The notes beneath the pieces are model-generated. The model searched no databases. It had not been told where the DNA came from and saw only the letters and a list, made by a program, of their open reading frames with translations. Made by a program: the position numbers and the translations under genes. From Candidatus Annandia pinicola (GTDB lineage Bacteria; Pseudomonadota; Gammaproteobacteria; Enterobacterales; Enterobacteriaceae_A), in contig NZ_CP045876.1 in NCBI RefSeq assembly GCF_020541245.1, positions 1 through 32,000 of the forward strand: a stretch of 32,000 nucleotides of DNA. Reading direction: 5' to 3'. Every line of letters begins with the position of its first letter. The stretch's first letter is position 1. This document shows, one piece after another, positions 1-32,000 of the stretch.

Positions 1-71
1 GAAATTTGATCAGCAATTTTATCCGGATGTCCTTCTGAAACAGATTCAGATGTAAATAAAGTTTTTATCAT
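1..71 (-). CDS. metK: S-adenosylmethionine synthetase, N-terminal fragment (gene runs off the left edge)
   Basis: The reverse complement of 1-71 reads ATG ATA AAA ACT TTA TTT ACA TCT GAA TCT GTT TCA GAA GGA CAT CCG GAT AAA ATT GCT GAT CAA ATT. This translates to [23 protein letters not shown], the near-invariant MetK N-terminus (E. coli ...[20 protein letters not shown]). It is divergent from tkt, as in E. coli. Confidence 0.9.
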   Translation of the reverse strand, partial: [23 protein letters not shown]

Positions 72-295
72 TTTTTTCTCATAAAATTAAAATTTAATTT
101 AATTAAAATATTATTTTAATTAAATTTATTAAAAAATATAATTTAATATTAAATTATATCTATACATATTTATAATATAATTTAATTATCATTAAAAAAA
201 ATTTAAATTTATTATTTTAATAAATTTATAATATTTTTAATATAATTTATATAATATTTATTATTTTAACTAAAAAAATAAGGATTTTTAATGAT

Positions 296-2305
296 ATGTT
301 AACAAATTCAAAATTTGCTAATATTATTAGAATTTTAAGTATAGATACAATTCAAAGTGTTAAATCGGGTCATCCTGGAACTCCTATGGGAATGGCTGAT
401 ATTGCAGAAGTTTTATGGTGTAATTATATGAATCATAGTCCTTCTAATCCAAATTGGATAAATAGAGATAGATTTGTTTTATCTAATGGTCACGGTTCAA
501 TGTTAATATATAGTATACTACACTTAACTGGATATGATTTATCGATTGAAGATATTAAAAAATTTCGTCAATTACATTCTAAAACCCCTGGACATCCTGA
601 ATATGGTTGTACTCCGGGAATAGAAGTAACAACTGGACCTTTAGGTCAGGGTATAGCTAATGCAGTTGGTTTTGCTATAGCTGAAAAAACCTTATCATCA
701 CAATTTAATAAACATAATTATAAAATTATAGATCACTATACTTATGTATTTGCTGGTGATGGTTGTATGATGGAAGGAATTTCTCATGAAGCATGTTCTT
801 TAGCTGGTAAATTAAAATTAAAAAAATTAATTGTTTTCTATGATAATAATAAAATATCTATTGATGGAAATACTGAAGGATGGTTTGTTGATGATACATG
901 TAAAAGATTTAAATCTTATAATTGGAATGTAATAAATAATGTTAATGGTCATAATCACGAAGAAATTTTTAATGCAATTAAAAAAGCTAAATCTAATAAT
1001 AATAATAAACCTTCTTTAATAATTTGTAATACAATTATTGGGTTTGGTTCTCCTAATAAATCTGGAAAAAATGAAATACATGGAGCTCCTTTAGGAGAAA
1101 AAGAAGTATTATTAACTAGAAAAAAATTAAAATGGAAATATGATCCATTTGTTATTCCAAATGAAATTTATAAAAAATGGAATGCTATAAATATAGGTAA
1201 AATAAAAGAAAAAGAATGGAAAAATAAATTTAAAAAATATAAAAAAAAATACCCTGATTTAGCTATTGAATTTTTACGTAGAATTAAAGGTAAGTTACCT
1301 AATAATTGGAATTATATTTTTAAAAAAAAAATTTTTAATTTACAAAATTTTCCTCAAAATATTGCTAGTAGACAAGCTTCATATAAAATAATAGAATTAA
1401 TAAATGATATTTTACCTGAATATATTGGTGGTTCTGCTGATTTAGCAGCAAGTAATTTAACTATATGTCCAAAATCTAAACCTATAAATAAATATAAAAA
1501 TGGAAATTATATACATTATGGGGTTCGTGAATTTGGTATGACTGCTATTGCAAATGGTATATCTTTATATAAAGGATTTATAGTTTCTACAGCATCTTTT
1601 TTAACTTTTTTAGATTATGCTAAAAATGCTGTTAGAATGGCATCTTTAATGAAAATACGTCAAATTTTAATTTATACACATGATTCTATTGGTTTAGGTG
1701 AAGATGGACCTACACATCAACCTATTGAACAATTATCAAGTTTACGTAATATTCCCAATATAAGTGTTTGGCGCCCTTGCGATCAGGTTGAAACAGCAAT
1801 ATCATGGAAATGTGCAATTGAAAAAAAAAATGGACCTACTGCTCTAATACTTTCTAGGCAAAATTTAATTCAACAAAAAAGAAATAAAAAACAATTATCT
1901 AATATATATCGAGGTGGTTATATATTAAAAGAATCTCATAATAAACCAGAAATAATATTAATATCTACTGGTTCTGAAGTAGATTTAGCAGTAAAAGTTT
2001 ATGATGAATTATTAAATTTAAATTATAGAACAAGATTAATATCTATGCCATCAAGTGATGTTTTTGATAAACAAAATATATATTATAAAAAAAAATTATT
2101 ACCTAACAGTTCTAAACTAATTGTTTCTATTGAAGCATCTAATACAAATTATTGGTTAAAATATACAGGCTTAAGTGGTTTAAGAATAGGAATTGATTGT
2201 TTTGGTGAATCAGCTCCTGCAGATAAATTATTTTCATTTTTTTGTTTTAATGTAAAAAGTATTATAAAAAAAATAAAATTAAAATTAAATGTTTTTTATA
2301 AATAA
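296..2305 (+). CDS. tkt: Transketolase
   Basis: 669-aa ORF. The N-terminus [34 protein letters not shown] matches E. coli Tkt[35 protein letters not shown]. The ThDP motif [13 protein letters not shown] is present. An AAGGA Shine-Dalgarno sits at 280-284. Stop is TAA. Confidence 0.96.
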
Positions 2306-2307
2306 AT

Positions 2308-2345
2308 TATATGTATATATATTATTATTAATATATATGCATATA
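2308..2345 (+). terminator. Candidate intrinsic terminator hairpin between tkt and pgk
   Basis: The arms are TATATGTATATATATT (2308-2323) and AATATATATGCATATA (2330-2345). They form 16 bp with one G-C pair and one G-U pair around a 6-nt loop, ATTATT. The hairpin starts 3 nt after the tkt stop. It is an A/T-rich stem, so thermodynamically weak. Confidence 0.3.
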
Positions 2346-2368
2346 TTAATAAAGGTATTAAATAAATA

Positions 2369-3538
2369 ATGTTAAATATAAAAAATATAAATATTAAAAA
2401 TAAAAAAGTTTTAATAAGAACTGATCTAAATGTACCCATTTTTAATAAAAAAATTGTATCAGACGTTCGTATTTTAGCTGCATTACCTACTATTAAACTA
2501 GCTATTAAAAAAAATGCAATTGTTATTATTATGTCCCATTTAGGACGCCCTAAAGAAAATTCATATGATAATAAATATTCTTTAAAATATGTATCTAATT
2601 ATTTACAAAATAAAATTAAAAATATTAAAGTTTTATTAATTAAAAAATATATAAATGGTTTTAATTTTAAATCTGGAAATTTATATATTTTAGAAAATGT
2701 AAGATTTAATAAAGGTGAAAAAAAAAATAGTTTATTATTATCAAAAAAATATGCTTCATTATGTGATATATTTGTAATGGATGCATTTGGTTCTTCACAT
2801 AGAAAACAATCATCTACTTATGGTATTTCCTTATTTGCTAAAATATCTTGTTTTGGATTATTATTAATTTCAGAAATAAATACTTTAAAAAATTATTTAA
2901 ATAAACCTAAAAGACCAATGACTGTTATTCTTGGGGGTTCTAAAATATCAACTAAATTTAATATATTAGAATATTTAATAAAAATATCAGATAATATTAT
3001 TGTAGGTGGTGGTATTGCAAATAATTTTATAGCAATTAATAATAATATAGGAAAATCTTTATATGAAAAAGAATATATAGAAAAATCAAAAAAATTTTTA
3101 AAAAGTAATAAAATATTAATTCCAGAAGACGTTTATATAGGAAAATCATTATTATTTAATGAAAAATCTACAAAAAAAAAAATAAAAAAAATATATGATA
3201 ATGAAATAATTTTAGATTTTGGGATTAAAACAATAATTAACATAATTAAAATATTAATAAGTTCTAATACTATTTTATGGAATGGTCCAATTGGAATGTT
3301 TGAATTATTTAATTTTAGAAAAGGAACTAGAATAATTTCAAAAACTATTTCTATTTTAAAATCTTTTTCTATAATAGGTGGTGGTGATACAATTTCAGCA
3401 ATTGATATGTTTGATGATAAAAAAAATTTTTCTTATATATCTACAGGGGGAGGAGCTTTTTTAAAATTTTTAGAAGGTAAAGAATTACCAATTGTAAGGT
3501 TAATTAATAATATTGAAATAATTTTAAAAAAAATATAA
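2369..3538 (+). CDS. pgk: Phosphoglycerate kinase
   Basis: 389-aa ORF. KKVLIRTDLNVPI...SDVRILAALPTIKLAIKKNA...MSHLGRP parallels E. coli KRVFIRADLNVPV...[20 protein letters not shown]...TSHLGRP. The C-terminal GGGDTISAI and STGGGAFL motifs are present. Confidence 0.95.
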   Translation: MLNIKNINIKNKKVLIRTDLNVPIFNKKIVSDVRILAALPTIKLAIKKNAIVIIMSHLGRPKENSYDNKYSLKYVSNYLQNKIKNIKVLLIKKYINGFNFKSGNLYILENVRFNKGEKKNSLLLSKKYASLCDIFVMDAFGSSHRKQSSTYGISLFAKISCFGLLLISEINTLKNYLNKPKRPMTVILGGSKISTKFNILEYLIKISDNIIVGGGIANNFIAINNNIGKSLYEKEYIEKSKKFLKSNKILIPEDVYIGKSLLFNEKSTKKKIKKIYDNEIILDFGIKTIINIIKILISSNTILWNGPIGMFELFNFRKGTRIISKTISILKSFSIIGGGDTISAIDMFDDKKNFSYISTGGGAFLKFLEGKELPIVRLINNIEIILKKI

Positions 3539-3581
3539 TTTATAAAAATATTTAATAATAAATTATTAAGGATTATAAAAA

Positions 3582-4334
3582 ATGATTAAAGATTTAAGTT
3601 ATTTTAAAACATATATTTTAGATTATTTATATTTAAAAAGATTATTTTATTTATTTAAAAAAAATAAAAATAATATAAATTTAATAAAATTTGATAATAT
3701 TTATAAAATAAATGATATTACAAAAACTATTTTAAATATAAAAAAATTTACTATAATAAAATTATTAATTGATGATTCAAAATTTATAATAAATAATAAA
3801 TTTAGAAATGAAAATTATATTAAAGAATTAATTTATTTAAAATATATAAATATAATTATAAAAAAAAAACCAATATTATTAAATATCAATCAATGTTCTA
3901 AAAATAATTTTTTTTTAATAAATAATTTTTTAAAGATAATAAATTTAAATAAAATAAATAAAAAAAAATCTTTATTTTCTATATATACATTAAATTTATC
4001 TATATATTTTTTAGAAAATAATATAAAAAAAATTATTAGATATGTAGTTATAATGTTTAAACTTGGTATTATATTAGAAATAAAATTAAATTTTAAAATT
4101 AAAAAAAAAAAATTTAATATTTTTTTTTTAGATAATAATTTAAAAAAAATAATTTATATTTGTAAAAAAATAAGTAAAGTAAATAAAAATTTTATAATAT
4201 CAATAAAATTTAATAGTAATTATAAAATTTATACATCGATAAATGAAATAACAATATTTAAATTATTAAAAAAAATATTAATTATAAAAAATATTTTTTC
4301 AAAAAAAATACCAAATTTTTTACCTTTAGAATAA
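3582..4334 (+). CDS. fbaA: Degenerate, C-terminally truncated class II fructose-bisphosphate aldolase homologue. It is probably catalytically dead (a pseudoenzyme or a late-stage pseudogene that is still open).
   Basis: 250-aa ORF with an AAGGA SD 8-9 nt upstream, in the same position and orientation as fbaA after pgk in E. coli. Several blocks align without gaps to E. coli FbaA as I recall it. PILLNINQCSK aligns with PVILHTDHCAK. KSLFSIYTLNLS aligns with KPLFSSHMIDLS. MFKLGIILEIKLN aligns with MSKIGMTLEIELG. FIISIKFNSNYKIYTSIN aligns with FTIAASFGNVHGVYKPGN. NFLPLE-stop aligns with NFVFHGGSGS. The ORF has no His and only one Gly. Confidence 0.6.
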   Translation: MIKDLSYFKTYILDYLYLKRLFYLFKKNKNNINLIKFDNIYKINDITKTILNIKKFTIIKLLIDDSKFIINNKFRNENYIKELIYLKYINIIIKKKPILLNINQCSKNNFFLINNFLKIINLNKINKKKSLFSIYTLNLSIYFLENNIKKIIRYVVIMFKLGIILEIKLNFKIKKKKFNIFFLDNNLKKIIYICKKISKVNKNFIISIKFNSNYKIYTSINEITIFKLLKKILIIKNIFSKKIPNFLPLE

Positions 4335-4445
4335 TTTAATATTAATATTATTAATATACTAAAATTATAAATAATATATTTTATTATATAATTTAAAAAT
4401 AATTTTTTAAAATAATTTAAAAATATTATTTAATATTAAAATATG

Positions 4446-5123
4446 TTATATAATATTTAATAACTCATAATTTATTATTTTTATTTTTTTTTTAAAACTT
4501 AAAATAGTAATATTAGATTTTATTATTGAAAATAAACCAACAGTAATTACTCCTGGTAATGAATTTATTTTTTTTTCTAATTTAATAGAATTTTTAACAC
4601 GCATATTATATATATCTATTATAATATTACCATTTTCAGTTATAATATTTTTACGATATTTAGGAATTCCACCAATTTTTATTAATTGTTTTTCAATAAA
4701 ATATTTAGATGAAGGTATAATTTCTATTGGTAAAGGAAAATTACCTAAAATATTGATTTTTTTTGTACAATCTAAAATACATATAAATTTATCTGAATTT
4801 ATAGATATTATTTTTTCTTTTGTTAATGCTGATCCACCTCCTTTAATCATTTGCATTTTTTTGTTTATTTCATCTGAACTATCTATATAAATATCAGTTT
4901 TTTTTGTCATATTTAAATTAAATATTGGAATATTTAATTTTTTTAATTTTAAAGTAGAATTTTTAGAACTAGATATAGCAGCTTTAATAATATTTTTAAA
5001 TATATAAATAGAATTTATAAAATAATTTAAAGTAGATCCACTGCCTATCCCTATAATAATGTTTTCTTTAATATAATTTAAAGCATATAAACATGAAGAT
5101 TTTTTTAGTTTTTCTTTTTTCAT
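4446..5123 (-). CDS. rpiA: Ribose-5-phosphate isomerase A
   Basis: 225-aa ORF. [42 protein letters not shown] and [10 protein letters not shown] match E. coli [42 protein letters not shown] and IPGVVTVGLF. Confidence 0.92.
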   Translation of the reverse strand: [225 protein letters not shown]

Positions 5124-5192
5124 AATTTTATAATATTAAATAATATATTATTTAATATTTATTTATAAATTTATTTATAATTTTATTTAAAA

Positions 5193-6155
5193 TTAAAAAT
5201 CTTTAATTTTAAAAAAACAATAATTGTTATTATATATTCTTATTATATCTGTTTTTTTTATTTTTTTATTTAATACAGCTTGTATCCATATAATATCATT
5301 ATTTAATTTTACTATATATAAAATATTACCAATTATTTTCCAATTTTTTTTTATTTTAAATTCTAAATATTTTTCGTTACCATTTATATTTTTTGATATA
5401 CCTATTAAAAAATATAATAATTTTTTATTTGTTTTTAAAATTTGAGTTTTTGTTATAATTTCTTGACCATTATAACATCCTTTATTAAAACTTATGCCAT
5501 TAAAATTATTTAAGTTTAATGATTGGGGTAAGAATTTTTTTGAATTTTTAATATTTATATTAGGAATCCCAAATTTAATATCTAAAGATAACCATTGATT
5601 ATTGTTAATGTAAATTAATTTATTAATTATATAATTTTTAATTTTATTACTTTTTTTTTTATTTACAATTATAAAAAATCTTATAATAGAATCATTTAAT
5701 TTTATTAATATATATATTTTATCTATAATTATAATTTCATTAATATTTAATTTTTTATTAAAAAAATTATTTAATAAATTTATAGTTTTATTTCCTATAA
5801 TACCAAAAATAATATTTTTATAATCTAATTCTATATTAACTTCTAAAAATATAGAATATTTTTTAAGTATTTTTAAATGATATTTAACTATATTTTTTCT
5901 TTCTATTAAAATATAATGATTTTTTTTATATTTAAATACTTTTATAGAACTAATTACTTTTCCTTTATAATTACAATGAGCACATGTCATACATTTATTA
6001 TTTAATTTATTAATATCTAATGTTAATTGATTTTGTAAATATTTTTTACTATCATTACCATAAACGTGAATTAAAGACCAATCATTAAGATACATCCATG
6101 TATTATAAATATTTTTTGAATATAAAATATTATTTAAATAATTTATTTTATTCAT
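5193..6155 (-). CDS. ygfZ: Folate-binding tRNA-modification/Fe-S repair protein YgfZ
   Basis: 320-aa ORF. LNDWSLIHVYGNDSKKYLQNQLT aligns with E. coli [23 protein letters not shown]. The signature ISFNKGCYNGQE aligns with ISFKKGCYTGQE. Confidence 0.85.
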   Translation of the reverse strand: MNKINYLNNILYSKNIYNTWMYLNDWSLIHVYGNDSKKYLQNQLTLDINKLNNKCMTCAHCNYKGKVISSIKVFKYKKNHYILIERKNIVKYHLKILKKYSIFLEVNIELDYKNIIFGIIGNKTINLLNNFFNKKLNINEIIIIDKIYILIKLNDSIIRFFIIVNKKKSNKIKNYIINKLIYINNNQWLSLDIKFGIPNINIKNSKKFLPQSLNLNNFNGISFNKGCYNGQEIITKTQILKTNKKLLYFLIGISKNINGNEKYLEFKIKKNWKIIGNILYIVKLNNDIIWIQAVLNKKIKKTDIIRIYNNNYCFFKIKDF

Positions 6156-6283
6156 AAATTTTATTAGATAATTAATAATTTATAAAAAAATTATTATATA
6201 ATAATAAATATTTTTATTAAATAATAATATAAATTTATTATAAATTTAATATATTTTTTATATTAAATATTATATTTTTTTTA

Positions 6284-7384
6284 ATGATTAAAAAAACTAA
6301 TTTTATGTTAGAAATATATTATACAAAAAATAATCTAAAAAAATATATTAATTATTATAAATTAATTAAAAATATATTTAAATATAAAATAAAAAATAAA
6401 TATTTAAAAAATATTAAAAGTACTTTTAATAATATTAAAATTTATAATAATTTTAAAGAAATTAATGATATAAAAAAAAATAAAAAAAAACTAAAGTTTA
6501 TTATTAAAAGTATAAATAAAATATATCATAATATAAATAAAGTAAAATATTTATATAAAATTTATAAAATAAATAAAAATAAATTATATGATATTAAGTT
6601 ATCTTCTATATTAAAAAAAATAAAATTTAAAATAAAAAAAATAGAATTTAATTGTGTTTTTTTAAATAAATATGATATTTTAAATTGTTATTTAAATTTA
6701 CAATCAGGGGTTGGTGGATTAGATTCCCAAGATTTTTCTAGTATGTTAATGAAAATGTATATAAAATGGTCTATAAATCAAGGTTTTAAAATTAATATAT
6801 TAGAAACTTCATATGGTGATTTAATTGGTATAAAATCAACAACTATTAATATAATAGGTAAATATGCTTTTGGTTTATTGAAAAATGAAAATGGAATACA
6901 TCGTTTAATAAGAAAAAGTCCTTTTAATGCAAATAAAAAAAGACATACTTCATTTAGTTCTGTTTTTGTTTATCCAGAAACAATTAATAGTAATAATATT
7001 AATTTAAATATTAAAGATTTAAAAATAGAAGTATATAAATCATCTGGTTCTGGGGGACAACATGTTAATAAAACAGAATCAGCTGTACGTATAACACATA
7101 TTCCTACTGGAATTAAAACACAATGTCAATCTTATAGATCACAACATCAAAATAAAAGTATTGCAATTAAAAAAATAATAAATAAATTACATCAAATAAA
7201 TATTAATAAAAAAAAAATAAAAAATTATAAAATTAAAATAGGTTGGGGAAATCAAATAAGATCTTATATATTAGATAATTCTTTAATTAAAGACTTAAGA
7301 ACAGGAATAGAAAAAAATAATGTAAATAGTATTTTAAATGGAAATGGTTTAAATTATTTTATAAAATCTAATTTAAAATTATAA
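6284..7384 (+). CDS. prfB: Peptide chain release factor 2, encoded as one uninterrupted frame (no programmed +1 frameshift)
   Basis: 366-aa ORF. It contains the RF2-specific SPF motif (IRKSPFNANKKRHTSFSSVFVYPE) and the GGQ motif (SGSGGQHVNKTESAVRITHIPTGI). It is followed by lysS, as in the E. coli prfB-lysS operon. The N-terminal ~110 residues are almost entirely K/N/I/Y and barely alignable. An alternative start is Met8 at 6305. Confidence 0.9.
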   Translation: MIKKTNFMLEIYYTKNNLKKYINYYKLIKNIFKYKIKNKYLKNIKSTFNNIKIYNNFKEINDIKKNKKKLKFIIKSINKIYHNINKVKYLYKIYKINKNKLYDIKLSSILKKIKFKIKKIEFNCVFLNKYDILNCYLNLQSGVGGLDSQDFSSMLMKMYIKWSINQGFKINILETSYGDLIGIKSTTINIIGKYAFGLLKNENGIHRLIRKSPFNANKKRHTSFSSVFVYPETINSNNINLNIKDLKIEVYKSSGSGGQHVNKTESAVRITHIPTGIKTQCQSYRSQHQNKSIAIKKIINKLHQININKKKIKNYKIKIGWGNQIRSYILDNSLIKDLRTGIEKNNVNSILNGNGLNYFIKSNLKL

Positions 7385-7408
7385 TTATAAGGAATAAATT
7401 TATTAAAA

Positions 7409-8902
7409 ATGAATGAAAATAATTATAATTTCTTAAAAAATAAAGAAATAAAAAACAGATTAGAAAAATTAAAAATATTAAAAAAAAATAAAATAGCTTT
7501 TCCTAATAATTTTAAAAGAAATTATATTTCTAATATTTTACATAAAAAATATAATAAATATAATAGAAAATATTTAAAAAATCTTAATTTAAAAGTAAGA
7601 ATTACTGGAAGAATGATAAATTGTAGACATATGGGAAAATCATCTTTTATAAAATTACAAGATATGTTTGGTAGTATACAAATATATATTTCTAAAAAAC
7701 ATATTAATGAAAATATTTTTAAATATTTTAAAACCTGGGATTTAGGAGATATATTAGGAGTTATAGGAATATTATTTAAAACTAATAGCGGTGAATTATC
7801 AATATATTGTAATAAAATTTATTTATTAACTAAATCATTAAGACCATTACCTGATAAATTTCATGGATTAAATAATAAAGAAATTAAATATAGACAAAGA
7901 TATTTAGATTTAATAAAAAATAAAAAAACAATAAATGTATTTAAGATAAGACATAAAATTATATTTGAAATTAGAAAATATATGATATCACATAATTTTA
8001 TAGAAGTAGAAACTCCTATTATGCAATTAATACCAGGAGGTGCTTCTGCAAAACCGTTTATAACATATCATAATAGTTTAAATCAAAAAATGTATTTAAG
8101 GGTTTCTCCTGAATTATATTTAAAACGTTTAGTAGTTGGAGGTTTAGAAAGGGTATTTGAAATAGGAAAAAATTTTCGTAATGAAGGTATATCATCTAAA
8201 CATAATCCTGAATTTACTATGTTAGAATTATATATAGCTTATTTTAATTATAAGGATTTAATTAAATTTACTAAAAATATGTTATATATTTTAATAAAAA
8301 AAATTGTTAAAAATAGTGAAATTAAAATAAAAAATAATATAATAAACTTTAATCATTTTTATGAAATGACAATGAAAGAATCAATTATAAAATATAATAA
8401 TAATATAAAACTTAAAGATTTATCAAATTTATATAATTTAAATTGTATTATAGATAAATTAAAAATTAAAAAAAAAGAAAACTTTTCTATAGGAAGTTTA
8501 ATATATGAAATTTTTAAAAATACTGTAGAAAAAAAATTAATACAACCAACATTTATAACTGAATATCCTATTGAAATTTCTCCTTTATCTAGATGTAATG
8601 ATAATAGTAATAATGTTGCTGATAGATTTGAATTATTCATAAATGGACAAGAAATTGGTAATGGTTTTTCAGAATTAAATGATTCTCAAGATCAAAAAAA
8701 AAGATTTAAAAGTCAATATAAATTAGATAAACTTAATTTTAGTAAAAATAATATATATGATAAAGATTATATTATTGCACTAGAACATGGTCTTCCTCCA
8801 ACTTCTGGATTAGGTATAGGTATTGATCGTTTAATAATGTTATTTACTAATAAATCTACAATAAAAGATGTAATATTATTTCCAACTTTAAAAATTATAT
8901 AA
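7409..8902 (+). CDS. lysS: Lysyl-tRNA synthetase (class II)
   Basis: 497-aa ORF. Class II motifs are present: FIEVETPIMQ, LYLRVSPELYLKRLVVGGLERVFEIGKNFRNEG, DRFELFINGQEIGNGFSELND and GLGIGIDRLIMLFT. Confidence 0.96.
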   Translation: MNENNYNFLKNKEIKNRLEKLKILKKNKIAFPNNFKRNYISNILHKKYNKYNRKYLKNLNLKVRITGRMINCRHMGKSSFIKLQDMFGSIQIYISKKHINENIFKYFKTWDLGDILGVIGILFKTNSGELSIYCNKIYLLTKSLRPLPDKFHGLNNKEIKYRQRYLDLIKNKKTINVFKIRHKIIFEIRKYMISHNFIEVETPIMQLIPGGASAKPFITYHNSLNQKMYLRVSPELYLKRLVVGGLERVFEIGKNFRNEGISSKHNPEFTMLELYIAYFNYKDLIKFTKNMLYILIKKIVKNSEIKIKNNIINFNHFYEMTMKESIIKYNNNIKLKDLSNLYNLNCIIDKLKIKKKENFSIGSLIYEIFKNTVEKKLIQPTFITEYPIEISPLSRCNDNSNNVADRFELFINGQEIGNGFSELNDSQDQKKRFKSQYKLDKLNFSKNNIYDKDYIIALEHGLPPTSGLGIGIDRLIMLFTNKSTIKDVILFPTLKII

Positions 8903-8982
8903 TTTAATTTTATTAATATATATTTTTATAAAAACATTATTTAAATTTTTTTAAATAATTATTAAAAATATAAGGAATATAA

Positions 8983-10230
8983 ATGTCTATTTTATTACAA
9001 AAATTTGAATTAAATATATATAATGTTATATATAATTACGTAATAAAAAGCTATAAGGGTCCATTTTGGTTTTATAATGCAAATATTATTAAAAATAAAA
9101 TAATGAAATTAAAAAAATTTGATATTATAAGATTTGCTCAAAAATCATGTTCTAATATTAATATTTTAAAATTAATAAAAAAATATAATGTACAAATTGA
9201 TGCAGTTTCTTATGGAGAAATAGAAAGAGCTTTAGAATCTGGATTTGATATAAATAAAATTATATTTACATCCGATATTTTTGATTACTATTCATTAAAA
9301 AAAATAATTAAACATAAAATAACAGTTAATATAGGTTCTATAGATATGTTACATCAATTAGGTAAATTATCTCCTGGTCATAAAATTTGGATAAGAATAA
9401 ATCCTGGTTTTGGTCATGGACATAATAAAAAAACTAATACTGGGGGTGAAAATAGTAAACATGGAATTTGGTATAATAGTATATTATTACATGACATAAT
9501 AAAAAAATATAATTTTAAATTAAAAGGAATACATATGCATATAGGTTCTGGAGTAGATTATAAACATCTACAAAATGTATGCTACTCAATGATGAATCAA
9601 ATAACATATAAAAACAAAAATATTTTATTTATTTCAGCAGGTGGGGGGTTATCAATACCTTATAAAAAAAAAGAAAAAACTATTGATATTAAACATTATT
9701 TTAATTTATGGAATAATGTTAGAAATAAAATTTCTAATTATTTAGGTCATAAAATACAATTAGAAATAGAACCAGGAAGATTTTTAACTGCTGAATCAGG
9801 AATGTTAGTAACTCAAATTAAATCAGTAAAGTATATAAAAAATAAATATTTTGTTTTAATAGATGCTGGTTTTAATGATTTATTAAGGCCTGTAATGTAT
9901 GGTAGTTATCATAAAATTTCTATTATAGATTATAATGGAAATCATATTTCTAAAAATAATTTTAAAATTCCTACTGTAATAGGAGGTCCTTTATGTGAAT
10001 CTGGAGATATATTTACTCAAAAATCTAATGGTGAAATTAAAATAAGATTTTTACCAAAAGTATTTCCTGGAGATTATTTAATATTTCATGATACTGGGGC
10101 TTATGGTGCTTCAATGTCATCTAATTATAACAGCAGGCCATTAATACCTGAAATATTATTTTATAGAAATGAATTAAAAATTATTAGAAAAAAACAAAGA
10201 ATGAATGATTTATTAAAATTAGAAAAATAA
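8983..10230 (+). CDS. lysA: Diaminopimelate decarboxylase
   Basis: 415-aa ORF with an AAGGA SD 7 nt upstream. RFAQKSCSNINIL carries the PLP lysine. Also present are NPGFGHGHNKKTNTGGENSKHGIW, EIEPGRF, GPLCESGD and DTGAYGASMSSNYNSRPL, which are near-identical to E. coli LysA blocks. Confidence 0.96.
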   Translation: MSILLQKFELNIYNVIYNYVIKSYKGPFWFYNANIIKNKIMKLKKFDIIRFAQKSCSNINILKLIKKYNVQIDAVSYGEIERALESGFDINKIIFTSDIFDYYSLKKIIKHKITVNIGSIDMLHQLGKLSPGHKIWIRINPGFGHGHNKKTNTGGENSKHGIWYNSILLHDIIKKYNFKLKGIHMHIGSGVDYKHLQNVCYSMMNQITYKNKNILFISAGGGLSIPYKKKEKTIDIKHYFNLWNNVRNKISNYLGHKIQLEIEPGRFLTAESGMLVTQIKSVKYIKNKYFVLIDAGFNDLLRPVMYGSYHKISIIDYNGNHISKNNFKIPTVIGGPLCESGDIFTQKSNGEIKIRFLPKVFPGDYLIFHDTGAYGASMSSNYNSRPLIPEILFYRNELKIIRKKQRMNDLLKLEK

Positions 10231-10270
10231 AAATATTTTATTTAATATTTTTTTATTAAAAAATTTAAAA

Positions 10271-10342
10271 CTCCCCCGACTGGATTCGAACCAGTGACAT
10301 ACGGATTAACAGTCCGCCGTTCTACCACTGAACTACAGGGGA
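10271..10342 (-). tRNA. tRNA-Asn (anticodon GUU)
   Basis: The reverse complement is TCCCCTGTAGTTCAGTGGTAGAACGGCGGACTGTTAATCCGTATGTCACTGGTTCGAATCCAGTCGGGGGAG. It folds as a 72-nt cloverleaf with a 7-bp acceptor stem, GTTC/GAAC D stem, anticodon loop CTGTTAA, and T arm ACTGG-TTCGAAT-CCAGT. It is very close to E. coli tRNA-Asn. The 3' CCA is not encoded. It is a G/C island in an A/T spacer. Confidence 0.95.
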
Positions 10343-10511
10343 ATAATTATATTAAATAATTACTATATTAAAAAATATATTATTTAATGTTTATAGTCAA
10401 CATTTTAATTAAAAATAAAAATAAAATATTTAATAATCATATAAAAATTTAAATATACTAAAATTTTAATATTTTGTAAAGTATTTTTTTTAAATAAAAA
10501 AAAATAATATC

Positions 10512-11447
10512 ATGAAAAATTATCATATAATTATTTTCTTAATGGGACCAACTAGTGTTGGTAAAACATCTTTAGCAATAAAATTATATAAAAAACTTAA
10601 TGTTGATATTATAAGCGTAGATTCTGCTATGATATATAAATATATGAATATTGGTACAGCAAAACCAACTTATAATGAATTAAAAAAAACTCCTCATTAT
10701 TTAATTAATATTAAAAAACCTACAGAATATTATTCTGTTGCAAAATTTATTAAAGATGTAAAAATAAGAATAAAAAAAACTATAAAAAAAAAAAAGATAC
10801 CATTATTAGTAGGTGGTAGTATGTTATATTACAAATTATTATTAAATGGATTTAGTTATTTACCAAAAAGAAATATTAAAATTAGAAACTATATAAATTA
10901 TTTATCTTACAATATAGGTTATAATAAATTATATAAATATTTATGTTATATTGATCCAATTTATAGTAAATTAATACATCCTAATGACAAAAATAGAATA
11001 ATTAGATCAATTGAAGTTTTTTTAATATCTAAAAAAAATATGACATATTATAAAAATATAAAAAATAAAAAATTACCTTATAAAGTTATTCAATTTGCTA
11101 TAATACCGCGTTTAAGAGAAATATTATATAATAATATTACTATACGTTTTAAAAAAATGATAAAATTAGGTTTAGAAAAAGAAGCTTATAAAATATTTAA
11201 AAATCCTAATTTTAATATAATGTTACCATCTTCTAAATGTATAGGATATAATCAATTATATTCTTATTTTTTAAAAAAAATAACTTATGAAGAAATGATA
11301 TATAAAAGTATATGTTCTACAAGAAGACTAGTAAAAAAACAATTATCTTATTTAAGAAATTGGAAATATAAAGTTAATTATATGTATAATTATAATAATA
11401 AAAATAATATAAAAATAATTATAAATAAAATAAAAAAATATATTTAA
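10512..11447 (+). CDS. miaA: tRNA dimethylallyltransferase
   Basis: 311-aa ORF. It has the P-loop LMGPTSVGKTSLAI, followed by IISVDSAMIYKYMNIGTAKP and HYLINI, typical of MiaA. Confidence 0.9.
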   Translation: MKNYHIIIFLMGPTSVGKTSLAIKLYKKLNVDIISVDSAMIYKYMNIGTAKPTYNELKKTPHYLINIKKPTEYYSVAKFIKDVKIRIKKTIKKKKIPLLVGGSMLYYKLLLNGFSYLPKRNIKIRNYINYLSYNIGYNKLYKYLCYIDPIYSKLIHPNDKNRIIRSIEVFLISKKNMTYYKNIKNKKLPYKVIQFAIIPRLREILYNNITIRFKKMIKLGLEKEAYKIFKNPNFNIMLPSSKCIGYNQLYSYFLKKITYEEMIYKSICSTRRLVKKQLSYLRNWKYKVNYMYNYNNKNNIKIIINKIKKYI

Positions 11448-11989
11448 TAATTTAAAAAAAAATACAAATATATTATTTAAATAATATTTATAAATATTAA
11501 AATAATATTATAAAAAAAATATATAAAATATTATATTATTATTAAATTATATTAAAATTAATTATAAATATTTTAAACATTTATTAATTAAAAATATATA
11601 ATAGCCTATAAAAAAATAAATGTTGATATATATTAATATATAAAATTTAAAATTTAAATTATTAATTATATTATATAAAATACAATAAATTATTTTTTTA
11701 ATAAAAATAATTTTATATAAAATATTTTTATTAAATAAATAATATTTAACCTTAAATGATAATTTAAAATAAATTAAAAATTATTAATTATATTAAATAT
11801 ATATTTTTATATTTAATAATATAATATAAATTATATTATTTATAAAAATCAAAAATTTAATTAAAATAAATTAATTTATTAATTATAATTAGATAAAATT
11901 GTTATATTTTATATTATCATTAATATTATAATTTTATTAAGATTTATTTTTTATAAAATAATATAAATAAAATTTAATGGTTAATTTTT
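11448..11989. other. 542-bp almost pure A/T non-coding spacer (about 17 G/C by my hand count)
   Basis: No ORF, no G/C island and no recognisable RNA motif. It lies where E. coli carries hfq-hflXKC-purA-nsrR-rnr between miaA and rlmB. Confidence 0.8.
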
Positions 11990-12730
11990 ATGTATGAAAT
12001 AGTATTTGGAATACATGTAATAGAATCTATAATAAAAAATAATATTTCTATAATAAAAAAAATTATTATTAAAAATAATCAAAATAATAGATTAAAATTA
12101 TTACAAAATAAATTAAAGATTAATGGTATTAAAATACATTATGCAAATAAAAATTACTTAGATAAATTATCTAAAAGTAAAAAAAATCAAGGTGTTATAG
12201 CTTATATAAAAGAATATAAAAATAAATACAATGAAAAAAATATAAGTAAAATTATTAAATGTAATACTAATAATAATATATTTTTAATTTTAAATAACAT
12301 TCAAGATCCTCGAAATTTAGGTGCATGTTTACGAACTGCTGCTTCTATAGGTATAAGTGCTGTTATTATTACAAAAAATAAATCTGCAAGTATCACACCT
12401 TTAGTAAGAAAAATTTCATGTGGAGCAATTGATAAAATTCCAATTATTATTGTAAATAATTTATTAAATACTATAAAAAAATTTAAAAAAAATAATATAA
12501 ATATTATAGGATTGGATGAAAAATCTAAAAATATAATATATAAAACTAAAATTTTATTACCTATTGCTATAATTTTAGGTTCAGAAGGTAATGGTATAAA
12601 TAAAACAATTAAAAAAGAATGTGATTTTTTAGTTTCTATTCCAACTTTACCTACCATGAGTTCTTTAAATGTTTCTGTAGCAACAGGAGTGTGTTTATTT
12701 GAAATAACAAGACAAAATAAATATATTTAA
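11990..12730 (+). CDS. rlmB: 23S rRNA (Gm2251) 2'-O-methyltransferase, SpoU/TrmH family
   Basis: 246-aa ORF. IVFGIHVIESI, IQDPRNLGACLRTAASIGISAVII, LGSEGNGI and SLNVSVATGVCLFE align with E. coli RlmB [43 protein letters not shown] and SLNVSVATGICLFE. Confidence 0.87.
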   Translation: MYEIVFGIHVIESIIKNNISIIKKIIIKNNQNNRLKLLQNKLKINGIKIHYANKNYLDKLSKSKKNQGVIAYIKEYKNKYNEKNISKIIKCNTNNNIFLILNNIQDPRNLGACLRTAASIGISAVIITKNKSASITPLVRKISCGAIDKIPIIIVNNLLNTIKKFKKNNINIIGLDEKSKNIIYKTKILLPIAIILGSEGNGINKTIKKECDFLVSIPTLPTMSSLNVSVATGVCLFEITRQNKYI

Positions 12731-12752
12731 TTTATATATATAAGGATATATA

Positions 12753-13106
12753 ATGCGTAATTATGAAATAGTAATTATATTTTGTACTGAAGTAGTTAAT
12801 AAAATACATGATATAGTTAAATTATATAAAAAAATAATTAATAAAGATAATGGTAAAATACATAGAATTGAATATTGGGGGTTACGTAAATTAGCATATC
12901 CAATAAAAAGAATTAATCATGCTTATTATATGTTGATTAATATAGAAGTTACTAAAAAAATAATAAATAATTTAAGATATGAATTTAAATTAAATAATAT
13001 TATTATAAGAAATTTAATTATTAGAAAAAAAAAACCTTGTATTGGTGATTCATTTATTTTAAGAAAATCAAAAAAAAAATTAAAAAAAAATAAAAAAAAA
13101 ATATAA
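12753..13106 (+). CDS. rpsF: 30S ribosomal protein S6
   Basis: 117-aa ORF with an [17 protein letters not shown]...[32 protein letters not shown] aligns with E. coli MRHYEIVFMV...[32 protein letters not shown]. The C-terminal tail is basic rather than acidic. Confidence 0.92.
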
Positions 13107-13129
13107 TATTTAACTTTAATAAGGTTATT

Positions 13130-13354
13130 ATGAAATCATATATTAATCGTAAAAAATTTTGTAAATTTACTATTAAAAAAACTAATGAAATAGATTATAA
13201 AGATTTAGAAACATTAAAAAAATATATTACTGATATAGGAAAAATTATACCAAGCAGAATAACAGGTACTAAGGCTAAATATCAAAGAAAATTATCTTTA
13301 GCAATAAAAAGAGCTAGGTATTTATCTTTAATACCATATACAGATAGACATTAA
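13130..13354 (+). CDS. rpsR: 30S ribosomal protein S18
   Basis: 74-aa [11 protein letters not shown]...[55 protein letters not shown] is nearly collinear with E. coli S18. It follows rpsF after only 23 bp, so there is no priB between them. Confidence 0.95.
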
Positions 13355-13394
13355 TAAATTAAAATAAAATTTATCAGTACAAAGGATGAATTGT

Positions 13395-13865
13395 ATGAAA
13401 ACTATTTTAGTTAAAAATATAATTGAAAAAAAAAATAAAGATTATAATATAATTCATGTAAAATCAGGATATGCTCGTAATTTTTTAATACCTTATAATA
13501 AAGTAAAAAAATGTGATATTTTTAATAATAAAAAAACTAAAAAAACTATTTTAACAAAAAAAAATTATATAAAAAATAATATTAAAAAAAAATATTTTAA
13601 TTTATGTACAATAAAAAAAGAATATATTATAAATACAAAATCAAAAATATATGTAAAAAAAAAATCAGTATTACCTAATTATAATATGATTATGAAAGCA
13701 TTTAAAAAAAATAATATTTTAAAATTTAATAAAAAAAAAATAAAAATTTCTAAAAAAATATTATTTAATAATATGTTAAATAATATTGTTTTATTTCCAA
13801 ATAAATATTTAAAATCAATTTTATTATTATATTCTAAAAAAAATAAAATAATTAAAAATTATTAA
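13395..13865 (+). CDS. rplI: 50S ribosomal protein L9 (start moved to the second ATG)
   Basis: The N-domain HVKSGYARNFLIPYNK matches E. coli NVKAGYARNFLVPQGK. AAGGA at 13382-13386 overlaps the track's ATG at 13386 but sits 8 nt before the ATG at 13395. MKTILVKNI also aligns with E. coli MQVILLDKV. The C-terminal domain is K/N/I-rich and barely alignable. Confidence 0.8.
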   Translation: MKTILVKNIIEKKNKDYNIIHVKSGYARNFLIPYNKVKKCDIFNNKKTKKTILTKKNYIKNNIKKKYFNLCTIKKEYIINTKSKIYVKKKSVLPNYNMIMKAFKKNNILKFNKKKIKISKKILFNNMLNNIVLFPNKYLKSILLLYSKKNKIIKNY

Positions 13866-14226
13866 ATAATACGTAAGCCGGGTTCTGTTTTAACAGTCAT
13901 ATATCTAGATTATTAATTACTTAATAATTCAAGCAGCTTACCAAGGATATAAAACGGGTAAAAATCCTTATTTAGCCTTGCTCCAAATGGAGTTTACATA
14001 GCCATATTTGTTACCAAATATGCGGTGTGCTCTTACCACGCCTTTTCACCTTTACTATAATTTAATAAAAAATTATATTATAATTATAGAAGTATTTTTT
14101 CTTTTGCACTAGTCGTTAGTTTATATTAACTACCCAGAAGTTATCTGGCATCTTTACCCTATGGAGCCCGGACTTTCCTCTATTATTATATTATAAACTA
14201 TAATAGCGACTGTTCAATTATTTAAT
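13861..14226 (-). ncRNA. rnpB: RNase P RNA, bacterial type A
   Basis: The reverse complement contains ACAGTCGC, GAGGAAAGTCCGGGCTCCATAGGG, ACGACTAGTGCAAAAGA, GGTGAAAAGGCGTGGTAAGAGCACACCGC, GTAAACTCCATTTGGAGCAAGGCTAAATA, GGTAAGCTGCTTGA and ACAGAACCCGGCTTA. These occur in the same order as the E. coli M1 RNA conserved regions. The ends ATTAAATAAT (5') and ATTATTTAAT (3') are exact complements, giving the P1 stem. Peripheral helices are filled with A/T. End coordinates are +/- a few nt. Confidence 0.93.
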
Positions 14227-14553
14227 TTTTTTTAATTATAAATATTTTATTTTAGAATTATAATAATATTTATATAATAATAAAATATTAAAGAAATATA
14301 ATATTTTAAAACTATAATAATATTTTTTATTTATTTTTTTTTAATAAATTATATTAATAATTTTAAAATAAATATTAATAAAAGTAAAGTATTTTAATAA
14401 AAAAAAATAAATAATAAAATTTTTATTAAATTATTAATTATTAAATATAAAAAAATATAATATTTAATAATATAATAATTTTAATTTTTATATTAATAAT
14501 TTAAATAATTTAATATTTTATATATTAAATAAAAAATAAAACTAATAAAAAAA

Positions 14554-15096
14554 ATGAATATTAATAATATTCCATCTGGAATAAAAATACCTGAAGAATT
14601 ATATGTAATTATAGAAATATCATCTTATTCAACACCAATAAAATATGAAATAGATAAAAAAACAGGAATGTTATTTGTTGATAGATTTATACCAACTTCT
14701 ATGTTTTATCCATGTAATTATGGCTATATTAACAATACTTTATCATTAGATGGTGATCCTTTAGATGCTTTAGTAATAACACCATTTTCATTAAAATCTA
14801 GATCTGTTATACTTACTAAACCTGTTGGTATGATTAATTTAATTGACGAAAAAGGTGAAGATAATAAAATAATAACTGTTCCTCATAATAAAATTAGTAA
14901 TGAATATGATAATATTAATAATATAAATGATATTTCATTAAAATTACGTAATCAAATATTGCATTTCTTTGAACATTATAAAGATTTAGAAAAAGAAAAA
15001 TGGATAAAATTTAAAGGATGGTCAAATTCTAAGGATTCTAAAATAGAAATAATTAAATCTTGTGATCGTTTTAAAAAAAATAAAAATTTATTATAA
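14554..15096 (+). CDS. ppa: Inorganic pyrophosphatase
   Basis: 180-aa ORF. [58 protein letters not shown] aligns with E. coli [58 protein letters not shown]. Confidence 0.96.
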   Translation: [180 protein letters not shown]

Positions 15097-15147
15097 TATT
15101 AATAATAATAAATTTAAAAAAAATATATATTTTTAAACAATATATTA

Positions 15148-15708
15148 TTATCTTATATACAAATTACATATTATTTTTTTTTTTTTTTTTTTATGTAATT
15201 TTAAAATATTTGGTGTTAAAATATTTTTTCTAAGATAATAATATTCAATATATATATAAGATCCAATTTTTAACCAATTATATTTTTCTAAAATAAATAT
15301 TAATTTTTCTATTAAAAATATATCTGAAGAAAAAAAAGGTGGGTCAATAAAAATTATATCTTGTGGTTTTCCAAAATGCATTAACCAATTTAAAGTATCA
15401 TTATAAATAATTTGAACATTTTTTAGTTTTAATAAATCTATATTTTTTTTAAGTTTTTTTATAGTATTATAATTTTTTTCTATAAAAATTATTTTTTTAG
15501 CACCATGTGATAAAGATTCTATTCCCAAAACACCACTACCAGCAAAACAATCTAAGCAAATTGAATTTTTAATATTATATCTTAACCAATTAAATAATAT
15601 TTTTCTTATAAAATTAGTAGTTGGTCTCATCTGATTATTATAATTATCTAATAATAATTTACGTTTATAAAATTTTCCGCTAATAATATTAATTTTATTT
15701 TTATTCAT
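15148..15708 (-). CDS. rsmD: 16S rRNA (G966-N2) methyltransferase RsmD (start trimmed to the internal ATG)
   Basis: MRPTTNFIRKILFNWL, CLDCFAGSGVLGIESLS and IIFIDPPF align with E. coli RsmD LRPTTDRVRETLFNWL, CLDCFAGSGALGLEALS and IVFVDPPF. The track start at 15807 is a TTG that adds 33 non-homologous residues and leaves only 10 bp to ftsY. The ATG at 15708 (MNKNKINIISGKFYKRKL) matches the E. coli N-terminus in length. It is divergent from ftsY, as in E. coli. Confidence 0.8.
   Translation of the reverse strand: MNKNKINIISGKFYKRKLLLDNYNNQMRPTTNFIRKILFNWLRYNIKNSICLDCFAGSGVLGIESLSHGAKKIIFIEKNYNTIKKLKKNIDLLKLKNVQIIYNDTLNWLMHFGKPQDIIFIDPPFFSSDIFLIEKLIFILEKYNWLKIGSYIYIEYYYLRKNILTPNILKLHKKKKKKIICNLYIR
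15174..15192 (-). repeat. T19 homopolymer (A19 in the rsmD mRNA, encoding K6)
   Basis: Direct count gives 15174-15192 all T. In the minus frame this reads CAT AAA AAA AAA AAA AAA AAA ATA (H K K K K K K I). Homology to E. coli RsmD resumes in frame on both sides. Confidence 0.95.
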
Positions 15709-15817
15709 TTTTTTAAACTTTACATTTTTAAATAATATATTTTTATTATTTAATTTAATAATAAAAATTATATATTTAAAAATTATAATTAAATAATTAA
15801 ATGACAATAAAAAAAAT

Positions 15818-16783
15818 ATGAAAAATAGATTATATAAAATTATTAATAAAGATATAATTTATAAATTAAAAAAAACTTTTATTAAAATCATAAATAATAT
15901 AAAATATTTTTTTAAAATAATATTTAAATATAAAAATAATGATCAAATATTATTAAATTTAAAAAAAAAATTATTAAAATATGATATTGGTTTAAATACT
16001 ACAGAATATATATTAAATAAAATTAAAAAAAATCATAATGAAAATAATTTAAATAATATCGAATTATTAAATAAAATATTAAATATTATTATGTCAGAAA
16101 TGTTAAAAAAACTAGAACAACCTTTAATAATAAATTATAATAAAAAACCATTTGTAATTTTAATTGTTGGTGTTAATGGTGTAGGAAAAACTACTACTGT
16201 AGCAAAATTAGCTAATAAATATAAAAAAAAGGGTAAAAAAGTTATGTTAGCTGCAGCAGATACATTTAGATCATCTGCTATCACACAACTTAAAACATGG
16301 GGTAAAAAAATAAATACACCAGTTATATCAAGAAGAATTAAATCAGATGCAGCTTCTGTTGTTTTTGATTCTTTAAAAGCAGCAAATTCAAAAAGAATTG
16401 ACATATTAATTATTGATACTTCAGGAATAATGCATAATAAAAATTTTTTAATGAGAAATTTAATTAAAATAATAAATATAGTAAAAAAAATAAACAATAA
16501 TGAACCTGATGAAACTATATTAATTATAGATTCAAATAATGGACAAAATTCAATAAAACAAATTGAAACTTTTAGAAAATCTATTAAAATTTCTAGTTTA
16601 ATTATTAACAAAATAGATAATATTTCAAAAGGTGGTATTATTTTTCCTATATCTCATAAATTTAATATTCCTATTAGATATATAGGTGTAGGTGATAAAA
16701 TAGAAGATATTAAATCTTTTAAATCAGAAAATTTTGTTAAATATTTACTTTTAAATTTAAAAGAAACATTAAAAGTAAAATAA
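15818..16783 (+). CDS. ftsY: Signal recognition particle receptor FtsY
   Basis: 321-aa ORF. The NG-domain motifs are present: ILIVGVNGVGKTTTVAKLA, LAAADTFRSSAITQL, IIDTSG, INKIDNISKGG and IRYIGVGDKIEDI. The N-terminal A domain is short (~100 aa) and K/N-rich instead of long and acidic. Confidence 0.92.
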   Translation: MKNRLYKIINKDIIYKLKKTFIKIINNIKYFFKIIFKYKNNDQILLNLKKKLLKYDIGLNTTEYILNKIKKNHNENNLNNIELLNKILNIIMSEMLKKLEQPLIINYNKKPFVILIVGVNGVGKTTTVAKLANKYKKKGKKVMLAAADTFRSSAITQLKTWGKKINTPVISRRIKSDAASVVFDSLKAANSKRIDILIIDTSGIMHNKNFLMRNLIKIINIVKKINNNEPDETILIIDSNNGQNSIKQIETFRKSIKISSLIINKIDNISKGGIIFPISHKFNIPIRYIGVGDKIEDIKSFKSENFVKYLLLNLKETLKVK

Positions 16784-16816
16784 AAAAAAGTATATATATA
16801 TTATGATTTATAAATT

Positions 16817-17404
16817 TTAAAATTTTAACCATGTTTTAATACCATCTAAAATCATTTGTATAGATAATGTTATTAAAATTAAACCTACTAATTTTTCTAA
16901 AGCATTAATCCCTTTATTACCTAAGAAAAAAAGTATTATATCTGATAGCATTAATATAATAAATGTTATACTCCATGATATAAATAAAGAAAAAATCAAA
17001 TGTAGTATATGATGATTACATTTATTTGATAATATTATTAACGTAGCTAATAAAGAAGGTCCAGCAACTAAAGGAATAGCTAAAGGTACTAAAAATGGCT
17101 CATCATAAATTAATTCATTATTTTTATCATAATTTGGAAACATCATTTTTAAAGATATAAAAAATAAAATTAATCCACCAGATATAGATATAGTTTCAGG
17201 TTTTAAATTAAGTAGATTAAGAATTTTTTGACCTATAAATAAAAATAAAACCATTAATAATAAAGCAATAAACATTTCTCTAATTAAAATAATTTTTCTT
17301 CTTATTGGTTTAAAATTTTTTAATAAAGATATAAATACAGGTAAATTACCAATAGGATCCATTATTAAAAGCATTAAAAATGTTTCTGATACTATTTTTT
17401 TCAT
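16817..17404 (-). CDS. yhgN: MarC-family (UPF0056) inner-membrane protein
   Basis: 195-aa ORF with an AGGA SD. LMLLIMDPIGNLPVFISLLKNF, ISISGGLILFFISLKMMFP, EPFLVPLAIPLVAGPSLLATL and GINALEKLVGLIL parallel E. coli YhgN. It is adjacent to asd, as in E. coli. Confidence 0.85.
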   Translation of the reverse strand: MKKIVSETFLMLLIMDPIGNLPVFISLLKNFKPIRRKIILIREMFIALLLMVLFLFIGQKILNLLNLKPETISISGGLILFFISLKMMFPNYDKNNELIYDEPFLVPLAIPLVAGPSLLATLIILSNKCNHHILHLIFSLFISWSITFIILMLSDIILFFLGNKGINALEKLVGLILITLSIQMILDGIKTWLKF

Positions 17405-17530
17405 ATTAAATTCCTATATAAACTATTTAATAAATTTATATAATTTATAATAATTATCATATTGTAAATTATAATAAATTATTTTAATATACTAAAATAT
17501 AATATAAAAAAAAATAAATAAGGTTTAAAT

Positions 17531-18649
17531 ATGAAATGCGTAGGTTTTATAGGATGGAGAGGTATGGTTGGATCTGTATTAATTGATAGAATGATATATA
17601 AAGGTAATTTCGATACAATTATTCCTTATTTTTTTTCTACATCTCAAGAAGGAAAAAAAGGACCTATATTATCTAAAAACCAAAATACTAATCATCTATA
17701 TAACGCTTATAATATTAATATTTTAAAAGAAATGAATATTATAATAACTTGTCAAGGAAGTAAATATACTAAAGAAATATATAAAAAACTAAGAAAAAAT
17801 AAATGGGGGGGGTATTGGATAGATGCTTCGTCTTATTTAAGAATGAAAAAAAATTCTATTATATGTTTAGATCCAGTTAATAAAGATATAATTTATAAAG
17901 GATTAAATAAAGGTATTAAAGATTTTATTGGTGGTAATTGTACAGTTAGTTTAATGTTAATGGCATTATCAGGACTATTTAAAAAAAAATTGATAGATTG
18001 GATATCTGTATCTACTTATCAAGCGGCTTCTGGAAGTGGTTCTAAAAATATGTGTGAATTATTAAAACAAATGGGGGTTATTTATAATAATATAAAAAAT
18101 GAATTAAAAGATACTAATTATAAAATTTTAGAAATAGAAAAAAAAATAAAAAATATTTCTTTATCAAATATAATGCCAATATATAATTTTAAATCTGTAT
18201 TAGCTGGAAGCTTAATTCCATGGATTGATAAAAAAATGAATAATGGACAAAGTCGTGAAGAATGGAAAGGTCAATCAGAAACTAATAAAATATTATCTAA
18301 TAAAAAAAAAATTATTATAGATGGATTATGTGTTAGAATTGGAACTCTTCGTTGTCATAGTCAATCATTAACTATAAAAATGAATAAAAACATTTCTATT
18401 CAAGAAATAAAAAAAATAATATTGAAAAATAATAAATGGATTAAAATTATACCAAATACATATAGTGAAACTATAAATAAACTAACACCTATAAATGTAT
18501 CAGGAACATTAAATATACTAATAGGTCGTTTACGTAAAATGAATATTGGTTCAAAATATATTTCTGCATTTACAGTAGGTGATCAATTATTATGGGGTGC
18601 TGCAGAACCAATTAGAAGAATGTTAAAAATTATAGTATCAAATACTTAA
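17531..18649 (+). CDS. asd: Aspartate-semialdehyde dehydrogenase
   Basis: 372-aa ORF. MKCVGFIGWRGMVGSVLIDRM aligns with E. coli MKNVGFIGWRGMVGSVLMQRM. The active-site block GGNCTVSLMLM and the motif VRIGTLRCHSQ are present. Confidence 0.96.
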   Translation: MKCVGFIGWRGMVGSVLIDRMIYKGNFDTIIPYFFSTSQEGKKGPILSKNQNTNHLYNAYNINILKEMNIIITCQGSKYTKEIYKKLRKNKWGGYWIDASSYLRMKKNSIICLDPVNKDIIYKGLNKGIKDFIGGNCTVSLMLMALSGLFKKKLIDWISVSTYQAASGSGSKNMCELLKQMGVIYNNIKNELKDTNYKILEIEKKIKNISLSNIMPIYNFKSVLAGSLIPWIDKKMNNGQSREEWKGQSETNKILSNKKKIIIDGLCVRIGTLRCHSQSLTIKMNKNISIQEIKKIILKNNKWIKIIPNTYSETINKLTPINVSGTLNILIGRLRKMNIGSKYISAFTVGDQLLWGAAEPIRRMLKIIVSNT

Positions 18650-18691
18650 TATTTTATTTTTTTTTAAATATTTATAATAATTATTTAAAAA

Positions 18692-19264
18692 TTAATAAAA
18701 AGAATGTTTTCCTTTTTTATGATTAGTATAATCTAAAACTCCATTAATTTCAGGAAATATTTTTTTTAGTTTTTTTTCGATTCCTTCTTTTAAAGTAAAG
18801 TTTGCCATAGAACATCCATTACAACTTCCTTTAAATTCTAATATTACATACTTATCTTTATTTATATCTATAAAATTTACATAACCATTATGTTTTTGTA
18901 ACTGAGGATTAATTATTTTATTTAAAGTATTAATTATTTGATCTTTTAATTTTTTTTTTTTTTTTATTTTTTTTTTTGAATTTGGAGCATGTAAAATTAA
19001 TTGTAATTCAAATTCGTTCTTTATAACATCTATTTTAGAGTTTTTAAAATAAATTACATCATCTTTGTTTAAACATACATAAATTTTTTTATATTTTATT
19101 TTAACAATATTATTATAATTATTATTTTTATCATAGTATGTAATACCACATTCTGCTATTATTGTTCCAGGATTTTTTATAAATAAAAATATTTTATTAT
19201 CTTTTTTTTTTTTATGTAAAATATATTCAAAATATTTAATAGCATTTTTTGTTATATTAATCAT
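18692..19264 (-). CDS. nfuA: Fe/S biogenesis protein NfuA
   Basis: 190-aa ORF. [14 protein letters not shown] aligns with E. coli [26 protein letters not shown] and [27 protein letters not shown] align with [28 protein letters not shown]. The C-terminus is GKHSFY. The linker is encoded by A11-T-A16 (mRNA sense) at 18950-18977. Confidence 0.92.
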   Translation of the reverse strand: [190 protein letters not shown]

Positions 19265-19392
19265 AATTTCCTTTTATAAATTTATATTATATTAATTTAT
19301 TTTTTTTTATTATTAATTTTTTTAATAATAAATATTATATTTTAATAAATATTTACTTATAATTTCTTTATTTTTTTATAAAAAGGTATTAT

Positions 19393-20556
19393 ATGAAATC
19401 AAAATTTATATTTTATATTATAAAAAAAATGTTTAAAATTCAATTAAATAAATATATTTATAATAAAATAAAAGTAAAACTAAAAAAAAAATCTTATGAA
19501 ATTATTATCGGAAATATGTTATTAAAAAGTAATATAATTGATTTAAAAAAAATAAAAAAAAAAAATATTTTATTAATTATCACTAATAAAAAAATATATA
19601 ATCTATATATAAATTATGTTTTTAATTTTTTTAAAAAAAAAAAAATAAAATATAATTTTTTTATTGTAAAAGATGGTGAATATTATAAAAATATGGATAC
19701 AGTTAATAATATTTTAAATCATTTATTATCTAATAATTATGATAAAAATACTATTTTAGTATCTTTAGGTGGTGGTGTTATTGGAGATATAACAGGTTTT
19801 GTTGCATCTATTTATCAAAGAGGTATTAAATTTATGCAAATACCAACTACTTTATTATCACAAATAGATGCTTCAATAGGTGGTAAAACAGGAATTAATC
19901 ATAAAATTGGTAAAAATATGATTGGAACATTTTATCAACCAATAAAAGTTTTAACAGATACATTTTTTTTAAAAACATTATCTAAAAAAGAATTAAAATC
20001 AGGTTTGGTTGAAGCTATTAAATATGGTATTATTTTAGATAAAAAATTCTTTTTTTGGATAGAAAATAATATTTATGATTTAATTAACATTAATAAAAAA
20101 AAAATTTTATATTGTATCAATCGTTGTTGTAAAATAAAATCTTATGTTGTTAAATGTGATGAAAAAGAAAGTAACATTAGATTATTATTAAATCTTGGTC
20201 ATACATATGGACATGCTATAGAAGCATTTACTAAATATAGTAAATGGTCTCATGGTGAATCAGTAGCTTCTGGAATAATAATGTCATGTTTTACTTCGGA
20301 ATCATTAAATATGTTTAAAAAAGAAAATACAAAAAGAATTATTAATTTATTTAAAATATTAGATTTAAATATTAAAGGACCAATTAATATGAATCCAATT
20401 GATTATATAAAATATATGATAATTGATAAAAAAACAACATCAAATAAAATAAAATTAATATTACCAACTGATATTGGAAAGTCTATTATTTTAAATAACG
20501 TTTCTATAAAAACTATAACAAATTCTATAAATGAACTAAAAAAATATAAATATTAA
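19393..20556 (+). CDS. aroB: 3-dehydroquinate synthase
   Basis: 387-aa ORF. LGGGVIGDITGFVASIYQRGIKFMQIPTTLLSQIDASIGGKTGINHKIGKNMIGTFYQP and LLNLGHTYGHAIE match E. coli AroB blocks. It is about 25 aa longer at the N-terminus than E. coli, and the internal ATG at 19429 is an alternative start. Confidence 0.9.
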   Translation: MKSKFIFYIIKKMFKIQLNKYIYNKIKVKLKKKSYEIIIGNMLLKSNIIDLKKIKKKNILLIITNKKIYNLYINYVFNFFKKKKIKYNFFIVKDGEYYKNMDTVNNILNHLLSNNYDKNTILVSLGGGVIGDITGFVASIYQRGIKFMQIPTTLLSQIDASIGGKTGINHKIGKNMIGTFYQPIKVLTDTFFLKTLSKKELKSGLVEAIKYGIILDKKFFFWIENNIYDLININKKKILYCINRCCKIKSYVVKCDEKESNIRLLLNLGHTYGHAIEAFTKYSKWSHGESVASGIIMSCFTSESLNMFKKENTKRIINLFKILDLNIKGPINMNPIDYIKYMIIDKKTTSNKIKLILPTDIGKSIILNNVSIKTITNSINELKKYKY

Positions 20557-20618
20557 TTTTTTTATTTAAATTATTTATAGAAATATATTTTAAATATTTT
20601 AAAAATAAAAAGGTAAAA

Positions 20619-21290
20619 ATGAAAAAATTCTTATTAGTCCCATCAATATTATCTGCTGATTTTGCTAATTTAGGTCTTGAAATTACAAGAGTATTATTAG
20701 CTGGTTATGATTTAATACATTTTGATGTTATGGATAATCATTATGTTCCTAATCTTAGTATGAGCCCAATAATATTGGATTCAATTATAAAATATGGTAT
20801 TAAACCATCATATATAGATGTACATTTAATGGTTAATCCAGCTGAAAAATTAATAGATATATTTGCAAAAAAAAGAGTTAATTGTATTAATTTTCATCCT
20901 GAAACAACATCAAATATATCAAAATCATTATCTTTAATAAAAAGTTATAATTGCAAAGCTGGATTAGTTATTAATCCTAATGATTCAATTGATTTTTTAT
21001 ATAATTTTATAAATAAATTAGATGTAATTGTAATTATGTTAGTTAATCCTGGTTTTAGTAATCAAAAATTAATACCTAATACAATTAAAAAAATAATTAA
21101 AATAAAAAAAATAATAATAGAAAGCGGGTGTAATGTTTCGATTGAAGTAGATGGAGGAATAACTATTGATAATATTAATAAAATAGCTAAATCTGGGGCA
21201 GATATTTTTGTAATTGGTTCTACTATATTTAATAGTAAAAATTACTTAAAAACAATTAAAAAAATACGTAATAAATTAATTAATATATAA
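20619..21290 (+). CDS. rpe: Ribulose-phosphate 3-epimerase
   Basis: 223-aa ORF. PSILSADFANLG, HFDVMDNHYVPNL, DVHLMV, NPGFSNQK and EVDGGI are canonical Rpe motifs. It lies between aroB and trpS, as in the E. coli operon. Confidence 0.93.
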   Translation: MKKFLLVPSILSADFANLGLEITRVLLAGYDLIHFDVMDNHYVPNLSMSPIILDSIIKYGIKPSYIDVHLMVNPAEKLIDIFAKKRVNCINFHPETTSNISKSLSLIKSYNCKAGLVINPNDSIDFLYNFINKLDVIVIMLVNPGFSNQKLIPNTIKKIIKIKKIIIESGCNVSIEVDGGITIDNINKIAKSGADIFVIGSTIFNSKNYLKTIKKIRNKLINI

Positions 21291-21333
21291 GAATTAAAAA
21301 TTAATTATTTATATAAAAAAACTATAAATTTGT

Positions 21334-22335
21334 ATGAAAAAAAAAATTATATTTAGTGCAATGCAACCTTCAGGAATAATAACATTAGGTAATTATATAG
21401 GAGCATTAAAAAACTGGCAAACAATACAAAATAAATATAATTGTATATATTGTATTGCTGATATGCATGCTCTTACAGTTAAAATTAATCCAAAATTATT
21501 AAAAAAAATAATTTTGGATAATGTTGCTTTATATTTATCATGTAATATAAATCCTAAAAAAAGCATTATTTTTATTCAATCTCATGTTAAGTACCATTCA
21601 CAATTATGTTGGATTTTAAATTGTTTTACATATTTAGGTGAATTAACCCGTATGACTCAATTTAAAAAAAAAATTAAAAATATTTTTAATGAAATAAATT
21701 TAGGATTATTAAGTTACCCAATATTAATGGCATCTGATATTTTATTATATCAAACAAAAATAGTACCAGTTGGTAAAGATCAAATACAACATTTAGAATT
21801 AAGTAAAAAAATTGCTAAAAGATTTAATAAAATTTATGGTAAAAATATATTTAATATACCAGAACCATTATTAAATAATGGTAATAAAATTATGTCATTA
21901 TCTAATCCTAAAAAAAAAATGTCTAAATCTGATAAAAATTTAAATAGTTTTATTAGTTTGTTAGATGATCCTAAAAATATAGCTAAAAAAATTAAAAGAT
22001 CTTTAACTGATATAGATATTCCCCCTAAAATCTATTATGATATTAAAAATAAACCTGGAATTTCTAATTTATTATTAATATTATCAAATTTAACTGGAAA
22101 AAAAATTTCTGTTATAGAAAAAGAATTTAAAAATAAAGATTACTCTTGTTTAAAAATAGATGTTATTAATTGTATTACAGATACATTAAATGATATACAA
22201 CATAAATTCTATTTGTATCGTAATAATGAAGATTTTTTAAAACAGGTTTTAACATATGGATCTAAAAAAGCTTCTCAATATGCTAAAAAAACTATTATAA
22301 AAGTATACAATACAATTGGTTTATATCATTTATAG
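21334..22335 (+). CDS. trpS: Tryptophanyl-tRNA synthetase
   Basis: 333-aa ORF. IFSAMQPSGIITLGNYIGAL, GELTRMTQFK, VPVGKDQIQHLELS and the KMSKS motif (KKMSKSD) are present. Stop is TAG at 22333-22335. Confidence 0.96.
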   Translation: MKKKIIFSAMQPSGIITLGNYIGALKNWQTIQNKYNCIYCIADMHALTVKINPKLLKKIILDNVALYLSCNINPKKSIIFIQSHVKYHSQLCWILNCFTYLGELTRMTQFKKKIKNIFNEINLGLLSYPILMASDILLYQTKIVPVGKDQIQHLELSKKIAKRFNKIYGKNIFNIPEPLLNNGNKIMSLSNPKKKMSKSDKNLNSFISLLDDPKNIAKKIKRSLTDIDIPPKIYYDIKNKPGISNLLLILSNLTGKKISVIEKEFKNKDYSCLKIDVINCITDTLNDIQHKFYLYRNNEDFLKQVLTYGSKKASQYAKKTIIKVYNTIGLYHL

Positions 22336-22336
22336 T

Positions 22337-23509
22337 TTACTTATTATATTTATTATGTTTAGTAAAAAATGTTAATAATATACTCATAAAAAAAACAATT
22401 AAATAAAGTATATTTGAAGTATATAAAGTTAAATAAGTATTATTAGAAGATAATAAAAAATTACTTGCATTAAATGTAATGAAGCTACCTGTAGTTCCTG
22501 AAATTAAAGTTAAATTTACAAATTTTATAGAAGGTATTTTAGTTTGCATAGCACTTAAAGTAATAATTATTGTATATATAGCACTTGAAAAAAAACCTAT
22601 AAAAATCATTATAAAACTTAATAAATTAAAATTATTACATTGTAAGAATATAAATATAAATAAAGAAGACATTCCAGTTAAAAATATTAATATTTTTTGT
22701 AAATCTAAAATTTTATTTATATAACTAAAAAACCACATACCTAACATATAAAAAAACCAAAATATACTTGCTATTTTATTTTCATTAAGAGAATCAATTT
22801 TTATAAAATTTTTAACATAAGTAGGAATCCAACTAATAAACATAGATTGAGCTGAAATATAAAATAAAGACAATAAAAATAATAAAATATTTTCTAATTT
22901 TAAAGATTCTTTTTCTTTATAATTATTTTTTATTTTACTTTCTAAATTATTGAAATCAGTTATTAAAGTTAAACAAAAAATAATAAAATATACTAAACTA
23001 ACTAATAAATAAATCCAAAAAAAATCAATTTTTTTAAAAATTAAAAACCCTGATATCATTGGAAATATTATACCAGAAACACTAAAAAAAGAATCAGTAA
23101 TAAGCATATAAAAACCACGTTGTTTGCCTTCATAAATATTTGCTATTAAAAAAGTACCTATAGATAAGGATAAACCTCCAACAAATCCCATTAAAAAAAT
23201 AAATAAAGAAAATATTTCTATAATTTTATTATTAAAAAACAAAATTATCATTGAAATAATTACTAAAAAAAAACTAAATATTATTTTGTTTTTTATAAAA
23301 ACATTTTTTTTAATATAAGTATTTACTATCATAGCAACTAGAATACCTAAATTTAAAAATGCAAAATGTAAACTCATATTACTTAAAGATACTTTAAAAT
23401 ATATAGAAAGATTACCAATTATATTTCCAGTTATTACAGCTAATGCTCCAGTAAAAGAATATAATAAAAAACTAATAATAGTTAATTTTTTAATATTTAA
23501 ATTAATCAT
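22337..23509 (-). CDS. tsgA: MFS-type membrane protein TsgA
   Basis: 390-aa polytopic ORF. [72 protein letters not shown] and [11 protein letters not shown] align with E. coli TsgA [72 protein letters not shown] and QTKVPSPKLVN. Its TAA stop complement (22337-22339) is 1 nt from the trpS stop. Confidence 0.82.
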   Translation of the reverse strand: [390 protein letters not shown]

Positions 23510-23679
23510 AACAACCTCTTTTTTAAGTTTATAAAATAATTTATTTTTTTTTATTGATAAATATAAAAATATAGTTAAATATTATAATATAAAAATAATA
23601 TTTTAAATAAAAAAATTATTGTATAATAATTTTATTATTTTTTTTAATATTATTATATAATTTATTTAGGATTTTTTTT

Positions 23680-24156
23680 ATGGTTACTATTAATCAATTA
23701 GTAAAAAAATCAAGATCTAAAAAAATTATAAAAAGTAAAGCAGCTGCATTAGAATCTTCACCCCAAAAAAGAGGTGTATGTATTAAAGTATATACTACCA
23801 CTCCTAAAAAACCTAATTCTGCATTACGTAAAGTATGTCGTGTTCGTTTAACAAATGGTATGGAAGTAACATCTTATATTGGAGGAGAAGGTCATAATTT
23901 ACAAGAACATTCTGTAGTATTAATAAGAGGTGGCAGAGTAAAAGATTTGCCAGGTGTAAGATATCATACTATAAGAGGAGCTTTAGATTGTGATGGAGTT
24001 AAAAATAGAAAAAAATCTAGATCAAAATATGGTGTAAAGAAAGTAAAAAATGAATCTAATGATAAAAATAATAATAAAAACAATAAAAAAAAAATTAATA
24101 ATAATAAAAAAAAAAACGATAAAAATAAAAATAATAATAATAGTAAATTAAAATAG
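23680..24156 (+). CDS. rpsL: 30S ribosomal protein S12 with a 34-residue Lys/Asn-rich C-terminal extension
   Basis: Residues 1-124 align without gaps to E. coli S12 ([61 protein letters not shown]). The frame then continues for 34 more codons (24052-24153, [34 protein letters not shown]). It ends at a TAG embedded in the rpsG SD, TAGGAG. Confidence 0.95.
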
Positions 24157-24164
24157 GAGCATAA

Positions 24165-24635
24165 ATGTCAAGACGTCGTTTATTTAAAAAACATAAAATA
24201 ATTCCTGATCCTAAATTTGGATCTGAAATATTATCTAAATTTATTAATTTATTAATGTTAAAGGGTAAAAAAACAATAGCAGAAAAAACAGTATATAAAG
24301 CATTAAAAATTTTATCTGAACGTGTTGGTGAAAATGAAATAGATTCGTTTATAATGTCATTAAATAATATAAAACCTATTATAGAAGTAAAATCTAGAAG
24401 AATAGGAGGATCTACATATCAAATCCCTACAGAAATAAAATCATTTCGTAGAAATACATTAGCTATGCGTTGGATAATTAATGCTGCAAGAAAAAGAAAA
24501 GATAAATATATGTATTTAAAATTAGCTAATGAATTATATGATGCTAAATATAATAAGGGTTTAGCTGCAAAAAAAAAAGAGGAAATACATCGTTTAGCTG
24601 AATCTAACAAAGCATTTGCTCATTATAAATGGTAA
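24165..24635 (+). CDS. rpsG: 30S ribosomal protein S7
   Basis: 156-aa ORF with an AGGAG SD 5 nt upstream. [45 protein letters not shown] and NKAFAHYKW are typical of S7. Confidence 0.96.
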
Positions 24636-24676
24636 TCTAGATTTTTATTATTATTAAAAAAAAAAGAGGAAAAAAA

Positions 24677-26785
24677 ATGTCACGTACAACACCTATTTCA
24701 AATTACCGTAATATTGGTATAAGTGCTCATATAGATGCTGGTAAAACTACTACTACTGAAAGAATTTTATTTTATACTGGAGTTAATTATAAGATTGGTG
24801 AAGTACATGACGGTGCAGCAACTATGGATTGGATGGCTCAAGAACAAGAAAGGGGAATTACTATTACTTCAGCAGCTACTACAACATTTTGGTCTGGAAT
24901 GAATAATCAATTTAAACCACATAAAATTAATATAATTGATACTCCAGGACATGTAGATTTTACTATTGAAGTAGAAAGATCAATGAGAGTTTTAGATGGT
25001 GTTGTTATGTTATATTGTGCTGTTGGTGGTGTTCAACCTCAATCAGAAACAGTATGGCGTCAAGCTAATAAATATAAAGTTCCTAGAATTGCATTTATTA
25101 ATAAAATGGATCGTATAGGTTCTAATTTTTTAAAAGTGATTGATCAAATGAAAAATAAATTGTATGCATGTCCAGTTCCAATTCAATTACCTATTGGATC
25201 AGAAAATAATTTTGTTGGTGTTATTGATTTAATAAAAATGAAAGCTATTTATTGGGATGATAAAAATAATGGTATTTATTTTAAATATTGTGATATTCCT
25301 AAAAATATGTTAAAAGAATCAAAAAGATGGAATAAAAAATTAATAGAAAGTGCATTAGAAGATAATGAATATTTAATGGAAAAATATTTAGATGGAATTG
25401 ATATTTCTGAAAAAGAAATAAAATTAGAATTAAGAAATCTTGTATTAAAAAATAAAATTATGATAGTTACATGCGGATCTTCTTTTAGAAATAAAGGAGT
25501 TCAAGCCATGTTAGATGCAATTATTGATTATTTACCATCACCAAAAGATAAAATTTGTAATAAAAATATTTATTTTAATAAAAGTAAAAAAAAAAATAAT
25601 AAAAATAAAGAACCTTTTTCTGCTTTAGCTTTTAAAATATCTAATGATTCATTTGTAGGAAACTTAACTTTTTTTAGAGTTTATTCTGGTATGATAAAAA
25701 CTGGAGATATAATCTTAAATTCAGTAAAAAAACAAAAAGAAAGATTAGGAAGAATAGTACAAATGCATGCAAATAAAAGAGAAGAAATTAAAGAAGTACA
25801 TTCTGGTGATATAGCAGCAGCTATAGGTTTAAAAAATGTTACAACAGGGGATACTTTATGTGATCCTGATAATAATATAATTTTAGAAAAAATAGATTTT
25901 CCAGAACCAGTAATTTCCGTTGCTTTAGAACCAAAAACTAAAATTGATCAAGAAAAAATGGGAATGTCTTTATCAAAATTGGCTAAAGAAGATCCTTCTT
26001 TTAAATTTTGTACTGATTTAGAATCTAATCAAACAATTATTTCTGGAATGGGGGAATTACATTTAGAAATTATTGTAGATCGTATGAAAAGAGAATTTAA
26101 TGTTGAAGCTAATATAGGAAAACCTCAAGTTGCTTATAGAGAAACAATAAAAGAAAAAGTTATTAATGTTGAAGGAAAATATATTAGACAATCTGGTGGT
26201 AGAGGACAATATGGACATGTAGTAATTGATTTATCTCCATTAAAAAATAGTAAATCAAATTATTTATTCATTAATGATATTAAAGGTGGTGTTATACCTA
26301 ATGAATATATATTAGCAATTAATAAAGGAATTCAGGAACAATTAAAATCTGGACCATTAGCAGGTTATCCAGTGGTAAACATATTAGTTAGATTACATTT
26401 TGGTTCTTACCATGATGTAGATTCATCTGAATTAGCTTTTAAATTTGCAGCTTCTATGGCTTTTAGAGATGCTTTTAAAAAAGCTTGTCCTGTTTTATTA
26501 GAACCTATTATGAAAGTTGAAATAATTACTCCAGAAAGTTATATGGGAGAAGTTATTGGTGATTTAAATAGAAGAAGGGGAATGATAGAAGGAATGGAAA
26601 GTAATTTAATGGATAAAATAATTACATCTAATGTACCTTTATCAGAAATGTTTAATTATTCAACTGATTTAAGATCAAAAACTCAAGGTAGAGCATTATA
26701 TTCTATGGAATTTTTAAAATATAGTGAAACTCCTAATTTAATTTCAGAAAAAATTATTAAATTACGTGGTAAAAAAAATATTTAA
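24677..26785 (+). CDS. fusA: Elongation factor G
   Basis: 702-aa ORF with a [41 protein letters not shown] and long blocks such as [33 protein letters not shown] are near-identical to E. coli EF-G. It is noticeably more G/C-rich than its surroundings. Confidence 0.98.
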
Positions 26786-26822
26786 GATTAATAATTGTTA
26801 TATTATAAAAAATAAGGAAATT

Positions 26823-28007
26823 ATGTCTAAAGAAAAATTTCAAAGAATTAAACCACATATTAATGTTGGTACTATAGGTCATGTAGATCATGGAAAAACA
26901 ACTTTAACAGCAGCTATAACTACAGTACTATCTAAAATTCATGGTGGTTCTGCTAAAGCTTTTGAACAAATAGATAATGCTCCTGAAGAAAAAGCTCGTG
27001 GTATAACTATTAATACTTCTCATGTAGAATATAATACTAGTAAACGTCACTATGCTCATGTAGATTGTCCTGGACATGCAGATTATGTTAAAAATATGAT
27101 AACAGGGGCTGCTCAAATGGATGGAGCTATTTTAGTAGTTGCTGCTACAGATGGGCCTATGCCTCAAACAAGAGAACATATATTATTAGGAAGACAAGTT
27201 GGGGTTCCTTATATAATGGTATTTTTAAATAAATGTGATATGGTTGATGATGAAGAATTATTAGAATTAGTAGAAATGGAAGTTCGTGATTTACTTACAC
27301 AATATGAGTTTCCTGGTAATAAAATACCAATAGTAAGAGGGTCTGCTTTAAAAGCTTTAGAAGGTGATCCAAAATGGGAACAAAAAATTGTAGAATTAGC
27401 AAATCATTTAGATAATTATATACCAGAACCTAAAAGAGATATTGATAAACCATTTTTATTACCTATTGAAGATGTTTTTTCAATATCTGGAAGAGGAACA
27501 GTAGTTACTGGTCGTGTTGAAAGAGGATCTATCAAAATTGGAGAAGAAATTTCTATTATTGGAATAAAACCAACTACAAAAACAATATGTACTGGTGTAG
27601 AAATGTTTAGAAAATTATTAGATGAAGGAAGAGCTGGTGAAAATATTGGAGTTTTATTAAGAGGTACTAAAAGAGAAGAAATAGAAAGAGGACAGGTGTT
27701 AGCTAAACCAAATACTATTAAACCTCATACTAAATTTGAAGCAGAAGTATATATATTATCTAAAGAAGAAGGGGGTCGTCATACTCCATTTTTTAAAGGA
27801 TATCGTCCACAATTTTATTTTAGAACAACAGATGTTACAGGTTTAATTGAATTACCTAAAGGCGTTGAAATGGTAATGCCTGGAGATAATATAAAAATGA
27901 ATGTTGTATTGATACATCCTATAGCTATGGAAGATGGTTTAAGATTTGCAATTAGAGAAGGTGGACATACTGTAGGGGCTGGTATTGTATCTAAAATAAT
28001 TGAATAA
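26823..28007 (+). CDS. tuf: Elongation factor Tu (start trimmed)
   Basis: [33 protein letters not shown] begins at the ATG at 26823, with an AAGGA SD 4 nt upstream. The track start at 26766 is a GTG inside fusA that adds 19 non-homologous residues. The product is 394 aa, the same length as E. coli EF-Tu. Confidence 0.98.
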
Positions 28008-28011
28008 AAAT

Positions 28012-28440
28012 ATGAATTTAAAATATAAATTTTATAAAAAAAATAGGGCATTTTTAAAAAATGCCCTAATTATTAATAATTTATATTTATTTTTAAAAAA
28101 AAAAAAATTTTTTTTTATAATAATAATTTTTTTTTTATTATTAATAAATAATTTTTTTTATACAACTATTAAATATTATAAACATATAATAATTAATATT
28201 ATATTATTAATTAATTTAAGCTATTTTTTTTATTTGAATTATAACAATAAAAGTATTTTAAAAAAATATTTAATTATTATAATAGATGAAATTTGTAATA
28301 TTAATTGGATAAATTATAAAAAAATTATTATAATATTTATATATACTATTTTAATTATATTATTTACATCTTTTTTTATATTTATTATAGATTATATTAT
28401 AATATATATTATTTCATTTTTAATAAAAATTAAATACTAA
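28012..28440 (+). CDS. secE: Preprotein translocase subunit SecE (start uncertain)
   Basis: It sits between tuf and rplK. It has three hydrophobic segments, as in E. coli SecE. The C-terminal part, SILKKYLIIIIDEICNINWINYKKIIIIFIYTIL...IIDYIIIYIISFL, parallels E. coli [26 protein letters not shown]...LDGILVRLVSFI. The track start at 28000 is a TTG overlapping the tuf stop, so I use the ATG at 28012. No further ATG exists in frame, so a start downstream of the hairpin would need TTG/ATT/ATA. Confidence 0.65.
   Translation: MNLKYKFYKKNRAFLKNALIINNLYLFLKKKKFFFIIIIFFLLLINNFFYTTIKYYKHIIINIILLINLSYFFYLNYNNKSILKKYLIIIIDEICNINWINYKKIIIIFIYTILIILFTSFFIFIIDYIIIYIISFLIKIKY
28044..28068 (+). terminator. 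G/C-cored 25-nt palindrome, probably a retained tuf terminator/attenuator hairpin
   Basis: TAGGGCATTTTTAAAAAATGCCCTA pairs perfectly as TAGGGCATTTT/AAAATGCCCTA. It starts 37 nt after the tuf stop and is followed by an A/T run. It is the only GGGC/GCCC pair in this neighbourhood. It lies inside the annotated 5' end of secE. Confidence 0.4.
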
Positions 28441-28483
28441 GTAATTGTATAATTAAATTTTATATAATAAAATAAGTGATAAT

Positions 28484-28915
28484 ATGTCTAAAAAAATTAA
28501 ATCTTATATTAAATTACAAATTTTAGCTGGTATGGCTAATCCAAGTCCACCAGTAGGTCCTGCTTTAGGACAACAAGGTGTTAATATTGCACAATTTTGT
28601 AATCTTTTTAATGAAAAAACAAAAGATTTCGAAAAAAAAATGCCTATTCCTGTTATTATAACAGTTTATTATGATAAATCTTTTGATTTTATAATAAAAA
28701 CACCACCAGCTTCTATTTTATTAAAAAAAGCAGCTAAAATTAAAAGTGGGGCAAATAAACCAAAAAAAGATAAAATAGGAAATATTACTTATAAACAAAT
28801 TAAAAAAATAGCCTTAATTAAATCTAAAGATATGAATAGTTTAAATTTAAAATCTCAAATAAAATCTATTAAAGGAACAGCTATTTCTATGGGTTTAACT
28901 ATAATAGATGATTAA
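28484..28915 (+). CDS. rplK: 50S ribosomal protein L11
   Basis: 143-aa [41 protein letters not shown] and [12 protein letters not shown] are near-identical to E. coli L11. Confidence 0.96.
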
Positions 28916-28932
28916 TAAATTAAAAAAACTAT

Positions 28933-29625
28933 ATGAATAAATTAAGTAAAAAATCAAATAAAAAATATTATAAATTTAATAAAAATAAAACATATAAATT
29001 TGATTATGCTATTGATATATTAAAAAAAAATACGATTTCTAGTTTCTTAGAAAGTGTAGATGTATCTATAAATTTAAATATTGATAAAAATAAAACTAAA
29101 AATAATATAAACAATTTTATAATATTACCATATAATATAAAAAAAAAGTTAAAAATAGTAGTATTTGCTCAAGGAAAAAACGCTGATTTAGCTAAAAAAT
29201 GTGGAGCTGATTTTGTAGGTATGGAAGATTTATTAGAATTAATAAAAAAAGATGAAATTAAATATGATGTTGTAATTGCTACACCAGATTCTGTAAAATT
29301 AATAAAATCTTTAGGACCAATATTAGGACCTAAAGGATTAATGCCTAATTCTAAATTAGATACTATTACTAATAATATAAAGAGTTCTATAAAAAATATT
29401 AAAAACGGAAAGATTCAATACAAAAGTGATAAAAATGGAATTATAAATACTACAATTGGTAAAATTAATTTTAAAAATTATGAATTAAAAGAAAATTTAA
29501 AATTTTTATTATCAGATATACAAAAACTAAAATATAATAAAAATAAAGGAAATTTTTTAAAAAAAGTTTATTTATCTACTACTATGGGAATAGCTATTAA
29601 TTTAATTATATCTAATATAATATAA
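28933..29625 (+). CDS. rplA: 50S ribosomal protein L1
   Basis: 230-aa ORF. FLESVDVSINLNID, VVFAQGKNADLAKKCGADFVGMEDL, YDVVIATPDSVKLIKSLGPILGPKGLMPN and DKNGIINTTIGKINF align with E. coli L1. Confidence 0.94.
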   Translation: MNKLSKKSNKKYYKFNKNKTYKFDYAIDILKKNTISSFLESVDVSINLNIDKNKTKNNINNFIILPYNIKKKLKIVVFAQGKNADLAKKCGADFVGMEDLLELIKKDEIKYDVVIATPDSVKLIKSLGPILGPKGLMPNSKLDTITNNIKSSIKNIKNGKIQYKSDKNGIINTTIGKINFKNYELKENLKFLLSDIQKLKYNKNKGNFLKKVYLSTTMGIAINLIISNII

Positions 29626-29686
29626 TTTTATAAATTATTATTAAAAATATGTTAATTTATAGTTTTAAATTAAGGAATTCAAATTA

Positions 29687-30178
29687 ATGATATTAAGTTT
29701 TAATAATAAAAAAAAAATTGTTAACAAAATTAGTAAAATAATATCTAAATCATTATCTATTATTATAATTAGTATTTGTGGCATAGAAGTGAATAAAATA
29801 ACAGAATTAAGAAAAAAATGTATAAAAAATAAAGTTTATTTAAAAATAGTACAAAATAATTTACTAAAAATAAGTATTAAAAATACTAAATACGAATGTT
29901 TAGAAAATAACATTGTAGGACCAACTATGATGGTTTGCTCTTTAGAACATCCTGGTACAGCTGCACGTTTATTAAAAGATTTTTTAAAAGAAAATAAAAA
30001 ACTTAGTATTAAAGCAGCTTCATTTGAAGGAAAATTAATAACTTCTGATAAAATTGATATATTAACAAATTTACCAACATATAAAGAATCTTTAATTAAT
30101 CTAATTAATATTCTTAAGGAAATATCAATAGGTAAGTTTATTAAATTATTAAATATTATAGTAAAAAAAAAAAAATAA
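29687..30178 (+). CDS. rplJ: 50S ribosomal protein L10
   Basis: 163-aa ORF with an AAGGA SD. KITELRKKCIKNKVYLKIVQNNLLK, VGPTMMVCSLEHPGTAARLLKDF and LTNLPTYKES align with E. coli [47 protein letters not shown] and LATLPTYEEA. Confidence 0.92.
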   Translation: MILSFNNKKKIVNKISKIISKSLSIIIISICGIEVNKITELRKKCIKNKVYLKIVQNNLLKISIKNTKYECLENNIVGPTMMVCSLEHPGTAARLLKDFLKENKKLSIKAASFEGKLITSDKIDILTNLPTYKESLINLINILKEISIGKFIKLLNIIVKKKK

Positions 30179-30201
30179 ATTAAAAAAAATAGGAAAATAT
30201 G

Positions 30202-30570
30202 ATGTCTTTTGATAAAGAAAAAATTGTTGATTTGATATCCAATATGTCTATTAAAGATATATTGGATTTAATTAAAAAAATAGAAAATAAATTTAATATT
30301 TCTTCTTCAGAATATATTAATAAAACAAATAGTGCAAGTGATAAAAAAATAGAAGAAAAAACTGAATTTAATATAATACTAAATTCAGTTGGTAAAAATA
30401 GAATAAGTGTAATTAAAGCTATACGTAGTATTACTAGTTTAGGATTAAAAGAATCTAAAAATCTTGTAGAATCTGCTCCAATATTAGTAAAAGAAAATAT
30501 AAATAAAGAAGAATGTCAAAAAATAAAAAAAACATTAGAAGATGTTGGTGCTAAGGTTGAAATTAAATAA
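30202..30570 (+). CDS. rplL: 50S ribosomal protein L7/L12 (second of two adjacent ATGs preferred)
   Basis: MSFDKEKIVDLISNMSIKDILDLIKKIENKF and EKTEFNIILNSVGKNRISVIKAIRSITSLGLKESKNLVESAP align with E. coli [31 protein letters not shown] and [42 protein letters not shown]. AGGA at 30191-30194 is 7 nt from the ATG at 30202 and only 4 nt from the ATG at 30199. Confidence 0.94.
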   Translation: MSFDKEKIVDLISNMSIKDILDLIKKIENKFNISSSEYINKTNSASDKKIEEKTEFNIILNSVGKNRISVIKAIRSITSLGLKESKNLVESAPILVKENINKEECQKIKKTLEDVGAKVEIK

Positions 30571-30590
30571 AAAAATTAAAATATTTTATG

Positions 30591-30637
30591 ATAATTATAC
30601 TACTAATAATTTTATAATTATTAGTAGTATTAATTAT
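30591..30637 (+). promoter_or_regulatory. Long hairpin in the rplL-rpoB spacer (candidate attenuator/processing site)
   Basis: TACTACTAATAATT (30598-30611) and AATTATTAGTAGTA (30616-30629) are perfect 14-bp complements around the loop TTAT. The pairing extends to about 21 bp (30591-30637) with one bulged T. It is located 20 nt after the rplL stop and 39 nt before the rpoB ATG. Confidence 0.45.
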
Positions 30638-30675
30638 AAAATAATTTATAAAAATTAATTATAGGAAAACATAAC

Positions 30676-32000
30676 ATGTTTGGTTTTAAAAAACATAAAC
30701 AAATTATTCGTAAAAGTTTTAATAAAAATCCTCAATTATTACAAGTACCATTTTTATTAGCTATTCAAATTAATTCTTTTAAAAGATTTTTAGAAATAGA
30801 TCCTAAATGTAAAAGAGGTTTAGAATCTGAATTAAAATCATTTTTTCCTATAATAGAAAAAAAAAAAAACATTGAAATTAGATATATAAAATATAAAATA
30901 AGTAAACCAGAAGATTCTCCTTCAGAATGTAAAATTAAAAGTAAAACATATTTTTCACCATTATATATAACATTTCAATTAATTCAATATAAAAATTTAT
31001 CAAAATCTAAAAAAATAAAAAAGATAACTGAACAAGAAGTTTTTATTGGTGAAATTCCTTTAATGACACCAACTGGATCTTTTATTATTAATGGAACAGA
31101 AAGAGTTGTAGTTTCTCAATTACATAGAAGTACAGGAATAATTTTTGATCATGATAAAGGTAAAAGCCATCCTTCTGGAAAGATATTATACAGATCAAGA
31201 GTTTTGCCTCAATCTGGATCTTGGTTAGATTTTGAATTTGATGTTAATGATCAATTACATTTAAGGATTAATCGTAGTCGTAAAATACCTGTTTATCTTA
31301 TATTAAAAGCATTGGGATATAATTCAAATGAAATATTAAGAATTTTTTTTAAAACAATTAAATTTAAAATTTTAAATAATAAATTTTATACAAAATTTAT
31401 ACCAAGCAACTTTAAAAATGTTATTTTAAATTTTGATATTAAATTTAAAAATAAAATATATGTTAAAAAAAATTCAAGAGTTGATTATAATAGTATAAAA
31501 AGAATGAAAGAAGATAATATAAAAGAAATAGAAGTACCAATAAGTTATATTATTGGTTCAGTTGTATCTAAAAGTTATTATGATAAACATAATAAAATAA
31601 TAATAAAAGTAAATAATAGGATTTCTATAAGATCATTATCAGAAATTGTTAAAAACAATTTTTTTTATATTGAAACTATTTTTATTAAAAAAAATAATAA
31701 CTTATATTATAAAAATGTAATAAATATTAATTATTATAATAAAGATAAAGCTTTAATGGAAATATATAAAATTATAAAACCTGGGGAATATGCTTCAAAA
31801 GAATTATCTGAATGTTTTTTTAAAAAAATATTCTTAGATAAAAAAAAATATAATTTATCTTTAGTAGGAAGATATAGATTTAATAAATCTTTAGGAATTC
31901 AAATAACTCATGGACATAATAATTTAAGTAAAAATGATATTGTTAGAATAATTAAAAAAATTATAGATATTAAAAATAAAGTTCAGAAAACAGATAGTAT
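30676..32000 (+). CDS. rpoB: RNA polymerase beta subunit, N-terminal ~441 codons (runs off the right edge; not in the ORF track because no stop is reached)
   Basis: The ATG at 30676 has an AGGA SD 9 nt upstream. The translation MFGFKKHKQIIRKSFNKNPQLLQVPFLLAIQINSFKRFLE...EQEVFIGEIPLMTPTGSFIINGTERVVVSQLHRSTGIIFDHDKGK...GSWLDFEFD aligns with E. coli RpoB ...[33 protein letters not shown]...[45 protein letters not shown]...GSWLDFEFD. Confidence 0.97.
   Translation, partial: MFGFKKHKQIIRKSFNKNPQLLQVPFLLAIQINSFKRFLEIDPKCKRGLESELKSFFPIIEKKKNIEIRYIKYKISKPEDSPSECKIKSKTYFSPLYITFQLIQYKNLSKSKKIKKITEQEVFIGEIPLMTPTGSFIINGTERVVVSQLHRSTGIIFDHDKGKSHPSGKILYRSRVLPQSGSWLDFEFDVNDQLHLRINRSRKIPVYLILKALGYNSNEILRIFFKTIKFKILNNKFYTKFIPSNFKNVILNFDIKFKNKIYVKKNSRVDYNSIKRMKEDNIKEIEVPISYIIGSVVSKSYYDKHNKIIIKVNNRISIRSLSEIVKNNFFYIETIFIKKNNNLYYKNVININYYNKDKALMEIYKIIKPGEYASKELSECFFKKIFLDKKKYNLSLVGRYRFNKSLGIQITHGHNNLSKNDIVRIIKKIIDIKNKVQKTDS

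Follow-up and report, generated by a model that had tools for sequence, protein, structure and literature searches.

A putatively dead descendant of fbaA retains an open reading frame behind pgk in Candidatus Annandia pinicola

Introduction

GatZ and KbaZ of E. coli are class II aldolase-like proteins. They were long annotated as non-catalytic 'aldolase chaperones', and their genes are kept without aldolase activity. A C4-epimerase activity has now been reported for them (PMC11907403). Both are full-length proteins that form a conserved family of their own and are paired with the catalytic GatY and KbaY. They represent the nearest precedent in the superfamily for a role other than that of an aldolase. 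The open reading frame discussed here, ORF-X of Candidatus Annandia pinicola, is not claimed as a member of this family. Unlike GatZ/KbaZ, it is truncated, its sequence is unconstrained and it is without a known partner.

The second reference is FbaA itself (Enterobacterales type A; PDB 1DOS, 1B57 and 5VJD), with which ORF-X shares its ancestry and the slot after pgk. The identity to FbaA amounts to ∼20%. Unlike FbaA, ORF-X shows neutral amino-acid evolution. It has lost the catalytic and metal-binding residues as well as the loop carrying Glu182, and approximately the last 100 residues are missing.

The genomes of Carsonella, Hodgkinia, Tremblaya and Buchnera BCc contain ORFs that are extremely degenerate yet intact and that are kept or deleted by lineage. 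ORF-X resembles them in its extreme AT bias, its barely recognisable protein and its deletion in a sister lineage. Another degenerate but intact example, a SecE-like ORF at 28000-28440, is located on the same stretch of DNA. ORF-X differs from the described cases in that both its neutral rate and its excess of frame integrity are measured against its neighbours and against its own alternative frames. Tamas et al. 2008 reportedly found that slippage of the polymerase rescues genes with poly(A) tracts in Buchnera and Blochmannia. These genes and ORF-X have in common that long A/T homopolymers are found inside a symbiont ORF. Unlike them, ORF-X does not need rescue by slippage, because its frame is intact in the DNA. 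We count its tracts as a sign of weak selection on expression fidelity and not as a mechanism.

Ca. Annandia pinicola is an obligate gammaproteobacterial symbiont whose hosts are Pineus adelgids, and the published genome was obtained from Pineus similis (PMC8857208). The papers found on Annandia, supplements included, make no mention of aldolase, fbaA or glycolysis.

Results

The locus and its composition

The window, that is, the whole 32-kb stretch of DNA that was analysed, contains ORF-X as part of a same-strand block with tkt and pgk. The features of this locus are:

296..2305, plus strand: tkt (transketolase; Pfam PF00456/PF02779), first gene of the same-strand tkt-pgk-ORF-X block
2369..3538, plus strand: pgk (Pfam PF00162), directly 5' of ORF-X
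3568-3572, plus strand: Shine-Dalgarno (SD)-like AAGGA, 9 nt before the ATG of ORF-X
3582..4334, plus strand: ORF-X, 250 codons from ATG to TAA, annotated as hypothetical protein; putative catalytically dead, C-terminally truncated fbaA descendant
4101-4112, plus strand: A12 homopolymer tract within ORF-X
4120-4129, plus strand: T10 homopolymer tract within ORF-X
4335..4445, no strand assigned: spacer of 111 bp with 1.8% GC between the stop of ORF-X and the convergent stop of rpiA
4446..5123, minus strand: rpiA (Pfam PF06026), convergent with ORF-X

The gap between pgk and ORF-X measures 43 bp on the same strand. The 3' spacer of 111 bp is too short to accommodate the missing C-terminal third of FbaA. 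After rpiA follow ygfZ on the minus strand, prfB, lysS and lysA. Farther in the window are miaA, rlmB, rpsF, rpsR, rplI, ppa, ftsY, asd, aroB, rpe and trpS, and the window also holds rpsL, rpsG, fusA, tufA, rplK, rplA, rplJ and rplL. All of tkt, pgk, rpiA and rpe are found within these 32 kb. No terminator-like sites were seen in 1..6400, and a promoter scan with 107 sites against 90 expected is uninformative at this AT content. Rfam gave no match in or near ORF-X. A remnant of hflX was sought in the miaA-rlmB spacer and not found. Of the scanned ORFs with at least 70 aa, all but ORF-X and the SecE-like ORF belong to a Pfam family. The SecE-like ORF scores just below its family cut-off.

The product of ORF-X is a 100% match to an NCBI 'hypothetical protein' of Ca. 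Annandia pinicola. It contains no His, no Ala, no Trp and one Gly, and K, I, N, L, F and Y together account for 82% of its residues versus 48-72% in the neighbour proteins. The amino acid peculiarities, the coordinates, the length of 250 codons and the AAGGA element are all as described in an earlier reading of this DNA that was made from the letters alone (the sequence-only reading). With 7.2%, the GC content of ORF-X is close to that of non-coding DNA (0.8-6%) and far below that of the neighbouring genes (12-25%); GC across the window ranges from 8 to 31%. In addition to the two tracts listed above, ORF-X contains an A10 tract. Runs of at least 9 bases occur 6.6 times per kb in ORF-X versus 1.7-2.9 times per kb in the neighbour genes. 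Slippage and a lower yield of full-length product are expected from the A12, A10 and T10 tracts.

An open frame of this length is exceptional in such DNA. In a 542-bp non-coding spacer of the window, each forward frame has 20-23 stops per 180 codons, which is one stop every 8-9 codons and agrees with the earlier estimate of about one stop per nine random codons. Within the DNA of ORF-X, frame 2 contains 49 stops and frame 3 contains 38. By arithmetic, the probability that random DNA like this stays open over 250 codons is ∼1e-14 as an order of magnitude.

Homology to class II aldolases

Pfam has no match to ORF-X even at E values up to 10. The only NCBIfam models that match are two class II fructose-1,6-bisphosphate aldolase (FBA) equivalogs, PRK09197 with E 3.3e-7 and TIGR01520 with E 1e-4. 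Their bit scores are 29.6 against a cut-off of 297 and 21.4 against a cut-off of 347.7, respectively, which places both far under the curated family cut-off. A HMMER search against the PDB finds 1dos_A/1b57_A with E 2.5e-4, and all matches with E <0.01 are class II FBA. The profile–profile comparison by hhalign against 12 FbaA sequences from pgk-fbaA loci yields a Prob of 97.4% and an E value of 1.2e-11 over 225 columns; it pairs residues 1-225 of ORF-X with residues 1-236 of FbaA, colinear from Met1. The hydrophobic core blocks of ORF-X and FbaA correspond as PILLNINQ/PVILHTDH, LFSIYTLNLS/LFSSHMIDLS, ILEIKL/TLEIEL and FIISIKFN/FTIAASFG. A search of 1.84 billion proteins with a profile built from ORF-X and its ortholog returned a single match outside their own cluster, an FBA II fragment with E 6e-5. 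Metagenome contigs scanned with the ORF-X alignment gave no match. The resemblance of ORF-X to FbaA is statistically real and weak as a single sequence.

The alignment with FbaA given in the sequence-only reading is reproduced by HMMER (1dos_A/1b57_A), by NCBIfam PRK09197 and by hhalign. That reading had named the lack of a significant profile match to class II aldolase as grounds for giving up the assignment; the match is significant (PRK09197 E 3.3e-7; hhalign E 1.2e-11).

The position of the gene points in the same direction. We fetched 80 gammaproteobacterial loci as genome contigs retrieved with pgk, with no Annandia genome among them, and 39 of these carry fbaA 3' of pgk on the same strand. 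The two Buchnera-like contigs with the Pgk most similar to that of Annandia likewise have fbaA after pgk. Because the profile matches, the colinearity in hhalign and the widespread pgk-fbaA adjacency come together, we regard it as secure on sequence grounds that ORF-X is a vertical descendant of fbaA in the ancestral slot 3' of pgk. ORF-X thus shares ancestry with the class II FBP aldolases (PF01116 / TIGR01520 / PRK09197). A random ORF unrelated to fbaA was considered as well and is rejected by the homology to class II FBA and the slot after pgk.

Active site and fold

Residues of ORF-X were mapped to FbaA in mature E. coli numbering. The positions of functional importance, with the residues of the second Annandia lineage (L001, see below), are:

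3888..3893, plus strand: codons of Asn103-Gln104, which replace the catalytic Asp109 and the Zn ligand His110 (HTDH to NINQ)
4083..4085, plus strand: codon of Lys168 at the position of FbaA Glu174; Arg in L001
4095..4100, plus strand: Lys172/Ile173 junction, where hhalign places a gap and the six-residue GGEEDG loop carrying Glu182 is deleted
4221..4223, plus strand: codon of Tyr214 at the position of the Zn ligand His226; Asp in L001 and therefore different between the lineages

The NINQ motif with Asp109 replaced by Asn103 and His110 by Gln104 is common to both Annandia lineages. HMMER and hhalign agree on the four replacements proposed earlier (Asp109 to Asn, His110 to Gln, Glu174 to Lys and His226 to Tyr), and the His and Asp ligands remain lost under the corrected alignment. 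Replacements also affect positions for substrate binding, among them Gln59 and Ser61. Within the aligned range, ORF-X of the window keeps 22 of 86 columns that are invariant in FbaA, and the L001 ortholog keeps 21. The invariant residues K20, F22, N36, F139, L196, Y205 and Y207 were lost separately, lineage by lineage. Residues kept in one lineage and gone in the other indicate that the erosion of ORF-X is ongoing.

The supported alignment ends at residue 236 of the 359 residues of FbaA, and ORF-X stops at its residue 250. It does not contain a complete (beta/alpha)8 barrel, as the last two beta-alpha units and the HGGSG phosphate-binding strand are absent. The sequence-only reading had continued the alignment to the C-terminus by pairing NFLPLE with NFVFHG, from which it derived a change of His264 to Leu. 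Shuffled sequences score just as well as this pairing (P 0.97 and 0.26), and we do not retain it. The loss of the His264 ligand stands nevertheless, since there is no His anywhere in ORF-X. An AF2 model from two sequences predicts six alternating strand–helix units at low confidence (pLDDT 53.8). Foldseek against the PDB places class II FBA at all of the first 30 ranks for this model, with TM scores of 0.40-0.46.

ORF-X has thus lost its catalytic Asp together with the Zn ligands, the loop of Glu182 and the part that binds phosphate, and it cannot cleave fructose-1,6-bisphosphate. Judged by its residues, ORF-X cannot have Zn-dependent FBP aldolase activity. It lacks every functional property that defines a class II FBA and should not be filed as an aldolase. 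As a homologous protein whose catalytic residues are lost, it has one of the features of a pseudoenzyme.

Orthologous loci in Annandia

A second Annandia lineage is represented by L001 and L002, the Logan assemblies of SRR33594955 and SRR33594985. Its gene order is tkt-pgk-X-rpiA-ygfZ, as in the window. The L001 ortholog of ORF-X has 252 aa and 66% identity, with the same start, stop position and NINQ motif. The truncation and the catalytic losses common to both lineages must therefore be older than their split. Upstream of the ortholog, AAAGG is found 14 nt before the start, following a 9-bp insertion in the spacer alignment, so that the SD spacing differs between the two lineages.

For the third Annandia, the sister species A. 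adelgestsuga (CP026513), the locus was reached through its pgk protein. Here, pgk ends at 9161 and rpiA occupies 9293-9949 in locus coordinates. The slot between them comprises 131 bp with 0.8% GC. When this spacer was compared with the ORF-X region by short-word BLAST, the matches on either strand were all of low complexity, and no remnant was recognised. With 131 bp between pgk and rpiA, the ORF-X gene is dispensable in A. adelgestsuga. The sequence-only reading had asked whether sister genomes carry a copy riddled with stops, and we find either an open ortholog (L001) or a clean absence (A. adelgestsuga). The frame is unbroken in the window and in L001/L002, and the disruption by which a pseudogene is recognised is not present.

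Neutral replacement in an open frame

The comparison of the window with L001 separates ORF-X from its neighbours. The proteins encoded by tkt, pgk, rpiA and ygfZ share 90-94% identity between the lineages versus 66% for ORF-X, in line with the earlier statement that pgk and tkt are far better conserved. The NG86 omega is 1.31 for ORF-X versus 0.17-0.32 for the neighbours, and the ML omega is 0.65 versus 0.04-0.11. In the codon alignment of ORF-X, the differences at the three codon positions are 52/33/27; there is no third-position excess.

For a neutral model, we placed the 111 observed substitutions randomly on ORF-X, keeping the types of base change and forbidding stops. We observe 83 amino-acid differences where random placement predicts 83.4 ± 3.6, and 12 synonymous codon differences where it predicts 12.0 ± 3.0. 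This match to the neutral expectation indicates that residue identity is unconstrained. The change in hydropathy is milder than under random placement, with |dKD| of 2.25 versus 2.84 ± 0.28 (P 0.015). BLOSUM conservatism of the replacements (P 0.13) and clustering of the differences along ORF-X (P 0.08) are not significant.

The same random placement without the ban on stops tests the frame. The number of in-frame stops in ORF-X is 0, where 8.2 ± 2.6 are expected, and the probability of no stop is 1-2e-4. Stop gains and losses in frame 2 are 9/12 observed and 8.0/12.0 expected, and in frame 3 they are 12/6 observed and 8.5/9.3 expected. Frame 1, with 0 stop gains, is the only frame that departs from the model. 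Comparing dN/dS and stop occurrence among orthologs had been suggested on the basis of the sequence; the outcome is an omega of 1.31 (NG86) or 0.65 (ML) together with 0 stops against 8.2 expected.

Indels lead to the same picture. In 584 aligned bp of intergenic spacer, 12 internal indel events are counted, and 9 of these have a length that is not divisible by three. ORF-X, treated with the same aligner, has one indel in 753 bp, a 6-bp in-frame insertion beside a poly-A run. The expectation for ORF-X, drawn from ∼600 bp of hard-to-align spacer, is ∼15 events with ∼11.6 frameshifting ones, and 0 frameshifting events are seen. Missense and synonymous changes in ORF-X fit the neutral pattern, whereas nonsense and frameshift changes do not, and to see both together is unusual.

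Since ORF-X of the window was noticed because it is open, the fair test counts the second lineage only. For this lineage, the probability of no stop is 0.011-0.014, and that of no frameshift is 0.003; with a true indel rate lower by a factor of three, the latter becomes 0.145. The joint probability is ∼4e-5, or ∼2e-3 with the threefold lower indel rate. As no further relatives of ORF-X are found among the 1.84 billion proteins, the evolutionary tests, including the statistics on frame maintenance, rest on two lineages. Maintenance of the ORF-X frame beyond chance is supported in these two diverged lineages.

Discussion

We consider it reasonably probable that ORF-X is a catalytically dead relic of fbaA which Pineus-associated Annandia still translates and in which weak selection keeps the frame intact. 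Starting at Met1, the colinearity with FbaA extends over about six of the eight beta-alpha units, and the catalytic parts and the C-terminal region were lost before the two Annandia lineages split. Since then, the residues have drifted at the neutral rate, with stops and frameshifts excluded. ORF-X is presumably still translated, and the message would most likely be a tkt-pgk transcript on which it is the 3' cistron. Its full-length product may keep a small selective value, such that loss-of-function alleles would be mildly deleterious and purged, while single replacements would be effectively neutral under the strong drift of a tiny effective population size, as described by nearly neutral theory. 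The product would have a non-catalytic role that hardly depends on the exact sequence; a crude alpha/beta fold may be maintained for which the hydropathy pattern alone matters. The role would also be small enough to permit outright loss of the gene in A. adelgestsuga.

If the full-length product is valued and no single replacement is visible to selection, this implies a role in which the exact sequence counts for very little. A crude folded relic would agree with the weak hydropathy signal and with the beta-alpha pattern retained in the low-confidence model. Against a strong function stand the GC content near that of non-coding DNA, the dense homopolymers, the unconserved SD spacing and the loss in A. 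adelgestsuga. ORF-X is probably close to loss. The sequence-only reading had left a choice between a frame held for a non-catalytic role, as a pseudoenzyme or structural partner, and an unusual state of decay. Its view that the frame is open beyond chance stands. A pseudoenzyme or structural role is not established, given the neutral replacements, the near-non-coding composition and the loss in A. adelgestsuga. The kept frame and the neutral residues show that features of both alternatives, maintained frame and decay, coexist.

A more radical reading, which we put forward tentatively and hold to be somewhat unlikely, is that the protein or translated stretch is selected solely for its full length and frame. 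This may take two forms. ORF-X may be a sequence-agnostic relic of which only bulk properties count, a basic, hydrophobic-patterned partial alpha/beta barrel, or its translation may itself serve the tkt-pgk operon. If true, ORF-X would display measurable selection on ORF integrity that is uncoupled from the residues, and it would be an intermediate between gene and pseudogene that escapes both dN/dS screens and pseudogene finders.

A target of selection other than the protein, namely the process of translation or the transcript, is unlikely in our view. As an example of such a mechanism, which is speculative, ribosome transit through the last cistron could shield the 3' end of the tkt-pgk mRNA. 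A kept frame with a free sequence is the signature expected for this case, and the distance of 43 bp to pgk on the same strand and the lack of a terminator-like site in 1..6400 agree with it. A. adelgestsuga, however, keeps tkt-pgk with just 131 bp after pgk, from which we conclude that protection of the transcript is not generally needed, and the conservative hydropathy changes (P 0.015) point to the product of ORF-X.

On the statistics of two lineages, we regard it as quite unlikely that ORF-X is a late-stage pseudogene, that is, a neutral remnant open by luck in both lineages and bound for deletion as in A. adelgestsuga. Such a remnant would account for an omega near 1 with amino-acid differences at the neutral expectation, for the GC content near the non-coding level, for the dense long homopolymers, for differences that are not significantly clustered (P 0.08) and for the complete absence of the gene from A. 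adelgestsuga. It accounts neither for the missing in-frame stops (0, with 8.2 expected) when stop turnover in frames 2 and 3 follows the model, nor for the lack of frameshifting indels against ∼11.6 expected. Even the conservative product from one lineage is ∼4e-5, or ∼2e-3 with a threefold lower indel rate, and truly non-coding DNA of the window has a stop every 8-9 codons.

An aldolase or related sugar-phosphate enzyme with a remodelled active site is extremely improbable: its only support is the maintained frame with six N-terminal beta-alpha units colinear with FbaA, whereas ORF-X has no His, carries Asn for Asp109, lacks the Glu182 loop, the last two beta-alpha units and the HGGSG phosphate site, differs between lineages at the positions of His226 (Tyr/Asp) and Glu174 (Lys/Arg), and has an omega near 1 that is incompatible with a defined active site. 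The still-active aldolase is rejected by the same losses of His, Asp109, Glu182 loop and HGGSG site.

Read as a weakly selected relic, ORF-X is a quantified case between function and loss, in which missense changes are effectively neutral and nonsense and frameshift changes are still purged. This pattern matters for pseudogene calling in highly reduced genomes and for the nearly neutral view of symbiont decay. The identification of the Annandia 'hypothetical protein' as a dead fbaA appears to be new, and the kind of object is already known. The annotation can be corrected accordingly.

The ancestral locus is without a functional aldolase in Pineus-associated Annandia, and in A. adelgestsuga there is none at this locus at all. 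The empty slot of A. adelgestsuga shows that fbaA is not essential to Annandia at this place. Glycolysis may be interrupted at the aldolase step, as the sequence-only reading had proposed. This bears on the supply of triose phosphate and erythrose-4-phosphate for the retained aromatic amino-acid pathway. Genes of the window that are related to this pathway are aroB, tkt, rpe and rpiA.

A SecE-like reading frame between tufA and rplK

28000-28440, plus strand, very hydrophobic SecE-like ORF of 146 aa

Besides ORF-X, the fbaA-derived frame of 250 codons after pgk, the window holds a second intact yet barely recognisable ORF, located between tufA and rplK. A Pfam search of its product gave no match, and its score against SecE (TIGR00964; E 3.8e-6, 26.7 bits) is slightly below the cut-off of 27.55 bits. 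The gap from this ORF to rplK is just 43 bp (28441-28483), and therefore nusG appears to be missing here. In A. adelgestsuga, secE is listed as a pseudogene (PMC6022629).

Start region and library match of ORF-X

In the spacer between pgk and ORF-X, a 9-bp indel separates the window (3539-3581) from L001 (8990-9084), L001 being the locus of the second Annandia lineage. As a consequence, the SD-like GG is located 9 nt upstream of the ORF-X ATG in the window and 14 nt upstream in L001. SD spacing may be of little importance in Annandia pinicola, since pgk likewise carries an SD-like AAAGG at a distance.

The only non-self match in the library of 1.84 billion proteins is P0123, a class II FBA that is truncated and has …CLLYTSPSPRDRQKSRMPSSA at its C-terminus. 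This stretch resembles translated sequencing-adapter sequence and may be adapter-derived, in which case P0123 would be an assembly chimera in public data.

Other loci in the window

11448-11989, miaA-rlmB spacer, 542 bp, 3.3% GC
13386-13865, plus strand, rplI (L9) ORF, 159 residues
13858-14225, minus strand, bacterial RNase P RNA (RF00010, 252.6 bits)
10271-10342, minus strand, tRNA
26766-28007, plus strand, tufA ORF as called mechanically, GTG start

Each of the three forward frames of the miaA-rlmB spacer contains 20-23 stops per 180 codons, and no hflX remnant was detectable in it (best tblastn E 0.028). Because miaA is directly followed by hflX in A. adelgestsuga (L083, 16177 onward), hflX seems to have been lost from this interval with no detectable trace left. 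The RNase P RNA gene overlaps the 3' end of rplI by 8 bases; Pfam recognises the rplI product at the N-terminal domain only (residues 4-39 of 159), and the remainder of L9 may be highly diverged. The called GTG start of tufA overlaps the 3' end of fusA, which ends at 26785. Judged from the Pfam match, which begins at residue 29 of the called ORF, the true tufA start is probably further downstream.
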